A DNA stretch of 64,000 nt from Candidatus Latescibacterota bacterium (lineage in GTDB: Bacteria > Latescibacterota > UBA2968), in contig OZ242195.1 of the NCBI GenBank assembly GCA_965205975.1, forward strand, positions 3,296,001 through 3,360,000, in the 5' to 3' direction. Both the position numbers and the translations under genes were made by a program. Position 1 is the stretch's first letter; the number at the start of each line of letters is the position of its first letter. Shown here piece by piece: positions 1 to 64,000 of this stretch. The notes beneath the pieces are model-generated. The model was not told where the DNA came from. It made no database searches and saw only the letters and a list, made by a program, of their open reading frames with translations.

Positions 1-1924
1 CATCTACCTCGACCACGGCGATATGCGTGCCAAAGGGATAGGTAAAATTCGGCGGCTCAAAAAAGTGCGATTCGGCGAGACCGGGTTCTGTGCCCTCGGG
101 AAGTTCCACACCCACATGAGCTACCATCGCGATTTCGCTCAAAGTGAGACCTGACTCGGGCGCACCCTGAACGCAATATTTGTCGTCTTCAATCACAATA
201 TCCTGCGGATTGCTCTCCAGCAGATGCGCGGCGATATTAATCACCTTGTCTTTCACCTTGCCCATCGCATGCACCATCGCTGTACCGCCCACAGCCGTCG
301 CGCGACTGCCAAATGTACCAATACCGTATTGCACAGTATCAGTATCGCCGTGAATAATGCGAATATCGTCGATATCAACGCCCAATCCATCGGCAATAAG
401 CTGGGCAAACGTGGTCTCCTGCCCTTGTCCGTGGGGCGATACACCCGTGAGCACAGTCACCTTACCCGTGGGATCTACGCGCACAGTACTGCTTTCCCAT
501 CCACCAGCGGGCATCGCAGCAGAAGGACCCATCCCGCAAATCTCCACATAAGTAGAAAATCCAATACCGAGATATCGGCCCTCTTCTCTCAAATTTGCCT
601 GCTGCTCGCGCAAAGCGTCGTAATCGGCCATCTTGAGTGCCTTGTCGAGCGCCGCCGTATAGTCGCCACTATCATAAGCCACAGCAGTGCCCGTTTCATA
701 GGGAAAAGCATCTTTGCCAATAAAGTTTTTGCGCCGCACCTCCAGAGGATCAAGATCCAGATCGTGCGCCACCACATCGATCATGCGTTCGATGAGATAC
801 GTGGCCTCTGGACGCCCCGCACCTCGATAGGCGTCCGTCGCCATCTTATTGGTAAAGGCGGCTTTGAGATTCATCTCCACATTTTTAAATGTGTAAGAAC
901 CGCACAACATCAATCCCGTAAGCGTGGGAATGGCTGGTGTGAGCAACTGATAATAAGCTCCCACATCAGCCGAAACCGTGTATTTGAGACCGAGGATCGT
1001 GCCGTCGTTTTTGACCGCGAGTTCGACATCCCCGGTCTGGTCGCGTCCGTGAATCGTGTGCAAAAAGTTCTCACGCCGTCCTTCAATCCACTTCACGGGC
1101 TGCCCGAGATATTTCGCCATATGCCCGAGCAGAGCTTCTTCGGCGTACACATTGAGCTTACAGCCAAAGCCACCACCCACTTCGGGCGCAATAACGCGCA
1201 CATGATTTTCGGCCATACTGAGCATAACGGATATTTGCGTGCGCAAAAGATGGGGAATTTGCGTGGAAGACCATAAGTTAAGCTGGTCTTTGCCAGGCAG
1301 ATATTGGGCAACCACACCCCGCGTCTCCATTGGATTGGGAACCAGACGTTGATGGTCAATCCGCTGACTAACGACCTGATCGGCTTCGGCAAAAGCCGCA
1401 TCGACATCGCCCCCGGCAATGCTCCAGGTAAAAGCCATATTATCGTCCCAATCTTCGTGAATAACAGGCGCGCCATCGGCAAAAGCCGCATCAGCCGAAT
1501 TGATGGCATCGAGAGGTTCGTAATCGACCTCAATCAAATCCAGTGCATCCTGAGCAATATACGCATCGGTCGCGGCAACAGCGGCGACAGGTTCGCCAAC
1601 AAAACGCACCTTTCCAGTTGCAAGCACGGGATGGTGGGGCACCTTAATGCCCGGAAATCCCTCCGGATCTGTAGCCGCACAGGGAATCCCGCCAATGACA
1701 TCTTTGACATCATCGCCAGTGACCACGGATTTCACTCCGGACAAATTTTGCGCCGCATCGGTATTAATACCATTGATGCGCGCATGAGCATAAGGGCTTC
1801 GCAAAATCGCGACATGTAACAAATTGGGCAACTTAATGTCATCGACATAATGTGCAAGGCCCTGAATCAATCGAGGGTCTTCTCGGCGCTTAATACGGGC
1901 GCCAACAGATTTGCTAACAGGCAT
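1..1924 (-). CDS. Xanthine dehydrogenase/CO dehydrogenase family molybdopterin large subunit (form II CoxL-like), 3' end outside window
   Basis: Not in the ORF track because it runs off the edge. Manual translation from ATG 1924: MPVSKSVGARIKRREDPRLIQGLAHYVDD; active-site loop AYRGAGRPEA near 810-840; RBS GGAGG at 1931-1935. Confidence 0.9.
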   Translation of the reverse strand, partial: MPVSKSVGARIKRREDPRLIQGLAHYVDDIKLPNLLHVAILRSPYAHARINGINTDAAQNLSGVKSVVTGDDVKDVIGGIPCAATDPEGFPGIKVPHHPVLATGKVRFVGEPVAAVAATDAYIAQDALDLIEVDYEPLDAINSADAAFADGAPVIHEDWDDNMAFTWSIAGGDVDAAFAEADQVVSQRIDHQRLVPNPMETRGVVAQYLPGKDQLNLWSSTQIPHLLRTQISVMLSMAENHVRVIAPEVGGGFGCKLNVYAEEALLGHMAKYLGQPVKWIEGRRENFLHTIHGRDQTGDVELAVKNDGTILGLKYTVSADVGAYYQLLTPAIPTLTGLMLCGSYTFKNVEMNLKAAFTNKMATDAYRGAGRPEATYLIERMIDVVAHDLDLDPLEVRRKNFIGKDAFPYETGTAVAYDSGDYTAALDKALKMADYDALREQQANLREEGRYLGIGFSTYVEICGMGPSAAMPAGGWESSTVRVDPTGKVTVLTGVSPHGQGQETTFAQLIADGLGVDIDDIRIIHGDTDTVQYGIGTFGSRATAVGGTAMVHAMGKVKDKVINIAAHLLESNPQDIVIEDDKYCVQGAPESGLTLSEIAMVAHVGVELPEGTEPGLAESHFFEPPNFTYPFGTHIAVVEVD

Positions 1925-1934
1925 GGGGCGCCTC

Positions 1935-2399
1935 CTATGTGGTCATTTTTTTCGATGCGTACTGAACCGCATCGACAATATGTTGGTACCCTGTACAGCG
2001 GCACAAATTGCCTTCTATACCGCGTCGAATATCGGCTTCACTGGGTTTGGGATTGCGTTCTAAAAGCTGGTGCGCGGCAATAATCATGCCCGGGGTGCAA
2101 AAACCGCACTGCAATCCGTGACATTCCCAGAAGCCCTCCTGAATAGGGTGCAATTCACCATTTTGGGCCAGGCCCTCAATAGTAGTAATTTCAGCACCAT
2201 CGGCTTGCACTGCCAAAACCGTACACGATTTGACAGCATCTCCATTGAGCATCACACTGCACGCGCCACAAAGGCTGGTCTCGCAGCCCACATGCGTGCC
2301 AGTAAGCCCGACGACATCGCGCAAAAAATGCACGAGCAACATCCGCGGTTCCACGTCGTGACTTTGATGCTCCCCGTTCACAGTGACTTCAATTTTCAC
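1935..2399 (-). CDS. coxS: 2Fe-2S small subunit, CoxS/CutS family
   Basis: [10 protein letters not shown] and QCGFCTPG...NLCRCTGY motifs; adjacent to large subunit. Confidence 0.9.
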
Positions 2400-2524
2400 G
2401 CAAGCCTCCTTTGAAAAGGGGGAAGAAAAAATAGACTTACACTCTGTCGCAAGATATGGCGCATGAGAACGCCATGCAAATAGTTTCTATAACGCACAGG
2501 TGAACCGTCTTGGGATACGACCCG

Positions 2525-3670
2525 TTATTTATTTTTTTCTTTATCTAATTTTTCGAGTGCTCTGCGGGCAGATTCTTGTTTGGGCCTCCACTTGAGAGCA
2601 GTTTGGAACGCTTCGCGAGCCTTTTGGATTTCGTTTTGATGAAGATAAATTTGGCCTATCCGGTTATATGCGTTACCTCTTGTTCGTTCTGAACCCGGTG
2701 GTAGAATTTGCAGACACGCTTTGAAGTATTCAAGACCGAGGTCAAGTTTGTCTCCAGATTCCGCTAATATGCGTCCCAAAGCGTATAATGCATTCATTTT
2801 ACGTGCTTGAAATGTTATTATCTTTTCAAATGATGAAATAGTTGTATCGCGCCTTACCGATAGGGAATCGGTCGTTATCTGGAGACATTGTTCCGCAGCG
2901 CGATATGCTCGATCAAGTTGTTTGAGACTCAGCAAATAAGTACGGAGCGTACTTAAGGCACGACTGGAAAAAGGGTGTTGTTGCACATAAGATTCGAGCA
3001 ACTCAACGGCTTCTTCACGACGTTCTGTTTGCCAGAGATGCCTGCTAAGCCATAAAACGGGCCGGAGGCTGGATGGGGCTTTTTCTAATGCGGTTCTCAA
3101 CTCCTGTTCGACTTTATCCAGCTCATCTCTGCTGCGATAAATTTCAGCTTGTTCTGCATGCCCCCTGATGGGATCGCGCATCTTAATCTGATCGACCAGA
3201 TTTTGTGCTTCTTCTTTTTTTCCCCCTACAATACCCGGTGCTTCAAGATGATATCTTATCAAGTAAAACCGCGCTTCAATATGGTCTGGATCCAGAGCAA
3301 TGACTTTTTCCATGGCTTTTTTTGTATTGCGAGCGTGTCCAAACCTCTTGAAAATGCTGGCTGTCACCGCTTTTTCACCATACATTTGTCCCAGCCACCA
3401 GTAATAATTGGCATTTTGGGAATCGGATTTAGCGGCTTTCTCAAAATGGTCAACAGCATCATCTGTTCTGCCATCCCAAGCTGCTAATCGCCCCAAAAAG
3501 AAGTGTATCTCGCCTTTATCCGACGATGTTTTTAGAAGCGTTTGTAAATGCGCCTCTGCTTTCTCATAGTGCCCGGCAATAAATGCGTCAAAAACCTGGC
3601 GCAACGACGCCTCGGCCTTTCCCATCGAGAGCAGGATCCATAAGGACAGAATTAAATATCTCAAACGCAT
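2525..3670 (-). CDS. Secreted tetratricopeptide-repeat protein
   Basis: N-terminal signal-like segment; repeated TPR-type helices (YYWWLGQMYG, AYNRIGQIY...AREAFQTAL). Confidence 0.75.
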   Translation of the reverse strand: MRLRYLILSLWILLSMGKAEASLRQVFDAFIAGHYEKAEAHLQTLLKTSSDKGEIHFFLGRLAAWDGRTDDAVDHFEKAAKSDSQNANYYWWLGQMYGEKAVTASIFKRFGHARNTKKAMEKVIALDPDHIEARFYLIRYHLEAPGIVGGKKEEAQNLVDQIKMRDPIRGHAEQAEIYRSRDELDKVEQELRTALEKAPSSLRPVLWLSRHLWQTERREEAVELLESYVQQHPFSSRALSTLRTYLLSLKQLDRAYRAAEQCLQITTDSLSVRRDTTISSFEKIITFQARKMNALYALGRILAESGDKLDLGLEYFKACLQILPPGSERTRGNAYNRIGQIYLHQNEIQKAREAFQTALKWRPKQESARRALEKLDKEKNK

Positions 3671-3795
3671 TATTTTTCACTCCTTTCGTAGCTATTTATG
3701 AATGATGAACTGTGGGAGCGGCATTACTGAATACAGGCTCTTCAGCACAGGCCCTGCCGCGATCTGATCTTCCCAGTATAAAACAGGAGAAACCC

Positions 3796-4404
3796 ATGAA
3801 AACACTTTATTACATCGCCGACCCCATGTGTTCCTGGTGCTGGGGATTTCAGCCAGTATTGGAAAAAGTCAAAGAAGCCGCACCCAAAGAATTATCACCC
3901 GTATATATCATGGGAGGATTGGCACGCGACACCGATGACCCCATGCCCGATGCGATGCAGGCGCATATCCAGCGCGCCTGGCGCGAAGTCGCAGCCATAA
4001 CAGGTGCGAGTTTCAACTGGGACTTTTGGGGAAAATGCAAACCGCGACGATGCACCTATCCATCTTGCAGGGCATTTTATGCGGCCCAAAATCAAAGGGC
4101 TGGAATAGCGATGTACGAAGCCATTCAACGCGCCTATTATCGTGAAGCGCGCAATCCATCAGACGTAGAAGTCCTCGTCGCATTGGCGGGTGAAATCGGA
4201 TTAGACACACAGCAATTTGCCCGCGATCTATCCTCACCCGAAATAGAACAACAGATGCAGGATGGATTTAACATCAGGCGGTCGATGAATGCCAATCAAT
4301 TTCCAAGTCTCGTCGTAAGAAACAATGCATCCGTAACCTTTATCACCAGAGGGTATAACGACGCGGAAACCGTGTTGGCCTATTTGCAATCAGCACTAAA
4401 ATAG
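3796..4404 (+). CDS. DsbA/FrnE-family thioredoxin-like protein
   Basis: DPMCSWCWGF motif and FPSL cis-Pro; start moved to ATG 3796 behind AGGAG. Confidence 0.85.
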   Translation: MKTLYYIADPMCSWCWGFQPVLEKVKEAAPKELSPVYIMGGLARDTDDPMPDAMQAHIQRAWREVAAITGASFNWDFWGKCKPRRCTYPSCRAFYAAQNQRAGIAMYEAIQRAYYREARNPSDVEVLVALAGEIGLDTQQFARDLSSPEIEQQMQDGFNIRRSMNANQFPSLVVRNNASVTFITRGYNDAETVLAYLQSALK

Positions 4405-4411
4405 ATAACCG

Positions 4412-4489
4412 CTGGGACGGCACAGGGGCCGTCCCCTACAATGATTGGTTAATCCGATTTTTGTAGGGGCGCCCCCCCTGTGGTCACCC
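4412..4489. repeat. Pair of REP-like GTAGGG palindromes
   Basis: GGGACGGCACAGGGGCCGTCCCCTAC followed by inverted GTAGGGGCGCCCCCCTGTGGTCACCC; relatives at about 10337-10360 and 38845-38870. Confidence 0.6.
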
Positions 4490-4502
4490 ACTGACCCCTA
4501 AC

Positions 4503-5108
4503 CTATTCCCATAGCCTGCGGACATCGAGTTCAAAATCGAACAACACGGGATCGCCAGAAATGGTTTCCGGATCGGACAGACAAACGACCTCTTCACCTG
4601 GGCGATAGACATAAACATTTCGCTCTCTCGGATCGATAAGCCAGCCGAGTAGCGCGCCGTTATCGATATATTCCTGCATCTTATTTTTTATGGTATCAAG
4701 GCGATCCGTACGAGAAAGCAGTTCGACGACAAAATCGGGACAAATCGGAGCAAACTCCTCTTGCTCATCTACTGAAAGCACCTCCCATCGCTCTTTTCGA
4801 ATCCACGCCAGATCGGGAGCACGAACAGCACCATTGGGAAGGGTAAAACCCGCGGATGAATCAAAGCCAAAACCCGTTTCATCAGATTGCATCCAAATAC
4901 CAAATTGGACAAGAAGTCCAAAATTCCGCTGCCCAGATTTGCTCCCCGTTGGTGGCATAATAATTATATCTCCATCGCAATTAAGTTCCATTCTCAAATC
5001 GGGATTAGCCTGGCAAAATTGAAAAAACTCATGCCTATCCATGTGCAATACAGGCCCGAAATGAATCGTAAGCGCATCCTGGTCTGTTTGTAATGCAACC
5101 GCACTCAT
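4503..5108 (-). CDS. Uma2-family endonuclease
   Basis: DSSAGFTLPNGAVRAPDLAW, PDFVVEL, KMQEYIDNGALLGWLIDP. Confidence 0.9.
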   Translation of the reverse strand: MSAVALQTDQDALTIHFGPVLHMDRHEFFQFCQANPDLRMELNCDGDIIIMPPTGSKSGQRNFGLLVQFGIWMQSDETGFGFDSSAGFTLPNGAVRAPDLAWIRKERWEVLSVDEQEEFAPICPDFVVELLSRTDRLDTIKNKMQEYIDNGALLGWLIDPRERNVYVYRPGEEVVCLSDPETISGDPVLFDFELDVRRLWE

Positions 5109-5313
5109 GGAAAATCCTCCAAATGCAAAAATCGAGAGGGCCTTTTCTACTTATTCTAAAAAATACTCACAATCAAAATTTTGTGCAACTCGATAAGTGC
5201 ATATTTCTCGTATATTCACAACACAGCGAACATCCCGCCTTGACATCCATAAGAAGTTTTTAAATATTAAAGCCCAATATATCTGCAACGAGAAACAAGA
5301 GGAGATCACAAAA

Positions 5314-5670
5314 ATGGCTGACCAAAACATTCCGACACAAGATCAACAAAACGAATTGTTATTCATGCAATTGGTCATGATGTTTCAGGGCATGGCATTG
5401 CAAAACCTGGGCAAAGTGATGAACCCGGTAACCAACCAGATCGAGCGCAACCTGGACCAGGCCAAAAACATGATTGACCTCCTGGGCATGCTGGACGAAA
5501 AAACAAAAGGCAACTTAAACGACAACGAGCAAAAATTAATGGAACACATATTATTTGAACTGCGAATGAACTATGTAGATGAACTCAAAAAAGACGAATC
5601 CGCAGAAGAGCAGACAGAAGAGCAAGCAGAAGATAATAGCACAGAAGATGACGCGGAGGAAAAAAATTGA
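5314..5670 (+). CDS. DUF1844-like small protein
   Basis: LGKVMNPVT...NLDQAKNMIDLLGMLDEKTKGNL pattern; ATG 5314 behind GAGGAG. Confidence 0.75.
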   Translation: MADQNIPTQDQQNELLFMQLVMMFQGMALQNLGKVMNPVTNQIERNLDQAKNMIDLLGMLDEKTKGNLNDNEQKLMEHILFELRMNYVDELKKDESAEEQTEEQAEDNSTEDDAEEKN

Positions 5671-6179
5671 GCACACCCAAAAAGTGGTCGGCTTACTGCT
5701 TACTCCTCATCATGTATCTACCCTTGAGCTGTGCTTATTACTCCACATCGGCCACGGGCAGTGGTGGCATCCGCTCTGTCGCTGTACCGCTGCTCGACAA
5801 CGAAAGCCTCGAAGCCGGTATTCACCAGGCATTGACAGACAGCTTAATACAGGGATTTGTCTCTGATGGTGCCCTGCGCGTAGTCGAAGAAGATCAGGCA
5901 GATGCCGTATTGCAGGGCACTGTACTGGAAATCAAAGAAGAACCCTTTACTTATGGCGGTCAAGCGAGTGCCGAACAATATCAAATCTCCGTCTATGTAA
6001 AAATGGCCTTTTACGACACGCGGGAAAAACAAACACTCTGGGAACTGGACCGCATGCGCGGTTACGGCATCTACGACGCGGCAAGCCAGCGCGACCTCGC
6101 CCGCACACAAGGTATCGGCGACGCGTTGCGCATGCTCTCCAAAGATGTCGTAGATCGAACCCAGGTAGGGGGATGGTAA
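5667..6179 (+). CDS. lptE: LPS-assembly lipoprotein LptE-like
   Basis: Lipobox-like PLSC; SVAVP..NES...LTDSL...ADAVLQGTV pattern. Confidence 0.65.
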   Translation: MSTPKKWSAYCLLLIMYLPLSCAYYSTSATGSGGIRSVAVPLLDNESLEAGIHQALTDSLIQGFVSDGALRVVEEDQADAVLQGTVLEIKEEPFTYGGQASAEQYQISVYVKMAFYDTREKQTLWELDRMRGYGIYDAASQRDLARTQGIGDALRMLSKDVVDRTQVGGW

Positions 6180-6182
6180 CGT

Positions 6183-7121
6183 ATGCCAGAAGACAATGTC
6201 GTGGTCGATGACTTCATGCAATTGATCGGCGGCACGCCACTAATTCGCTTAAACAGTCTGGCGACATCCGACATGGCCGAAGTCGTCGTCAAAATGGAAT
6301 CCCTGAACCCGGCTCGCACGGTAAAAGACCGCATCGCCCTATCCATGATCGAAGCCGCAGAACGCGACGGACACTTAAAGCCCGGCATGACCATCGTCGA
6401 ACCGACCAGTGGCAACACGGGCATTGGTCTGGCAATGGTCGCAACCGCGCGCGGTTATCGCCTGATATTAACCATGCCCGACTCCATGAGCCGGGAACGA
6501 CGCGATCTGCTCGAAAGTTACGGCGCCGAACTGATATTAACCCCGGGCGACCTCGACATGCCCGGTGCTGTCGCAGAAGCCGAACGAATCGTAAACGAAT
6601 CACCCGAAACGACCTTTATGCCGCAACAATTCAACAACCCGGCCAACCCGGAAATACACCGCCAGACCACAGCCCGGGAAATATTAGAAGCCGTTGACGG
6701 CCACCTCGACGCCTTTGTCGCGGGCGTAGGCACGGGAGGAACCATCACAGGCGTGGGTGAAGTCTTAAAAGCCGAATTAGACCACGTACGCGTGATCGCC
6801 GTCGAACCCACCAAATCTCCGGTCCTATCGGGCGGAGAGCCAGCGCTACACGGCATCCAGGGCATCGGCGCGGGATTCGTACCCTCAGTACTCAACCGCG
6901 ATATTTTTGACGCACTAATATGCGTGCGCGACGAAGACGCCATCAAAACAGCTCGCAAACTGGGCCGCGAAGAAGGCATTTTGGCCGGCATATCCGCTGG
7001 GGCAAATGTATTCGCCGCCCTGCAAATCGCCCGCGACCTGGGCCCAGGCAAGCGGGTCGCAACGATAATCTGCGACTCGGGCGAGCGGTATTTCAGTGTA
7101 CCGGAGTTCTTACAAGCGTAG
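6183..7121 (+). CDS. cysK: Cysteine synthase A
   Basis: VKDRI PLP lysine, EPTSGNTG, GVGTGGT, IQGIGAGF. Confidence 0.93.
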   Translation: MPEDNVVVDDFMQLIGGTPLIRLNSLATSDMAEVVVKMESLNPARTVKDRIALSMIEAAERDGHLKPGMTIVEPTSGNTGIGLAMVATARGYRLILTMPDSMSRERRDLLESYGAELILTPGDLDMPGAVAEAERIVNESPETTFMPQQFNNPANPEIHRQTTAREILEAVDGHLDAFVAGVGTGGTITGVGEVLKAELDHVRVIAVEPTKSPVLSGGEPALHGIQGIGAGFVPSVLNRDIFDALICVRDEDAIKTARKLGREEGILAGISAGANVFAALQIARDLGPGKRVATIICDSGERYFSVPEFLQA

Positions 7122-7298
7122 TTCGGATACTTTTTGAATAGCCACAGAAAGCACAAAATCACAGAAAGTATGGATTGCATGCCCTGCTTAATTTGCTGCC
7201 TGAACGGTGTGTATGGGTAAAAGATGCTTCGGCTCCGTTGCACTCCGCTCAGCATGACAAAAACCCAGAATCCCCTACAAACTATATAGGAGACCCTC

Positions 7299-8345
7299 AT
7301 GAGCAATATCCCCAATTACTTGAAAAATTACGCCGACCTTTACGCCGACAATCCGCGTGCTGCTGCACTACAGTGGTTCCGAGAGGCGCATTACGGTTTA
7401 TTTTTGCACTATGGACTGTACTCTCTAATAGGGCGACACGAATGGGTGCAACTGCGAGAACTCATACCCGTTGCCGAATATGAAAAACTCATCGACGACT
7501 TCACCGCTGAAAACTTCGATGCTGAGCGCATTGCACAATTTGCCGTTGACTGCGGGATGAAATACATCAACATCACCACGCGGCATCACGACTCATTCTG
7601 TTTATTCGACACAGCGGAAACGGACTTTAACAGCACCAATGCCCCAGCGGGCCGAGATCTAATCAAAGAACTCGCCGAAGCGTGTGACCGACACGCACTC
7701 GGATTGTGTTTGTACTACTCCCACGGACGCGATTGGAAACATCCACATGCCCCCAACAACGACGAATGGGGAGGACAGGCAAGACCCAAATACGACCCGC
7801 CCGAACCGAGCTATGCCACTGGCTCCGCGCACAACTTGCAAATATATCTCGACTTCATGCAGGCGCAAATCACAGAACTGCTCACAAATTACGGACCCGT
7901 AGCCGCAATCTGGCTGGACGGGGTTGCCGTTCCCAACAACGGCGACAAAGCAAAATTTAAGAGTCAGGAACTCTACGACTATATCCACAGCGTACAACCG
8001 CAAGTGCTGGTATCCTACAAACAGGGCTTGCTGGGCACCGAAGACTTTCAGGCACCTGAACATCAAGCCGTAGAACAGGCAAATAAACCCATGGAAATCT
8101 GCACAACAATGTGTTCTGGACCAGGGGGGAAAGGCGTATCCTGGGGCTATCTCGCCGAAGGGGGCCATCACAAAAATGAGAAAGAAGTTTGGAAGGCACT
8201 AACAGCAGCGCGGGAAAGCGATTGCAATCTATTGTTAAATACCGGTCCCCTGCCCGATGGATCACTCGATGAAAAAGATGTACCAGTACTGCTCGCAGTG
8301 GGCGAACGCATTCGAAAAGAGGGATTTCCTGGAGAAGGAGCCTGA
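7299..8345 (+). CDS. Alpha-L-fucosidase (GH29), catalytic domain only
   Basis: GLFLHYGLYS, TTRHHDSFCLF, IWLDG nucleophile, NLLLNTGP. Confidence 0.85.
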   Translation: MSNIPNYLKNYADLYADNPRAAALQWFREAHYGLFLHYGLYSLIGRHEWVQLRELIPVAEYEKLIDDFTAENFDAERIAQFAVDCGMKYINITTRHHDSFCLFDTAETDFNSTNAPAGRDLIKELAEACDRHALGLCLYYSHGRDWKHPHAPNNDEWGGQARPKYDPPEPSYATGSAHNLQIYLDFMQAQITELLTNYGPVAAIWLDGVAVPNNGDKAKFKSQELYDYIHSVQPQVLVSYKQGLLGTEDFQAPEHQAVEQANKPMEICTTMCSGPGGKGVSWGYLAEGGHHKNEKEVWKALTAARESDCNLLLNTGPLPDGSLDEKDVPVLLAVGERIRKEGFPGEGA

Positions 8346-8351
8346 TTTATT

Positions 8352-10307
8352 GTGTCAATTCGCGCTACCGACATACAGGAACCCCAACCCCTGACACAGC
8401 GATCGCCCTGGTGGGCAATTGCACTGGCCGTATTGATCACCGTATCAATCAACGCAATCATCCCCTATACCCATCATTACATGCACACCATATCACTGGT
8501 CGAAGGCATGATACCGATGGGTATTTTTATGCCATTTCTGGTACTGATCTTTATCGTAAATCCCGTGCTACGCGCCCTGGGATATGCATTACAACCCTGG
8601 GAATTGATCTTCATTTTTGCGGTAGGCTACGTGAGCATGTCCATCAATGAACTGCTCGGGCGCGTACTGGCAACCTATGCCGTAATGCACTACATGGCAA
8701 CGCCGGAAAACCTCTGGGAAGAATACGTCTTTGGCCTCGTCCAACCCTATCTCGTAGTCGAAGATGCCAAAGATCAATTGGCCTGGTTTTACGAGGGCCT
8801 GCCTCGCAACGCAACGATCCCCTGGGCAATCTGGATACGCCCCACATTCTGGTGGCTGAGCTTTATCGCCGCGCTCGGCCTGGGATCAGTCGCACTGGCG
8901 ACAATTTTGCGCCGACAATGGGTCGAGCAAGAGCGGTTGCCATTTCCATTTGCACAAGTCGCCGAAGAACTCGCCGAGACAGCGGGACCAAAGGGATTTC
9001 CCGAATACATGAAACAGCCGTTATTCTGGGCTGGCTTCTCCATTCCCGCAGTTATCGTCCTGTGGTACATCATCGGCTACTTTGACCCCAGCTTCCCCGT
9101 GATTACCATAGGGATCCAGAATTACACAATCTCATTGGGAAGATATGTGCCCTACCTGCACGGACGACTCAACTTTTTAATTATCGGATTTGCGTACTTT
9201 ACCGATCTACAGGTCTTATTTTCAATCTGGGTATTCTGGGTACTCACCTGGCTTCAAATAGGGATGACCAACCGGCTGGGCCTGGCAGAGGGCCTCGGCG
9301 AATTCGCCGGCACGCGACAGCAAGCACTGGGGGGATTTATCGTATTTTGTCTGTGGGGATTGTGGATTGCGCGAACCCACATAAAGGCGGTCTTTCAACA
9401 GGCATTTCGCCAGACAAAAAATATGGATGACCAGAACGAATTGATGTCCTACCGCACTGCGGTTACCACATTTCTCGCCTGTGCTCTATTTGCCATGTTC
9501 TGGTTATTCAAAGGAGGGATGACACCGTTTTGGGCAGTATTGGTCACGATATTCTGGTTTGTTTTCTACACCGGATTTGCCAAAATCGTAGCAATGACCG
9601 GACTCGTATTTCTGGAATCGCCCAGCAGCCTGGGCACGGGCATAATGGGATTCGCACCGCCCGATTCACTATCGCCAAACACAATTGCCATGCGGCAACA
9701 AGTGGGCAGCATGTATCAAAACGGCAAAAGCTTCACCATGCCCGCTGCCGCCCATGCCGCCCGATTGAGCATCAACCTGGGCAATCGGGCACGCGTACTG
9801 GGTTTGACCATCGCATTGGCATTTGTGTTCTCGCTCATCGCCGCCGCTGCATCGACAATTTATCTGGGCTATACCGACGGCGCATTTAATTTTGGCTCGT
9901 ACATGTTCCGGGTTGCCGCACCGCGTTATTACGACGGCATAGTATCATCCATCCGCGATATAGGCAAAGAGACCCATTACGGTCTTCGGATGGCATTTAC
10001 CGCATTTGGCGCGCTGACAATGGGTGTCTTAACCCTCTGCCAATACCGATTCACCTGGTGGCCTCTCCATCCCATCGGTTTTACAGTCGTAACCTTTTAT
10101 TCGGCGCGCACCGCCATCTTGTCCGTATTTCTCACCTGGCTGATTAAATTTATTATATTCCGCCTGGGAGGAATCGCGCTGTATCGCAGGGCAAAACCCT
10201 TTTTCATCGGCATGATTGTGGGATACACCCTATCGCTCATTGTGAGCATGAGCGTCGATCTTTTATGGTTCCCCGGGCAAGGACATAATCTGTATTGGGG
10301 AGATTAA
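8352..10307 (+). CDS. Large polytopic membrane protein (DUF6785/DUF6784-like putative transporter)
   Basis: Many TM segments; RRQWVEQERLPFP and WWPLHPIGF...GGIALYR..KPFFIG motifs. Confidence 0.7.
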   Translation: MSIRATDIQEPQPLTQRSPWWAIALAVLITVSINAIIPYTHHYMHTISLVEGMIPMGIFMPFLVLIFIVNPVLRALGYALQPWELIFIFAVGYVSMSINELLGRVLATYAVMHYMATPENLWEEYVFGLVQPYLVVEDAKDQLAWFYEGLPRNATIPWAIWIRPTFWWLSFIAALGLGSVALATILRRQWVEQERLPFPFAQVAEELAETAGPKGFPEYMKQPLFWAGFSIPAVIVLWYIIGYFDPSFPVITIGIQNYTISLGRYVPYLHGRLNFLIIGFAYFTDLQVLFSIWVFWVLTWLQIGMTNRLGLAEGLGEFAGTRQQALGGFIVFCLWGLWIARTHIKAVFQQAFRQTKNMDDQNELMSYRTAVTTFLACALFAMFWLFKGGMTPFWAVLVTIFWFVFYTGFAKIVAMTGLVFLESPSSLGTGIMGFAPPDSLSPNTIAMRQQVGSMYQNGKSFTMPAAAHAARLSINLGNRARVLGLTIALAFVFSLIAAAASTIYLGYTDGAFNFGSYMFRVAAPRYYDGIVSSIRDIGKETHYGLRMAFTAFGALTMGVLTLCQYRFTWWPLHPIGFTVVTFYSARTAILSVFLTWLIKFIIFRLGGIALYRRAKPFFIGMIVGYTLSLIVSMSVDLLWFPGQGHNLYWGD

Positions 10308-10363
10308 AGACCCCTCAGCGGTCAGCCCGCAATGACGGGCGAGGCATGCCTCGCCCCTACACA

Positions 10364-10861
10364 TCAGCGTTCATCAGCGGATCCCACTTCAAACACCTGC
10401 GACACCCAATCGGATAATCGGGTATTGAGCGGTCTTAACATCACAAGTGCATCTTCGCGGGGATCTGTATAATACGCTTTTCTGATCGCTATAGTCTCAA
10501 ACCCCATCTTCTTATAGAGATCAATCGCAGCACAATTGGACATACGCACTTCCAAAGATACCACGCGCGCCTTTTCCTCCAACAGATCAAACACAGTTTT
10601 CAGCGTTCTTCTTCCCAACCCCTTATGTTGAAAATCAGGCGCAATAGCGAAATTCGCCAGATAAAACTCCCGATCAATCAAAAAACCCACGACATAGCCC
10701 ACAATCTCGCACCCGACCGTAACCACCCGGCAAAAACCGTTTTGGCGATTCCGCGCAAACTCAAAATCGCGGCGTTTCCACGGCGCGAGAAAAACAGCCC
10801 TTTCAATTTTTATAACCCGGTCGAAATGCGAAGGGTTCATCTCCACCAACACGGGTGTCAT
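10364..10861 (-). CDS. rimI: Ribosomal protein S18 alanine N-acetyltransferase
   Basis: GNAT motifs LEVRMSN..AIDLY.KMGF...RKAYY...EDALVM; follows tsaB; start uncertain (10861-10876). Confidence 0.88.
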   Translation of the reverse strand: MTPVLVEMNPSHFDRVIKIERAVFLAPWKRRDFEFARNRQNGFCRVVTVGCEIVGYVVGFLIDREFYLANFAIAPDFQHKGLGRRTLKTVFDLLEEKARVVSLEVRMSNCAAIDLYKKMGFETIAIRKAYYTDPREDALVMLRPLNTRLSDWVSQVFEVGSADER

Positions 10862-10865
10862 CGAA

Positions 10866-11579
10866 TTACCCATCACCAGTCAAACGCGCTTCCCGCACGC
10901 GCTCTGCTTGTGTTCGCCGCAAATAAAAAGGCTCTGCCGTCTCCGCATCATCCACCTCTCCTCGTTCGCAACGCGCCTGCCCCAGCAGCGCAACAGCCCC
11001 AGCAGTGGGGCGACCCAGAGTGGCAAAATACGCATCTCGTCCCAACGCATCGACAATAACATCGCGATAAGCCTCTGCCCCATCTCCCACCACAGTCACG
11101 GGACGCGGCAGATGCGTGACCCAATTGGAAACCGCATCTGCACGATCGGGTATTCTCGAAATCGGATCCCCCGCAACGAGATCATATACCCCCGCATACA
11201 CATCGCCTCGCCGAGCATCCAGCATCGGGCAAACGGGCACCCCCTCTACCCCTGCCCCAAAAGCCATGCCAGCAAGGGTTGACACGCGCACAAACACAAG
11301 ATCAGCACCGCGACACAACCCCTTTGCCAGACCCATACCGATACGCAACCCCGTAAACGAACCGGGACCAGCAGCCACAGCCACGCCATCCAGGTCGCCA
11401 ACGCTTAAACTCGCCTCTCGCAACACCATCTCAACCATCGGCTGCAACCGTTCCGAATGATGCGATCCCAATTCCAACGTGTATTCCACAACCACGCGGG
11501 TATCGCAGGCCAAAGCCACACTGCATACCGCTGTTGAAGTCTCAATACCCAAAAAAAATTTCAACTTACAATACCTCAA
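10866..11579 (-). CDS. tsaB: tRNA t6A biosynthesis protein TsaB
   Basis: [36 protein letters not shown]. Confidence 0.92.
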
Positions 11580-12601
11580 AACAACGTACTTTGCGACTCA
11601 TCTTCGGGTGGCGTCTTCCCCAAATGCAAATACGCCCGCGCCGTGGCTTGTCGCCCCCGAGGCGTGCGCACCAGCAACCCCTCCTGAATCAGATAGGGTT
11701 CATACACTTCCTCGAGCGTATCCATCTCCTCACTCAGCGCAGCACCCAGATTATTCAAACCAACGGGACCCCCATCGAATTTGTCGATCAGCGTTTCCAA
11801 CAATCGGCGATCCATTTCATCCAACCCCTTTGCATCCACCCCCAATAATGCCAGTGCCTTAACCGCAACTTCTTCTGTAATCACGCCATCGGCGCGCGCC
11901 TGTGCATAATCGCGAGACCGCGACAACTGACGCCCGGCAATGCGCGCTGTTCCCCGCGATCTGTGGGCAATCACATGCGCGGCATCCTCTTCAATCTCAA
12001 TACCCAAAATACGCGCCGCCCTCATTACAATGGCCTGCAACTCTTCCGGAGCGTAAAAATCCAGCCGCTCCATCAACCCAAAGCGCGATCGCATCGGTGC
12101 CGTAAGCAGTCCCAATCGCGTTGTTGCGCCCACCATAGTAAAAGGTTCAAGCGGAATTTGATACGACCTGGCACTCGGCCCGCTATCGATCATAATATCC
12201 AGCGTAAAATCCTCCATTGCCGAATACAAATGTTCTTCTACCACCCGATTCATACGATGGATCTCGTCGATAAACAGCACATCGCGCTCATTCAAATTCG
12301 TCAAAATCCCCGCCAGATCAGCCGGGCGCTCAAGTACCGGTCCCGATGTCACATGAATTTCAACCTCAAGCTCGTGCGCTATCACATAAGCCATCGTCGT
12401 TTTGCCCAGACCGGGAGGCCCGTGCAACAAAATATGATCCATAGCCTCATTGCGATGACGCGCAGCCTCCACAGCAATACGCAAATTCGTCTTCGCCTTT
12501 TCTTGCCCGACCATATCGTCAAATCGAATTGGACGAATCCGTTGATCGCGCTCAAATTCGTCGCCATCCTGAAATTCGGGATCGGTAAATCGTTCATCCA
12601 T
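11576..12601 (-). CDS. ruvB: Holliday junction helicase RuvB
   Basis: [31 protein letters not shown]. Confidence 0.97.
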
Positions 12602-12619
12602 AAAATAGCCTTATGACCG

Positions 12620-13216
12620 CTAAATACTCCTCAATGCCCGCTTAATCACTTCCTCAATCGGCGCATCGTCGCCCATCTCCTGCAGAACCGTCGCAACAAC
12701 TTTGCGCGCCTGTACCGGATTTGCGCCCAAACCCGATAGAGCAGCAGCGGCTTCGTCTAATACATCGGGATCTGCATGCCCCACGGCATCGGAAGTAAAA
12801 TCTTCTGGCGCAATATCGCCAATCTTATCCTTCATTTCCAGCACCAGACGCTGAGCGAGTTTTTGACCAATGCCTTTAATACGCGTCAATCCTTTGGCAT
12901 CTTCTGCGGCAACCAACCGCCTGAAATCCGCAATGGGAATACCGGACAAAATTTTCAATGCCATCGGTGGTCCAATACCCGAAACCGCAATCAGGCGCTC
13001 AAACAAATCGCGCTCGGACACTGAGGCAAATCCGTAAAGCGTCATCGCGTCTTCCCTCACATAGAGATGCGTGAGAATATTGACGCGCCCATCCTCAACC
13101 AAAAGCGATTCATAGCTCGACAGCGAAATATTGACGTGATACCCCACGCCCTGAACATCAACTATGACATGGGTCGGGTGTTTTTCGACCAGTCGCCCTT
13201 CTAAAAATGCAATCAT
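12620..13216 (-). CDS. ruvA: Holliday junction binding protein RuvA
   Basis: MIAFLEG, GVGY, VREDAMTLYGF, VSGIGP HhH motifs. Confidence 0.95.
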   Translation of the reverse strand: MIAFLEGRLVEKHPTHVIVDVQGVGYHVNISLSSYESLLVEDGRVNILTHLYVREDAMTLYGFASVSERDLFERLIAVSGIGPPMALKILSGIPIADFRRLVAAEDAKGLTRIKGIGQKLAQRLVLEMKDKIGDIAPEDFTSDAVGHADPDVLDEAAAALSGLGANPVQARKVVATVLQEMGDDAPIEEVIKRALRSI

Positions 13217-13220
13217 TGTA

Positions 13221-13853
13221 TCATCTTTCCCTTCGATTCAATCGCCGCCGCGACTTCGCACTCACGCCGATTTCTTTGAGTTTCTCATCAAATCGACTCT
13301 GTTCTTTACCGCCCCGTTTCAACGCCTCAATTTTCTCTGCCAGTTTATTGTCCCGTTTTCCAGGCCCACGCGCAGCAACCTTCTGATGCGCGTGGCACAG
13401 AGCAATCGCCACGGCATCTGTCGCATCAAAACCCTGCCCCACTGCCTCTTTCCCCAACAATCGCTGGATCATAAATTGCACCTGTTCTTTGGATGCACCG
13501 CCACGGCCCACAACGGCTCTTTTCACCTCGCGGGGCGAGTACTCAAAAATGGGCAGATCGGAATTGGCCAGCGCCGTCACAATAGCCCCACGCGCCTGAC
13601 ACAACTTAATCAGCGATTGCGTATTGGCACCGTAAAAAACAGATTCAAGCGCGACTTCATGCGGACCTGCATCCGCGACCAGCGCGAGCAAGTGATCGTA
13701 GATATAGAGCAAGCGCTGGGGAAAAGACAATTTATTACCGGGCCGAATACAGCCGCATTTCAGCAACCGATTTTTCCGATTCTGGTGCTCAACCAGACCA
13801 AAACCGGTTACCACACTACCCGGATCAATACCCAGAATGATCACGCGAGCCAC
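13221..13853 (-). CDS. ruvC: Holliday junction resolvase RuvC with basic C-terminal extension
   Basis: ILGIDPG, ALESVF, DATDAVAIALCH. Confidence 0.93.
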   Translation of the reverse strand: MARVIILGIDPGSVVTGFGLVEHQNRKNRLLKCGCIRPGNKLSFPQRLLYIYDHLLALVADAGPHEVALESVFYGANTQSLIKLCQARGAIVTALANSDLPIFEYSPREVKRAVVGRGGASKEQVQFMIQRLLGKEAVGQGFDATDAVAIALCHAHQKVAARGPGKRDNKLAEKIEALKRGGKEQSRFDEKLKEIGVSAKSRRRLNRRER

Positions 13854-13895
13854 CTTTTGAAGTGTGAAGTAGGAAGGGGGAAGGGGGAGGGGAAA

Positions 13896-14645
13896 TCAAG
13901 CTGTCAGGGCTGATAGTTCACTATCGTCAATCTCAAAATTGGCATATACCCGCTGCACATCGTCATTGTCTTCGAGCATTTCCATCAAGGCCAACAATTG
14001 CTGCGCGATTTTGCCTTCAATGGGCACAGTACTTTGCGGAACGCGCGTCAATTCAGCGCGTTCAATCTCAATACCCGCATCTTCAACCGCCTTGCGAACG
14101 CTTTCAAAATCCGGCAGGGATGCATAAACTTCATAGACATTCTCTTCTTCTGCAATATCCTCGGCACCGGCATCCAACGCCACCAGCATTATCTCTTCTT
14201 CTTCCACACCCTCTTTGGGCACCGAAATCAGGCCCTTTTGCTCAAACACCCATGCCACGGCACCACTTTCGGCCATACTGCCATTGTATTTGCCAAACAA
14301 ATGCCGCACTTCAGATACCGTGCGATTGCGATTATCCGTCAGAGTTTCAACAAACACGGCCACACCCCCCGGTCCGTAGCCCTCGTAAATCGCACCTTCA
14401 TAAGATTCGCCTTCAAGCTCTCCTGTACCCTTTTTAATCGCGCGCTCAATATTGACCATAGGCATATTTTCCGCCTTCGCACTCAGAACAGCCGCACGCA
14501 GACGGGGGTTATTCGCCTCATCGCCGCCACCCTCGCGGGCAGCCACGGTAATCTCTCGAATCAATTTGGTAAACGCCTTGCCTCGAGCCGCGTCCTGACG
14601 GCCCTTGCGATGCTTGATATTTGCCCATTTAGAATGTCCAGCCAT
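13896..14645 (-). CDS. yebC: YebC/PmpR family protein
   Basis: [31 protein letters not shown]. Confidence 0.95.
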
Positions 14646-14730
14646 CCTGCCATACTCCTTTATTTATAGGTCTCCTGTTACCTTGATCCAAATGTAGTCA
14701 GAACCCCGCCATTGTGCAATAGGAAATGCG

Positions 14731-16158
14731 CTACTTACGAACTTGCAACATATCCATAAATTCCCACACAGGCATAGTATCTAAATCCGAACCTTCAAAC
14801 ACAGCCGACACATCTCGCACCTGGCGCATCTCAAACCGCGTACTCATATTTTCCACAAACTTTTCCACCAGCAAAGGCGCGGCCTCCTGCCGCCTTCTAC
14901 GATGCCCAATGGGATATTCCACCGTCACGGCCTCTGTCGCCGATCCATCTTTGAAAAACACCTGCACAGTATTGGCAATTGACCTCTTCTGCGGATCGTG
15001 ATAATCCCGCGTAAACCGCGCGTTTTCCGTCACCACCATCTTTTCTCTCAACAGATCAATACGCGCGTCCTCCGCGCGCGCCTCTTCATAGTCATCTGCA
15101 GTCAAAACGCCAAAAATCAGCCCTATCGCCACCATATATTGCAAGCAGTGATCTCGATCTGCCGGATTGTATAGCGGACCGGTCTTATCGATAATTTTTA
15201 CGGCAGCTTCGTGGGTCTCAATCACCACCCGCTCGACAGCATCCAAACGCGGTGCCACCTCATCGTGCAACGCAAACGCGGCTTCTACCGCTGTCTGTGC
15301 GTGAAATTCAGCGGGAAAAGACACCTTGAACAAAACGTTTTCCATCACATAAGAACCATACAAACGTTGAAACTGAAACCGGTCACCACTCCACAAGCGG
15401 TCGTAAAAACCCCATACAGGTGCAGACAGAGCCGTTGGATATCCCATCTCACCGCGCTTTGTTTGCAATGCCAAAAACACGCCACGCGCTGTCGCATCTC
15501 CCGCTGCCCAACTCTTGCGCGATCCCGTATTGGGTGCATGCCGATAGGTTCGCAAAGGCCCCAAATCGCACCATACCTGCGACAATGCGCTGACCACCTG
15601 CGCCTCATCACACCCCAACAGCCCAGCAGAAACCGCCGCGCTCGCCAACTTCACCAAAATTACATGGTCCAGTCCCCGAGCATTAAAACTGTTTTCCAGC
15701 GCCATCACGCCCTGAATCTCATGCGCTTTGATCATCGCCACAAACACATCCCGCATGACGAGTGTATCTCTCCCCTGTGCCCGTTGCGTGCGCGACAGCC
15801 AGTCCGACACCCCGAGAATTGCACCCAGGTTGTCCGAAGGATGGCCCCACTCCGCCGCCAACCACGTATCGTTAAAATCCAACCACCGCACCAGTGTCCC
15901 AATATTAAATGCAGCAGTCACCGGATCGAGTTCGTAACCTGTTCCCGGCACCCGCGCACCGTACGGCACAATTGTTCCCGGCACCACGGGACCGAGCATC
16001 TTCGTACACTCAGAAAACCGCAATGCCAACACCGCACACCCCAAACTATCCATCAGACACAATCGAGCCGTCTGAAAAGCCTCCGCGGAATTCACTTCAC
16101 AATCCAGCACGTACTGTGCGATAGTCACCAGTTCTCTATCCGGCGCCCGATCATCCAT
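14731..16158 (-). CDS. prpD: 2-methylcitrate dehydratase
   Basis: [42 protein letters not shown]; start set to ATG 16158. Confidence 0.93.
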
Positions 16159-16174
16159 GGCATTCCTCAAGCTA

Positions 16175-17272
16175 TCAGCCCCTTTCTTCCATCGGCACAT
16201 AATCTCGCGCCTCTACCCCCGTGTATTCCGCCAGAGGCCGAATCAGTCTATTATCCGCCCGCTGTTCCACCACATGAGCAGCCCAACCGCTGCAACGACT
16301 GAGCACAAATATGGGTGTGAAAAGCGCCGTCTCAATACCAGCCATATGATACGCTGTTGCCGAATAAAAATCCAGATTTGGAAACAACTTCTTTTCATCC
16401 CACATAACCCGCTCAATCGCTTCAGAAATCTCGTACAGACGCATATCGCCCATTGCTTCACTGACCTGACGTGCCCAATCTTTAATAATCGCATTGCGCG
16501 GATCCCGCACGCGATAAACCCCGTGCCCAAACCCCATAATCAATTCTCTGCGCGCCAGCATCTCTCGCACACCTGTTGCCGCGTCTTCGGGCGTCTCGAA
16601 CTGCTCGATCAATTCCATTGCTCGCTCATTCGCGCCTCCGTGCAAAGGCCCGCTCAAAGTGCCAATTGCCCCGGTAATACAGCCATAAAAATCGGCAAGC
16701 GTAGAAGCGCATACTCTCGCCGTAAATGTCGAGGCATTAAACTCGTGCTCGGCATATAAAATCAACGACGCATCCATCATCCGACGCGCCAAATCCGAAG
16801 GCGTATCCGCTTTGAGCATATGCAAGATATAAGTCGCATGATCATCCACATCCACATCCAAAACATCCGCACCTATATGCCAGATCCCCAGCATAGAGGG
16901 CAATGCACCTATAAGCCGCACAGCCACAGCATCCCCCAAATCCCGTTCTGGCTCGGCAATGCCAAGCGCCGATACACCGGTTCGCAAAACATCCATCGGA
17001 TGCGCATCTGAAGGCAGCGAACTCAGAACCCGCACAACCAGGTCTGGCAACTGTCGGTGCGCCCGCAACTGCATCTTCAACGCATCCAATTCCCTTTCAG
17101 TGGGCAATGCATCCCACAACAACAAATGCACAATTTCCTCAAAACAGGCAAATTGTGATAGGTCTTCAATAGCATAGCCCCGATAGTGCAAACCGTGACC
17201 TTCTGCGCCCACAGTACAAATCGACGTACTGCCAGCCTTAACCCCTCTCAAGCCTGTCGTCTGTTTGCTCAC
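16175..17272 (-). CDS. prpC: 2-methylcitrate synthase
   Basis: [31 protein letters not shown]; lies between prpB and prpD. Confidence 0.92.
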
Positions 17273-17345
17273 AATATCCTCCTATCTAAAAAGGTCGTGA
17301 GCATTTTCACTCACGACCTTTTTACGCAAAATCTCCTCAGGCGAT

Positions 17346-18218
17346 TCACGCGCCATAAAGTCGATTGACCTGCGCCTCATACCTGTAATAATCCAGCAAT
17401 TCGTAGAGTTCTTCGCGCGTCTGCATCTCGTTTATCAACGCACCCTGCGCGCCCTGTGTCCGCAGCGTTTTATACGCCCGATAAGCAGCTGCATTCATCA
17501 TTCTAAACGCCGTGAGAGGATACAGCACCATGGCGACACCCGCACCTCTCATCTCGTCCAGACCAAACAGGGGCGTTTGTCCGAACTCGGTGAGATTCGC
17601 CAGTACAGGTACAGAGAGATTATGAGCAAAACTGCGGAAATCCTCCAGTGAACACAAGCTCTCTGCAAAAATCGCATCCGCACCGGCAGCAATGTACTTC
17701 TTGGCACGATTGAGGCCACACGCCAAACCCTCATTGACCACAGAATCCGTTCGCGCCATAATCACAAACTCGCTGTCTGAACGCGCGTCAACCGCTGCTT
17801 TGATTCGGTCGCACATCTCCTCGGCAGGTACCACCTGCTTTCCGGGGCGATGTCCACAGCGTTTTTGTAATACCTGGTCTTCAATGTGAACAGCGGCAAC
17901 GCCAATTTTTTCCAACGTCTTTACCGCGCGACCAATCGAAAAAGAAGTACCGCCAAACCCGGTATCAATGTCAACCAACAGCGGCAAATCCACCACATCT
18001 GTAATCCGCCGGGCATCCTCGACCACATTATCCAGCGTTGTAATGCCCAAATCGGGCAAACCATAAGAAGCAGCAGCCACGCCCGAACCGGAAAGATAAA
18101 GCACGCGAAATCCCGCTTGTTTTGCCATCAGCGCAGATATGGCATTGATGGTACCCGCAATCTGTAAGGGTCGTTCTGCGTCCAGTGCCGCCCTGAACCT
18201 GCGCCCGGCTGACATCAT
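17346..18218 (-). CDS. prpB: Methylisocitrate lyase
   Basis: KRCGHRPGK, DIDTGFG, ANLTEFG. Confidence 0.94.
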   Translation of the reverse strand: MMSAGRRFRAALDAERPLQIAGTINAISALMAKQAGFRVLYLSGSGVAAASYGLPDLGITTLDNVVEDARRITDVVDLPLLVDIDTGFGGTSFSIGRAVKTLEKIGVAAVHIEDQVLQKRCGHRPGKQVVPAEEMCDRIKAAVDARSDSEFVIMARTDSVVNEGLACGLNRAKKYIAAGADAIFAESLCSLEDFRSFAHNLSVPVLANLTEFGQTPLFGLDEMRGAGVAMVLYPLTAFRMMNAAAYRAYKTLRTQGAQGALINEMQTREELYELLDYYRYEAQVNRLYGA

Positions 18219-18331
18219 CTCCTCCTGTAGCGAATCTACGAATCTACGAATCAGCGAATCAGCGACGGAGTTTGTAACAACTTTGGGAGTGGGGCGGGAT
18301 TCGTCTATTCGTCTATTCGCGCTTTTCTCGT

Positions 18332-20413
18332 CTATGCCTCTACCAACTCGCGATCGTGTTCGGAAGACTCAATAACCTTTTGCGTCACATCGTGAGGGGC
18401 AGACTCATAGTGGGAAAATTCCATAGTATAATCGCCTGTACCCTGTGTCATAGAGCGCAAAGAAGTCGAATATTTGTAAAGATCGGCCAGCGGAACTTCG
18501 GCGTGAATAACCTGGAAATTACCCTCGGGATCCATGCCTTGAATACGCCCGCGTCGCCCATTGAGATCCGCCATCACATCTCCCATATAGGAATCGGGAA
18601 CAACGACGCGAACCTTATAGATGGGTTCTAACAAAATGGGTTTGGCATCCATAAATGCATTTTGAAATGCGAAGGAACCGGCCAGCTTAAAAGCCATATC
18701 AGAAGAATCAACAGGATGGAAGGACCCATCGTAAACCGTGACCTGTGTATCGACAACAGGATATCCGGCGAGCACACCGCGTTGCATGCATTCCACAACA
18801 CCTTTTTCAACAGCCGGAATAAATTTTCCGGGAATCGCACCGCCTACAACCTCGTCTATAAATTCAAAGCCATCACCGCGCTGCCTGGGCGCAACACGCA
18901 AATAAGCTTCGCCATATTGACCACGCCCACCGCTTTGTTTTCTGTGACGATACTGCGCTTCTGAACGCGATTGAATGGTCTCGCGGTACGGTATTCGCGG
19001 TTCGGCCACTTCTATATCTACGCCAAACTTGTTCTTCAACTTGTCAAACACAACCGTCAAATGTAACTCGCCCTGTCCCTGGGCAATAATCTGACGCAAT
19101 TCCGAGTCATACCCGGCGACAAAGCTCGGGTCTTCTTCGTGAATGCTTTGCAATCCCGCGCTAATTTTGTCTTCGTCGCCTCGCGATTTGGGTTCTACGG
19201 CCACGCGAATCAAAGGGTGTGGAAATTCGACCGGTTGAATTTGCAAGCGCGTGTTTCTGCTGCAAAGCGTATTGCCCGTATGCGTATCCTTTAGCTTGAT
19301 CAACGCGCCAATATCACCTGCGCCCAAAACGTCCATATCCTCGCGCTTTCCGCCACTCATCGAATAAATTTGACCGATGCGCTCACTGGCTCGGCGATTG
19401 GGATTAAATACATCGTCGCCAGATTGGACACTACCGGAATACACGCGCAAAAATGACAGATCACCTACAGATTCGGAAATCGTTTTGAACACCACGGCAG
19501 CCAAAGGGTCATCATCGCTTACAGTAAGTGCCACTTCTTCTTCGGATCTTTCTTTATAAGCTGTGGGAATTGGTAAGTCGAGCGGACCGGGTGCGAATGC
19601 AGAAAGAAAATCGAGCAACAAATCGACCCCGATATTTTTGCTGGCGGCACTCAAAAAAATGGGAAACAAAGTGCGATTGACCATCCCAATTTTGACCCCT
19701 TGTGCAATCTCTTCGTCTGTCAATTCCCCTTCTTCTAAATAGCGCTCAATCAGGTCGTCGTCACTTTCTGCCGCCCCTTCAACCACCTGTTCCCTCAAGG
19801 TCTCAGCCTCATCTTGCCATTCCTCGGGAATCTCCGAAGCCTCTGCTTTACCATCGGTATAAGTTACCAATTTCATCTGCAAAACATCGATGATCTGATT
19901 AAACCCTTCGCCGGCATTGACCGGAATCTGAAAGGGAACAGCCCCATTTCCAAAATGCTCCTGAATTGCCGAAACCGCACCATCGCAATCGGCAAATTCC
20001 CGATCGACGTGATTGATTAAAAACACAGTTGCGCGATCAAATTCATCGGCAAAACCAAACGCCTTATCTGTCCCAATCTCTACACCACTGACCGCATTGA
20101 CCAGCGTAAGGGCAATATCAGATGCCCAAATCGCGGCTTTGGCATCGCCAATAAAGTCGGCATAACCCGGAGCATCCAAAATATTCATTTTGGTACCCTT
20201 CCAATCGCAGTGCAACATGGATGTACTGATAGAGATTTGGCGCTCAATCTCTGCATCGGTATAATCCGACATAGTATTTCCCTCATCGACTACCCCGAGT
20301 CGATTGGTTGCACCAGCAGAAAACATCATGGCTTCGGCAACGGACGTTTTGCCCGTGCCGCCGTGCCCCGAGAGGGCGATATTCCTGATATTTTCAGGTG
20401 TATATCTATTCAC
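18332..20413 (-). CDS. fusA: Elongation factor G paralogue (EF-G2 type)
   Basis: Five-domain EF-G layout (KQSGGRGQYG, DGSFHPVDSS) but G1=GHGGTGKT and G4=NHVD; not in a str operon. Confidence 0.85.
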   Translation of the reverse strand: MNRYTPENIRNIALSGHGGTGKTSVAEAMMFSAGATNRLGVVDEGNTMSDYTDAEIERQISISTSMLHCDWKGTKMNILDAPGYADFIGDAKAAIWASDIALTLVNAVSGVEIGTDKAFGFADEFDRATVFLINHVDREFADCDGAVSAIQEHFGNGAVPFQIPVNAGEGFNQIIDVLQMKLVTYTDGKAEASEIPEEWQDEAETLREQVVEGAAESDDDLIERYLEEGELTDEEIAQGVKIGMVNRTLFPIFLSAASKNIGVDLLLDFLSAFAPGPLDLPIPTAYKERSEEEVALTVSDDDPLAAVVFKTISESVGDLSFLRVYSGSVQSGDDVFNPNRRASERIGQIYSMSGGKREDMDVLGAGDIGALIKLKDTHTGNTLCSRNTRLQIQPVEFPHPLIRVAVEPKSRGDEDKISAGLQSIHEEDPSFVAGYDSELRQIIAQGQGELHLTVVFDKLKNKFGVDIEVAEPRIPYRETIQSRSEAQYRHRKQSGGRGQYGEAYLRVAPRQRGDGFEFIDEVVGGAIPGKFIPAVEKGVVECMQRGVLAGYPVVDTQVTVYDGSFHPVDSSDMAFKLAGSFAFQNAFMDAKPILLEPIYKVRVVVPDSYMGDVMADLNGRRGRIQGMDPEGNFQVIHAEVPLADLYKYSTSLRSMTQGTGDYTMEFSHYESAPHDVTQKVIESSEHDRELVEA

Positions 20414-20515
20414 TGTAACCTCCTTAATATCAGTATTGGGAATTCAAAAAATGAGGCGCGTATAATTGCATAACAAACGGGTTTTGTCAAGCACTCTTTT
20501 GATCTTGTGTAACAC

Positions 20516-20550
20516 AAAAAAAGCCCGGATTTTTATATCCGGGCTTTTTT
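20516..20550 (-). terminator. Intrinsic terminator of the rRNA operon
   Basis: AAAAAGCCCGGAT-loop-ATCCGGGCTTTTT immediately after 5S. Confidence 0.85.
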
Positions 20551-20554
20551 ATAA

Positions 20555-20672
<118 letters not shown>

Positions 20673-20740
20673 AAAATTTAATCGAATATGAATTGAGCGC
20701 CAAAACAAAGCACAGAAGCGATCTGCTGAAAAGTGTTAAA

Positions 20741-23771
<3,031 letters not shown>

Positions 23772-23899
23772 AAAACAGGTTTTCAGCAGATCACTACTGT
23801 GCTCTGCAAAGAATCCATACTTCAGTTTGGCAAATTGTGTATACCCAATTCATATTCAATTGTCAAAGAGCAGTTGCAAATTCTGTTAAAATACAACTT

Positions 23900-23975
23900 T
23901 GGTGGAGATAACCGGGATCGAACCGGTGACCTCCGGCTTGCAAAGCCAGCGCTCTCCCATCTGAGCTATATCCCC
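23900..23975 (-). tRNA. tRNA-Ala(UGC)
   Basis: GGGGATATAGCTCAG...TTGCAA...GGTTCGATCC...CCACCA. Confidence 0.97.
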
Positions 23976-23990
23976 AAATATTTTGTAGTT

Positions 23991-24067
23991 TGGTGGGCCT
24001 AAGTGGAGTTGAACCACTGACCTCGCGCTTATCAGGCGCGCGCTCTAACCAACTGAGCTATAGGCCC
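23991..24067 (-). tRNA. tRNA-Ile(GAU)
   Basis: GGGCCTATAGCTCAG...CTGATAA...GGTTCAACTCC...CCCACCA. Confidence 0.97.
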
Positions 24068-24185
24068 GCCTTAAAAAGCCGGGAAAAATCCCGGCCTTTC
24101 AAAAACCAAATAACGTGCACATGCCAAACCTGGTATTGACCTTAGGAGTAGATGTAAGCGCCTGTGGCCTTACATCGCGTCTCCC

Positions 24186-25735
<1,550 letters not shown>

Positions 25736-25894
25736 AAAAATGAGAGAGCCCATATTATGGGCTTTTTTTGCAAATTACTGAAATTCTCAAGAAACCTTGA
25801 GAACCTACCAAGCTTTTGAATAACACATGCACGTTATTTGATTTTCAAAGAACAAAATAGGCACTCTTGACTTACAAAGTGCCGGTAAGGGATA

Positions 25895-25987
25895 AATCTA
25901 TCAAATCGACATTTGTAAGTCAAGCAAAATTCTGCACCATTTTTGATGCAGAGAGCGAAATATATAAAACAAGAATGCGAAAGTCAA
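25895..25987 (-). promoter_or_regulatory. Tandem rRNA promoters P1/P2
   Basis: TTGACT-17-TATATT (25987-25959) and TTGACT-17-TAGATT (25923-25895); boxA-like GTTCTTTGAAAAT near 25840-25852 and GCTCTTTGACAAT near 23858-23871. Confidence 0.7.
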
Positions 25988-25994
25988 ACTATTT

Positions 25995-26477
25995 TCAAAA
26001 AAACTCCCCTCTCACACGGCCTTCTTCAACATCTGCTTCACCATCAAACTGCCTCAAATAGCGCACTGCCCGCTCCATATCTTTTTTTACCCAGGCGTCG
26101 GGTTCAGACGCCATAGCGCGTTCAAGTGCTGAAATAGCTTCAGGCTCTTCAATTTGCATCAATGACCATGCGACAATCTGGCGCACATCCCGGTCTTTGT
26201 CTCCAAGCATTCGGATCAGATCGCGCAATGCTTCCTTCGCCCGCAACATTCCCAACGCCCAGGCTGCCTTTGTGCGCACAGATGTGACAGTGTCGCGCAA
26301 AGCAGCACGCAAATGGGGAACAGCCTCAAAAACTCGCTGTGCGCCCAAAAAGGCAGCAGCATCAATGCGCTGATCAACCGAACCCGACCGCAATTGATGA
26401 AGATAATCGCCATGTGGCGAGCTACAGCCACATAAAAAAAGCAAAAGTACCGGCAGTATTTTTTTTAATTTATACAT
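25995..26477 (-). CDS. HEAT-repeat lipoprotein
   Basis: Lipobox [14 protein letters not shown] / [13 protein letters not shown] repeats. Confidence 0.75.
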
Positions 26478-27754
26478 GCTTTTAGGGCTTCGTAATTTGC
26501 CTTGATAGTCGCGTCAATATCCGCGTCGGAATGAGCCAGAGAGACAAACGCAGCCTCAAACTGCGACGGAGCCAGATAAACACCTCGATTGAGCATCTCT
26601 CGAAAATACCGGGCGAACAAATCCTGATCACACGCATTGGCAGCATCGAATGACGCCACAGGTGCTTCCGTAAAAAACAAGGTCATAATCGACCCCACCC
26701 GATTGGTCTGATATTTCAATCCCAGAGATTTTAAGTTTTCCAGAATACCTGTCTCCAGAGTCTGCGCTTTTGCCTCCAACGCCTCATAAACACCCGGTTC
26801 TTGCAATCGCCTGAGTGTCTCATATCCCGCTGTCATAGCCAGGGGATTGCCCGACAATGTGCCGGCCTGCGACACCATTTTTCCCAGAGGCGAAATATCT
26901 GACATAATTTCTCGCCTGCCACCAAAAGCACCAACGGGCAACCCACCGCCAATAATCTTCCCCAGAGTCGTCAAGTCTGGCGTCACCCCATAAAGCTCCT
27001 GCGCCCCACCCTGGCTGACGCGAAACCCGGTGATGACCTCATCGAAAATCAGCACAATGCCCATCTCTGCCGTTATATCTCTCAACCCCTGCAAAAACCC
27101 TGGTGCCGGCGGAATCACCCCCATATTGCCAGCCACAGGCTCAACAATAACAGCCGCGATCTCATCCCTATTTTCCACAACGGCTTTTTCAACAGCTTCC
27201 AGATCATTAAAAGGCACAGTAATCGAATCCGCTGCAGTTCCAGGTGTAACCCCCGGACTGCTCGGCGCGCCCATCGTAAGTGCTGAAGACCCCGCCTGAA
27301 TCAGAAAACTATCGGCATGCCCGTGCCAGCATCCCTCAAATTTGACAATTTTGTTTCGCCCCGTGTGTCCGCGAGCCAGCCGAATAGCCGACATCGTGGC
27401 TTCTGTACCCGAATTTACCATCCGCACCATTTCCACGCTCGGCACCATTTCGGTGACCAATTGAGCCATCTTCACCTCAATTTCTGTCGGCGCGCCAAAA
27501 CTCGTGCCCCCAGCAGCCGCTGCATTGACAGCCGCGACAATTTCTGGATGTGCATGGCCCAAAATAAGCGGTCCCCAGGAACCCACAAAATCGATATAAG
27601 ATGCCCCATCGGCATCGACAATTCGCGCCCCCTCACCTTTCACAATAAAGAGCGGATCACCACCTACGGGGCCATAAGCTCTTGCGGGACTATTCACACC
27701 GCCGGGAATCACCTGTTGTGCTGCGTCAAATAGCGTTTTTGAACGCGTATTCAA
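26465..27754 (-). CDS. hemL: Glutamate-1-semialdehyde 2,1-aminomutase
   Basis: [43 protein letters not shown]. Confidence 0.96.
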
Positions 27755-27842
27755 ATTACACCTCCGTGAGAAGACAAATAGAATTTCGAGACAACATCTT
27801 AATTACACCTCTCACTGTATCCTGTCAAGCTAATTCCTCCGC

Positions 27843-27871
27843 TTGCAAAACACGATCACAATCCGTATATT
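27843..27871 (+). promoter_or_regulatory. sigma70 promoter of tRNA-Arg
   Basis: TTGCAA-17-TATATT ending 9 nt before the tRNA. Confidence 0.65.
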
Positions 27872-27880
27872 ATCTGCACA

Positions 27881-27954
27881 GCGGCAGTAGCTCAATTGGA
27901 CAGAGCATCTGGCTTCGGACCAGAGGGTTGGGGGTTCGAGTCCTCTCTGCCGCA
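27881..27954 (+). tRNA. tRNA-Arg(UCG), CCA not encoded
   Basis: Acceptor GCGGCAG/CTGCCGC, anticodon arm TCTGG-CTTCGGA-CCAGA, GTTCGAG T-loop. Confidence 0.93.
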
Positions 27955-27962
27955 CTTTATTT

Positions 27963-27998
27963 TTCAGGCACTTAAAAATTAAGTGCCTGAATTTTTTT
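27963..27998 (+). terminator. Intrinsic terminator after tRNA-Arg
   Basis: TTCAGGCACTT-loop-AAGTGCCTGAA followed by T run. Confidence 0.75.
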
Positions 27999-28015
27999 CA
28001 TTTTTTATCATGTCA

Positions 28016-30760
28016 ATGAGCGATACAATCACCATCAGAGGTGCGCGTCAGCACAACCTCAAAAATATCGATCTGGATATTCCGCGCAACTGCCTCGTCG
28101 TCATCACCGGACCATCGGGGTCGGGAAAATCGTCGCTGGCCTTCGATACGGTCTATGCCGAAGGGCAACGCCGTTATGTGGAATCGCTATCCGCTTATGC
28201 GCGGCAATTTCTCGATCTCATGGACAAACCCGACGCCGACAGCATAGAAGGTCTCTCACCTGCTGTGGCAATCCAACAACGCGGCATCCCCCGCACACCG
28301 CGATCAACAGTGGGCACCATAACCGAAGTCTATGACTACTTGCGTCTCTTATTCGCCAGAATAGGCACGCCGCATTGTCCGATATGCAGCCAGACCATTG
28401 TGCGCCAGAGCGTCGCGCAAATTGTCGATCGCGTACTCGCACTGCCCGAAGGACAACGCCTCCAGATACTCGCGCCCTTGATCCGAAATGCCAAAGGCAC
28501 CCACCTGAGTACTTTCAACCAGTTGCGCAAGGAAGGCTATCTCAGGGTGCGCGTTGATGGCGAAGTTGCGTCACTGGATAGCGATATCGTTCTCGATAAA
28601 AAAATAGCGCACAATATCGAAGCCGTCATCGACCGCCTCGTTGTGCGCACGAACATGGCCGCACGCCTCGCGGACTCACTCGAAACAGCCCTCGACCTTG
28701 CCAACGGCACAGCCACACTCGACATCATTGACGATGAGGAATGGACGTTTTCCACGCGCTTTGCCTGCACAGAAGGCCACTTTGAAATCGAAGAAATAGA
28801 ACCGCGTCTCTTTACCTTCAACAGCCCGCACGGCGCTTGCCCCACTTGCAGCGGTACGGGTACAGTTTTTGAAGTCGATCCCGATCTCGTCGTACCCGAT
28901 CCTTCAAAATCCATCCTCGAAGGCGCGATTGCCCCCTGGGGTATCCCCAAGGGCAAACGCCAGGTAGAACAACTTCAACGCCTATCGCGCAACCTATCAT
29001 TCGATCCCTCAACACCCTTTTCCAAACTTTCCAAAACCGTTCAAAGAACAATCCTCAGAGAAAAAGCTGGCGTTATACCCGATCTCCAGCACCAATACAA
29101 AGAAGCTACCTCCGATGAAGCACGGGAAAAAATCGAACGTTTTATGCGCGGGCAAACCTGCCCCACCTGCCAGGGCACGTGCTTGCGCCCAGAAGCTCTC
29201 GCCGTCACAATTTCCAATTCTACAATTGCCGACATTGCCAGCATGCCCATTGCAAAAATCGGGCAATTCTTCCAAACTCTGGACCTCAAAAACAACGCAG
29301 CCGAGATCGCCGCCCCCCTCATACGCGAAATTGAAAACCGCCTTGCATTTCTCGTCGATGTCGGCGTGGGGTATCTCGCGCTCAATCGCAGAGCCGCAAC
29401 GCTTTCAGGTGGTGAATTTCAGCGCATTCGCCTCGCCACACAAATCGGAACCCGCCTCGTCGGTGTTCTCTACGTACTCGACGAACCCAGTATAGGCTTG
29501 CACCCCCGCGACAATCGCAAACTCATCGACACCTTCTGCAACCTGCGCGATTTGGGCAACTCGGTCATCGTGGTCGAACACGACCGCGAAGCCATGCAAA
29601 TGGCCGATCATCTCATCGACCTGGGGCCAGGCGCGGGCGAACAAGGCGGCAAAATTATCTCACAGGGACCGCCAGAAACCGTGATCGCCGACGAAAATTC
29701 TCTCACTGGCAATTATCTCTCCGGTCGAAAAACCATTCCTCTCCCCCCCGACATTCGCCAACCTCGTGGGCATCTCTCAATCAGGGGCGCCAACGGACAC
29801 AACTTGCAAAACATCGATATCGATATTCCACTGGGGGTCTTTGTATGCGTCACCGGCGTATCCGGCTCGGGCAAAAGCTCGCTCATCAATCACACCCTGT
29901 ATCCCGCGCTCGCCCGGCAACTCCATCGCGCCAGCACAGAACCCTTATCCCACACATCTATCGAAGGCGTTGAACAAATCGACAAAGTCATTCGCATAGA
30001 CCAATCCCCAATCGGGCGCACCCCGCGATCAAATGCCGCCACATACACGGGCCTCTTCACAGCAATACGCGAACTCTATGCCCAACTGCCCGAATCCCGA
30101 GTGCGCGGTTACGGTGCCGGGCGCTTCAGCTTCAACATCAAAGGCGGGCGCTGCGAAGCCTGCCAGGGCGATGGCCTGCGCCGTATCGAAATGCACTTCC
30201 TGCCCGATGTTTTCGTCACCTGCGACGTATGCGGTGGCAGTCGATACAACAGAGAAACCCTTGAGATCCGATACAAAGGCACTTCAATTGCCGACGTCTT
30301 AAACCTCACAGTAAATCGTGCCCGAACCTTCTTCCGCAACATCCCAGCCGCACAGCGACAACTCAAATCACTCGCCGACGTGGGCCTGGGTTATCTCCGC
30401 CTCGGTCAACCGGCCACATCCCTCTCTAGCGGCGAGGCACAGCGCGTCAAACTCGCAACCGAACTGGCGCGAACCGCCACGGGCAAAACGCTTTACCTCC
30501 TTGACGAACCCACCACGGGATTGCACTTTGACGACATCCGCGTCCTCATCGAAGTACTCGACCGCCTCGTTGACCGCGGCAACACCATCCTCATCATAGA
30601 ACACAACCTCGACATCGTCAAACGCGCAGACTGGGTCATCGACCTCGGACCCGACGCAGGTGAAGACGGCGGACACATCGTCGCAACCGGTACGCCAGAA
30701 ACCATCGCCCAAAATCCATCTTCTCACACGGGCTGTTTCCTCAAAGAGTATCGCGGATGA
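28016..30760 (+). CDS. uvrA: Excinuclease ABC subunit A
   Basis: GARQHNLKN, two Walker A ([18 protein letters not shown]), LSGGE signature, Zn fingers; start 28010 or 28016. Confidence 0.97.
30720..30747 (+). repeat. uvrA 3'-end sequence, copy 1 (repeated at 34830-34857)
   Basis: CTTCTCACACGGGCTGTTTCCTCAAAGA vs CTTCTCACACGGGATGTTTCCTCAAAGA, 27/28 identical. Confidence 0.9.
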
Positions 30761-30802
30761 CGCGGATTAACGGATGACACGGATTAAAAAGTCGTTGAAA
30801 AT

Positions 30803-30841
30803 AAAAAGTGCCCCGACAAATATCACCGGGGCGTTTTTTAA
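30803..30841. terminator. uvrA terminator hairpin (related copies at about 32110-32148 and 34878-34914)
   Basis: AAAAGTGCCCCGACAAATATCACCGGGGCGTTTTTT. Confidence 0.7.
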
Positions 30842-30966
30842 TATTTCCCATTCTGTACACAATCGTTCAGACACTCCGAATTGTGGATATCAAAGCGAAT
30901 CAAAAAAAGATATTCAATGGCGCGTTCCCTGTTCCTTTACTCTAATGCCCATTGTCAAAATGTCGC

Positions 30967-31374
30967 TTATTTGTGATCGTCTATTCCACTCCCATTTTTC
31001 TCTTTTAGTGCCGCACGGATGACCGCCAGGTCAATATTCGGATATTTCTCTTGAATTGTCGCAAATACTTCCTGGTGTCCCTCTTGCCGACCTTCTTCGT
31101 AGCGTTTTCTGCGATATTTTTCAATTGGAACAAGCATGAGATTCCTGCCCTCCATTAAAAAAAATGTTAAGGTGATTGCCGAAAGACCTATTGGGCCAAT
31201 AATTTTTATGGAATCAAAGATCGCCTCATTGGTGAAACCATCTTGCATAATATGACAAAGGGCAAACCACAACCCAACAGCAAAGAATGCCAAAGAGAGG
31301 CCTACAAAGAACAATCTTTCCCTATCCCCAACACTCCAAATGGATACTCTTTCGCCGTCTGTTTTTCCTACCAT
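30967..31374 (-). CDS. Hypothetical two-TM membrane protein with charged C-tail
   Basis: Two hydrophobic helices then KRYEEGRQEG segment. Confidence 0.6.
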   Translation of the reverse strand: MVGKTDGERVSIWSVGDRERLFFVGLSLAFFAVGLWFALCHIMQDGFTNEAIFDSIKIIGPIGLSAITLTFFLMEGRNLMLVPIEKYRRKRYEEGRQEGHQEVFATIQEKYPNIDLAVIRAALKEKNGSGIDDHK

Positions 31375-31431
31375 AATCCAATCCAGTGAAGCCGTGCCCT
31401 ATGCACTGTAAAGTGTCAGACACTATTTGAG

Positions 31432-31692
31432 TCATGGGAAAAAAACGCGATAGAGCGCACACGCCGCAATAACCGCCGCAATCGTTGTTGCCCAACGCCA
31501 GCGGTTGACCTCACCGATTTTGCTATCCACTGCGTCAAAACGCGAGAGCAAAAACTTGTTGTCTTCGCGCAGGCCGTTGATTGCCTGAACCAGCATCATT
31601 TGAGCGTCCTCAAAGCGTTTGCTGAACTGGTCAAATTGCCCCTCTTGTTTGGCTTGCTTTTGGGCAATACCTTCAATGGTTTCAGTAGCCAT
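31432..31692 (-). CDS. Hypothetical coiled-coil protein with C-terminal TM anchor
   Basis: ATG 31692 behind AAGGG; heptad-like N-terminus, WATTIAAVIAACAL tail. Confidence 0.6.
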   Translation of the reverse strand: MATETIEGIAQKQAKQEGQFDQFSKRFEDAQMMLVQAINGLREDNKFLLSRFDAVDSKIGEVNRWRWATTIAAVIAACALYRVFFP

Positions 31693-31906
31693 GTGCAATC
31701 CCTTTTCTGCCAGTGATCCGAACATATCCAAATCTATTTGATTTCACACGTCGCGTCAAGTCTCCGATGATCCACGGATGAGATCCATGAGACCCTTCCT
31801 GATTTGGAACACACGCAACTGTCAGAATCCAAAGCAAATATCATGCCAATGTCACAGCATCGCGCGACAAATTGTATGGACAGCACTCAAATACCCGTAT
31901 TATGTC

Positions 31907-32018
31907 CTTGTTCACAACCTGAATTTAAATCCGCAGATGGCCGCAGATGGGCACAGATGAAAGGCGAAAGGGTACATTTTGAGCTATTAATGCGTGGTCA
32001 TGTGAAAGATATGTACCG
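31907..32018 (+). repeat. About 115-120-bp dispersed element, copy 1 (inverted copy at 43113-43234)
   Basis: ACAACCTGAATTT-ATCCGCAGATG repeats-AAAGGCGAAAGGGTACATTTTGA...ATGTGAAAGATATGTACCG shared by both copies. Confidence 0.85.
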
Positions 32019-32259
32019 CTTGCCCATTTGTATGTTTCAAACATAGAGTATTCTCAGGAATGCCTCAAGAGCTTATGACCTTGAATTTGACACGTTTCAA
32101 GCCAAAAGAGAAAAGTGCCTCGACAAACATCGTCGAGGCACTTCTTTGACGTGGTATGTCAGCTACAGAGAACAAAAATCCATTCTTGCACGGTGGATCA
32201 TGTATGTCCTTCTACTCAAAATTTAGCTCGAGTTCCCTTCAGATAATCAGGGTTGAAGA

Positions 32260-32538
32260 TCAAGCAAAAGTCTGCCAAAGTGTTTCTGTATCTCGTTCTT
32301 TGAGCAATTGATTCTCTTGTAGGAGTACGCGGACTTGCTCGTCCTTTTTCACGAGACGCGAGGACAGATCAGTGACCATCTGTCTCCCAATCTCGGTGCG
32401 TGCCTTAAAGTCCGCACGCTCACGCCGGAATTGTTCCTGTTCTCTTTTTCGCTTTTGGAACTGATCAACGCCCCACACTACGGAACCGATAACGATTCCG
32501 CCGAGCGCAACTACACCAGCAACCTGATAGTAATTCAT
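32260..32538 (-). CDS. Hypothetical single-TM coiled-coil protein
   Basis: AAGGA RBS; N-terminal TM followed by charged helix. Confidence 0.7.
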   Translation of the reverse strand: MNYYQVAGVVALGGIVIGSVVWGVDQFQKRKREQEQFRRERADFKARTEIGRQMVTDLSSRLVKKDEQVRVLLQENQLLKERDTETLWQTFA

Positions 32539-32553
32539 ATTTTTTCCTTTCGA

Positions 32554-34047
32554 TTACGATCTGATAACACTTAAGGATGGCCCGGCAGTTTGAGACATCA
32601 CTTGCTCAAAGAGCGCGTCGGTCTCATCGCATGCGCGAACCACTGATTCGTATTCGTGTTCTATTTCATCCCAGATCATGTGCAGACGTGATACTTCCTG
32701 CAGATCCTCCTCGATAGCGATCTCCAGCTTTCTGTCAGCTTCCCGTACCCGAGCGATGCCCCACCGACCACCTATCTGAGCCCCGACTAGAATCGGGACA
32801 CCAGCGATTCCAAGGGGCGCAAGAACCAATGGCAACACATCAAGAGCAGACTTGACAGCGCTGCCAGCCACCGCATTCGCAACAGAAATGTCCCCTTGGC
32901 GTGCGGATCTGATCTCTGAAAACAGATCGGTCCCCACAGCTATGAAACAGAACCCAGCGGCAACTCCATTCTGCGCCACCGCCTTCGCCGCCTCAGGCGT
33001 CATTCCAAGCGATGACGCAGCGTGAAAGATACCAGCGTCCGCTATTGCACCTCCAGCACCGAAAAGTGCTCCTTTACCTGCAGCCTTACCTACTTCGGCG
33101 ACATCGATATCGCCGCCAGAGGCTGCCTGAACAATTAGGGATAGAATCGCTGCAGTTGCCGCCGCAAAAGCAGCACCTCCAGCCACTCGAGTTGCTACAT
33201 TGCGCGATTGGTAAGCCATCGCGATATCATCCCGCAATTGTTGAAGCTGCCGACGAGCAACCGGGTCGAGTCCATCATCTGCGTACCTACTAATATTCTC
33301 GACGAGTTGCTCCGCCTGTGCGTCCAAATCCTTGATACCGCGTAACTGGACTTTCGCCTCCTGTAGCCGACGAGCCTCGCGAGCAGTAAAGCCGTCTGGT
33401 GCTACTCGTGGTGTACCGTCAGGATTGACGAAACGGGAATCGACATATCCGACTTGTCCGTATCCGGGCGATTCAGCCATCCGCACCAACTCACGAGAAA
33501 CATATCGACTCGATCCCGTTTTAACCTGACCGTTTAGCTTAGTTATCAACATTCCGTCTTTAGTGCGAAACTGGAATACCAGATCCTTTCGGCTCGTGTG
33601 ATCCGGCGAAAGCCGAATGTCATAGACATTCGTGGCGATTTTATGCGGGGAATTAGTAATACCTGGATCTCGGCCAGCGTGAAGGTCGAGGTAATATTTA
33701 GCAACCACCACTTCCGCCCCTTTGCCCTTTGGATTGGCTCCGGAGACGAGGCTCTCGAGTTCTTTTCCGCTCGTCACCAACCGCTCACACGTTTCTGGCC
33801 GGAGTCCATTTGGAAGTGCAGTACCATCACTTACTGCTCGAGCAGCTTGAGCCGCCTCTCGGGATCCCGCTGCGACCAAGGGCTGGGTCTGACGGACAGC
33901 TTCGGAAAAAACTCGACCTTGATCAATAACACCCGGATCCGTAACTGCACGCGGCGTTATTGTCGGTGCGATCGCGGCATTGGGTGTCACTGCAACAGCG
34001 GAACCGGCTATTGACCGGCCCTTGCCCTTTTTGCGTTTATCTGCCAT
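32554..34047 (-). CDS. Hypothetical protein: putative PD-(D/E)xK-like N-terminal domain plus Gly/Ala-rich membrane hairpins and coiled coil
   Basis: GKGAE...D...GQVKTG motif; hydrophobic glycine-zipper stretches; GGAGG RBS. Confidence 0.65.
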   Translation of the reverse strand: MADKRKKGKGRSIAGSAVAVTPNAAIAPTITPRAVTDPGVIDQGRVFSEAVRQTQPLVAAGSREAAQAARAVSDGTALPNGLRPETCERLVTSGKELESLVSGANPKGKGAEVVVAKYYLDLHAGRDPGITNSPHKIATNVYDIRLSPDHTSRKDLVFQFRTKDGMLITKLNGQVKTGSSRYVSRELVRMAESPGYGQVGYVDSRFVNPDGTPRVAPDGFTAREARRLQEAKVQLRGIKDLDAQAEQLVENISRYADDGLDPVARRQLQQLRDDIAMAYQSRNVATRVAGGAAFAAATAAILSLIVQAASGGDIDVAEVGKAAGKGALFGAGGAIADAGIFHAASSLGMTPEAAKAVAQNGVAAGFCFIAVGTDLFSEIRSARQGDISVANAVAGSAVKSALDVLPLVLAPLGIAGVPILVGAQIGGRWGIARVREADRKLEIAIEEDLQEVSRLHMIWDEIEHEYESVVRACDETDALFEQVMSQTAGPSLSVIRS

Positions 34048-34057
34048 ATAAACCCTC

Positions 34058-34138
34058 CTAAAAAATTAATTCGACTTTTCTATTGCTTCCACTACTCCCA
34101 CCTTTACTACCACCGCGACTAACGTTTGATTTACCTAT
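34058..34138 (-). pseudogene. Degenerate Gly-rich micro-ORF (start mutated to ATA), paralogue of 36636-36737
   Basis: AAAGGAGGT RBS then ATA-GKSNVSRGGSKGGSSG. Confidence 0.55.
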
Positions 34139-34216
34139 TTTCTTACCTCCTTTCTCGTTGGCATCCATCGCCTCAGAGGAATACTACCCAATTGAAACGA
34201 TCATTTTCTCGCATGT

Positions 34217-34459
34217 TCAGTACAGTTCTGTTCTGCGCGTTCGCATAGCATCTGCTTGATCAATCTCTTTTCCCAGTGCCAAGAGATGCGCTGGGCGACC
34301 AAAAGGCTTTAGTGGTCGACGAGGCGAGGCACCGCAATCTAAATTCGGCTTGTTGCGGTTGAGATGCCGAATTTGTCTATGCGCTCTTAGCGCACTGTCT
34401 AATAGGGGTATTTCATCAAGGAAAACAAGGCCAGAGTGGCCATCTTCGGCATCGCTCAT
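34217..34459 (-). pseudogene. Internally deleted copy of the 36789-38543 gene
   Basis: MSDAEDGHSGLVF matches its N-terminus and is fused in frame to RAHRQIRHLNR...AHLLALGKEIDQADAMRTRRTELY, its C-terminus. Confidence 0.85.
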
Positions 34460-34534
34460 ACCGACTCCTCTACTAAGCAAGCCATATCCCTGTAGAACAA
34501 TCAACTCAGGATTTTGAGATCCTGTTTCAAATTG

Positions 34535-34609
34535 CGAACCCGCAGGATTCCCGACAGAAGAAGTGTCGAGACCGGAAGAGATGCAAACTGCATCAAAGCA
34601 CGAGGTTCG
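34535..34609 (-). ncRNA. Putative structured 5'-leader RNA, copy A
   Basis: Three-way junction just after promoter TTGACA(34643)-16-TATTCT; covaries with copy B. Confidence 0.6.
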
Positions 34610-34676
34610 ACCCAAAGAATAGCCAATTTGTCTGGATTGTCAACCCATATTTGGAAAATTCAAAGAATTTTTCAAC

Positions 34677-34710
34677 TGGATTCCCGCTACAAGCCTGCGG
34701 GAATGACGGG
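34677..34710. repeat. dRS3-like palindrome (GGATTCCCGC...GCGGGAATGAC)
   Basis: CTGGATTCCCGCTACAAGCCTGCGGGAATGACGG. Confidence 0.55.
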
Positions 34711-34829
34711 TGAGGAATATGGGAGTGATAAGTCGGGCGTTTGTCTTTCACCCTTCACTCGCATTCCCAACAAAAAACGCCCCAGCGATTGCCGGAATAA
34801 TGATCTCTCCAATTTACAGATCCCGCCAC

Positions 34830-34857
34830 CTTCTCACACGGGATGTTTCCTCAAAGA
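34830..34857 (+). repeat. uvrA 3'-end sequence, copy 2 (junction between the two cassette units)
   Basis: 27/28 identical to 30720-30747 and followed by a related terminator. Confidence 0.9.
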
Positions 34858-34971
34858 AATTGTAACCGCAAAAAAATAAACTGCCCCGACAATATCTGTC
34901 AGAGCAGTTTTTTAATCTTCTGTCATGGTCTATCAGCTATCTAAAATAATAACCCATTCTCGCCCAGCAGA

Positions 34972-36399
34972 TCAGGTACCTCCTTCTCTACACAGATAAT
35001 TTTTTATTATTTCCCGCAAATCAGGAAATTGAAGCAACCCATCACTATCTCGGACTTGCTTTGAACATCGATTTATATCTTCTGCGATCTTTTTTAAACC
35101 TATGATTTCGCGCGCTCCCATCCATCTACTCTGCAAGAGGATGTTATTGTCCTCAATGTCGAATTTATAGCCCCATTTATCGCGTTTCAAGTAAAGTTCT
35201 GTACCTTTGAGTACATTGAGTGGAAAAAGATAGAGTCCTCGCGGACAGGCATCTATAGCCCTTTCATAGCTCGACAGAAAATTGTCTAACGATTGAAATG
35301 GCAATCCAAAAATAAGATGGAGATCAAAGGGGACATTGAATCGATGTAATAGTTCAATCGCCTGATCAATTTTTGGATAATTATTCCCTCAATCTATGGC
35401 TTTAGACTCCTTTTCTTCAAAAGTTTGAACACCAAATTCAAGCCAAACGTCATGATTTCTACAAAATTCCAGGAATTGCTCACCGTCCTTAAGGCAAAGC
35501 AATTCCAATCGGCACTGAAAGTAGAATCTCGCCCGAATTCCTAAAGCCTCTATTTTTTTACAGATTGCTAAATAGTGATCTGCCCGGAGATTGAATATCG
35601 GATCGAGTACGTTAATCTCTTGAACTCCCTTCTCTTTGAAATACTCAAGCTCTTGAAAAAGTCGTCCGTGATTGATTTCTGCTGTCTTATGTCCTGCCAA
35701 ACGAAACTGACAAAACGAACATTGGTATGGACACCGACGCAGAGTCTCCCAACGGACAAATGCTTGGTTTTGTTCAACTGGGAGGATGTGACTCAAGTAG
35801 GGAGACTCTAACTTATCCAAATCAGGGGGAAAGCTGCGGTCACATTCTCCCTTTTTGAGAGTTTCAGGCGTGTAAATCGCATACTTGATTAAAAAGTGGC
35901 GATCTGGTGTCTCACAACGAGATATTGCGTTGATCAATTCCGTGAAAGGCACCTCTCCTTCTCCTTTAACAAAATAATCCACTCCGGGATACTCTTTTGC
36001 CAAGCTGTGATCGCCATAAGTAACTTGTGGACCACCCAAAATAATTATTATCTCTGGGTATTGGACCTTAGCCCAACGAACTACATCTGGAACGTATTTC
36101 TCGTTCCAAATATAACCCCCAAGTGCGAGAAATTTCGGACGGCTCTCCTCAATGAGTTTCAATACATCACGAACTCTAAAGTTGGGAGAATTCAGATTGA
36201 AGTTTTTGAATTCTGATTTTACATCCCCGGTTTGATTTTTCCTGAAATAAGCCTCTATAGAGGCCATAGCAAGCGGTCTTCTCAGATCTTTAGGCCGCGA
36301 CCAATCTAAAGAGATAAACAACAGATCTAACTGGGTTGAGGAATCAACTGAGAATTCGGAGGAATGGGCTTTATCAGCACATTTGTCAGTGATTTGCAT
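34972..36399 (-). pseudogene. B12-binding radical SAM protein interrupted by an in-frame TGA at 35389-35391
   Basis: B12-domain motifs (YIWN, GGPQV, GEGE), CPYQCSFC; frame continues past TGA as GNNY...DLHLIFGLPFQS to 34972. Confidence 0.8.
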
Positions 36400-36462
36400 T
36401 TTGGAACTCCTTTCGCAAATGGCATTAAGGGGACGATGTTTCTATCCCAGTTGTCGTGAAAG

Positions 36463-36530
36463 GATGCATCGGGGCACAATCCCAAAGGGATCAAGAGTGA
36501 GGCTATTGGAGCCTCGAAGTGCGACGCATC
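36463..36530 (-). ncRNA. Putative structured intergenic RNA upstream of the radical SAM gene
   Basis: Outer stem GATGCGTCG/CGATGCATC enclosing hairpins GAGGCT/AGCCTC and GATCCC/GGGATT. Confidence 0.4.
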
Positions 36531-36635
36531 GGGAGGGAATACTTTTGAAGCTATTTATTGGCAGAGGTGTTGACGGGTAAAAGAGATACCGTGGTCAGCA
36601 CCAGCCAATTACTTGCGTTTTGGCGGAGCGTTGGT

Positions 36636-36737
36636 TTAACCGCCGCATGAGGGATTGCCGGTTCTACTGGGCCAGCCAGCACCTTGTCCACGGCTGCTGC
36701 CTTGACCACCACCGCGATTAATTCTTGATTTCGCCAT
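36636..36737 (-). CDS. Gly-rich micro-peptide MAKSRINRGGGQGSSRGQGAGWPSRTGNPSCGG (possibly truncated; read-through adds TNAPPKRK to 36609)
   Basis: Strong RBS AAAGGAGGTGA about 5 nt before ATG; paralogous remnant at 34058-34138. Confidence 0.65.
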   Translation of the reverse strand: MAKSRINRGGGQGSSRGQGAGWPSRTGNPSCGG

Positions 36738-36788
36738 AATATCACCTCCTTTCTCATTGTTATTTATCGCCTCAGAGAGACACTATAA

Positions 36789-38543
36789 CTACCAGTACAA
36801 TTCTGTTCTGCGCGTTCGCATAGCATCTGCTTGATCGATCTCTTTTCCCAGTGCCAAGAGATGTGCCTGGCGAAGCCACCAAAAGGCTTCAAATAGGGGT
36901 CGGCGAGGCGAGGCACCGCGCTCTAAATTTGGTTTTCTGCGGTTGAGATGCCGAATTTGTCTGTGCGCTCTTTTCGCAAATTCGCGGACATTTTTATTGG
37001 GATCGTTTTTAGAGAGCCAGAAAAGCGTTCTGTGTGCTCTTCCTCCGGGATTAACGCGCAATGCCGCCAATGCCCGCACATAACACTGTCGCCATATAGA
37101 CCGAGGTTCTACGAAATCTCCATCTGCATAATCCGATACTTTCTCGCTGCGACTTGTGTCATTTTTTTTTGTTTTCAGCCTTTCAAGACAAAACCTTGCA
37201 AACTCTTCGCGCAACCCCTGCAAGTGCGGGTCTCTATTCAGTTCACTCTGAAGATTCCGAAGATCCATAGAGATTTCAATCCAAGAAGGGATTTTATTAT
37301 ATGGATGAGGCGGAGGCTCTTTATCAGATCCGGACCAGTGGCTAAGATCCGAGGCAACGGCTGGTTCAGTCATCTCCGTGAAAGCCAGTAATAAGGACTT
37401 CAAGCATCGCCACGGAGAGGAAAAAATTAACAACACCTCAAAAGCCATATGATAAAAATCGTAAACGGGCGCACCTGTTGGATCCTTATGTTTAAAGTCT
37501 TCAGGCGTCTCTCGCAGCACTTTCCGCAATATTCCCATGTGTTTGGTAGCACTTGCGACAAGCCGATTTCTCAGTTCATCTGACAGACCAGACTCCAACC
37601 CGCCCATACCCCTACTGTAAATCAATACAGATAACCACCACCAGGCCTTGAGCAAAGATGCGCGTCCTCGACTTAACTCAGGTTCTCTTTCATCCAAAAG
37701 TTCCAGGAATGGGATTAACTCATCTGCAACAATCTGCCATCCGTAACCTGCGTGCTTCAAACGTTCCTTACCCGACGCAAAGCCAATATTCGTAGCATAT
37801 TCAATGGCATGCAGGAGACCAAAAATTTTATCGCCCAAAACATCTTCCGGAAAACTGGAAAACACTTGTAAAACGGTGTCCAATCTGATTATATCGCAAC
37901 GTTCTGCGTTATCCCGGAATCGCCAGATTAACCAAAATTCAATCTGTTCAGGATCACTAAAATCATTATTGGACCATCCTTGTCGCCGAATCGGATTCAA
38001 CAACTCAAAATTGACGACCAGATCTAAAGGCACGCCTTCTGAAAAAAGAAATGGAATCAGGTCAAAGAATAGGAAAGTATGCGCATCCCTAATTTCTATG
38101 AGCTTGTGCCAATCCAAACGTCTTGCACTAAACACCGCCTGCCTTTGAAACTCGTCAACCCACGCGGGAATAACCCAGTCTCTACCTGATTTCACCAGCT
38201 TATCATTGGGCTGAACCACTTCGCTGTAGATAGGCCCAAACCCGAGCAAAAAGCTCAAAAGCAGTGATAGGCGGGTTTGGCGGTCTTTCTCGGTTTGATC
38301 CGGCTCTCCTAACTTGTCCACGACCCCAAGCAGGACACGCTCAAAATAATCCGCAAACTCGCCTTTGAATACAGCGTCACTGCTGCGATCGCCAAAACAG
38401 TCTGGACGTTCAAAAACGCGAATTAGCCATTCCTCGTCATCACGGGAAAAACCAGCGTCCTGAAGGCACTGTTTTACAGGAAATATTTCTGAATCATCTA
38501 AAGGGAAAACAAGGCCAGAAGGGCCATCTTCAGCTACGCTCAT
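36789..38543 (-). CDS. Hypothetical 584-aa all-helical protein with HEAT-like C-terminal segment
   Basis: Long ORF; GAGGAG RBS before ATG 38543; WRQCYVRALAAL...NDPNKNVREFA HEAT-like pair. Confidence 0.75.
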   Translation of the reverse strand: MSVAEDGPSGLVFPLDDSEIFPVKQCLQDAGFSRDDEEWLIRVFERPDCFGDRSSDAVFKGEFADYFERVLLGVVDKLGEPDQTEKDRQTRLSLLLSFLLGFGPIYSEVVQPNDKLVKSGRDWVIPAWVDEFQRQAVFSARRLDWHKLIEIRDAHTFLFFDLIPFLFSEGVPLDLVVNFELLNPIRRQGWSNNDFSDPEQIEFWLIWRFRDNAERCDIIRLDTVLQVFSSFPEDVLGDKIFGLLHAIEYATNIGFASGKERLKHAGYGWQIVADELIPFLELLDEREPELSRGRASLLKAWWWLSVLIYSRGMGGLESGLSDELRNRLVASATKHMGILRKVLRETPEDFKHKDPTGAPVYDFYHMAFEVLLIFSSPWRCLKSLLLAFTEMTEPAVASDLSHWSGSDKEPPPHPYNKIPSWIEISMDLRNLQSELNRDPHLQGLREEFARFCLERLKTKKNDTSRSEKVSDYADGDFVEPRSIWRQCYVRALAALRVNPGGRAHRTLFWLSKNDPNKNVREFAKRAHRQIRHLNRRKPNLERGASPRRPLFEAFWWLRQAHLLALGKEIDQADAMRTRRTELYW

Positions 38544-38619
38544 ACCAACTCCTCTGTTAAGCGTCAAGCCATATCCTTGTGAGCAATCAACTCAGAATTT
38601 TGTAATCCTGTCTAGATTG

Positions 38620-38694
38620 TGAACCCGTAGGATTCCCGACAGAAGAAGTGTCGAGACCGGAAGAGATGCAGATTGCATCAAAGCACGAGGTTCA
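38620..38694 (-). ncRNA. Putative structured 5'-leader RNA, copy B
   Basis: Same fold as copy A, directly after TTGACA(38729)-17-TATTCT. Confidence 0.6.
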
Positions 38695-38760
38695 AAAAAA
38701 AGAATATACAATTTGCTCAGATTTGTCAACGCCAAATTTGAAAAATTCCAATTGCTTCCA

Positions 38761-38795
38761 ACAAAAAACGCCCCAGCGCGTGCCGAGGCGTTTCC
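38761..38795 (-). terminator. Terminator downstream of rfbB (partial copy at 34767-34794)
   Basis: AAACGCCTCGGC-ACGC-GCTGGGGCGTTTTTT on minus strand. Confidence 0.7.
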
Positions 38796-38945
38796 TTCTT
38801 TTATTACCAGATTTTATTCCGTTTCTCATCCGCGTCTATATGACGGGCAGGCACAAGGCACTGCCCCTACATTCATTTCACCCGCATTCTCATCTGCGTC
38901 TATCTGCGTCATCTGCGGATACTTATGGTTTTTCATCCCCACCAC

Positions 38946-39959
38946 CTATTTCCGCTCATCGTATTGCCGCCTGTAATAATCTCGATACCCTGCGCTATCT
39001 CGAATTTTTCGCCACCAATCTTCATTGCCCAAATACCACTCAACCGTCAGGCGCAATGACTCTTCAAAATTGTACTTCGGCTTCCACCCCAGCGCCATAA
39101 TTTTTGATGCATTTAAAGAATACCGCATATCGTGCCCGGGCCGATCAGCCACATGCTGCATTAAATCTTTCGGCTTCTCCAAATACTCCAGAATTTTTTC
39201 CGCAACAGAAAGGCCATCCGCTTCATTCTCACCCCCCACATTATACGCCTCGCCCTGCGCGCCCTTATGCAGCACCAGATCAATCGCCTCGCAGTGATCC
39301 GTCACATAGAGATGATCGCGAATCGCCGTCCCCGCGCCATACACGGGCAATGCAAGATCATCCATCGCATTGGCAATATAAATGGGCACGCGCTTCTCGG
39401 GATATTGAAACCCACCAATATTATTGGATGCACGCGTAATCACCACGGGCAAACCATAAGTAATGGCAAATGCCCGCGCCATCATATCGCCAGACGCTTT
39501 CGCCACCGAGTATGGATTGCGCGGTGCAATTGGTGCATCCTCGGTCCACGGATCTTCGTCCTCGTCCAAAGACCCATACACCTCATCTGTACTCACCTGC
39601 AAAAACCGCTCAACACCGCAATCTCGCGCTGCAGCGAGCAGCGTGTACACACCCAGCGCATTGGACTTCATAAACTCCTCGGCACCCATAATGCTCCGAT
39701 CCACATGGCTCTCAGCAGCAAAATTCACCACCAGATCGACCCGCTGCATCAAATCATTGACCAGCCCAGCATCGCAAATATCCCCCCGCACAAATTCATA
39801 CCGGGAATCGTCCACAACATCCAGCAGATTGTCCAGATTGCCCGCGTACGTCAGCTTGTCCAAATTGATAACGCGATAATCGCGATACGCATCGAGAACA
39901 TATCGCACAAAATGGCTGCCAATAAACCCGGCACCGCCTGTAATGAGCATTGTCTTCAA
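38946..39959 (-). CDS. rfbB: dTDP-glucose 4,6-dehydratase
   Basis: TGGAGFIGS, DKLTYAGN, AAESHVDRSI, STDEVYG, YSVAK, DRPGHD. Confidence 0.94.
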   Translation of the reverse strand: MKTMLITGGAGFIGSHFVRYVLDAYRDYRVINLDKLTYAGNLDNLLDVVDDSRYEFVRGDICDAGLVNDLMQRVDLVVNFAAESHVDRSIMGAEEFMKSNALGVYTLLAAARDCGVERFLQVSTDEVYGSLDEDEDPWTEDAPIAPRNPYSVAKASGDMMARAFAITYGLPVVITRASNNIGGFQYPEKRVPIYIANAMDDLALPVYGAGTAIRDHLYVTDHCEAIDLVLHKGAQGEAYNVGGENEADGLSVAEKILEYLEKPKDLMQHVADRPGHDMRYSLNASKIMALGWKPKYNFEESLRLTVEWYLGNEDWWRKIRDSAGYRDYYRRQYDERK

Positions 39960-40191
39960 ATTTTTCTCCTAAAAGCATCCGCAGATGAACGCAGATAGAC
40001 GCAGATGATGTGGGGGCAGTGTGTGTGAACGGGCCTGGATAGAAACCGCTCGTGCCTGCCCATCAGATGAACACAGAGTAAGGAGCGATCAGCTTTCAGC
40101 TTTACTACGTTAAAATGAGAGTGTCATCGCGGCATGGTGTTGAGCCGCGATCCAGGAGGCTTTTCGCTGACTGTTTATTTTCTAAACATTC

Positions 40192-40416
40192 TCATGAAAG
40201 GTCAAGTTCTCGTCTCACTTCAGCATCTGAGTACACCGCCTCTGTACCTTCTCGGACGCGCTCCAATACTTCTGCGGCAAGATAATAATCCTCCACATCC
40301 TCAAGACCGCGTTTGATAATCTCCCCAAGAAAGAAATCCTTGCTGCGCCCTGTTCGCGCCACGAGGGAATCAATTCGTTTCTCCGCTTCGGGAGCCAGTT
40401 GAATTGTAGCCGCCAT
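40192..40416 (-). CDS. Ribbon-helix-helix (RelB/CopG-like) antitoxin
   Basis: RIDSLVARTGRSKDFF...GLEDVEDYYLA..VLER pattern. Confidence 0.75.
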   Translation of the reverse strand: MAATIQLAPEAEKRIDSLVARTGRSKDFFLGEIIKRGLEDVEDYYLAAEVLERVREGTEAVYSDAEVRRELDLS

Positions 40417-40434
40417 ATTGTCGTCTCCTCTTAT

Positions 40435-43074
40435 CTAAACATTGCCAATTTTTTCTATCAACTGCTGTCGTACATCCTTGCCATCGACGTTCATCTCCGC
40501 GATGATGAACAGCCCTTTGCCATCGCTTTCCTGCTCCCAAAGAGCACCTATGGTTCGCTTATCCGCGGTATCGGACCCCTCGGCAATATGTGCACCCTTG
40601 TACTCGACGACAAAAAGACGGTCATCCTCCAACTGCGCAACAAAGTCCGGATAGAATTTGTCCGTCGGAGTCGGCAGAAAGAACGACTCCGAATGACGCG
40701 CTACGTTGCGAATCCAGTATTTCACTTCTGCCAGACTGTCGATGACCTGAGCACACTGCGTCTCCTCGCCATCTTCAACACCATCAAAAGCGGGAACGCG
40801 ATCCGTACCTAAAAAATGCTTACACGGCTTCCAGCGTCCACGATAGTATCTTTGATCCTGGTACATCCCATCCACAAATGTGAAAGCAGAGTCGAACGAA
40901 ACCGAGACCTTAGACCCAGGCGCAAAAAGACACCGCTGATAAACACTGTTTTGCTCCTGCTGGCGAATGGCATTGATTTTTTTCGCAATTGTGTTGGCAA
41001 GCAGAAATTTACAACGCATCAGTGCGGAGATGGACATGCCGCGTGCCTTGAGCAAATGATTGACCAGTTCGCGTAGCCATTTGAGCAGTTCGCTCTGGTG
41101 AATATCCATCTGTCGCACCTGTCGGTCAAGCCACAGGACAAGTGACTCTGGCGTCCAGCTTTCCGCAGCAATATCCAGAGCCAATTGCTCATCCTCACTG
41201 GCAAACTGATAGGTGACGCGCTTGCCTTCAATATCAATCTCAAAACTGCGTGCTGTCTCGCGGATCGTGAACTCATCTTCGTCCATCTTTGGGGAATAAT
41301 TGAGCAGCGACCAATCGTGGTATTCCATAAAAATGTCCGTATCGGCAAATTCCAGCGTACCCTGGATATCCGACATCAGACGCGGAACCTCGAATTTCTC
41401 CCCTTGTTCAGCAGGCGATATTCTATCCTTGATCTCGTCGTGATATTTCGCAACAGCATCAACAAAATCTTCTCTCTGCGGTTCAGGCAAACTCTCACAA
41501 ATCGCCTTCTCATCGTCTTCACTGATCCAACCTGTAACTGCGATCTCAACCTCTCCTTCAGTTGTTTCGCGCACCAGCAGTCCATCTTGCCCTGCCTCTT
41601 CGAGCCTGGACACGACTTCTGGCGTCGCCGGTGCTCTGTATCTGAACACCAACTCTGTCTCTTGACGCGGACCAAACAAGTCGCCCTGATCTTCGAACGC
41701 ACGTTGAACTGGCTCGATATTGTCGAGGGCCTCATCTTCCTCAAAGCCCATACCCACCAGTTTATCAGTAAGCCCTCGCGCCGCCTCTCCAAAAGACGGT
41801 TCGGACAGAAACGCATACGCTTTGTTGAGATCGGCAACCCCACGCCGTTTGGCATAAGGCATCCGAAGCACGCGACCGAGAAGTTGCTCCACATCTTTTG
41901 CACTTTGAATGCGCGACACAGAGCAAAAAACATAAGCAAATGAACAGTCCCACCCTTCTTTCAGTGCCTCAACCGTGATGATATATTCGATAGGGCAAGC
42001 GCGGTCAAACAGATCAATACCATCGAGTTCGCGTTGGTTCCCAGTGGCAATGGCGATCTTGTCTTCCGGAATCTGTTCCACTTCCATCAGATGATCTTTC
42101 AGTGCTGCAACCGTCACCTCCTGGTTTCGTGGCTGTGCCTGGAACAAGACAATGGGACGGATATAGTCGGCATCGTCGCTCGCAGTCTCTGCAAGAGAAG
42201 CACAAGCGGCAATAGCACCGTTTACAGCATTCTGCCATGTATCGTGCTCGGAAAGCATAATAGGCAACTTGATCATCTCTTCGCGCTTCAATTCCTGCGC
42301 CGTAACGCTGTGCAAAATATTTGACCTGCGCCGTGGCGTAGCCGTGAACTCGACAATCGCGCACGGATTCACCCGCGCCTGCATCTCCCGGGTCAAGCCA
42401 GTAACCGCGTTGTGCGCCTCATCCACAATCATCAGCGGACGGTGGATATGGAGCAAGTTGGCAAAAGAAAATTTGACACCACCTTGTTCCAACTTCTCCA
42501 ACCCAAGAGCAGTGTTCCCAACATTAGAGAAATGCGGCTCCATCTCCTCGTTGTGAGCATAAACCTTCCGCCCCTCAGTACGATTCACCCTCAGCGTTTG
42601 AATCGTACCGACCACAATGCAGCAATGATCGCGAATATCGTGCGGTCGGATATGCGTAAAATCCGCAATATCGAACACCCGCACCCGACCATCAAAAGCA
42701 TCATCCAACACCTGCCGATACGCATGGCGCGTAGTCTTCAATGCCTCAACCGTCTGCTGGCGAATGGTATTCGTCGGCACCAGCCAGAGCACTACGGGAT
42801 AATCCTTCTCAATCCATGCATTGCGAGCAACCGACACGGCATGTGCAGCGAGAATCGTCTTACCCCCACCCGTTGGCAGGCGCAAACAAACATAGGGAAC
42901 ATCAAACAATTCTTTTAACGGCACATAAGCACCAGCATAGCCCCCAAGCCGCATTGCCTGCTCTGGCTCTTGCGTGATTGCCTCGTACGCGTTCTTCGGT
43001 CCCGCCATCCGCGCCTCCTCAAAGAAGCGACGCAGAATAGACAGCGTATCAGTCTGGTATTGTTTTAAGTTCAT
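40435..43074 (-). CDS. res: Type III restriction enzyme Res subunit
   Basis: LPTGGGKT, VDEAH, ALKEGWD, QLLGRVLR, C-terminal YPDF...VVEYKG nuclease motif. Confidence 0.9.
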   Translation of the reverse strand: MNLKQYQTDTLSILRRFFEEARMAGPKNAYEAITQEPEQAMRLGGYAGAYVPLKELFDVPYVCLRLPTGGGKTILAAHAVSVARNAWIEKDYPVVLWLVPTNTIRQQTVEALKTTRHAYRQVLDDAFDGRVRVFDIADFTHIRPHDIRDHCCIVVGTIQTLRVNRTEGRKVYAHNEEMEPHFSNVGNTALGLEKLEQGGVKFSFANLLHIHRPLMIVDEAHNAVTGLTREMQARVNPCAIVEFTATPRRRSNILHSVTAQELKREEMIKLPIMLSEHDTWQNAVNGAIAACASLAETASDDADYIRPIVLFQAQPRNQEVTVAALKDHLMEVEQIPEDKIAIATGNQRELDGIDLFDRACPIEYIITVEALKEGWDCSFAYVFCSVSRIQSAKDVEQLLGRVLRMPYAKRRGVADLNKAYAFLSEPSFGEAARGLTDKLVGMGFEEDEALDNIEPVQRAFEDQGDLFGPRQETELVFRYRAPATPEVVSRLEEAGQDGLLVRETTEGEVEIAVTGWISEDDEKAICESLPEPQREDFVDAVAKYHDEIKDRISPAEQGEKFEVPRLMSDIQGTLEFADTDIFMEYHDWSLLNYSPKMDEDEFTIRETARSFEIDIEGKRVTYQFASEDEQLALDIAAESWTPESLVLWLDRQVRQMDIHQSELLKWLRELVNHLLKARGMSISALMRCKFLLANTIAKKINAIRQQEQNSVYQRCLFAPGSKVSVSFDSAFTFVDGMYQDQRYYRGRWKPCKHFLGTDRVPAFDGVEDGEETQCAQVIDSLAEVKYWIRNVARHSESFFLPTPTDKFYPDFVAQLEDDRLFVVEYKGAHIAEGSDTADKRTIGALWEQESDGKGLFIIAEMNVDGKDVRQQLIEKIGNV

Positions 43075-43112
43075 AACACGGCTACTCGACAATGGTTCGG
43101 ATATTTTTTGAA

Positions 43113-43234
43113 CGGTACATATCTTTCACATAACCGCCCATTCATGGATCAAAATGTACCCTTTTCGCCTTTCATCTGTGCCCATCTGTGCCCATCTGCG
43201 TCCATCTGCGGATTAAATTCAGGTTGTAAACAAG
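43113..43234 (-). repeat. Dispersed element, copy 2 (inverted relative to 31907-32018)
   Basis: Reverse complement aligns with copy 1 and has one extra GGGCACAGAT unit. Confidence 0.85.
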
Positions 43235-43391
43235 CGGGCAATACAGCATATTTAAAACATAATGCAGTATTTAGACATCTTCCAACGCAAATTATCGCTC
43301 ATTTTTTAAAGGATTACCATTTTTTGGCCTGCCATTTGCTTTGTGTCTGACTGTCCCACGCACTCACCCCATCAGACGCGAGGCATCTTAC

Positions 43392-44300
43392 ATGGCAGAC
43401 ATTGACACCATATCCAAATACCTCATTCAACACTATCCCGACCACTTCGTACGCTTCGCTCTCTCGCGAGACGACATCGAGGTCATTGACGTCATCGAAA
43501 CGGAGCAACCCACGGTCAGAGCACGCCGTAGCGACAGCTTCATTCGCGTGCGTATCGATGGTCAGGAGGCATTAGTCCACAACGAATTTCAAACGGCCAG
43601 CAGCACCAATCCGCCTATGCCGCGCCGCATGGTTGGCTATATCGGACATGCCATTGAGCATCATGGCCTACCGATCTACTCCAACGCCATCTACCTGCGA
43701 CCCGATGCGGGACAGAACGATCTGGGATATTACATTCAGGAGTTTCCCGGCTACGAAATCGCGATTCGGTATCGCGTGATCAGACTGATCGAAATAGAAG
43801 GCCAACGCATCTTGGATACGGGGCATTCGGGGCTGATTCCTTTCACGCCATTGATGAAGCCACCTGAGGAAATGGCATCTGATGCGTGGTTACATCAGTG
43901 TATTCACACCGCTCGGGCGCGTCCCATCGCTCGTTCGCCCAAAGCCGATTATCTGGCTGGGATGGTGGCCTTGAGCGAGTTGGTATATGATTCTGAAACC
44001 ATTTCTGCTATCATTTTCAAGGAGGGCATCATGGACATCTTGCGCGAATCATCTCTTTTTCAATCCCTTACCCAACAAAGCAGAAAGGAAGCCAGAGAGG
44101 AGGGCATTGAACAAGGCGAAAGAAGAAGCACGATCGAAGCTATCCTTGAAGTGCTGGAGATTCGATTTAACATGCCCGAGACACACACCCTATCCACTCG
44201 CATTGCCGCTATTGACGATTTACAACGCCTCAAGCAGTTGCTCCGTACAGCGGTCCAGGTGCCCAATCTCGAAGCATTTCAGCGCATATTAGATGCGTGA
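43392..44300 (+). CDS. Rpn/YhgA-like (PD-(D/E)xK) family protein
   Basis: DTISKYL, RRSDS...HNEFQ, MPRRM..Y, LRESSLFQ, EEGIEQG repeat. Confidence 0.8.
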   Translation: MADIDTISKYLIQHYPDHFVRFALSRDDIEVIDVIETEQPTVRARRSDSFIRVRIDGQEALVHNEFQTASSTNPPMPRRMVGYIGHAIEHHGLPIYSNAIYLRPDAGQNDLGYYIQEFPGYEIAIRYRVIRLIEIEGQRILDTGHSGLIPFTPLMKPPEEMASDAWLHQCIHTARARPIARSPKADYLAGMVALSELVYDSETISAIIFKEGIMDILRESSLFQSLTQQSRKEAREEGIEQGERRSTIEAILEVLEIRFNMPETHTLSTRIAAIDDLQRLKQLLRTAVQVPNLEAFQRILDA

Positions 44301-44371
44301 CGTGATTTCCATAAGCCTGACGAGATACAGGGACACCGCGCAACATCAGTTATTTACACTATGATCGCCCC

Positions 44372-45913
44372 TCACATCCGAGCCTTCACATCATAAGGCG
44401 TCTGCTTAAAAATAATGCCCTCGCGCTCAAGTGTTTGTGGCATCAAACGCGACTGCTCGCCATAAACCGTCAGCGGTCCATCGGCGTCTGGATGCGCTTT
44501 AGAGATTTCCTCGCGGATATGCACCAATGTTGCACGGGTCAAAACATTGCCACCACCTGGTCGCTTATCTCCAAGAATACCATTGTATAACAACGCATAA
44601 GCGCGCCCATCGTGCAAACCGAGAAATGGAGAATCGCCCTTCCCTTTCCACGGATACCCGGTCTCGCTAAAATAAACATGCGCGGCCAGAACGGAAAATC
44701 GAATATCTGACCGAATCTGCCCATCCTCATCAAACACAGGCGGACCGAGGCGATAGAAGCGAAACCCACCACCACCCTGCCAATTGACACTCTTTGAAAT
44801 ACCACCCTGCTCGCCCTCAATCACCTTCCGCAGACGCGGAACACAATGACTGACCGCGTGCTCACCCATCTCAATACCAATGTACCGCCGCCCCATCTTA
44901 TGCGCCACCGCCGCCGTAGTGCCCGATCCGAGGAAAGAATCGAGAACGAGATCGCCGGGGTCGGTGGCGATGTGAAGGATGCGTTGAATGAGGCGTTCGG
45001 GTTTTGGGGTGTCAAACGTGTTGGCTACGCCAAAAAGTATATTTACCTCTTTCTTGGCCTCCTGATTATGGCCAACCTCTTCATTTGGCCACCATGTCCA
45101 AGATTGTCTGCCTCTTGCTTCCGCTAGATAATTTTTCCTACGAGGAACGCCCTTTCCATCCCTCCCAAACCAGAATCTTCCTTCCTTCACTTGGTTTAAA
45201 AAAACGTCTTCCACATTTTTCCAACAAGACCCCTCTGGTGGATAGTATTCAGCACCACCTGGCGTTACGATTTTATACATTTGATTTGGCCTGTAACCCT
45301 GTGCACTAAAATCCCTCGAAACCCATGGACCACGCGGATCATTATCGGGATTTTTGTATTCCTTTTTCTGGTTTTCGTTTAGCGGGAGTAAGTTTGCTTT
45401 TTCGCGGAATAGGGATACATTTTTTGAAGAAACAAGAACATTTTCGTGCCCATCTCCAAGAACTGCTCGAAAATCGGGTGAAGTTCTCTTTTGCCAAACT
45501 ACATTTGCCACGAAATTTCTTCTTCCGAATACCTCATCCATAATGACTTTCAGATAATGCACCTCATTGTCATCAATCGACACCCAAATCGATCCATCCT
45601 CTGATAGTAACTCGCGCAGAAGTTCAAGGCGCGGCCACATCATCGCCAGCCACTTGCTGTGTTCGAGATTATCGTCGTAGTGCTCGAAAGCCGAGCGCGT
45701 GTTATACGGCGGATCAATGTAAATGCACTTCACCTGTCCAGAGTAGAACGGCAGCAATGCCTTGAGCGCGTCAAGATTGTCGCCCTGGATGAGCATATTG
45801 TCGGCATCCGTATCACCAGAGGAAAGGTCGGATGCTTCCTCCAGCAAGCGATACGGCACGCGAGTGGCGGCGCGGATATTTTCGTCTCGTGTTAGCCAGT
45901 GTAGAATCGGCAT
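44372..45913 (-). CDS. mod: Type III R-M DNA methyltransferase Mod
   Basis: IQGDNL, YIDPPYNT, TPKPERLI, DSFLGSGTT. Confidence 0.92.
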   Translation of the reverse strand: MPILHWLTRDENIRAATRVPYRLLEEASDLSSGDTDADNMLIQGDNLDALKALLPFYSGQVKCIYIDPPYNTRSAFEHYDDNLEHSKWLAMMWPRLELLRELLSEDGSIWVSIDDNEVHYLKVIMDEVFGRRNFVANVVWQKRTSPDFRAVLGDGHENVLVSSKNVSLFREKANLLPLNENQKKEYKNPDNDPRGPWVSRDFSAQGYRPNQMYKIVTPGGAEYYPPEGSCWKNVEDVFLNQVKEGRFWFGRDGKGVPRRKNYLAEARGRQSWTWWPNEEVGHNQEAKKEVNILFGVANTFDTPKPERLIQRILHIATDPGDLVLDSFLGSGTTAAVAHKMGRRYIGIEMGEHAVSHCVPRLRKVIEGEQGGISKSVNWQGGGGFRFYRLGPPVFDEDGQIRSDIRFSVLAAHVYFSETGYPWKGKGDSPFLGLHDGRAYALLYNGILGDKRPGGGNVLTRATLVHIREEISKAHPDADGPLTVYGEQSRLMPQTLEREGIIFKQTPYDVKARM

Positions 45914-47576
45914 TAACTATCCTTCTCGTATTCGGCAATCCATTGTTCGGCTTCTTCTTTAGTATATGCTTCGGTAATGACCTTGTGGTTTTCCGGCAGT
46001 TCATTGCTTGCTGGTTTGTCAATATGCGGTTCCAACCTCTCTCGTAAATCATTTGCTTTTTTTTCAGATAAGCCTTCTGCGAGGGAATCCACATCTTCTT
46101 TGGTCAATCCACCTGCGAAAATCGCGCCGGATAGATCAGATTTTTTGCCAATCTGGTTCCAGATACGATTTCTGAAAGACATAGAATGAGAACTCCCGAT
46201 TCCGACCCCCTGTAGGCGCGTTCCATGAAGGTCGGCACCTTGTAGGTGTACTTCATCAAGAATAGCACATTGTAGGCGCGCCCTACGAAGATCAGCACAT
46301 TGCAGGCATGTGTCGCGAAGGACAGCACATTGCAGGTGTGCTTCAATCAACAATGTCCCTTGCAGGTATGCCATAGTCAGATTGGCCTCTTGAAGATGTG
46401 CGCCATCCAATTCTGCTCCTTGCAGGCGTGCCCTGCCAAGATCAGCTTCTTGCAGGCGTGCCCTGCCAAGATCAGCTTCTTGCAGGTGTGCCTCGCGAAG
46501 ATCAGCCCCTTGCAGGTGTGCCTCGCGAAGATCAGCCCCTTGCAGGTGTGCCTCGCGAAGATCAGCCCCTTGCAACTGCGCTCCTCTAAGATCAGCCCCT
46601 TGCAACTGCGCTCCTCTAAGATTAGCCCCTTGCAACTGTGCATTCGAAAGCTTGGCCCTTTGCAGATGTGACCAGCTAAGATTAGCTTTTTGCAGATATG
46701 CCCCAGTCAGAATGGCCTTTTCTAAACGCGCTTCCTGCAAATCTGCCCCGTTCAGCCAACTCCCCTGTAAGTTGATATCACAATCTTTGAAAACCTCGTG
46801 ATTCTGGATGAACAGCAATGTCAACAGGCTTTGTACTTCTTCCGAGGGTTTTGATTCATGTTTTTCTGTCATAACTAATTTCCTTCCGTCATCTGGCGGA
46901 TATGGAGACAGAGCATGTCCAGTGCCGTCTGACGCAATTCTTTGGTGTCTTCTTTGGCATCTTTTGCCAGTTGGAAAAGTTCGTAGGCTCCACCCAGGCG
47001 CACGATGTCTTTTTCGTCCCCCAAGTGTTCAATGGCATTTTTCAGGCGTTCCTGTCGCAACCCTTGCTCGGTGTGCGAGACAGTCTCTTCCATCGCCTTG
47101 GCGCGTCTGTGGGAAGCCAATGCTTGCAGGGCGATCAGTATGCCGCCCATCCCAATTCCCAAAAATTTCAGAACTTCATATTTTCGATTTTCACTTCCAG
47201 ATACCCCAAAAATTTTGAAACTCCACGAGGGTTTGTCGGGGACCATGACAACTACAAAAACTATCGCCAACACAATTAACGAGACGACAAGAATGCGATC
47301 AAGATTGTCAATGAGAAATTGCCACAGCTTTGAAAAGATACTCATTGCAGATTTCCAAGATAACAAGAGGACTATCAAGATACCACCCATGCCGATTCCC
47401 AGAAACGTCAGAATTTTGTTTTTGGCGTTTAAGCCTATAAGTTCAGAAACACAATTTTTGACACAGTCGAAACTCATGACGCCTATAAAAATTATCACCA
47501 TAAAGACAAGCAGGCCGACAAGAATGCGGTCAAGATTGTTGATGAGAAAATCCCACAGTTTAGAAAAGAATTTCAT
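45913..47576 (-). pseudogene. Membrane-anchored pentapeptide-repeat protein split by a frameshift (ORFs 46875-47576 and 45913-46872)
   Basis: TM part with ERLKNAIEHLG...RLGGAY...LCLHIR ends at TAG; KPSEEVQSLL plus A(D/N)L repeats resume 2 nt later in another frame. Confidence 0.7.
46420..46636. repeat. 30-bp tandem repeats (two pentapeptides each)
   Basis: TGCAGGCGTGCCCTGCCAAGATCAGCTTCT x2, TGCAGGTGTGCCTCGCGAAGATCAGCCCCT x3, TGCAACTGCGCTCCTCTAAGAT.AGCCCCT x2. Confidence 0.9.
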
Positions 47577-47649
47577 TACAAATTTCCTATTCTCAAGAAT
47601 TACCGGGTAACAGCATCACTTCGAAACAGATTCGATTCGCCCTCACAAG

Positions 47650-48453
47650 TCATCGTTTCATAACCTGTCTCAACAGATTCATTGCGGATTCCGAAGCCGA
47701 CCAATACTTGCCATAATATCTCCAATATTCATAAGCTTCATCGGGTCCTCCCACATTAATACGCCCCTCTATCCGGAATTTCGGCTTGGGATGTCTCTTT
47801 TTTAAGAGCTCTTTACCCACCAACGGCAATTCAACGACACAATTTTCCAGCACCGTCCGCGCATCCTTGTCTCGCCCAAGGCGTGCAAGAGCCAATGCTC
47901 TGGAGTAGAGAATTTCAGGACCAATATCATTCGGATATTGGCAGCAAAGATCGAGAATTGCCGATAATTCGTTTTTCTCAAACCAACATATCGGCAATAG
48001 GTATCTGACCCCCTGATTGTCGCCTGGATTAACGGACAGGAGTCTCTGAAAAATCTCAATTGCCTCGTCGTACCTATCGCTATGGAAATGCCACAACCCA
48101 AGATTATGGTACGCTCTCATGAATGGACGATTCTCCAACAGACCCCATGTGACTCTTGCGTTATCCCACTTGAATTTCCTGGGAATCGCTTGTAGCCCAA
48201 TGCTGACAGCAGCTTGACAAAAGACGTAAGCCTCTAATACTCTACCTTGTTCGCTGTAGATAAGAGATAGATGATGGAGCGCGTCAATGTGGTTGGGACA
48301 CGCCTTGACAATAGCGCGAAGCATTTTTTCTGCACATTCAGCATGACCCGATTCCCAAATATCCAATGCTCGATAAAGTTCTTCATTGATCTCATAGGTA
48401 ATAGTCGGATCTTGAAAGATCCAGTCATTTCTCTCTATTTCCACCAGTTTCAT
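47650..48453 (-). CDS. TPR-containing protein
   Basis: WGLLENRPFMRAY, LLSVNPGDNQGVRY, GGPDEAYEY motifs. Confidence 0.75.
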   Translation of the reverse strand: MKLVEIERNDWIFQDPTITYEINEELYRALDIWESGHAECAEKMLRAIVKACPNHIDALHHLSLIYSEQGRVLEAYVFCQAAVSIGLQAIPRKFKWDNARVTWGLLENRPFMRAYHNLGLWHFHSDRYDEAIEIFQRLLSVNPGDNQGVRYLLPICWFEKNELSAILDLCCQYPNDIGPEILYSRALALARLGRDKDARTVLENCVVELPLVGKELLKKRHPKPKFRIEGRINVGGPDEAYEYWRYYGKYWSASESAMNLLRQVMKR

Positions 48454-48782
48454 GGTGTTTTCCTGTATTGGGCGGTGGTTTCATTTGGCAGGACGAGTTC
48501 GTAAATTTCCATTGTGATTTCCCACAACATGATTGACATTGTAGGTTTTTAATAGCTATATTTTTTCGTTCCAATACTTCTTCTACGGAGGCACAAAGAC
48601 ATCTTCAAGGCTTTCGGTCAGTGTATCTTGTACGATGCTTTCGGCTTCACAAGGGGGTATATTCTTTGACAGGTAGCGTATCCTTCCTGTTTGCGCGCAA
48701 CCCGCAGGCAAGTCTCCTGCACCTGAGTAAAGGATACGCTCTTTTTTCAATATACCTCATTACATCCGGTAGGAGCTAAAAC

Positions 48783-49016
48783 ATGAAACACATTATTTCA
48801 GATCCAGGTATTCTGGGTGGTAAACCAGTTATTGAAGGCACGCGATTGAGTGTTGAGCATATTTTAGGCTTACTTGCGCGCAATATGTCACATCGAGAAA
48901 TAGTGGAGGCGTATCCGGTACTAACAGTTGAAGACGTGAATGGTGTTTTGGAATACGCTGCAAAGGCATTGCAAAACGATATTGTGATTGATGTCAAAAT
49001 GGCTTCAGGAGTCTAA
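48783..49016 (+). CDS. DUF433 family antitoxin-like protein
   Basis: DPGILGGKPVIEGTRLSV..IL...EI...YP.LT.EDV. Confidence 0.88.
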   Translation: MKHIISDPGILGGKPVIEGTRLSVEHILGLLARNMSHREIVEAYPVLTVEDVNGVLEYAAKALQNDIVIDVKMASGV

Positions 49017-49019
49017 CGT

Positions 49020-49379
49020 ATGTTGCCACCTCTTGTGGCGGATATGAATATCGGGATTCCTGTTATTCAGTTTCTGCGTGAAAGCGGAATTGATATTGTG
49101 TCCTCTATAGAACAGCAATGGGGACATTTAAGCGACGAGCAAATATTGGCTCGGGCATATGCAATGGACCGATTTGTCCTGACGCACGATTCCGATTTTG
49201 GAACATTAGCCGTTTTTCGTGGTTATCCCCTGACGGGTATTATTTATTTAAGACCAGGTGGGCGTCTTCCCTCTGAAGTGATTGCGGACTTGGGCGATCT
49301 CCTGACAGCCTCAGTTGATTGGACGCCTCCCATGATAGTCGTGTATCGTTCAGGTCGTTTACGGATTCGAAGGCTTTGA
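49020..49379 (+). CDS. DUF5615 PIN-like toxin (VapC45/Mut7-C type)
   Basis: ADMNI, SDEQIL, LTHDSDFG, RIRRL; paired with DUF433 gene. Confidence 0.85.
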   Translation: MLPPLVADMNIGIPVIQFLRESGIDIVSSIEQQWGHLSDEQILARAYAMDRFVLTHDSDFGTLAVFRGYPLTGIIYLRPGGRLPSEVIADLGDLLTASVDWTPPMIVVYRSGRLRIRRL

Positions 49380-49590
49380 GCCTTTCTATTAATTCTTTGG
49401 GTGTACAGAGGATCGGCAGTTCATTTTTTTAATATACAAAAGCATTTCAATTATCGCACCACTTCAAAAACGCATTCTTGACATAAGAGGCTTTTAAGAA
49501 CTATATTCGAATATTGGACTGGGGTTATTCCTGGTCGGCAGCAGGTCCTGGGATATCTCGGGACCTTTCGCTTTTTCAGGGAGATGCATT

Positions 49591-50376
49591 ATGGGAAATC
49601 TGACGCCTCACCTAATGCTCAGTGACGAACAGATCGAAGCGTTCTTCGAAATCGGATTCGTCATCGTACCGGACGTCTTTACGCCAACTGAAATCAAAGA
49701 AATGCGAGCCGGATTTGACCGCTTGCAAAAAATGGCCTACGCGCTATCGGAACCCGGGATCCACAACGGCTCTGATTTTGCCATAGAAAGAAAGGAATCT
49801 GGACAGGTCATCATTCACCGCATCTCCTGGTGCGGGGCGGCCGAACCCGTGCTGCTCGCTTATGGCAAAGACCACCGCCTGCTCGGCATGGCGAGCCAAT
49901 TGCTGGGCAGCAACGAAATGAACCAGTTAATCAACCAGGCCCACTTCAAAATACCCGGCGACAACGTGGCATTTCCGTGGCATCAGGACAGCGAACATCG
50001 GGGATATGGAAAACCCTGGTGGAAGGACGTCAATGGACGCGGCAGCTTTGTCCAGCAAGCCATCGCCATTGACGACGTAACCGAAGAAAGTGGACCTTTG
50101 AAATTCATCCCTAAAAGTTGCAAATTGGGACATCTGGGCCTGCTAAGTCGCAGTGCAGAAGAATACCCGGCACTATTCAACCCCGACGACGCCGTTACGG
50201 GAATCATGAAAGCCGGCAGCGTAGCGCTATTCAATCCATACACCATTCACGGCAGCGAACCGAACCGCTCGCAGAAATCGCGGCGCGTCTTTATAAATGG
50301 CTATGCGTACCCCGGCGCCAACTCGAGAACCTATCCCGGCAAAGGGGCTGGCAGACTCTTAAAGATCACCGGCTAA
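49591..50376 (+). CDS. Phytanoyl-CoA dioxygenase (PhyH) family Fe(II)/2-OG dioxygenase
   Basis: WHQD, IHGSEPNRS..SRR. Confidence 0.88.
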   Translation: MGNLTPHLMLSDEQIEAFFEIGFVIVPDVFTPTEIKEMRAGFDRLQKMAYALSEPGIHNGSDFAIERKESGQVIIHRISWCGAAEPVLLAYGKDHRLLGMASQLLGSNEMNQLINQAHFKIPGDNVAFPWHQDSEHRGYGKPWWKDVNGRGSFVQQAIAIDDVTEESGPLKFIPKSCKLGHLGLLSRSAEEYPALFNPDDAVTGIMKAGSVALFNPYTIHGSEPNRSQKSRRVFINGYAYPGANSRTYPGKGAGRLLKITG

Positions 50377-50388
50377 AGAGTTTTCGTA

Positions 50389-51324
50389 TTATCGGGTCTG
50401 AGCCATCTCCCGGTCCTCTTCCTCAAGCGCACGAGCCATCGCCTGACGCACATTGAGAGGACGGACGGGAAAACGCTCGCGCGCACCATCATCTCGGACA
50501 ACCGTCTCATTCCGCAAACTATCGATAAGCTTCTTACCCACCCGCGCATAAAGAGGCGTCACCAGCCCCAACCACAAACTGGAAAGACGAGGACTCAAAA
50601 AAGGAACCGGAATCATAAGACGTCGCACGCCGATCTGGCGGGCGTATTCGCGCATCAGCCCGCCGTAAGTCACCTGTTGAGGACCGCCAATCTCAAAAAC
50701 CGCACTACCCTCCTCCTCCACATCCAGCCCCCCAATCAAATACGAGATCACATCCTCAATCGCAATCGGCTGAGTTGGTGTGCGGACCCAACTCGGCGTA
50801 ATCATAATCGGCAACTTATTGACCAGACTGCGCACCATCTCAAAAGACAGCGACCCCGAACCAATAATAATAGAAGCGCGAAACTCCAGCGTTGCAGGTC
50901 CCTCAGAAGTTAGAATAGCCCCCACCTCCTGGCGACTCGCCAGATGGGAAGAAAGTTCACTATCCCCAACCAGACCCCCCAAATAAATAACGCGCCGAAC
51001 CCCTTGCTGCAGCGCGACGCGAGCAAAATTTTGTGCCCCAATGCGATCCTGCTCTTCAAAATTAGCTCTCGACCCCATAGAATGCACCAGATAGTACGCC
51101 GTATCCACCCCTTCCAACGCAACCTTCAGCGAATCCCGATCCAGCACATCCCCCGCGACAATCTCGGTATCGGAACAAAATCGACCTGTCAGATACTGGG
51201 GATTGCGAGCCAGACAACGCACGCGCGCTCCCCTTTCTTCAAGCACCGGAACCAGCCGCCCGCCAACATACCCACTGGCTCCAGTCACCAGCACAAGCCT
51301 GTCTTTTCCCTTATCTTGAGACAT
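50389..51324 (-). CDS. Atypical SDR NAD(P)H-binding oxidoreductase (YbjT-like N-terminal part)
   Basis: VTGASGYVG, YYLVHSM, HLASRQEVG, RASIIIGSGS. Confidence 0.85.
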   Translation of the reverse strand: MSQDKGKDRLVLVTGASGYVGGRLVPVLEERGARVRCLARNPQYLTGRFCSDTEIVAGDVLDRDSLKVALEGVDTAYYLVHSMGSRANFEEQDRIGAQNFARVALQQGVRRVIYLGGLVGDSELSSHLASRQEVGAILTSEGPATLEFRASIIIGSGSLSFEMVRSLVNKLPIMITPSWVRTPTQPIAIEDVISYLIGGLDVEEEGSAVFEIGGPQQVTYGGLMREYARQIGVRRLMIPVPFLSPRLSSLWLGLVTPLYARVGKKLIDSLRNETVVRDDGARERFPVRPLNVRQAMARALEEEDREMAQTR

Positions 51325-51331
51325 TGCCTGC

Positions 51332-52372
51332 CTAATGCATATCTATGGACAGCACGTAACTGAGCAGAGTCACCAAAAGCCACATCGCCACCAGAACGAT
51401 CCCAAAAGGACGCTTCAACGCGTTGCCCGACACAAAAATGCCACAACGAAAAACAATGAGAATAAACACCATTGCCGGAAACAAAAATTGGAAAAATTGA
51501 CCATCGGCTTGTAAACCACCTGGTGTTGCTGCGGCCGAGATACCTGCGACAAAGAGCACATTGAGAATATCTGCGCCAATAATATTGCCAACAGCCAACT
51601 CTCCGTGCCCGCGTCTAACAGCGGTAATCGCCGTCACGAGTTCTGGGAGCGATGTGCCAAACGCAACAAGCGTTGCCGAAATAATGTGTTTTGGCACGCC
51701 AATTCTCTCTGCCAAAACACTCACACTGGGAATGAGAATTTGAGCCGAAATAACAATAACAGCAATCGCCAGGAGCAACTTCACAAGCACCATACTCGCG
51801 CGACTACTCTCAGCATCGGTAGCATCTTCCCGATCAGCATTCGACGTAGTTGCAGCCCAGCGGATCGACTGCCAAATATAAAGTCCCAAAAGTACCACAA
51901 AAGCAAAACCAGCGAACTGTGGCAAAACCCCACCCTGGCTAAACAATTTCGCGGGAGAAGCCCAAGGAAAACAGGCGAGCACCAGAAGAATACCAGCCCC
52001 CACCTGCACATTTGACAACCGCGACGCCAACTGACGGTTGAGAGGTAAGGGAGCAACCAGAGAAGCCAGGCCAATGATAAGGCCCGTATCGCAAATAATC
52101 GAACCAACAGCATTCCCAAGAGCAAGCCCTGGTTTTCCTTGAATCGCCGAAAACACGGACACCGCCGCTTCCGGCGTCGTCGTACCAATACTCACAATCG
52201 TCGCACCGATAACCGCTTTCCCCAGCCCCCAGCGCACCGAAAGCGTCACAGCCTCATCAACGAGCCAATCAGCGCCTTTGCCGAGCGTGTACAGCGTCAC
52301 CGCAATAATCACTAACAGGAACGGACTGGCCAATCCCATCACAAGCTCTTCAATCCATTTTTCCATCTTCAC
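51332..52372 (-). CDS. Na+/Ca2+ antiporter (YrbG/CaCA family)
   Basis: Alpha repeats GTTTPE...GNAVGS and GTSLPE...GNIIGA. Confidence 0.88.
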   Translation of the reverse strand: MKMEKWIEELVMGLASPFLLVIIAVTLYTLGKGADWLVDEAVTLSVRWGLGKAVIGATIVSIGTTTPEAAVSVFSAIQGKPGLALGNAVGSIICDTGLIIGLASLVAPLPLNRQLASRLSNVQVGAGILLVLACFPWASPAKLFSQGGVLPQFAGFAFVVLLGLYIWQSIRWAATTSNADREDATDAESSRASMVLVKLLLAIAVIVISAQILIPSVSVLAERIGVPKHIISATLVAFGTSLPELVTAITAVRRGHGELAVGNIIGADILNVLFVAGISAAATPGGLQADGQFFQFLFPAMVFILIVFRCGIFVSGNALKRPFGIVLVAMWLLVTLLSYVLSIDMH

Positions 52373-52457
52373 CTTTCCCAGGCAGCGAGCAATGACACAC
52401 GGTCTCCTACAAAACCCTGCCGCGATGACGACTCTACAGCACCTGATTAGCTCATCA

Positions 52458-53255
52458 CTAAATCACAAAAATATCACTCGGGCGATTTTGTTCCGCCACA
52501 CTCAGGTGAAAAGACCGAACACCCTGCCCCTGCAACATATCCGCACAAGTTTCTCGCGCCAGAGCCGGCCGATTATTTTTCTCACTCAAATGCGCCAAAA
52601 CCGCCTGTTTCAAACCCTCTCTCGCCAAATTGCACAACGCCTCTGCTGCCCCATCATTTGACAAATGACCGTGCGTACTATTGATCCTCTGCTTCAAAAC
52701 CCATGGATAAGGCCCATTCATAAGCAATTGTCGATCGTAATTCGTCTCAATAATCACCAGATCGGCCCGGCGCATATGCTGATAAACCAACTGCGTCACC
52801 GTACCCATATCTGTAGCAATCGTCACATTGGCCTGCCCATCCGTCACGGAAAAATTCACGGGATCAGCGGCATCGTGAGGCAATTGGAACGCCTGAAAAG
52901 ACAAATCGCCAATTGAAAAAGCCTCATCATTTTCAAACACCCGAATCTTTTCAGTCCCTCGAAAAATCTTCTTCGAAGCATTCAACGTGCCCTCCGTCAT
53001 CCAAACCGGCAGCCCATACCGCCGCGCCAACACCCCCACCCCCTTAATGTGATCGGCATGCTCGTGACTCACCACAACAGCCTGCAAACCCGCTGGATCA
53101 AACCCAACATCTCGCAAACGCTCTTCAATCTTCTTACCCGTCAAACCCGCATCGATAAGCACACTTGAAGAACCATTTTGAACACAAATCGAATTGCCAC
53201 CGCTACCACTTGCCAACAAACAAATCTTCACCCTATAGCTCCTCTCACACTTCAT
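52458..53255 (-). CDS. MBL-fold metallo-hydrolase (YycJ/WalJ-like)
   Basis: LASGSGGN, SHEHADH, HDAADP, GHLSN, HLSEKNN. Confidence 0.88.
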   Translation of the reverse strand: MKCERSYRVKICLLASGSGGNSICVQNGSSSVLIDAGLTGKKIEERLRDVGFDPAGLQAVVVSHEHADHIKGVGVLARRYGLPVWMTEGTLNASKKIFRGTEKIRVFENDEAFSIGDLSFQAFQLPHDAADPVNFSVTDGQANVTIATDMGTVTQLVYQHMRRADLVIIETNYDRQLLMNGPYPWVLKQRINSTHGHLSNDGAAEALCNLAREGLKQAVLAHLSEKNNRPALARETCADMLQGQGVRSFHLSVAEQNRPSDIFVI

Positions 53256-53355
53256 CCTTCACATTTTTGCCGTTTGAAACGGCAAACTACATCACACATC
53301 ACAGCCCCTCTTTTTCATCTGGGTTTATCTGCGTCATCTGCGGATCGCACTTCAC

Positions 53356-55650
53356 CTACTCATTCACAATCCGCGCCACCCAAATACTAATCTCGTACAA
53401 AACGATGAGCGGCATAGCCATCAAAAGCTGAGACAGAGGATCGGGCGGGGTCAAAATGGCGGCGAGTATAAACCCGATCAAAAGCGCATAACGCCGTCCT
53501 TTTCGCATCCGATCGCGTGTTGCAATCCCCATCTTAGCCAGAAAAAACGTCAACACGGGCAACTCAAACACCAGGCCAAAAGCCACCAGAAGGCGCAGCA
53601 CAAAACCGATATATTCCCCAATATCAAACTGCGGCTTCACAATCGTATCTTCAGCCATACCAACAAAAAACTTCATCGCCAGTGGGATAACCAGCCAGTA
53701 CGCCAAAATAGCACCAACGACAAAACACACAGTGGCCGAACCAATCACAAACGTCACAAACCGCCGCTCGCTGGCAAATAGACCGGGCGCGACAAACATC
53801 CAGACCTGAAAAATCAAAAACGGCAGCGCCAGAATCCCCCCACCCACCAGCGCGATCTGAAGCTTGACCATAAACATGCCCATCGGTCTTAAAGTCTGCA
53901 ATATCAGTTCATCTTCCAGTTCGCGGGTAGGATGGAGCAGCACAGCCAAAATCTCATTGACAAAAATCCCGCAAAAAATCGCGCCTATAATAATCGCGGC
54001 CAAACTCTTCAAAATGCGCCACCGCAACTCCTCCAGATGATCGAGAAAAGGCATCGGCTTGCCTTCATCGGGCAGATCTTCTTCATCGCGGTCTGGCATA
54101 ATCGCCGGCACCGTACCCTCAGGCGGTGCAACATCCTCCTCCACCTCTCGCGGTCGCCGAATAGCCGACACCGCCAACCCCATCAACGCGATCACGCCGC
54201 ACAACTGAGAAAACAAATCGCCAAACCGCATATAAAGCGTCTGCTCATCGCGCGGTGCAATCGTCCCGGCCACAACAGCCTCTTCAAATAAACCCGTCTT
54301 TTGCGCTTGCCGCCCGTAGGGATCGACAAACATCGACACACCCGTATTGGCACAACGCACAACCCAACGCCTGTTTTCAACTGCTCTGAAAGTTGCAATA
54401 TCCGCGTGTTGATACGGTGCTGCCGTGCGCCCATACCACCCATCATTGGTAATCACCACCAAAAACTCGGCACCCCGAACCATCATATCGCGCGCAAGCC
54501 AGGGAAACACCGAATCAAAACAAATCATCCCGGAAAACTTTCCACCCGGCACCTCAAAAACCGTAAGCGCAGTCCCACTCTCAAAATCGCCGCTGATATA
54601 CCCCCCGCCGCTCCACTGAAAATCGCGCAAAAATCCGAGCAATTTGGGAAAAGGTGCCCGCTCTCCAAACGGCACCACCTTCACCTTGTCGTAATGCGGC
54701 AAATCGCCCCCGCCAGGCTCAAACAAAAAAGAAGAATTGTAAAGACGATCCCGCGCCGCAGCCTCAAAGCGATTCGCTCCCATATACAGATAAACGCCCA
54801 GCGAATCGACCAGCGCCTGCACCCGCGCCTGATACGCCTGATGCGACGCGCCTTCACTTTTCAAACGCGCGGGCAAAGCCGCCTCTGACCACACAACCAA
54901 TCGCGCCCCCGTCTCCGCGGCCTGAATCGTCAAAGGTTTCAGCTTGTCAAAATTGTGATCAAAACCCCAGTACGACTTCTCAACAGGCGGCACATTTTGC
55001 TGCACAATAGCGACCTTCAAATCGCCCTCAGCAACCGGCTCTGCCATGCGCCACAAACCAAATCCCGCTGGCAGTGCAAAAGCCAGAACCAGAGCACCAA
55101 CCATCAAACCGCGCCGCGCACTTTCCAATGCCTTAAACGCAATCAAATTGACCACCACCACCCAAAAAGACACCCCGTAAACCCCGGTCGCCTCTGCAAT
55201 CTGAATCAAAGGCAAATAATCCACCTGGGTATGCCCGAGCAACATCCACGGAAAACCCATATCGCCCAGCGTATTAAAATACTCAAACCCCACCCACAAA
55301 AAAGGCACCATCCACAACCCCAGCCTGCCAACGCGCGCCATTGCAAACGACCACAACCACACAAACAGCCCCCGAAAAAGCGACATATACAAAATTGCCC
55401 CCGCCATACCCGGGGGGGTAATCCACGCAATCCAATAAACACTCGCACCGTAAAAAACCACACCCTGCAAAAAACCCGCGCCAAGAGCCACGCGCCCACG
55501 CAGATTTTCGGCAACGGGAATCAGAGGCAACAAACTGATACAGGCCAAAAAACCGAGCGGCAAAGGGGGAAATGCCGCTGCCATCAGCAAACCCGACAAA
55601 ATCGGATATCCGATCACCAACTTCCAACCCCACGTATTGTCCTGCGCCAT
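53356..55650 (-). CDS. Fusion of apolipoprotein N-acyltransferase (Lnt) and twin-arginine translocase subunit TatC
   Basis: Lnt: GFPW, WSE, YDKVKVVPFGE, ICFD, TNDGW, RAVENRR, ANTG; acidic linker; TatC: MPFLDHLEELR, FELP, TPPD, LYEISI. Confidence 0.9.
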   Translation of the reverse strand: MAQDNTWGWKLVIGYPILSGLLMAAAFPPLPLGFLACISLLPLIPVAENLRGRVALGAGFLQGVVFYGASVYWIAWITPPGMAGAILYMSLFRGLFVWLWSFAMARVGRLGLWMVPFLWVGFEYFNTLGDMGFPWMLLGHTQVDYLPLIQIAEATGVYGVSFWVVVVNLIAFKALESARRGLMVGALVLAFALPAGFGLWRMAEPVAEGDLKVAIVQQNVPPVEKSYWGFDHNFDKLKPLTIQAAETGARLVVWSEAALPARLKSEGASHQAYQARVQALVDSLGVYLYMGANRFEAAARDRLYNSSFLFEPGGGDLPHYDKVKVVPFGERAPFPKLLGFLRDFQWSGGGYISGDFESGTALTVFEVPGGKFSGMICFDSVFPWLARDMMVRGAEFLVVITNDGWYGRTAAPYQHADIATFRAVENRRWVVRCANTGVSMFVDPYGRQAQKTGLFEEAVVAGTIAPRDEQTLYMRFGDLFSQLCGVIALMGLAVSAIRRPREVEEDVAPPEGTVPAIMPDRDEEDLPDEGKPMPFLDHLEELRWRILKSLAAIIIGAIFCGIFVNEILAVLLHPTRELEDELILQTLRPMGMFMVKLQIALVGGGILALPFLIFQVWMFVAPGLFASERRFVTFVIGSATVCFVVGAILAYWLVIPLAMKFFVGMAEDTIVKPQFDIGEYIGFVLRLLVAFGLVFELPVLTFFLAKMGIATRDRMRKGRRYALLIGFILAAILTPPDPLSQLLMAMPLIVLYEISIWVARIVNE

Positions 55651-55775
55651 ACCATCACCTGTGTTCATCTGTGGTTAAAAATCCCTATTGCAAAAAACAC
55701 AAAGATTACGGAATATAAAGGCGGGTCAAATCCCTGTCAATTGCCGTCCCAAAAAACAAACCCGGTCTATAACCC

Positions 55776-56990
55776 ATGCTACCCGACCTCAATACAGAAC
55801 TCCAGGCATTGCGCGAACAAAACCTCTACCGCTCGGTGCGAAGTGTGGAAACCAGCCAGGAACCCCGCATCCGCATCAAAGGGCGAGAACTCATCCTCTT
55901 TTGCTCAAACAACTATCTGGGCCTCGCCAACCATCCCATCCTCAAAGGTGCAGCCATCGAAGCGCTCAACACCTATGGAAGCAGCACCGTAGCATCGGCA
56001 CTCATATCGGGATATATGCCCCCGCATGCCGACCTCGAAAGCAGCATGGCACAATTCCTCGGCACAGAGGCCGCCATTGCATTTCCCACGGGCTACACAG
56101 CCAACCTCGGCGTGATACCCGCCCTCATCAACCGCAACGACATCATCTTCAGCGACCAGTTAAATCACCGCAGCATCATCGATAGCTGTCGCCTCTCCCG
56201 CGCGCAAATCGCCATCTACAACCACTGCGACATCGCCCACCTCGAAACCCAACTCAAAACCTCGTCCGTCCATCGCCGTCGCCTCATCGTCACCGATGGC
56301 GTCTTCTCAATGGACGGAGACATCGCCCCACTGCCCGAACTCGTCTCCCTCGCCAAACAATACAACGCCATCCTCATGGTCGATGACGCCCACGCAACCG
56401 GCGTCCTCGGACCTGGGGGACGCGGCACCTTCGAACACTACGGTCTCTCTCCCGAAACCATCGACATCCTCATGACCTCGGGCAGCAAAGCCCTCGGCGC
56501 GTCCGGCGGATTCATCTGTGGCAGCCGCGACCTCATCGACCTCATCCGCAACCGCTCCGCAGCGTACATCTACACCACCGCCATGCCACCCGACGCATGT
56601 GCATCCACCACCGCGGCACTCGACCTCATCCAGCGCGATATCAGCTTGCGCCAGCGCCTGTGGCACAACACCACAAACATCAGCCAGCATCTTCAAACCC
56701 TCGGATTCGACCTCGCACAATCCCAGACCCACATCATACCCATACTCATAGGCGACGCCCAGAAAACCGTTGAAATATCCGAACACCTCTACAACCGCGG
56801 CATCTACCTCTACGGCATACGCCCCCCCACCGTACCCGAGGGCCAAAGCCGTCTGCGCCTCTCCGTCATGGCAACCCATACCGACGACGACATCGCCCAA
56901 TTATTAGACGCCATGACCGAAGTGCGACACAGTTTTTTTGGAGACCACCATGTCCAACCCCCTCGACCACATCCGAATCGTACTCGTTGA
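55776..56990 (+). CDS. bioF: 8-amino-7-oxononanoate synthase
   Basis: CSNNYLGL, DGVFSMDGD, VDDAH, SKALG, IRPPTVP...RLR. Confidence 0.88.
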   Translation: MLPDLNTELQALREQNLYRSVRSVETSQEPRIRIKGRELILFCSNNYLGLANHPILKGAAIEALNTYGSSTVASALISGYMPPHADLESSMAQFLGTEAAIAFPTGYTANLGVIPALINRNDIIFSDQLNHRSIIDSCRLSRAQIAIYNHCDIAHLETQLKTSSVHRRRLIVTDGVFSMDGDIAPLPELVSLAKQYNAILMVDDAHATGVLGPGGRGTFEHYGLSPETIDILMTSGSKALGASGGFICGSRDLIDLIRNRSAAYIYTTAMPPDACASTTAALDLIQRDISLRQRLWHNTTNISQHLQTLGFDLAQSQTHIIPILIGDAQKTVEISEHLYNRGIYLYGIRPPTVPEGQSRLRLSVMATHTDDDIAQLLDAMTEVRHSFFGDHHVQPPRPHPNRTR

Positions 56991-57717
56991 ACCCAAAGAA
57001 CCCGGCAACATCGGCGCAGTGGCTCGTGCGATGAAAAACACGGGCCTATCGCACCTCTACCTCGTCAATCCTCCCGACCACACCAGCGGCGAAGCCCGCG
57101 CAATGGCACACGGATCGGGCGACATCCTCTACGGTGCCACCGTCGTATCCTCACTCTCTGAAGCACTCGCAGACGTATCGCTTGCCGTGGGCACATCCCA
57201 TCGCAAACGCCGCGAATTCGACATCGTACACCCGCCCCAAACCGCGACAGACAAACTGTTGTCCCTCCCCCAAAACCACAAAGGCGCCATCGTCTTTGGC
57301 CGGGAAGAAAACGGACTGACCAACAATGAAATCCAACTGTGTCAGCTAATCTCCCGCATCCCCTCAGCCGTGCGCTATCCCTCCCTCAACCTGTCGCAAG
57401 CCACCCTCATCTACGGCTACGAACTCTTTCGCGCAACCCATTCCGAAATCCCCTACAAACCATCGGAAGTCGATCTGGCTACGCACCGCGAACTCGAATC
57501 CATGTACGACCACATCCAAACCGCGCTCGACAAACTCGGCTTTGTCTCGCGGCATCGCCCCCAGACCTTCATCCGATCCATCCGCCGAATCTTCAGCCGC
57601 ATCGACATGGAACACCGCGACGTAGCCACCATCCACCGCGTCTTCCGCCAGGTCGATCGCTTCATCGCGCGACACGGCCTCGACCCCATCCCACCGCCCA
57701 AAAAGAAAACAGAGTAA
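56950..57717 (+). CDS. trmJ: SPOUT RNA methyltransferase, TrmJ/LasT family
   Basis: VLVEP..PGNIGAVARAMKN, FGREENGLTN, YPSLNLSQA. Confidence 0.85.
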   Translation: MSNPLDHIRIVLVEPKEPGNIGAVARAMKNTGLSHLYLVNPPDHTSGEARAMAHGSGDILYGATVVSSLSEALADVSLAVGTSHRKRREFDIVHPPQTATDKLLSLPQNHKGAIVFGREENGLTNNEIQLCQLISRIPSAVRYPSLNLSQATLIYGYELFRATHSEIPYKPSEVDLATHRELESMYDHIQTALDKLGFVSRHRPQTFIRSIRRIFSRIDMEHRDVATIHRVFRQVDRFIARHGLDPIPPPKKKTE

Positions 57718-57867
57718 TGGGCAACGTGATTATTCATCGGTCTCGCCATTGTCGAGAATTGTCTTGTCATTGCCCGCGAGATAGGTGATAATTAAGGACA
57801 GCATCAGTAGGCATTACACGACTACTGGGGTATGGCTGTACTATTTGACACGCAGGAGGACTCAGCA

Positions 57868-59484
57868 ATGACTACAACCCCCGACTCCCAAAACCTCGAG
57901 TTGACAGTTACCGACTTTGGCCCCATTGCCAAAGCAAAAATTGACCTGCGCCCACTAACTGTTTTCGTAGGCCCCAGCAACACCGGCAAATCCTATATGG
58001 CCGTTCTGATTTACGCACTACATCAGTTTTTCAATGCCTACTCAGGACGCAAGGGCTTCAGATCCTTTTCACATGTAAAACAGAGACAAAGTCTTGATTT
58101 GTCGGAACATGATCTTTCAGGTCTTTATGCCTGGGCAAAAGAAACGCTTTCGGATTTAGAAACCAATGAACCTGAGGAGTCCTGCCCAATTGAATTGCCA
58201 GAGTCCGTTGCAACGTTGATACGCCCAATTTTCAACAATGTCGCACATTTAATCGAAGACCTGGAGGGTGAAATCACAAGATGCTTTGGGGTAGGCAAGA
58301 CTAAAAATTTGGTTCGCCATCCATGTGATAGCGAGACTACATTTTCCTTGCATCACAATGTCTCAAGGGAAACCGCACAAAATGATCCTTTAGGTTACAA
58401 ATTTACAGTGACAGAGCAAAGAACTAAGATAGATGCTTTGATTCCGAATACCATGCCCTTGCAAATGGATATAGAGGATCTCGCAGTCCTTCTATGGAAT
58501 TGGAACGTCGAATGGCTGACTGAGATGGAGAACATGGAGTTGCGCAAGTTGGGTAGTGCTAAGGCAGCCAATTGGAATGTCGACTGGCTGGCTGAAATGA
58601 AGAATAAGGGTGAGGATGAAACGGCTAAACTTGCTTTGATTGAATTGCTTAGAATTCTTGCCAATTCTATTGCTCTTAGTATCGTCGGCCCGTTGGTTCA
58701 TCCTGCGTATTACCTTCCTGCTGACCGCGCTGGCGTCATGCACGCCCATCAAGTGGCAGTGCGGGGTTTGATTGCAAGCGCATCGCGTATCGGGCTGCGA
58801 CGTGAATCTCCAATGCCAGTACTCTCTGGGGTTCTCGGCGACTTTCTGGAACAGCTTGTTGAACTGGCCTCTTCAACGCGCTGGGAAGCCCAAGGCAACA
58901 ATGACCTTGCTTTACGTATGGAACAGGCACTATTGCCGGGAACTGTCCGTGTTGAACGGTCGGAAATTGACTACCCCTCATTTGTCTATCGTCCGGATGG
59001 TTGGCAGCGGGACCTCCCTTTGATGAATGCATCATCCATGGTATCAGAGTTGGCTCCGGTAGTGCTGTATCTGCGTCATGTCGTTCGTCCGGGCGACCTA
59101 TTGATTATTGAGGAGCCCGAGTCTCACCTACATCCGGCGATGCAGATCGAATTTATTCGCCAACTCGCAGTAGCGGTCAAGTCCGGCATCCGCATTCTCA
59201 TTACTACACACAGCGAGTGGGTGCTGGAAGAATTGGCGAATCTGGTTCGGTTATCGGAACTCCCCGCTGAGCGTCGTGGGGGAATTGATGATCCCGATGT
59301 AGAACTTCGTCCAGAAGAGATAGGTGCGTGGCTTTTTGAGCGAGGGTCAAAAAATAGTGGTTCAGTGGTTCGGGAAATGCCTCTCGACGTTGAGTCTGGA
59401 ACCTTCTCATCAGGCTTTGGGCTGATTACAGAAGGTCTCTATAATCGATGGGCAGAAATTTCCAACCGGATTGAGGAAGAATAA
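57868..59484 (+). CDS. ABC-type ATPase (AAA_15/AAA_21, AbiEii-like)
   Basis: FGPI, GPSNTGKS, YLPADR, SSMVSE, IIEEPESHLHP, TTHS; ATG 57868 behind AGGAGG. Confidence 0.85.
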   Translation: MTTTPDSQNLELTVTDFGPIAKAKIDLRPLTVFVGPSNTGKSYMAVLIYALHQFFNAYSGRKGFRSFSHVKQRQSLDLSEHDLSGLYAWAKETLSDLETNEPEESCPIELPESVATLIRPIFNNVAHLIEDLEGEITRCFGVGKTKNLVRHPCDSETTFSLHHNVSRETAQNDPLGYKFTVTEQRTKIDALIPNTMPLQMDIEDLAVLLWNWNVEWLTEMENMELRKLGSAKAANWNVDWLAEMKNKGEDETAKLALIELLRILANSIALSIVGPLVHPAYYLPADRAGVMHAHQVAVRGLIASASRIGLRRESPMPVLSGVLGDFLEQLVELASSTRWEAQGNNDLALRMEQALLPGTVRVERSEIDYPSFVYRPDGWQRDLPLMNASSMVSELAPVVLYLRHVVRPGDLLIIEEPESHLHPAMQIEFIRQLAVAVKSGIRILITTHSEWVLEELANLVRLSELPAERRGGIDDPDVELRPEEIGAWLFERGSKNSGSVVREMPLDVESGTFSSGFGLITEGLYNRWAEISNRIEEE

Positions 59485-59963
59485 TGCCAGCGACGGTTGT
59501 AGAAACAGTCCGGCGAAAAACTGATCCAAAATGTCACGCAACAACGTGTAGAGATGGTAACTGTTCGCTATTGTTGCATGGAGTGCCAGAGCCAAGTGTG
59601 CTAATCAGTTTAGAACACGAAGCAGCACCGGTCGCAGTCGGCAAACCACGTAGCGACTATTTGTTTTTAGGTAGCGACAAAAACAGTGGGCTGTGGGTTG
59701 CACCGATAGAACTAACCGAAAGCAAGGCCGATTTCTCAAAGTTCGCGCCACAGCTACGCGCTGGTGCCGCTATCGCGGATAAATTACTTCCAAAAAATAT
59801 CCCAGAGGTCAAATTTCGTCCCATCGCAGTTCACGGCGGCATTCACCGCAATGAAGTCAACAAATTTCGGCAATCTCGCAACAAAATTTCTTTTCGAGGG
59901 AAATCTGTATCGATTGAACTGACACGGTGTGGCTCGCCATTGGCTAATGCATTGAAAGGCTGA
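59484..59963 (+). CDS. Small PD-(D/E)xK-like protein coupled to the ATPase
   Basis: TAATG overlap with ATPase; RSDYL...APIELT...QL..G pattern. Confidence 0.6.
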   Translation: MPATVVETVRRKTDPKCHATTCRDGNCSLLLHGVPEPSVLISLEHEAAPVAVGKPRSDYLFLGSDKNSGLWVAPIELTESKADFSKFAPQLRAGAAIADKLLPKNIPEVKFRPIAVHGGIHRNEVNKFRQSRNKISFRGKSVSIELTRCGSPLANALKG

Positions 59964-60170
59964 ACAAACTCATTCCAAACTTGTGCAGTGCCCGTATGCC
60001 GAGTGGCCTGCCGAATACAATAGCCAACACATAGGCGAAGAGTAGCTCCCTAAGCCTTGGTGAATAAGTAGGACTTCTCGCATCTCTACTGCGCGAGTAT
60101 GGTTACTATTCTTCCCAAAAATCGTTTATTCTTAGATCTTAAATCAGCAATTTCATAAGGAGATAAATCT

Positions 60171-60398
60171 ATGAATACATGGACAAAAGCACTAATTACT
60201 TTGTGTATTGTTCTTACAGTTTTGTGTCTTTACTTGACCTCAGAAGTCATGCTCAAGAGACCACAAATAGGGCGTTATCAACTTGGAACATATAGCACAG
60301 CAGCGATTGTTCTTGACACCACAACGGGTAATGCCTGGATTGTTGTGACTCATGATGGCAGATTTAAAATGCGCCCTATTGACTCTCCAAGCGAATAG
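60171..60398 (+). CDS. Small hypothetical membrane/secreted protein
   Basis: AAGGAG RBS; TM helix then GRYQ...LDTTTG.W. Confidence 0.65.
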   Translation: MNTWTKALITLCIVLTVLCLYLTSEVMLKRPQIGRYQLGTYSTAAIVLDTTTGNAWIVVTHDGRFKMRPIDSPSE

Positions 60399-60409
60399 AC
60401 AGTTTTTAG

Positions 60410-62129
60410 CCCGACTAATTCATGAATAGTAATATTGCGGAGTGTATGTCAGTATAATTGGTTAAGGCAACCTCAAGATGTGGTTTTCAGGAGTCTTGCC
60501 ATCTGGCTGGTCAGTTTTTCGTGTTGTGAAGGGGTCAAAAATTTTCTGTGCGTCAGCCCCAGGCAGTCAAAAGGATAGACCTCTGCCCTTGCCCGTCCTG
60601 CCAGTGGTCGGGTTGGTATTTTAGTAGCCTGTTAAGCGCGTAAAGTTGTGCTGTCTGCCCCCCATCTTCCCTTTCTTTACTTGTGCTAAAGTCCTGCTCT
60701 TGCCAGATTGCTGATGATTTTATGATATAGATGTTGCAATGGAAAGGACGCTGGCAGATGGAAGGTGATCTTCGTTTTCAACTCACAGACGCGCCCTGCG
60801 ACTTTGAGGAAACGGTTTTGTAGGGTATTGACCTGTGCATTTACCCATGTTGTGCCTTTCAGCCCGATGTGTGCTAAGGTGTGGAGTAAGACATAGGCGG
60901 CAGAATGGAGGAAGAGGCGGAACACATTGGCAGTAAAGGTATGACAGGACGTGCGGTCTGAGTGGAGAAAGGTCTTGTGATTTTTAATGAAGTTTTCCAT
61001 CTGTCCTCGGGCGCAATAGACCTGCTGGTAGATAAAGGAGGCTCTTGAACTTTCGAGATTGGTCACGACAAAGCGTGTATTTTGACCTTTCTCATTCCTT
61101 TCTGCCTTACATAAGATGCGCCTCTTAACAGCCCAAGTCTTGGCCTGATAATCAAATTGGGTAAAAAGGCGCACGGGCTTGCCGGTTTGTTCATAAAGGC
61201 TTTGGGCTTGATCCATTAGGGGTGCTGACAGGTCTAAAAGTCGGGCATTCGCACTTTGTCCGAGGACAAAATACAGGTCGCTATCCGCACAGAAGTCTTG
61301 GACTTGGGGCGTTGAAAAGTGGGCATCCCCGCGCAAGATGATCGCCACCCGGGGCCAAGCGGCACGCAGATGTGCGACCAACCGCTTGAGAATGGCAACA
61401 ATCTGTTGACCTGTTGGACGCACACCGGGACGCAAAATCGTGGTGATCAGCTTACCGGTTTGCCCCTCATAAATATGCAAGGGCTGGTAGCAATAGTCCC
61501 CCAAATACCCATTGAATAAGGCCAACTGCTGCGTCCCATAAACCGTATCTTGTGTATCGTCGATATCTAAGATGATTGACGAAGGTGGCCTATGATAAGA
61601 CGCAATAAAAGCATCGACAAAGGCACGCGCAATCCGATACAAGTCCTTTTTGCTCATCTGATTCTCAAAACGGCTCATCGTGGGTTGACTGCTCAAGTCT
61701 TGTCCGGTCAAAGGCAAGCGCCCACACGCCGCCTTCAAGCCCGGATCGCTCTTTAAGGCATCACAATCATTGGCATCTTCATACCCACAGGCGATTTGAA
61801 ACACGCGCTGACGGACCAACTCGGACACAGAATGCGATACATAACTCTTATGCCGACGGTCTGTAATCGCCTCACTGATGCGTGATAAAATGCCCGCCTT
61901 GGCCTCTACTTCTCGCAGCAATAAGACGCCGCTATCGCTGGTGAGTATGCTGCCATCGAAGGCGAGGTTGAGCCGTTTGCCGAAAATGCTTGCCAAAGGA
62001 ACCTTGCTATGATTATCTTGTGTACTCACGGTAGTTTCTCCCAAGTCCATTGTTTAAAGGTTATGTCGCTAACCAAATATAATACAATGACTTGAATAGG
62101 GAAACTACCTTTTTTATGAATTATCCGGG
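60410..62129 (-). mobile_element. IS1380-family insertion sequence
   Basis: Terminal IRs CCCGACTAATTCAT / CCCGGATAATTCAT (12/14); 4-bp TTAG duplication at 60406-60409 and 62130-62133. Confidence 0.9.
60686..62050 (-). CDS. IS1380-family DDE transposase
   Basis: TSDSG.LL, GYEDANDCD, SQPTMSRFEN, LDIDDT, RGDAHF, YCARGQMENFIK. Confidence 0.92.
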   Translation of the reverse strand: MDLGETTVSTQDNHSKVPLASIFGKRLNLAFDGSILTSDSGVLLLREVEAKAGILSRISEAITDRRHKSYVSHSVSELVRQRVFQIACGYEDANDCDALKSDPGLKAACGRLPLTGQDLSSQPTMSRFENQMSKKDLYRIARAFVDAFIASYHRPPSSIILDIDDTQDTVYGTQQLALFNGYLGDYCYQPLHIYEGQTGKLITTILRPGVRPTGQQIVAILKRLVAHLRAAWPRVAIILRGDAHFSTPQVQDFCADSDLYFVLGQSANARLLDLSAPLMDQAQSLYEQTGKPVRLFTQFDYQAKTWAVKRRILCKAERNEKGQNTRFVVTNLESSRASFIYQQVYCARGQMENFIKNHKTFLHSDRTSCHTFTANVFRLFLHSAAYVLLHTLAHIGLKGTTWVNAQVNTLQNRFLKVAGRVCELKTKITFHLPASFPLQHLYHKIISNLARAGL

Positions 62130-62167
62130 TTAGGAAAAATGGTTACTAAAATTATAATTCCCCAAAA

Positions 62168-62449
62168 TTAAAATTCTATTGGGCTATCGCCAAAAGCTCT
62201 TTGTGATTCCTTTATGTCACCGAAACACTTGCCCCACTCATCTAAGTCTTGAGCTTCTTGGGATGCCATAAACACCTTTTCTACTTCGTTGTAGGATAAA
62301 GGGTCCTTGTCATTAAAGTGCTTTATAAGCAGAATTTTTTCCTCGCGTTTCAGAAATTCTGAACCAGATGACTTCGGTGTTTTCACATATAGCTGGCCCC
62401 TATTAAGAGCGCAGATAAGTTCATTTACATCCGTGATTGTTCTTGACAA
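62168..62449 (-). CDS. Hypothetical protein
   Basis: TTG start behind AAAGGAG; no recognised motif. Confidence 0.5.
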   Translation of the reverse strand: MSRTITDVNELICALNRGQLYVKTPKSSGSEFLKREEKILLIKHFNDKDPLSYNEVEKVFMASQEAQDLDEWGKCFGDIKESQRAFGDSPIEF

Positions 62450-62596
62450 GTTAGCTCCTTTCTAAGGATAGCTGCAATCTCCTGCTTCTTACCTCCGGTT
62501 GGCGTTACTCTCTTTCGGAGAGTAACGATGAAGTGTGAGAGGCGGGGAGCCACCGGTTTGTGGTTCCCCGCCACGATATAACACAAGAATCAGCAT

Positions 62597-62722
62597 CTAT
62601 CTGCGTTTCCGCCTCGGTGGGATTGTTTCACGCACAGTTGTTGATGGCTGACGTTTGGCTTCTCTGCTTGGCACATAACGGCCAGCTCTTGCATCTCGTA
62701 CTCGAGTATTTCTTTTAGCCAC
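62597..62722 (-). CDS. Small basic protein MAKRNTRVRDARAGRYVPSREAKRQPSTTVRETIPPRRKRR
   Basis: GTG start behind GAGGT; RDAxxGRxV...EA...PxTTVxETI pattern. Confidence 0.6.
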   Translation of the reverse strand: MAKRNTRVRDARAGRYVPSREAKRQPSTTVRETIPPRRKRR

Positions 62723-62932
62723 GCACCTCACCAAAGTGTGCGAGGATAGCCTAACCGGCTTGGATATTTGGAAAGTCAACGACTCGTCTGATATTGTAGA
62801 AGAGTCACACTTCTCTTTGTTCTTTGATGACCGGCGTATTCAACTACAAAAAAAGAATCGTAAGCTTGTCAACTTGCGTAATAGCCATGTAACTGGAAAA
62901 CGGGCCGAGTGACGAGACTTTTCTCCGGTCAT

Positions 62933-64000
62933 TCACCCCCCAAACCCCAGCGTCTCCAAAAGCGACAGACTCAAACTCTCCATAGCCGGGACTGTACCCA
63001 CGCCCCCCAAAGACGACAGAGATGCCCAGGTCTCATACCCGCCCTCTTGCGTCAATGCCTCATCTGTACACACATACCCGATATACCCATTCGCCAGACT
63101 CACCATCATCAACGGCGAAGCCGACGTCTGCGCCTTGATCCGAAGGCCAGTCTCCACAAAAATCTCCCCCGGCAACGCCAGAATCGCCGCATCACCCAAA
63201 CGAATCGCCTGCACGGGTGCCGTCATCTGTTCCGGCAACGCCGCCAACCGCTGGCACTGCCTGGCATACACACCTACCCGTTCCTTCCGCACCGGTTGCC
63301 CCACCACCCAACTAAACGGACCCTCCTCGTAATCGTATCCACCTGCGAGAATCTGTTCGGCAATATCGAGATCCGCCTCTGTAATCACTTTCCTCGAAAA
63401 TTCCAGCGTCCCCGTCACAGCCTCCAGTGCCAGTTCCTCATCCAAATCCATCAACTGGATCTCTGTCAAAACATGCCCTGCCAGAACATTTGCCATCCGC
63501 CGCGCCCGGGGGTGCCCTCGATCCCGCCAAATCCGCTCGCCACTGTAATCGTTATTATTAATTTGTCCAGATGCTGCATTCCACAAAATCGGCACGCAGT
63601 TCCCACCTATATAATGCCGCATCAAATTGAAAAACTGGCCAAAATAATCCGCCGACACCTGCCCGACACTGCCCGTCCCCACATAGTGCAGTGAAAAACT
63701 CGCCACCACTGAAATCGGCGTCCCATCCACCCCCTCCACATACATCATCGCCAACTCCGGATCAATCTCTCCCATCGGCTGCACGAGATCCGGATTGTTC
63801 AAACCCGGATTCATCCGCACCGTCCCATCCCTCATCAGCCAGCGCCGATAAAACGAAATACGATCCTCCATCACACTGGCAAATCCCGCCCGGGCAGGCT
63901 GCATTCTCTTAATAGCCAACGCCACTGCATCGGCCACTTTCAGCGGGAGCCAGGTCGTGTACCCCTCATCTTCACCCATACCCAGAAGATTGCTCACCCC
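62933..64000 (-). CDS. Neutral/alkaline ceramidase-like hydrolase family protein, 5' end outside window
   Basis: GEIDPEL, SLHYV, SADYFG, PGEIFVETG, LANGYIGY, GGYE. Confidence 0.7.
   Translation of the reverse strand, partial: GVSNLLGMGEDEGYTTWLPLKVADAVALAIKRMQPARAGFASVMEDRISFYRRWLMRDGTVRMNPGLNNPDLVQPMGEIDPELAMMYVEGVDGTPISVVASFSLHYVGTGSVGQVSADYFGQFFNLMRHYIGGNCVPILWNAASGQINNNDYSGERIWRDRGHPRARRMANVLAGHVLTEIQLMDLDEELALEAVTGTLEFSRKVITEADLDIAEQILAGGYDYEEGPFSWVVGQPVRKERVGVYARQCQRLAALPEQMTAPVQAIRLGDAAILALPGEIFVETGLRIKAQTSASPLMMVSLANGYIGYVCTDEALTQEGGYETWASLSSLGGVGTVPAMESLSLSLLETLGFGG

Follow-up and report, generated by a model that had tools for sequence, protein, structure and literature searches.

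Exchangeable, candidate anti-phage enzymes behind a conserved helical-protein gene and two structured RNA motifs

Prokaryotic viperins (pVips) make chain-terminating ddh-nucleotides, and many viperins of other bacteria function without the helical protein described here. As far as the available sections of the pVip reports go, the neighbours named are only kinases, HicA and RelE, with mention of neither this protein nor an RNA leader, and the regulation of pVip-linked nucleases is stated as an open question (PMC10865869, in part). In the excerpts at hand, BrxR, CapW (WYL), CapK/CapS and RptR are described as conserved regulators encoded ahead of diverse immune effectors. For lactococcal AbiD1, the available portion of PMC2661086 describes a structured translation-initiation region and low output of the defence gene until a protein binds the mRNA. 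The literature searched holds no description of the helical protein or its RNAs; Bernheim et al. 2021 and PDC-preprint supplements, which lie outside it, could mention the protein.

The window analysed here is a 64,000-nucleotide stretch of a Candidatus Latescibacterota genome (contig OZ242195.1) in which the gene for a 585-residue all-helical protein (36789..38546, minus strand; hereafter the head) is preceded by one structured RNA, motif A, and followed by another, motif B, in front of an effector gene. Most cargo behind the head is a viperin, a β-CASP nuclease or a B12-binding radical SAM enzyme (B12-rSAM), and an RNA motif of its own usually accompanies it. On balance, and with moderate confidence, we read this arrangement as a cassette of swappable enzymes that is likely to act against phage, the RNAs being predicted translation switches that the head likely binds, so that the enzymes would be made only on infection. 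As a more doubtful extension, we tentatively propose that a helical sensor acting on paired three-way-junction RNA switches induces an exchangeable library of antiviral enzymes, which would be a new class of bacterial immune control.

The head family has 472 representatives at 50% identity, about 585 residues long, and head cassettes are found in bacteria of several phyla; viral contigs hold only two loci. The C-terminal half of the protein is basic and conserved, with the conserved Arg, Trp and His residues clustered there, and the N-terminal half is variable. The head has no match in Pfam, NCBIfam or PADLOC, and no Pfam family exceeds its cut-off in 27 family members. It has no HTH or WYL domain, judging from the lack of a Pfam match and from an all-helical model with no WYL-type β-barrel. 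A PDB sequence search returned designed helical repeats only, and a comparison with the ESM Atlas gave HEAT rows at 0.90 with low recognition. The best ARM/HEAT likeness of the whole model (Z 8.8, r.m.s.d. 4.2, 221 aligned) is generic for helical proteins, and the best match of the C-terminal domain (Z 7.8, r.m.s.d. 4.4, 167 aligned) is likewise at the generic helical level. From the fold searches, which return only generic helical similarity, one can conclude neither that the fold is new nor what the protein does.

A σ70-type promoter-like site (TTGACA-17-TATTCT; 38701..38729, minus strand) adjoins motif A, a three-way-junction leader before the head gene (38609..38702, minus strand). The TTGACA sites at 38729 and 34643 are the best two of 14 promoter-like sites, with 10.6 expected overall. 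Motif B (36454..36533, minus strand) is a three-way junction before the effector, and the expression platform beside it (36400..36466, minus strand) comprises an anti-Shine–Dalgarno (anti-SD) segment directly 3′ of the motif and overlapping the end of its closing stem, a spacer hairpin and the SD. In covariation tests whose shuffles ignore relatedness, double changes occur in 12 of 21 pairs of motif A (94.7% of cells paired) and in 15 of 24 pairs of motif B (89.4% paired), and G–U pairs assign both motifs to the coding strand. A second pairing is possible in motif A, between its AUCC and a GGAU farther downstream. The anti-SD pairs with its own SD at −7.4 kcal/mol, versus −6.4 ± 0.24 kcal/mol with shuffled partners, and in 27 of 46 cases it belongs to the best tenth of the leader's 12-mers; when the whole leader is considered, the SD pairing probability is not above that of control genes (median 0.56 versus 0.55, p = 0.33).

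Motif B is present at E < 0.001 in 42 of 48 sponge-type loci. A profile built from the 900 nt immediately behind the head re-found it before second effectors 2.2–2.7 kb away, in six of seven multi-effector loci. Of 41 related genomes, 10 carry the head, and these are also the only ones with motif B; the construction of both motif models from head-adjacent sequences favours such co-occurrence. A comparable junction lies 3′ of the head in 22 of 39 distant loci (9.1 expected; 8 of 39 in a coding control), and the motif A model gives one weak match among 22 distant genome loci and none among distant metagenome loci. The covariance models of the two motifs do not match each other in either direction, so the argument for a shared binding site is one of topology. 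Rfam gives no match above gathering score to either motif in the window and four related loci, and the libraries searched contain neither of the RNAs and no entry for the head family. A genome-wide regulon was considered and rejected: genome G000 has two copies of motif A and one of motif B, all at this locus.

Between the head gene and motif B lies a Gly/Arg-rich micro-ORF of the WPSxTGxPSG type (36636..36737, minus strand). Most sponge-type loci have a Gly/Lys/Arg-rich peptide 3′ of the head, drawn from three unrelated motifs or absent (15 of 48 are unclassified by pattern), and in distant phyla DUF4258 or other small genes take this slot.

The first effector behind the head is a pVip in 26, a β-CASP nuclease in 25, a B12-rSAM in 13 and none of these in 6 of 70 genome loci; the corresponding numbers in 41 metagenome and viral loci are 17, 6 and 6, with 7 other and 5 too short, and both sets include near-duplicates. 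Across a tree of 47 heads, the distribution of effector labels requires 22 changes, and shuffled labels require 21.1. Heads are therefore not bound to a particular enzyme, and the three effector types exchange freely over the tree. The usual load is one to three effectors, and family-2 glycosyltransferase and kinases are also found as cargo. In the 41 related genomes all five viperins lie behind heads with motif B, and both PDC-M51A genes lie behind heads. The two pVips tested, from relatives in which they follow the same head, exceed the NF038283 cut-off; no viperin was found in the window's own genome. The β-CASP cargo is a shortened relative, at about 63% identity, of a gene of about 850 residues found elsewhere in most genus members, and so need not be defensive.

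The window's own effector is a B12-binding radical SAM protein (34972..36399, minus strand), recognized by Pfam and, as PDC-M51A-like, by PADLOC (E = 6.9e-66). In the window strain it contains a premature TGA (35389–35391) that is missing from three other sequencing runs, and its 470-residue counterpart in the related genome G013 has an open reading frame. A PDC-M51B kinase is found neither behind the rSAM among the window ORFs nor in the matching unit of G013; locus L089 has PDC-M51A and PDC-M51B both behind a head.

This cassette is one of two units lying between genes that we take, from their earlier naming and from sequence features, to be uvrA (27983..30760, plus strand; left anchor) and rfbB (38946..39959, minus strand; right anchor). 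The 3′ part of uvrA is matched in 25 of 25 genomes, and all 15 genus relatives have rfbB orthologues. An earlier note on this DNA had the whole interval occurring twice, which goes too far: common to the units are only 34420–34664/38504–38751 (85%) and 34088–34394/36687–36978 (76%). The relic genes of unit 1 were read from a pairwise alignment, the MAFFT alignment being misleading because of a deletion there. The note's promoter and structured leader are indeed in both units, as unit 1 retains the promoter-like site and motif A (34524..34643, minus strand; motif A scores 92 bits), but its helical gene is not intact there: an internal deletion of about 1.5 kb, shared by G013, leaves 80 codons (34217..34459, minus strand). 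The micro-ORF assigned to each unit is shortened by a premature stop in unit 2 in the window strain and is a relic in unit 1 (34058..34138, minus strand), where ATA stands at the start codon, as in G013. A motif-model search found no motif B in unit 1.

Unit 1 carries a 497-residue protein (32554..34047, minus strand) and a 92-residue ORF with a hydrophobic N terminus (32260..32538, minus strand). The N-terminal half of the larger protein is presumably PD-(D/E)xK-like, a prediction from conserved E112, D143, D155 and Q174-x-K176; the C-terminal half is Gly/Ala-rich and hydrophobic. It has 140 homologues, of which 26 were aligned, and no family above cut-off in Pfam, PADLOC or NCBIfam; the small ORF has no Pfam match above cut-off. 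The 497-residue gene also occurs headless in G001, and this cargo, placed behind a dead head, does not belong to the usual set. Farther on, two small hypothetical ORFs of 135 and 99 residues (30967..31731, minus strand), with weak paralogues elsewhere in the same genome, make up a passenger module. The third terminator copy said to bound this module is real (32111..32146), but the module itself (30850–32100) does not belong to the cassette: it occurs headless in three genomes (G002, G005 and G014) and contains neither RNA motif.

Terminator-like hairpins lie 3′ of uvrA (30804..30839, bidirectional) and at the ends of unit 1 (32111..32146, minus strand) and unit 2 (34877..34912, minus strand), with folding z of −3.8 to −6.2. 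They are related, as had been claimed, the latter two being 78% and 64% identical to the first; a relative of the unit-1 terminator closes a cassette at a different site in G010. The rfbB gene has its own terminator-like hairpin (38758..38800, minus strand). At the junction (34767..34857), half of this hairpin and rfbB-side sequence are fused to a copy of the uvrA 3′ end at a CCA(C/T)CT microhomology. Both copies are as the note described them: 34767–34787 equals 38758–38778 exactly over 21 bp, and the uvrA copy (34830–34857) matches at 27 of 28 positions. Such a union of pieces of both anchors is what an assembly chimera of two strains might produce. However, a single Logan contig spans 34556–36830 in the probable source sample at depth 257, another covers the same interval in a second sample of the same study at depth 17, read depth is level at about 250–260 across both units, and G013 has the identical two-unit arrangement with a shorter junction. 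The junction is therefore real, and a chimera is hardly conceivable. Recombination at the 5/6-bp microhomology is the likely origin of the two-unit array, and no integrase is needed for it. The tandem would be a by-product, in which a second allele of the uvrA–rfbB gap was gained and the older, unit-1 head later decayed while its promoter and motif A were kept.

In the 15 genus relatives the gap is gene-free (6), or contains the small-ORF module (3), a head cassette (3), a fucosidase (1) or the headless 497-residue gene (1); in the remaining genome a cassette lies next to uvrA, and rfbB is at another place. The gap is thus a variable site, as the proposed hotspot implied, but the cassette is not tied to it and has several insertion sites, of which this is one. 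The idea of a conserved head with interchangeable cargo is strongly borne out beyond the locus, although the cargo is not arbitrary and a regulatory role for the head is still a matter of interpretation.

In the scheme we favour, a single transcript would run from the TTGACA promoter, and effectors would by default go untranslated. Through its basic C-terminal half the head would bind the RNA junctions and thereby tighten the closing stem, freeing the ribosome site, and its variable N-terminal half may sense a phage signal; the head could be an activator or a repressor. With a TMPK-like kinase as partner, a B12-rSAM would produce a further modified nucleotide, and the substrate of a β-CASP nuclease would be RNA or DNA. 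The switches could instead be opened directly by a phage protein or stress signal, with the head acting otherwise, such as by sensing or fighting phage in parallel. The anti-SD layout would work without a head, AbiD1 provides a precedent (PMC2661086, in the portion available), and motif A is maintained before dead heads in unit 1, G013, L078 and L081. The restriction of motif B and the head to the same 10 of 41 genomes, together with the autoregulation-like position of motif A before the head itself, makes direct opening unlikely.

It is quite unlikely that the head is a protein partner, whether antitoxin, scaffold or sensor, that holds an effector or the micro-peptide until infection sets it free: close heads precede three unrelated folds with no phylogenetic clustering, and the peptide slot is just as inconstant, even though a basic peptide follows most sponge-type heads and the helical fold loosely recalls the ARM/HEAT solenoids that bind such peptides (at a generic Z of 8.8). 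Small-molecule riboswitches responding to a nucleotide signal or cofactor, which the head would make or remove as a new-fold enzyme, are very unlikely. The three-way junction with an anti-SD is riboswitch-like and the head has near-invariant Asp, Glu, His and Arg residues, but conservation in both motifs is mainly in stems, the linkers are pyrimidine-rich with no purine-rich pocket, and fold searches of the head matched no enzyme fold. More improbable still is a small non-defence biosynthetic unit, such as a B12-rSAM modifying the Gly-rich peptide or a nucleoside-antibiotic cluster. The window's peptide and B12-rSAM do resemble a RiPP pair, and glycosyltransferases and kinases are among the cargo; against this, the same micro-peptide also precedes viperins and nucleases, RiPP-maturase models score far under cut-off, and the genes seen in the slot include none for transport or a protease.

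If the more doubtful, extended reading is true, the head would be a dedicated inducer of prokaryotic viperins, a bacterial counterpart of inducible viperin expression, and the B12-rSAM–kinase pair would be singled out as the source of a new antiviral nucleotide analogue. One protein family and two short RNAs make the cassette a concrete candidate for the mechanism that turns on prokaryotic viperins and neighbouring genes. Because viperin, B12-rSAM, β-CASP nuclease and family-2 glycosyltransferase interchange, each is a candidate antiviral enzyme, and the slot behind the head doubles as a discovery probe for such enzymes.

Like integron arrays and defence hotspots, the cassette combines variable cargo with a fixed promoter in a fixed chromosomal gap; unlike integrons, judged by attC features as generally known, it has no repeated attC-like element between cargo genes, and no integrase is seen in the window. 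Viperin with a TMPK-like kinase, as in pVip systems, is the commonest cargo behind the head, passing NF038283 and matching PADLOC pVip, whereas the window itself lacks a viperin. The PADLOC candidate PDC-M51, whose defence role is a prediction, is matched by the window's rSAM and by both genes at L089, but its models include neither the head nor the RNAs, and its kinase is absent behind the window's rSAM. With BrxR, CapW, CapK/CapS and RptR, the head shares the placement of one conserved gene before diverse defence effectors; in the excerpts at hand those proteins are DNA-level repressors or their kinases, whereas the head is all-helical, Pfam-less and accompanied by structured RNAs. AbiD1 shares the structured leader before a defence gene. 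In the portion of its description available, however, the activator is a phage protein and the effector a single one, whereas the cassette has interchangeable effectors and RNAs that are accompanied by a host gene.

The window, part of a single-contig genome of 5.56 Mb, shows a double copy of the cassette, partly decayed. Its units lie in tandem between uvrA and rfbB and read on the minus strand (unit 1, about 30720–34795; unit 2, about 34830–38795). The earlier note had the whole interval doubled, with a helical-protein gene in each unit; two blocks (85% and 76% identity) are indeed common to both, but nothing else is shared, and the gene, here called the head, is intact in unit 2 (36789–38546, 585 aa), whereas unit 1 has lost ~1.5 kb from inside it, keeping its codons at either end together with the promoter and leader. 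The unit 1 micro-ORF starts with ATA, and the related genome G013 has the identical deletion and ATA start. The premature TGA in the unit 2 B12-radical SAM (B12-rSAM) gene is not present in three other sequencing runs compared, and the frame is open in G013.

A single contig bridges 34556–36830 in two samples and sequencing depth is level across both units, showing that the tandem is real and leaving an assembly chimera with a negligible chance. The junction carries the exact 21-bp copy and the 27/28 match to the uvrA 3′ end that the earlier note described, and the three related terminator-like hairpins are likewise confirmed. Sequence from the rfbB-stop side, as in other alleles and ending CCGCCACCT, is joined to the uvrA end, CCATCT then TCTCACAC, with microhomology of 5/6 bp; the G013 joint is shorter, through GCCCC. 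The second allele was probably gained through a circle or by a pair of crossovers, one homologous and the other illegitimate, with no integrase involved. Dispersed intergenic repeats at 31800–32030 and 38807–38942 have many genomic copies, which frequently border inserted modules, and may promote module exchange.

Among 15 genus relatives, the uvrA–rfbB gap is geneless in six and contains two small ORFs alone in three, a fucosidase in one, a broken headless gene for a 497-aa protein in one and a head cassette in three; in one the cassette adjoins uvrA, with rfbB located elsewhere. Further relatives have the cassette at other sites. In the window, a tRNA (27881–27954) immediately precedes uvrA, and an rRNA operon (16S, two tRNAs, 23S and 5S; 20555–25735, minus strand) lies ~2 kb from it. 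Just past rfbB, at 40192–43092, a 74-aa ORF and an 885-aa ResIII helicase form a type III restriction-like locus; defence genes also border the site on this side.

Scoring of 8000 candidates gave 421 close homologues of the head, and the family comprises 472 representatives at 50% identity. The nearest homologues are in records titled Candidatus Latescibacterota, and head records span Latescibacterota, Poribacteria, Acidobacteriota, Myxococcota, Planctomycetota, Verrucomicrobia and Spirochaetia; partial matches to the window DNA include sponge metagenomes. Of 41 related genomes, 10 carry the head. It has no family match in Pfam, NCBIfam or PADLOC, and fold searches with its models, which are confidently all-helical (pLDDT 88 overall, 95 for the C-domain), returned only generic matches. 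Conservation rises from ~0.2 in the acidic N-terminal half to 0.5–0.7 in the basic C-terminal part. Head duplication and decay recur at five loci (L078, L081, L070, L074 and L073), among which are surplus leader copies that precede decayed starts of the gene, and a single double-length head of 1169 aa. Two spirochaete heads (L104 and L105) are 770–790 aa long and have none of the three effectors described next within 6 kb.

Within 3.5 kb behind the head, 64 of 70 genome loci have as their first effector a viperin (26), a β-CASP nuclease (25) or a B12-rSAM (13); the other six have none of these (one owing to a contig end), and seven loci combine two of the three types. Among 41 metagenome and viral loci the same effectors occur in 29, five are too short and seven differ, including family-2 glycosyltransferases and one more B12-rSAM, with near-duplicates in both sets. 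Both viperins tested pass the NF038283 cut-off, and in PADLOC the rSAM and the kinases hit PDC-M51A/B. Across the 41 relatives, all five viperins and both PDC-M51A are situated behind heads, as is the ~520-aa β-CASP nuclease in three. Most genus members have a ~850-aa β-CASP paralogue elsewhere; the copy in the window's own genome (L138, G000:C1:3516941-3519517) is ~63% identical to the cassette nuclease, of which it is a possible source. As the earlier note proposed, relatives keep the head and vary the cargo: the cargo label changes 22 times on a tree of 47 sponge-type heads against 21.1 with shuffled labels, a near-random placement that indicates constant cargo exchange (the tree omits L055 and L069, which lack a label, and distant loci). 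A family-2 glycosyltransferase, a candidate fourth effector, occupies the slot at L069, L162 and L172, followed at L162 by a histidine-phosphatase-family gene. Two IMG/VR contigs carry the cassette, one (L141) with a viperin and the other (L142) with a B12-rSAM then a recombinase-like ORF; the cassette is therefore able to travel on mobile elements.

The slot between head and effector is likewise exchangeable, with 25 WPSxTGxPSG-type, 6 ANQLNPN-type, 2 SMP-like and 15 unclassified genes at 48 loci, and DUF4258-like genes in distant phyla. Three unrelated motifs (WPSxTGxPSG, NRANQLNPNN and SMP-like AARIQ) are swapped within a single MAKS...KGK peptide frame (L037, L039, L042, L045, L047, L048, L049 and L063), two being fused at L049. 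The unit 1 497-aa protein comes from a different, broad family, whose conserved E/D/D/QxK set we take to be PD-(D/E)xK-like; of the 70 genome loci, one has it behind a head.

Two RNA elements, neither matched in Rfam, accompany these genes. Motif A, the head leader (38609–38702), is present at 47 of the 48 sponge-type loci; two of these have it solely downstream of the head, where it precedes a decayed head start. Motif B, which precedes effectors (36454–36533), is found at E<0.001 in 42 of the 48; it has one copy in the window's genome and occurs in the same 10 of 41 genomes as the head and no others. A profile trained on the 900 nt immediately following the head recovers it before second effectors in six of seven multi-effector loci. 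Each motif forms a three-way junction whose third helix stacks straight onto the closing stem, and double changes support 12 of 21 pairs in motif A (equalled in 0 of 500 shuffles) and 15 of 24 in motif B, the shuffles ignoring relatedness. A descriptor of the same junction matches in the 100 nt that directly follow the head at 22 of 39 distant loci (a non-redundant set), where shuffles predict 9.1 and a coding control gives 8 of 39.

A segment made up of the final bases of the motif B closing stem plus the nine that come after pairs with the effector Shine–Dalgarno (SD) sequence, more strongly with its own (−7.4 kcal/mol) than with shuffled partners (−6.4 ± 0.24 kcal/mol; n = 46, one leader without a start left out). 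Against this, overall SD pairing probability does not exceed that of 200 control genes. A GGAU element 6–62 nt downstream of motif A can pair with the junction AUCC (n = 53), with a compensatory change in L069, although this test is lenient because the element was chosen by motif.

From sequence, we lean towards an anti-phage cassette under translational control, in which the anti-SD would keep effector synthesis off and the head would act as the switch on the predicted junctions before each effector and before its own gene. Three indirect points suggest this reading: the head pairs at random with three unrelated folds, which is better explained by expression control than by protein contact; every effector brings its own RNA; and the head is basic where it is conserved. 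Switches in these RNAs opened by phage or stress, independently of the head, are a rather unlikely account. That the head is instead a protein partner of the effectors is doubtful. A riboswitch coupled to a signalling enzyme seems improbable, and a biosynthetic unit very improbable.

The cassette may represent a new class of immune control at the RNA level, and literature searches found no description of the head or of motifs A and B. Viperin–kinase linkage has been treated (10.1101/2023.09.13.557418), with no mention of regulation in the accessible part of that text, and HicA and RelE adjoin pVips in a study whose accessible sections leave regulation open (PMC10865869). As far as the available portions of these sources go, Ophion is a different rSAM system (10.1101/2025.09.30.679545), and the PDC concept comes from work without M51 in its main text (10.1101/2024.01.29.577857). 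The head is not a member of the WYL/HTH regulators, nor are the motifs members of known RNA families. In its action, the cassette would resemble defence operons headed by regulators (PMC9122601, PMC9122588, PMC12255303 and PMC13373217, from excerpts) and a switch of the type of AbiD1, a translational switch described in the accessible part of PMC2661086.

Follow-up and report, generated by a model that had tools for sequence, protein, structure and literature searches.

What is the folded RNA that stands twice in this part of a Latescibacterota genome, each time directly behind a promoter, and what does it do for the genes that follow? The window, by which we mean the whole stretch of 64,000 nucleotides that was analysed, carries two copies of a 75-nt element on its minus strand, each with a TTGACA/TATTCT promoter just 5' of it, exactly as a sequence-only reading of this DNA had reported. 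One copy (copy B) precedes the gene for a 584-aa protein and the other (copy A) the relic of such a gene. The element, here called RNA-1, is the folded 5' leader of a defence-type operon. The coordinates of the features discussed below are collected in Table 1.

Table 1. Features of the locus in the window, in the direction of transcription (positions count from the first letter of the window).
Feature	Position	Strand	Basis or remark
Terminator-like hairpin and U-run ending the upstream gene	38763..38793	-	Read from sequence; Rfam gives generic terminator tails only; listed by the terminator search on the + strand only
Promoter of copy B, sigma-70-type, TTGACA-17-TATTCT	38701..38729	-	Promoter pattern
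RNA-1 core, copy B, three-way junction	38620..38694	-	Folding, alignment and tree-based covariation
RNA-1 copy B helices	P1 38693-38688/38626-38621; P2 38679-38675/38669-38665; P3 38656-38650/38640-38634	-	
P4 hairpin, variable in length	38584..38619	-	Seen by eye in the alignment; columns too poorly aligned for scoring
Conserved (N)GGAU, predicted pseudoknot partner of AUCC(N) 38633-38629	38573..38577	-	91% paired, 59 rows
P5 stem, leader paired with start codon, Shine-Dalgarno enclosed	38537..38563	-	GCU/AGC in 14 rows, GCC/GGC in 4 closely related rows
Gene for 584-aa alpha-solenoid (HEAT/ARM-like) protein of no known family	36789..38543	-	Acidic N-terminal half, basic conserved C-terminus; lacks the last ~12 residues of homologues
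Small Gly/Lys/Arg-rich peptide, 33 aa, WPSxTGNPS motif	36636..36737	-	Stop earlier than in homologues; no Pfam match
RNA-2, second three-way junction, with anti-Shine-Dalgarno strand (36465-36455)	36455..36530	-	Search, alignment and Shine-Dalgarno pairing test
Cargo: B12-binding radical-SAM gene, PDC-M51A type, in two pieces (336 + 110 aa)	34972..36399	-	
Promoter of copy A, TTGACA-16-TATTCT	34616..34643	-	Promoter pattern
RNA-1, copy A	34535..34609	-	Sequence search and folding
Relic of helical gene (start and last ~60 codons, middle deleted) and of peptide gene, behind copy A	34088..34459	-	
497-aa ORF behind copy A	32554..34047	-	No Pfam match; not preceded by RNA-2

The two copies, identical at 70 of 75 nt, are the only ones that a search of the 5.56-Mb genome returned, and both lie on the same strand of the window. 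The outer stem has its first G 8 nt past the -10 box, and a promoter pattern in a looser form stands 5' of 53 of 60 RNA-1 copies. Copy B is predicted to fold at -26.9 kcal/mol (z -4.9) and copy A with a z of -1.9. The earlier description of hairpins P2 and P3, and of P4 after them, is borne out. The outer stem exists as a 6-bp helix, GAACCU/GGGUUC, but the extra CGU/ACG register that had been attached to it is absent from the homologues (alignments judged by eye), and the U-G/U-A change cited in favour of that stem falls with this register. The earlier observation that G-U pairs work only on the minus, or sense, strand holds, with 43 U-G pairs at a single P1 position of the alignment. The element was also thought to be better conserved than the decayed gene behind copy A; the figures, 70/75 for the element and 186/211 for what survives of the gene, show no significant difference (Fisher P=0.27), and that gene was damaged by internal deletion, not by divergence.

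Covariation in a larger alignment had been named as a check on the element, and compensatory changes are indeed found in the RNA-1 helices across 59 homologues. Pairing amounts to 98.9% in P1, 95.6% in P2 and 91.0% in P3, against 29-50% for slid partners, and double changes occur at 18 of the 23 pairs, the pseudoknot included. Same-branch compensatory events were counted on a tree of 53 rows built independently from the downstream proteins, with six relic-linked rows excluded, two rows retained that have a relic between leader and gene, and one gap shifted in L134. They numbered 7.0 against 1.9 expected for P1, 15.5 against 2.75 for P2 (P<0.001 for both) and 17.2 against 9.7 for P3 (P=0.004). 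An all-against-all test of the R-scape type made one RNA-1 pair individually significant; the second-ranked was a P2 pair, with an E of 2.4 among 6216 pairs, or about 0.01 by our own arithmetic if only the proposed pairs are counted. Overall, the structure of RNA-1 is real, with single pairs under-powered. It matches no Rfam family at or near the gathering score, consistent with the view that it is no known riboswitch: the Rfam 15 scan of the window at gathering threshold returned rRNA and tRNA only, and E-value scans of RNA-1 and RNA-2 gave sub-threshold chance matches only. Likenesses to hammerhead, twister and attC elements, judged by eye, were dropped since the core motifs are missing.

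The 75 nt described earlier are the core of the element; the leader is longer and also holds a pseudoknot partner and a start-codon hairpin. The AUCC(N) strand 3' of P3 and the (N)GGAU strand behind P4 form a likely, although weakly supported, pseudoknot, whose three core pairs are present in 58, 59 and 58 of the 59 rows, with 4 compensatory events against 1.5 expected (P=0.036; not significant pair by pair). Blocking GGAU in silico barely opens the ribosome site of the helical gene, as accessibility rises from 0.51 to 0.53 (55 of the 59 rows, four being without a called start or Shine-Dalgarno sequence). Therefore, a simple switch in which the pseudoknot just releases the Shine-Dalgarno sequence is not supported. 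P3a (GG/UC at the base of P3), which would use the same bases as the pseudoknot, was also discarded, with zero compensatory events. The last hairpin of the leader pairs with the start codon or the Shine-Dalgarno sequence. The helical gene appears to start with AUA, GUG or UUG in six loci (L094, L099, L032, L042, L110, L134), which suggests deliberately weak initiation. In another locus an IS4/5-family transposase gene lies within the leader just 5' of GGAU and splits RNA-1 from its gene (L053:5154-5945).

A scan of genome contigs for the helical protein yielded 42 loci, most of them with Latescibacterota or Poribacteria titles, whose general order is promoter, RNA-1, helical gene, small peptide, RNA-2 and interchangeable cargo. 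The cargo is a beta-CASP nuclease in 25 loci, a viperin in 14 and a B12 radical-SAM protein in 8. The viperins have strong PADLOC pVip scores and the radical-SAM proteins match PDC-M51A; related loci (L031, L057, L078) carry a pVip gene where the window has cargo of the PDC-M51A type instead. In these matches, to pVip, to the VakA/PDC-M51B kinases and to PDC-M51A, the cassette is similar to prokaryotic viperin and PADLOC PDC-M51 loci. Prokaryotic viperins are antiviral (10.1101/2023.09.13.557418). PDC systems are described as predicted candidates that still await functional study (10.1101/2024.01.29.577857). However, the viperin neighbourhoods are described in the available part of that first source by their kinases and not by RNA leaders (10.1101/2023.09.13.557418), and the helical protein is covered by none of the PADLOC models. 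The beta-CASP and B12 radical-SAM proteins take viperin's place behind the same RNA and are on this ground nominated as antiviral effectors.

The slot behind the helical gene is taken by one of two unrelated peptides, a Gly/Lys-rich type with WPSxTGNPS and an acidic type with NQLNxNNDAYW (for example window 36737-36636 on the minus strand, L018:4128-4298 and L021:7817-8011). By loose patterns, 22 of the 42 loci have the WPS type, 10 the NQLN type and 2 another, with none found in 8; neither type matches Pfam. The window's own locus looks partly decayed, because the protein is without its last residues, the peptide stops early, the radical-SAM gene is split and the gene of copy A is lost, or it may contain assembly errors. 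Behind copy A, the 497-aa ORF is a candidate further effector; no RNA-2 was found 5' of it. It has a possible PD-(D/E)xK-like motif, seen by eye, and Gly/Ala-rich hydrophobic helices, and its N-terminus is similar to that of a 496-aa ORF behind the second copy in another locus (L018:6653-8143). Several other features lie around the cassette. Type III restriction-modification genes (Res, 885 aa, and a methylase-like protein, 513 aa) occupy window 40435-45913, and a Res gene is also found upstream in L018, L020 and L021. A dispersed MITE/REP-like repeat family rich in CATCTGCG occurs at window 31925-32018, 43113-43234, 38890-38910 and 39977-40008, with inverted copies 11 kb apart, and three related terminator-like hairpins lie at 30804-30839, 32111-32146 and 34877-34912.

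The second RNA of the operon lies between peptide and cargo, its junction in the window spanning 36530-36463. An iterated search gave 53 copies from 54 sources, of which 52 stand before a gene of one of the three cargo types (22 beta-CASP, 20 viperin and 10 radical-SAM genes) and one before another ORF; where a locus has two cargo genes, RNA-2 stands before each. One copy, which follows an NQLN-type peptide with no recognisable cargo downstream (L111:4353-4457), is probably a relic. By alignment counts over 50 copies, 3 degenerate ones being excluded, pairing amounts to 88% and double changes occur at 16 of the 24 pairs. The strand that leaves the outer stem pairs better with the Shine-Dalgarno sequence of its own cargo gene than with those of others (44 rows, 6 excluded; P=1e-4). 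The preference persists when each type is represented once (n=20, P=0.001), and a control 11-mer gave P=0.66. Folding of whole leaders showed no excess occlusion of the ribosome site over shuffled controls (0.40 vs 0.39, n=50, P=0.45). RNA-1 and RNA-2 share a three-way-junction topology and no sequence similarity, with HMM scores above 5 bits in 1 of 53 and 0 of 59 cross-comparisons, so that the case for a single protein reading both is one of topology.

The protein encoded behind RNA-1 belongs to a sizeable family, for which one search gave 431 relatives and another 462 clusters at 50% identity, and it falls into no annotated group. It has no Pfam, PADLOC or PHROG match and two sub-cut-off NCBIfam matches only; 72 homologues gave one weak, unrelated match, PADLOC models matched none of 10 family members, and PDB sequence and ESM Atlas searches returned no family. 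The AlphaFold model is all-helical and confident (pLDDT 84.8). Compared by fold, also with a view to HEAT/ARM RNA-binding families of solved structure (Ro60/TROVE, PUF), it matches designed repeats at best in Foldseek (E 1e-3, TM 0.22) and generic HEAT/ARM solenoids in VIA (best Z 9.0, rmsd 8.9 over 281 residues), which does not make a new fold. The conserved part is the basic C-terminal half: residues 441-584 hold 32 K/R against 17 D/E, and 18 basic columns in the range 340 to 580 are conserved across 112 distant homologues. From this composition we infer that the protein binds RNA through its basic C-terminal half. A double-length relative of 1170 aa, a tandem fusion, is followed by RNA-2 and a viperin-kinase unit (L113:6691-10200; P0121, P0122).

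Could RNA-1 instead be a small RNA in its own right, joined with the 584-aa protein in a ribonucleoprotein and serving as an antitoxin or the cofactor of a sensor? The element begins at the predicted transcript start, is strictly tied to the gene and may form a pseudoknot, and the protein has a basic surface. In AbiF/RCd22, according to the available part of the report, a leader RNA with the abiF motif controls a defence-associated gene in cis and binds the encoded protein (10.1101/2025.04.15.648962). The present system is similar in having a structured RNA 5' of a defence-associated gene, with binding here a proposal; unlike AbiF/RCd22, it has no abiF Rfam match and no Abi_2 domain, its protein is a non-enzymatic-looking solenoid, and a second RNA stands before separate, swappable effector genes. 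The type III toxin-antitoxin comparison fares similarly. As described in the available part of the source (PMC3401426), these systems share the arrangement of promoter, RNA and protein gene, and the possible pseudoknot is a further likeness; however, the present leader has no short tandem repeats or toxin-family homology, and its structure reaches the start codon. A repeat array was absent from the window repeat search and from the 42 loci, which have one leader per gene start, and the Pfam, PADLOC, PHROG and NCBIfam searches gave no match at cut-off that would point to a ToxN, CptN or TenpN endoribonuclease. The suggestion of a type III-like RNA partner is thus not supported in the classical sense: repeats, a terminator before the copy B gene and a nuclease family match are all missing, and on repeats and toxin family the locus would not be placed among classical type III systems. 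Since P0001, as the 584-aa protein is labelled, shows generic solenoid folds without an Abi_2, ToxN or other Pfam match, and RNA-2 and the start-codon pairing would be left unexplained, we regard a separate RNA as unlikely.

The distribution of the RNAs points to the helical gene as well. Of the 42 helical-gene loci, 41 have RNA-1 and the exception (L044) has only 64 bases upstream; L057 and L058 have their match on the downstream side, ahead of a decayed gene start. Among 101 Poribacteria genomes the protein occurs in 20, RNA-1 in the same 20 and RNA-2 in 18 of these. In the window's phylum both RNAs occur in the same 14 of 151 genomes, all among the 19 of 168 that have the protein. Barring one extra weak RNA-1 match in Poribacteria (E=0.005), judged to be chance, RNA-1 and RNA-2 are found only in genomes with the helical gene; the counts are non-independent because of kinship and linkage, and travel on one cassette can account for the co-occurrence. 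A plasmid search returned no match, viral contigs gave 2 loci in one scan and none in two others, an Acidobacteriota-centred search of 401 genomes matched the centre genome and one weak case, and a search of the 33 genomes of the phylum of G153 matched the centre genome only. Nine leaders precede a truncated or deleted helical gene (window copy A, L018, L037, L051, L053, L057, L058, L111, L112); all have an intact helical gene in the same genome, and seven are tandem neighbours. G152 holds two leader and viperin-kinase units, with the helical gene deleted, 0.8-0.9 Mb from the nearest intact gene, and in G244 RNA-2 and viperin are on a different contig from RNA-1 and a helical gene without cargo. 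Such unlinked modules would fit action in trans and also the simple reuse of a promoter. Together with the covariation, the position at the transcript 5' end and the absence of an Rfam match, this strict co-occurrence upholds the earlier proposal of a new cis-regulatory RNA or protein-binding leader.

More distant loci carry the same arrangement. Two prophage contigs (L078, L079) encode helical homologues of 33-34% identity. In L078 viperin comes next; in L079 it is a small ORF, along with a weak match to PDC-M51A. Gene order and three-way-junction leader are kept, the sequences are unrelated, and models R1 and R2 do not detect these leaders. The leaders of L078 and L079, the own leader of L058 and the intergenic stretch of L079 are predicted to form a three-way junction that at most 0.6% of shuffles match, and the intergenic stretch of L078 is not; one of the four candidates outside the models failed to fold as predicted. 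These scores are inflated, as the distant stretches were chosen by eye. A fold that is kept while the sequence is not is as expected of an RNA co-evolving with its protein.

This bears on the possibility that RNA-1 and RNA-2 are riboswitches responding directly to a small molecule or to a phage-made factor, with no part for the helical protein. The use of the same bases by the pseudoknot and P3a looks two-state-like, and RNA-2 has an anti-Shine-Dalgarno expression platform. However, only 3 positions are invariant in the 59 RNA-1 rows (29 more columns are nearly so) and none in the 50 RNA-2 rows, the distant loci hold shape and not sequence, and neither RNA is found in a genome without the helical gene, which makes a riboswitch quite unlikely.

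Two further readings dispense with a switch of this kind. The RNAs might be processing or stability elements that fix the mRNA level of each cistron, for example through cleavage by a host RNase or by beta-CASP itself; beta-CASP is the commonest cargo, and RNA-2 is intercistronic, with a promoter pattern 5' of only 10 of its 53 copies. Many loci, including the window, nevertheless have no nearby beta-CASP gene, and the anti-Shine-Dalgarno covariation indicates translation initiation, so that we consider processing improbable. The folds might instead be constitutive dampers of costly genes, with the protein serving defence in some other way, for instance by sensing phage on behalf of the effector. 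The ribosome sites stay paired with GGAU blocked or free, and the non-AUG starts of several copies would suit a damper, but one hairpin would suffice for this, and a conserved junction upstream of it, with its conserved linkers, would be unneeded; this reading is equally improbable. That RNA-1 is a DNA-level element of a mobile cassette, a recombination or single-strand hairpin site, is hardly credible despite the patchy distribution and a gene that has repeatedly been duplicated and internally deleted, as wobble pairs occur on the sense strand only, the place after the promoter is fixed, and no recombinase cluster is among the neighbours common to at least 3 loci (clusters judged by eye).

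Autoregulatory leaders that bind a protein, such as those of ribosomal proteins S15 and S4 and the rne 5' UTR, have a junction or pseudoknot by the ribosome site and co-evolve with the downstream protein. RNA-1 is similar in being a conserved 5' UTR structure found only alongside its protein gene; unlike those leaders, it has no Rfam match, belongs to a patchy defence cassette and is accompanied by a second RNA class for effectors. By this analogy, the helical protein may bind the leader and repress translation. Because a second folded RNA stands before each swappable gene, the protein likely uses the RNAs to time the translation of defence genes. We therefore prefer the reading in which RNA-1 and RNA-2 form a translational control circuit for defence effectors that is read by the operon's own helical protein; we give this an even chance, with both the binding and its direction being proposals. 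The basic C-terminal half of the solenoid would bind the junction fold, and binding to RNA-1 would likely hold the protein's own synthesis low by feedback. At RNA-2, closure of the outer stem would take up the first anti-Shine-Dalgarno bases and free the ribosome site of the effector, and effectors would thus be made only with the protein in its active state, presumably on infection. That the solenoid itself senses infection and turns on the translation of plug-in effectors through junction leaders, as a new class of bacterial immune regulation, is a more tentative extension that we hold to be rather doubtful.

A literature search over titles and the openings of abstracts gave no description of the system. 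The two undescribed RNA motifs and the unannotated protein family acquire here a common, testable context. If the circuit holds, it would be through translation that bacteria keep viperin-class effectors silent until they are required. If the wider proposal is true, the operon would represent a post-transcriptional, inducible defence 'regulon' with viperin, beta-CASP RNase and B12 radical-SAM proteins as effectors, spanning Latescibacterota, Poribacteria and the 462 more distant protein clusters.

Follow-up and report, generated by a model that had tools for sequence, protein, structure and literature searches.

A single reading frame joins apolipoprotein N-acyltransferase and TatC in Candidatus Latescibacterota

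The locus described here raises two questions: whether apolipoprotein N-acyltransferase (Lnt) and TatC are truly encoded as one protein and, if they are, whether the join couples Tat export to lipoprotein maturation. The locus lies in a 64,000-nucleotide stretch of DNA (the window) from a bacterium whose genome is one 5.56-Mb contig (98% complete) and whose relatives, at 76%–98% identity, are Candidatus Latescibacterota. An initial annotation of the window, made from the sequence alone, read both halves in one frame and proposed that the two processes are physically coupled.

Table 1. Features of the fused gene in window coordinates; the last three rows are given in the coordinates of other loci
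Feature	Position	Strand	Basis or remark
lnt-tatC fusion gene (P0001)	53356..55668	-	ORF calling; start 55668 or 55650
Lnt N-terminal membrane domain (Pfam LNT_N, residues 25-175)	55144..55596	-	Pfam
Lnt nitrilase-fold catalytic domain (residues 218-473)	54250..55017	-	Pfam, alignment, fold; periplasmic by homology (PMC8689077)
Catalytic Glu262 (= E. coli Glu267)	54883..54885	-	alignment; kept in 61/61 fused and 35/35 split Lnt
Catalytic Lys328 (= E. coli Lys335)	54685..54687	-	alignment to E. coli Lnt
Catalytic Cys383 (= E. coli Cys387)	54520..54522	-	alignment to E. coli Lnt
Last Lnt membrane helix (485-503), then basic RRPR	54160..54216	-	model helix; hydropathy peak 482-500
Acidic Pro-rich linker (residues 504-538), predicted disordered	54055..54159	-	pLDDT <50 at 510-534
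Met524, optional internal ATG in linker	54097..54099	-	not conserved; extra linker Met in 26/63 fused loci
TatC domain (residues 539-770), six membrane helices	53359..54054	-	Pfam, NCBIfam; fold match
Sigma-70-like promoter match, 11/12	55712..55740	-	just 5' of fused gene; consensus match only
Lnt-alpha/beta-hydrolase fusion	L195:583-2793	+	similar long tails in L189, L198
Lnt-alpha/beta-hydrolase fusion	L196:508-2775	+	similar long tails in L189, L198
Lnt-alpha/beta-hydrolase fusion	L197:393-2723	-	similar long tails in L189, L198

The fused gene encodes 770 amino acids with no internal stop. The 5' end first assigned to it corresponds to the second in-frame ATG (Met7), and either of the two starts in Table 1 may be used. 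Both halves score well over the NCBIfam cut-offs (lnt, 320 bits against 132.9; tatC, 214.7 bits against 132.7), and Pfam places LNT_N at residues 25–175, CN_hydrolase at 218–473, and TatC at 543–753, the architecture that the annotation had suggested searching for. The junction lies in one open frame in all 53 sampled genomes of the same order (three copies are incomplete at the 5' end, owing to one frameshift and two contig breaks), and contigs from four of four sequencing runs (four studies, one of which may have used the source sample) cross the linker without a net frameshift. Neither the same-order genomes nor these contigs have a stop or net frameshift in the linker; the single TAG flagged in the order (genome G023) is 5' of the fused frame, not inside it. 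Relatives with split genes do occur, so one could imagine that an assembly or sequencing artefact deleted a stop between two genes. Given 63 fused loci in four clades, the 53 open same-order frames, and the in-frame contigs of every run, the chance of this is negligible and we consider it ruled out. The fusion is real.

Contigs X15 and X16, from RNA libraries, also cross the linker, although contigs cannot show a single transcript, its start, or its level. Over the 5.2 kb scanned, there were three promoter-like sites against 3.4 expected, that is, chance frequency, and none was inside the fused gene; terminator matches around the gene were also at chance frequency. An AlphaFold2 model built with 112 fused relatives (mean pLDDT 84.7) comprises two folded units and a low-confidence stretch at residues 510–534.

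The annotation called the Lnt half complete, and this held on closer inspection. Its WSE, YDK, and ICF motifs contain Glu262, Lys328, and Cys383, a triad present in 61 of 61 fused Lnt, and align with WPE, YNK, and ICY of the solved E. coli Lnt. Glu336, the equivalent of Glu343, one of the further residues reported as required in E. coli, is also kept, and the model matches solved Lnt chains with target TM-scores of 0.76–0.84. E. coli Lnt is reported to cross the membrane with eight helices and to place its catalytic domain in the periplasm (PMC8689077). Two other E. coli residues, Tyr388 and Glu389, have been reported as required (PMC3850990), and these are replaced by Phe384 and Asp385 in the window's protein. 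The former position is Phe also in 35 of 35 split relatives, and the latter is Asp in 39 of 61 fused Lnt; the position of Trp237, a further residue reported as required in E. coli, aligned inconsistently. These accessory residues (W237, Y388, and E389) aside, the protein is a member of the Lnt family by the sequence tests applied. It is the only lnt over the cut-off, and a search of the genome for an Lnb-type enzyme found none. The intact triad and its standing as the sole candidate suggest a probably active Lnt.

The TatC half is likewise complete, as annotated, with a Pfam match to positions 1–208 of 208 and a six-helix fold (target-normalised TM-score 0.91 to PDB 4B4A and 4HTS). The signal-peptide site residues E547, F625, and E634 are invariant in 63 of 63 fused loci; they were mapped by motif and spacing to E15, F94, and E103 (numbering of F94 and E103 from PMC13673990 and of E15 from PMC13323110). 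The domain therefore passes as a member of the TatC family on the tests that were run, and it is the only tatC in the genome. No tatA or tatB is adjacent, as had been remarked. The single TatA-family gene (one match to PF02416) is at genome position 5,016,545, ∼1.67 Mb from the fusion, and no TatB exceeds the cut-off in the genome (TIGR01410 matches only the tatA gene, below cut-off), so that the gene defining a three-component TatABC system was not found. A single TatA-family match is the usual state in the class, seen in 112 of the 117 genomes having any match (121 searched). Ten Tat signal matches in the genome exceed the TIGR01409 cut-off. Solved Tat cores are reported to be TatC trimers, TatA can occupy the TatB site, and minimal TatAC systems are known (PMC13323110). 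Here, TatC and the single TatA would constitute such a minimal translocase.

Because no TatB was found over the cut-off, and because most genomes have a single TatA-family match and lnt is immediately 5' of tatC, one may ask if the last Lnt helix replaces TatB. It runs from out to in, as TatB does, precedes TatC as in TatB-TatC fusions, and would occupy the TatB site of the TatC trimer. However, stand-alone Lnt ordinarily has this helix, which lines up with the last helix of E. coli Lnt, the model has no amphipathic helix after it, and TatAC systems in which TatA can take the TatB site already exist (PMC13323110). We consider the replacement very improbable.

Some variation in Tat genes was seen along the way. 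TatC of family f3 (L042–L078), whether fused or not, has an insertion of ∼40–90 residues after the first helix that recalls the periplasmic inserts in M. xanthus and N. salsuginis TatC. In f3, tatA shares the strand of lnt-tatC and precedes it by ∼5–13 kb, but it is far away in the window's order. tatA (L008, L171–L177) occurs in a conserved cluster of protease, pssA, small membrane gene, tatA, and gatA.

Checking relatives, as the annotation advised, was informative. No split form was found among the 53 same-order genomes, whereas the sister families mix fused and separate genes. From the two other families of the class, 68 genomes were sampled and loci from 63 compared: 23 are fused, 35 are split on the same strand (33 adjacent, two with 1.4–1.9 kb between the genes), and five are unlinked within the stretch examined. 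The pair persists while its upstream and downstream neighbours vary between families. Across the class, lnt and tatC are fused in 62 of 103 loci. Of 13 recurring neighbour pairs, no other was ever seen fused, but these 12 (each in at least three genomes) were seen only three to 27 times and make a thin control. In other classes, lnt is absent from the flanks (some of them short) of 20 of 20 tatC loci. A profile of 26 fused proteins searched against 1.84 billion cluster representatives gave two full-length proteins among the best 150 matches, both from the window's group; a distant fusion should have scored within those 150, and none was found outside the class. Among 404 plasmid records matched by tblastn, none covers 80% of the fusion protein.

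The number of Lnt genes differs between the groups. LNT_N has a single match in 51 of 53 same-order genomes (the two exceptions are a broken or contig-split copy), and a second, unlinked Lnt is present in 54 of 68 sister-family genomes, so fusion is found whether or not a genome has a second Lnt. In five of 16 loci of this second Lnt (partly chosen for long frames), a C-terminal alpha/beta-hydrolase domain with GHSxGG is attached (Table 1). Speculatively, this lipase-like domain could act on the lyso-lipid by-product.

How often did the genes join? The fused state covers the whole order and genus g12 and, in part, genera g18 and g20. Concatenated Lnt and TatC trees (FastTree, 81 rows; IQ-TREE, 35 rows) each require four state changes, and so does a TatC tree of 51 rows, including 12 unfused outgroup rows that no single branch separates from the rest. 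Before tree building, 15 near-identical rows from the same genus were removed, the careful trees being those of 35 and 51 chosen rows, and the concatenated set excludes genomes G078 and G084, each with a frameshifted half. (Frameshifts confined to single genomes affect lnt of L027, in the 5' part in G019, and of L132 in G078, and tatC of L054 in G084; they may be assembly errors or real lesions.) Grouping all fused loci in a single clade is rejected by an AU test (p 6e-49). With the unfused outgroups, the shortest reading is four gains, and three gains with two losses cost one step more. Thus, the fusion likely arose at least four times on the sequence record compared.

The split loci indicate what preceded it. 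In 32 of 35, the first candidate start of tatC either overlaps the lnt stop or is no more than 10 nt from it, including 13 ATGA overlaps. This suggests that the precursor was a class-wide, translationally coupled lnt-tatC pair like that of the split relatives, in which loss of the intervening stop codon would have produced a single gene.

The linker is acidic and proline rich, as first described (12 Asp plus Glu and seven Pro in 35 residues). It ranges from 18 to 115 aa in the 63 fused loci, and among 112 fused proteins it has no invariant column and no conserved cleavage motif. Because free TatC in split relatives already carries a linker-like, mostly acidic tail of 14–73 aa, the linker is most likely TatC's own N-terminal tail.

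Fused genes may nevertheless yield separate products, if TatC were started at Met524 or Met539 or if the linker were cut after membrane insertion. Met539 is an ATG in 62 of 63 fused loci, Aquifex TatC starts at the same motif, and a disordered cytoplasmic linker would be accessible to proteases. The Shine-Dalgarno (SD) duplex energies before Met524 and Met539, −4.9 and −3.7, are not nil. This organism does use SD signals, given that 64% of 458 clear, unambiguous starts reach −4 kcal/mol or better compared with 23% of 6000 internal Met (medians −5.7 and −2.4). The annotation's view that no strong SD precedes the linker methionines was therefore roughly right, except that the signals are weak to moderate rather than absent. 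Against separate products, the SD before the MPFLDH Met of TatC has a median of −3.7 in fused loci, with 30% at −4 or better, near background. All 35 split tatC genes also have Met539, with a first start candidate 14–73 codons upstream of it, which makes it part of the TatC motif. Extra linker methionines are present in fewer than half of the fused loci (26 of 63), and neither a conserved cleavage motif nor a promoter-like match inside the gene was found. Taken together, separate products seem improbable, and a single chain is likely the main product.

The neighbours of the gene (divergent bioF; downstream, an MBL-fold hydrolase and a Na/Ca exchanger) show no obvious connection with Lnt or TatC. 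Immediately past the stop codon, at 53296–53358, is a short dispersed repeat with 26 blastn hits in the genome including itself (20 of at least 25 nt) and very high contig depth. Elsewhere in the window are a DNA methyltransferase-like gene with upstream pentapeptide-repeat and membrane-protein genes (44372–47576, minus strand; translation read by eye) and an IS1380-like transposase, so labelled from reading its translation (60686–62050, plus strand).

If Lnt is fused to TatC, which lipoproteins would it serve? Lnt catalyses the third step of lipoprotein maturation, after Lgt and LspA (PMC8689077). Lgt, LspA, and LolA are over cut-off in the genome and unlinked to the fusion (lgt and lspA are 0.15 and 2.1 Mb away); two tandem LolC/E-like genes, which score below the NCBIfam cut-off, are also unlinked. 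A crude, home-made signal-pattern test on 4324 home-made gene calls returned a Sec-type lipobox in 142 cases, and 13 of the 25 of these that were sampled look real by eye; a further 26 calls had only a Tat signal, and six had both a Tat signal and a lipobox. Two of these six look false by eye, and two plausible ones were added by eye. After inspection, about six plausible Tat lipoproteins are predicted, compared with roughly 70–140 Sec ones. That some Tat lipoproteins are predicted favours the coupling idea of the initial annotation; their small number beside the Sec ones weighs against it. The predicted Tat lipoproteins are two MsrP, DctP, a PaoA-like Fe-S subunit, an ActB/QrcBC-like protein, and a Rieske-like protein, and they include proteins carrying redox cofactors. 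The lipobox-like sequence of the ActB-like protein suggests that it may be lipid anchored. ActB is reported to have a Tat signal, but it is ActE that is named as a lipoprotein (PMC5928083).

On balance, we favour the plainer interpretation, that repeated stop-codon loss in a translationally coupled pair left two tethered but independent activities. The C-terminus of E. coli Lnt and the N-terminus of TatC are both cytoplasmic, so the two could be joined without a change of topology. The last, eighth Lnt helix would end in the cytoplasm, which the RRPR after it fits, and TatC would begin there, for a total of 14 membrane helices. If the chain is uncut, a TatC trimer would bear up to three tethered Lnt. 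The fused Lnt would N-acylate all lipoproteins once Lgt and LspA have acted, and most of these would be Sec exported; being the only Lnt, it must mainly serve Sec lipoproteins and cannot be Tat specific. Direct hand-over is unlikely because the steps of Lgt and LspA separate export from that of Lnt, and the marks of substrate channelling (consecutive steps, a constrained linker) are missing, given that Lgt and LspA intervene and that the linker, at 18–115 aa, is unconserved. The likely effect of the join would be fixed 1:1 synthesis and co-location, not substrate hand-over. Both partners are fused elsewhere to unrelated proteins, which is consistent with tethering alone, as are the transport-competent TatB-TatC fusions of E. 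coli and the separable halves of mycobacterial Lnt-Ppm1. Other observations fit tethering less well: only lnt-tatC is fused of 13 pairs, no split form was seen in the order, the pair persists beside changing neighbours, no TatB was found, lnt is directly before tatC, cofactor-bearing Tat lipoproteins are predicted, and the Tyr388 and Glu389 equivalents are changed in an Lnt whose activity is itself a deduction. Complex prediction for Lnt (12–508) and TatC (534–770) gave a score of 0.00 and a mark of 0.32, no answer either way. Of the original proposal, then, physical tethering stands if the chain is uncut, and functional coupling is not established.

The opposite possibility is that coupling was selected: Lnt would be a partner of the Tat core, and fusion would be favoured to finish folded, cofactor-loaded lipoproteins at the exit, before misassembly or degradation. 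Four independent gains, the fusion of this pair only among 13, the tight spacing of lnt stop and tatC start in 32 of 35 split loci, the confinement of adjacency to the class (20 of 20 tatC loci of other classes have no lnt in the flanks compared), and the approximately six predicted Tat lipoproteins argue for it, and the second Lnt in 54 of 68 sister-family genomes would permit a division of labour between Tat and Sec there. Yet Lgt and LspA, both unlinked, must act first, the window's order has no Lnt besides the fused one, the linker is unconstrained in length and sequence, and fusion is found with and without a second Lnt. We therefore regard selected coupling as rather doubtful. Similarly tentative is its structural form, in which Lnt would be a built-in subunit of a TatB-less Tat translocase, three per TatC trimer, finishing folded lipoproteins as they are exported.

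The annotation was aware of no published Lnt-TatC fusion, and we found none in full-text literature searches, with subscription papers and supplements outside their reach; the fusion is apparently unpublished. A review of September 2026 discusses, as a natural TatC fusion, the haloarchaeal 14-helix TatCt, and the strings “Lnt,” “acyltransferase,” and “Latesci” do not occur in it (PMC13673990). TatCt resembles the window's protein in being a natural fusion of TatC but differs in that its partner is a Tat component and its signal-binding residues are lost, whereas the window's TatC keeps them. TatB-TatC fusions from an E. coli mutant screen are reported to support transport (PMC5102672), so there too TatC accepts an N-terminal membrane partner, although TatB is a Tat component. 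In layout, the closest known case is mycobacterial Lnt-Ppm1. There, the C-terminus of Lnt continues into the product of the following gene in some species, as in M. tuberculosis (Rv2051c) and BCG (BCG_2070c), and the two are separate in others, as in M. smegmatis (MSMEG_3860/3859); the halves are separable, in that Ppm remains active when the Lnt domain is lost (PMC3850990). The mycobacterial partner is a polyprenol-phosphate mannose synthase, whereas in the present case Lnt has been joined to a translocase core, probably on at least four occasions. Compared with solved Lnt (E. coli, PDB 5N6H/5VRG; P. aeruginosa, 5N6M) and TIGR00546, the window's protein has the same domain layout, triad, and E336 but continues into TatC after the last helix and has Phe and Asp for Tyr388 and Glu389. 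Compared with TatC of Aquifex (4B4A/4HTS) and E. coli (9DZZ) and with TIGR00945, it has the same six-helix fold and signal-site residues but bears a 500-residue membrane enzyme N-terminally, with tatA unlinked and no TatB found.

Other fusions of either partner were encountered. In other organisms, NadA is attached to the TatC C-terminus via a long acidic linker (P0117, P0120). Lnt fusions (P0146, P0149, P0186, P0196, P0261) include Lnt-SNase (staphylococcal nuclease), Lnt-LEA_2, and PAP2-Lnt (with PAP2 N-terminal), and two have ∼330 extra C-terminal residues with no Pfam family.

There is a practical consequence for genome analysis. The fusion is named only “apolipoprotein N-acyltransferase” in the sources, so genomes can look as if they lack tatC. 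Genera g18 and g20 contain fused and split sister species and thus supply natural test pairs. Under the plain reading, a natural TatC core bears a large unrelated membrane enzyme, which shows the tolerance of the Tat core. Should Lnt instead be a built-in part of the translocase, the class-wide 1:1 coupling and the four fusions would be the genomic trace of an Lnt-Tat link, and lipoprotein maturation would for the first time be physically linked to a protein translocase. If such coupling is real, the fusion would offer a handle on whether lipoprotein-maturing enzymes organise physically with the translocases that deliver their substrates.
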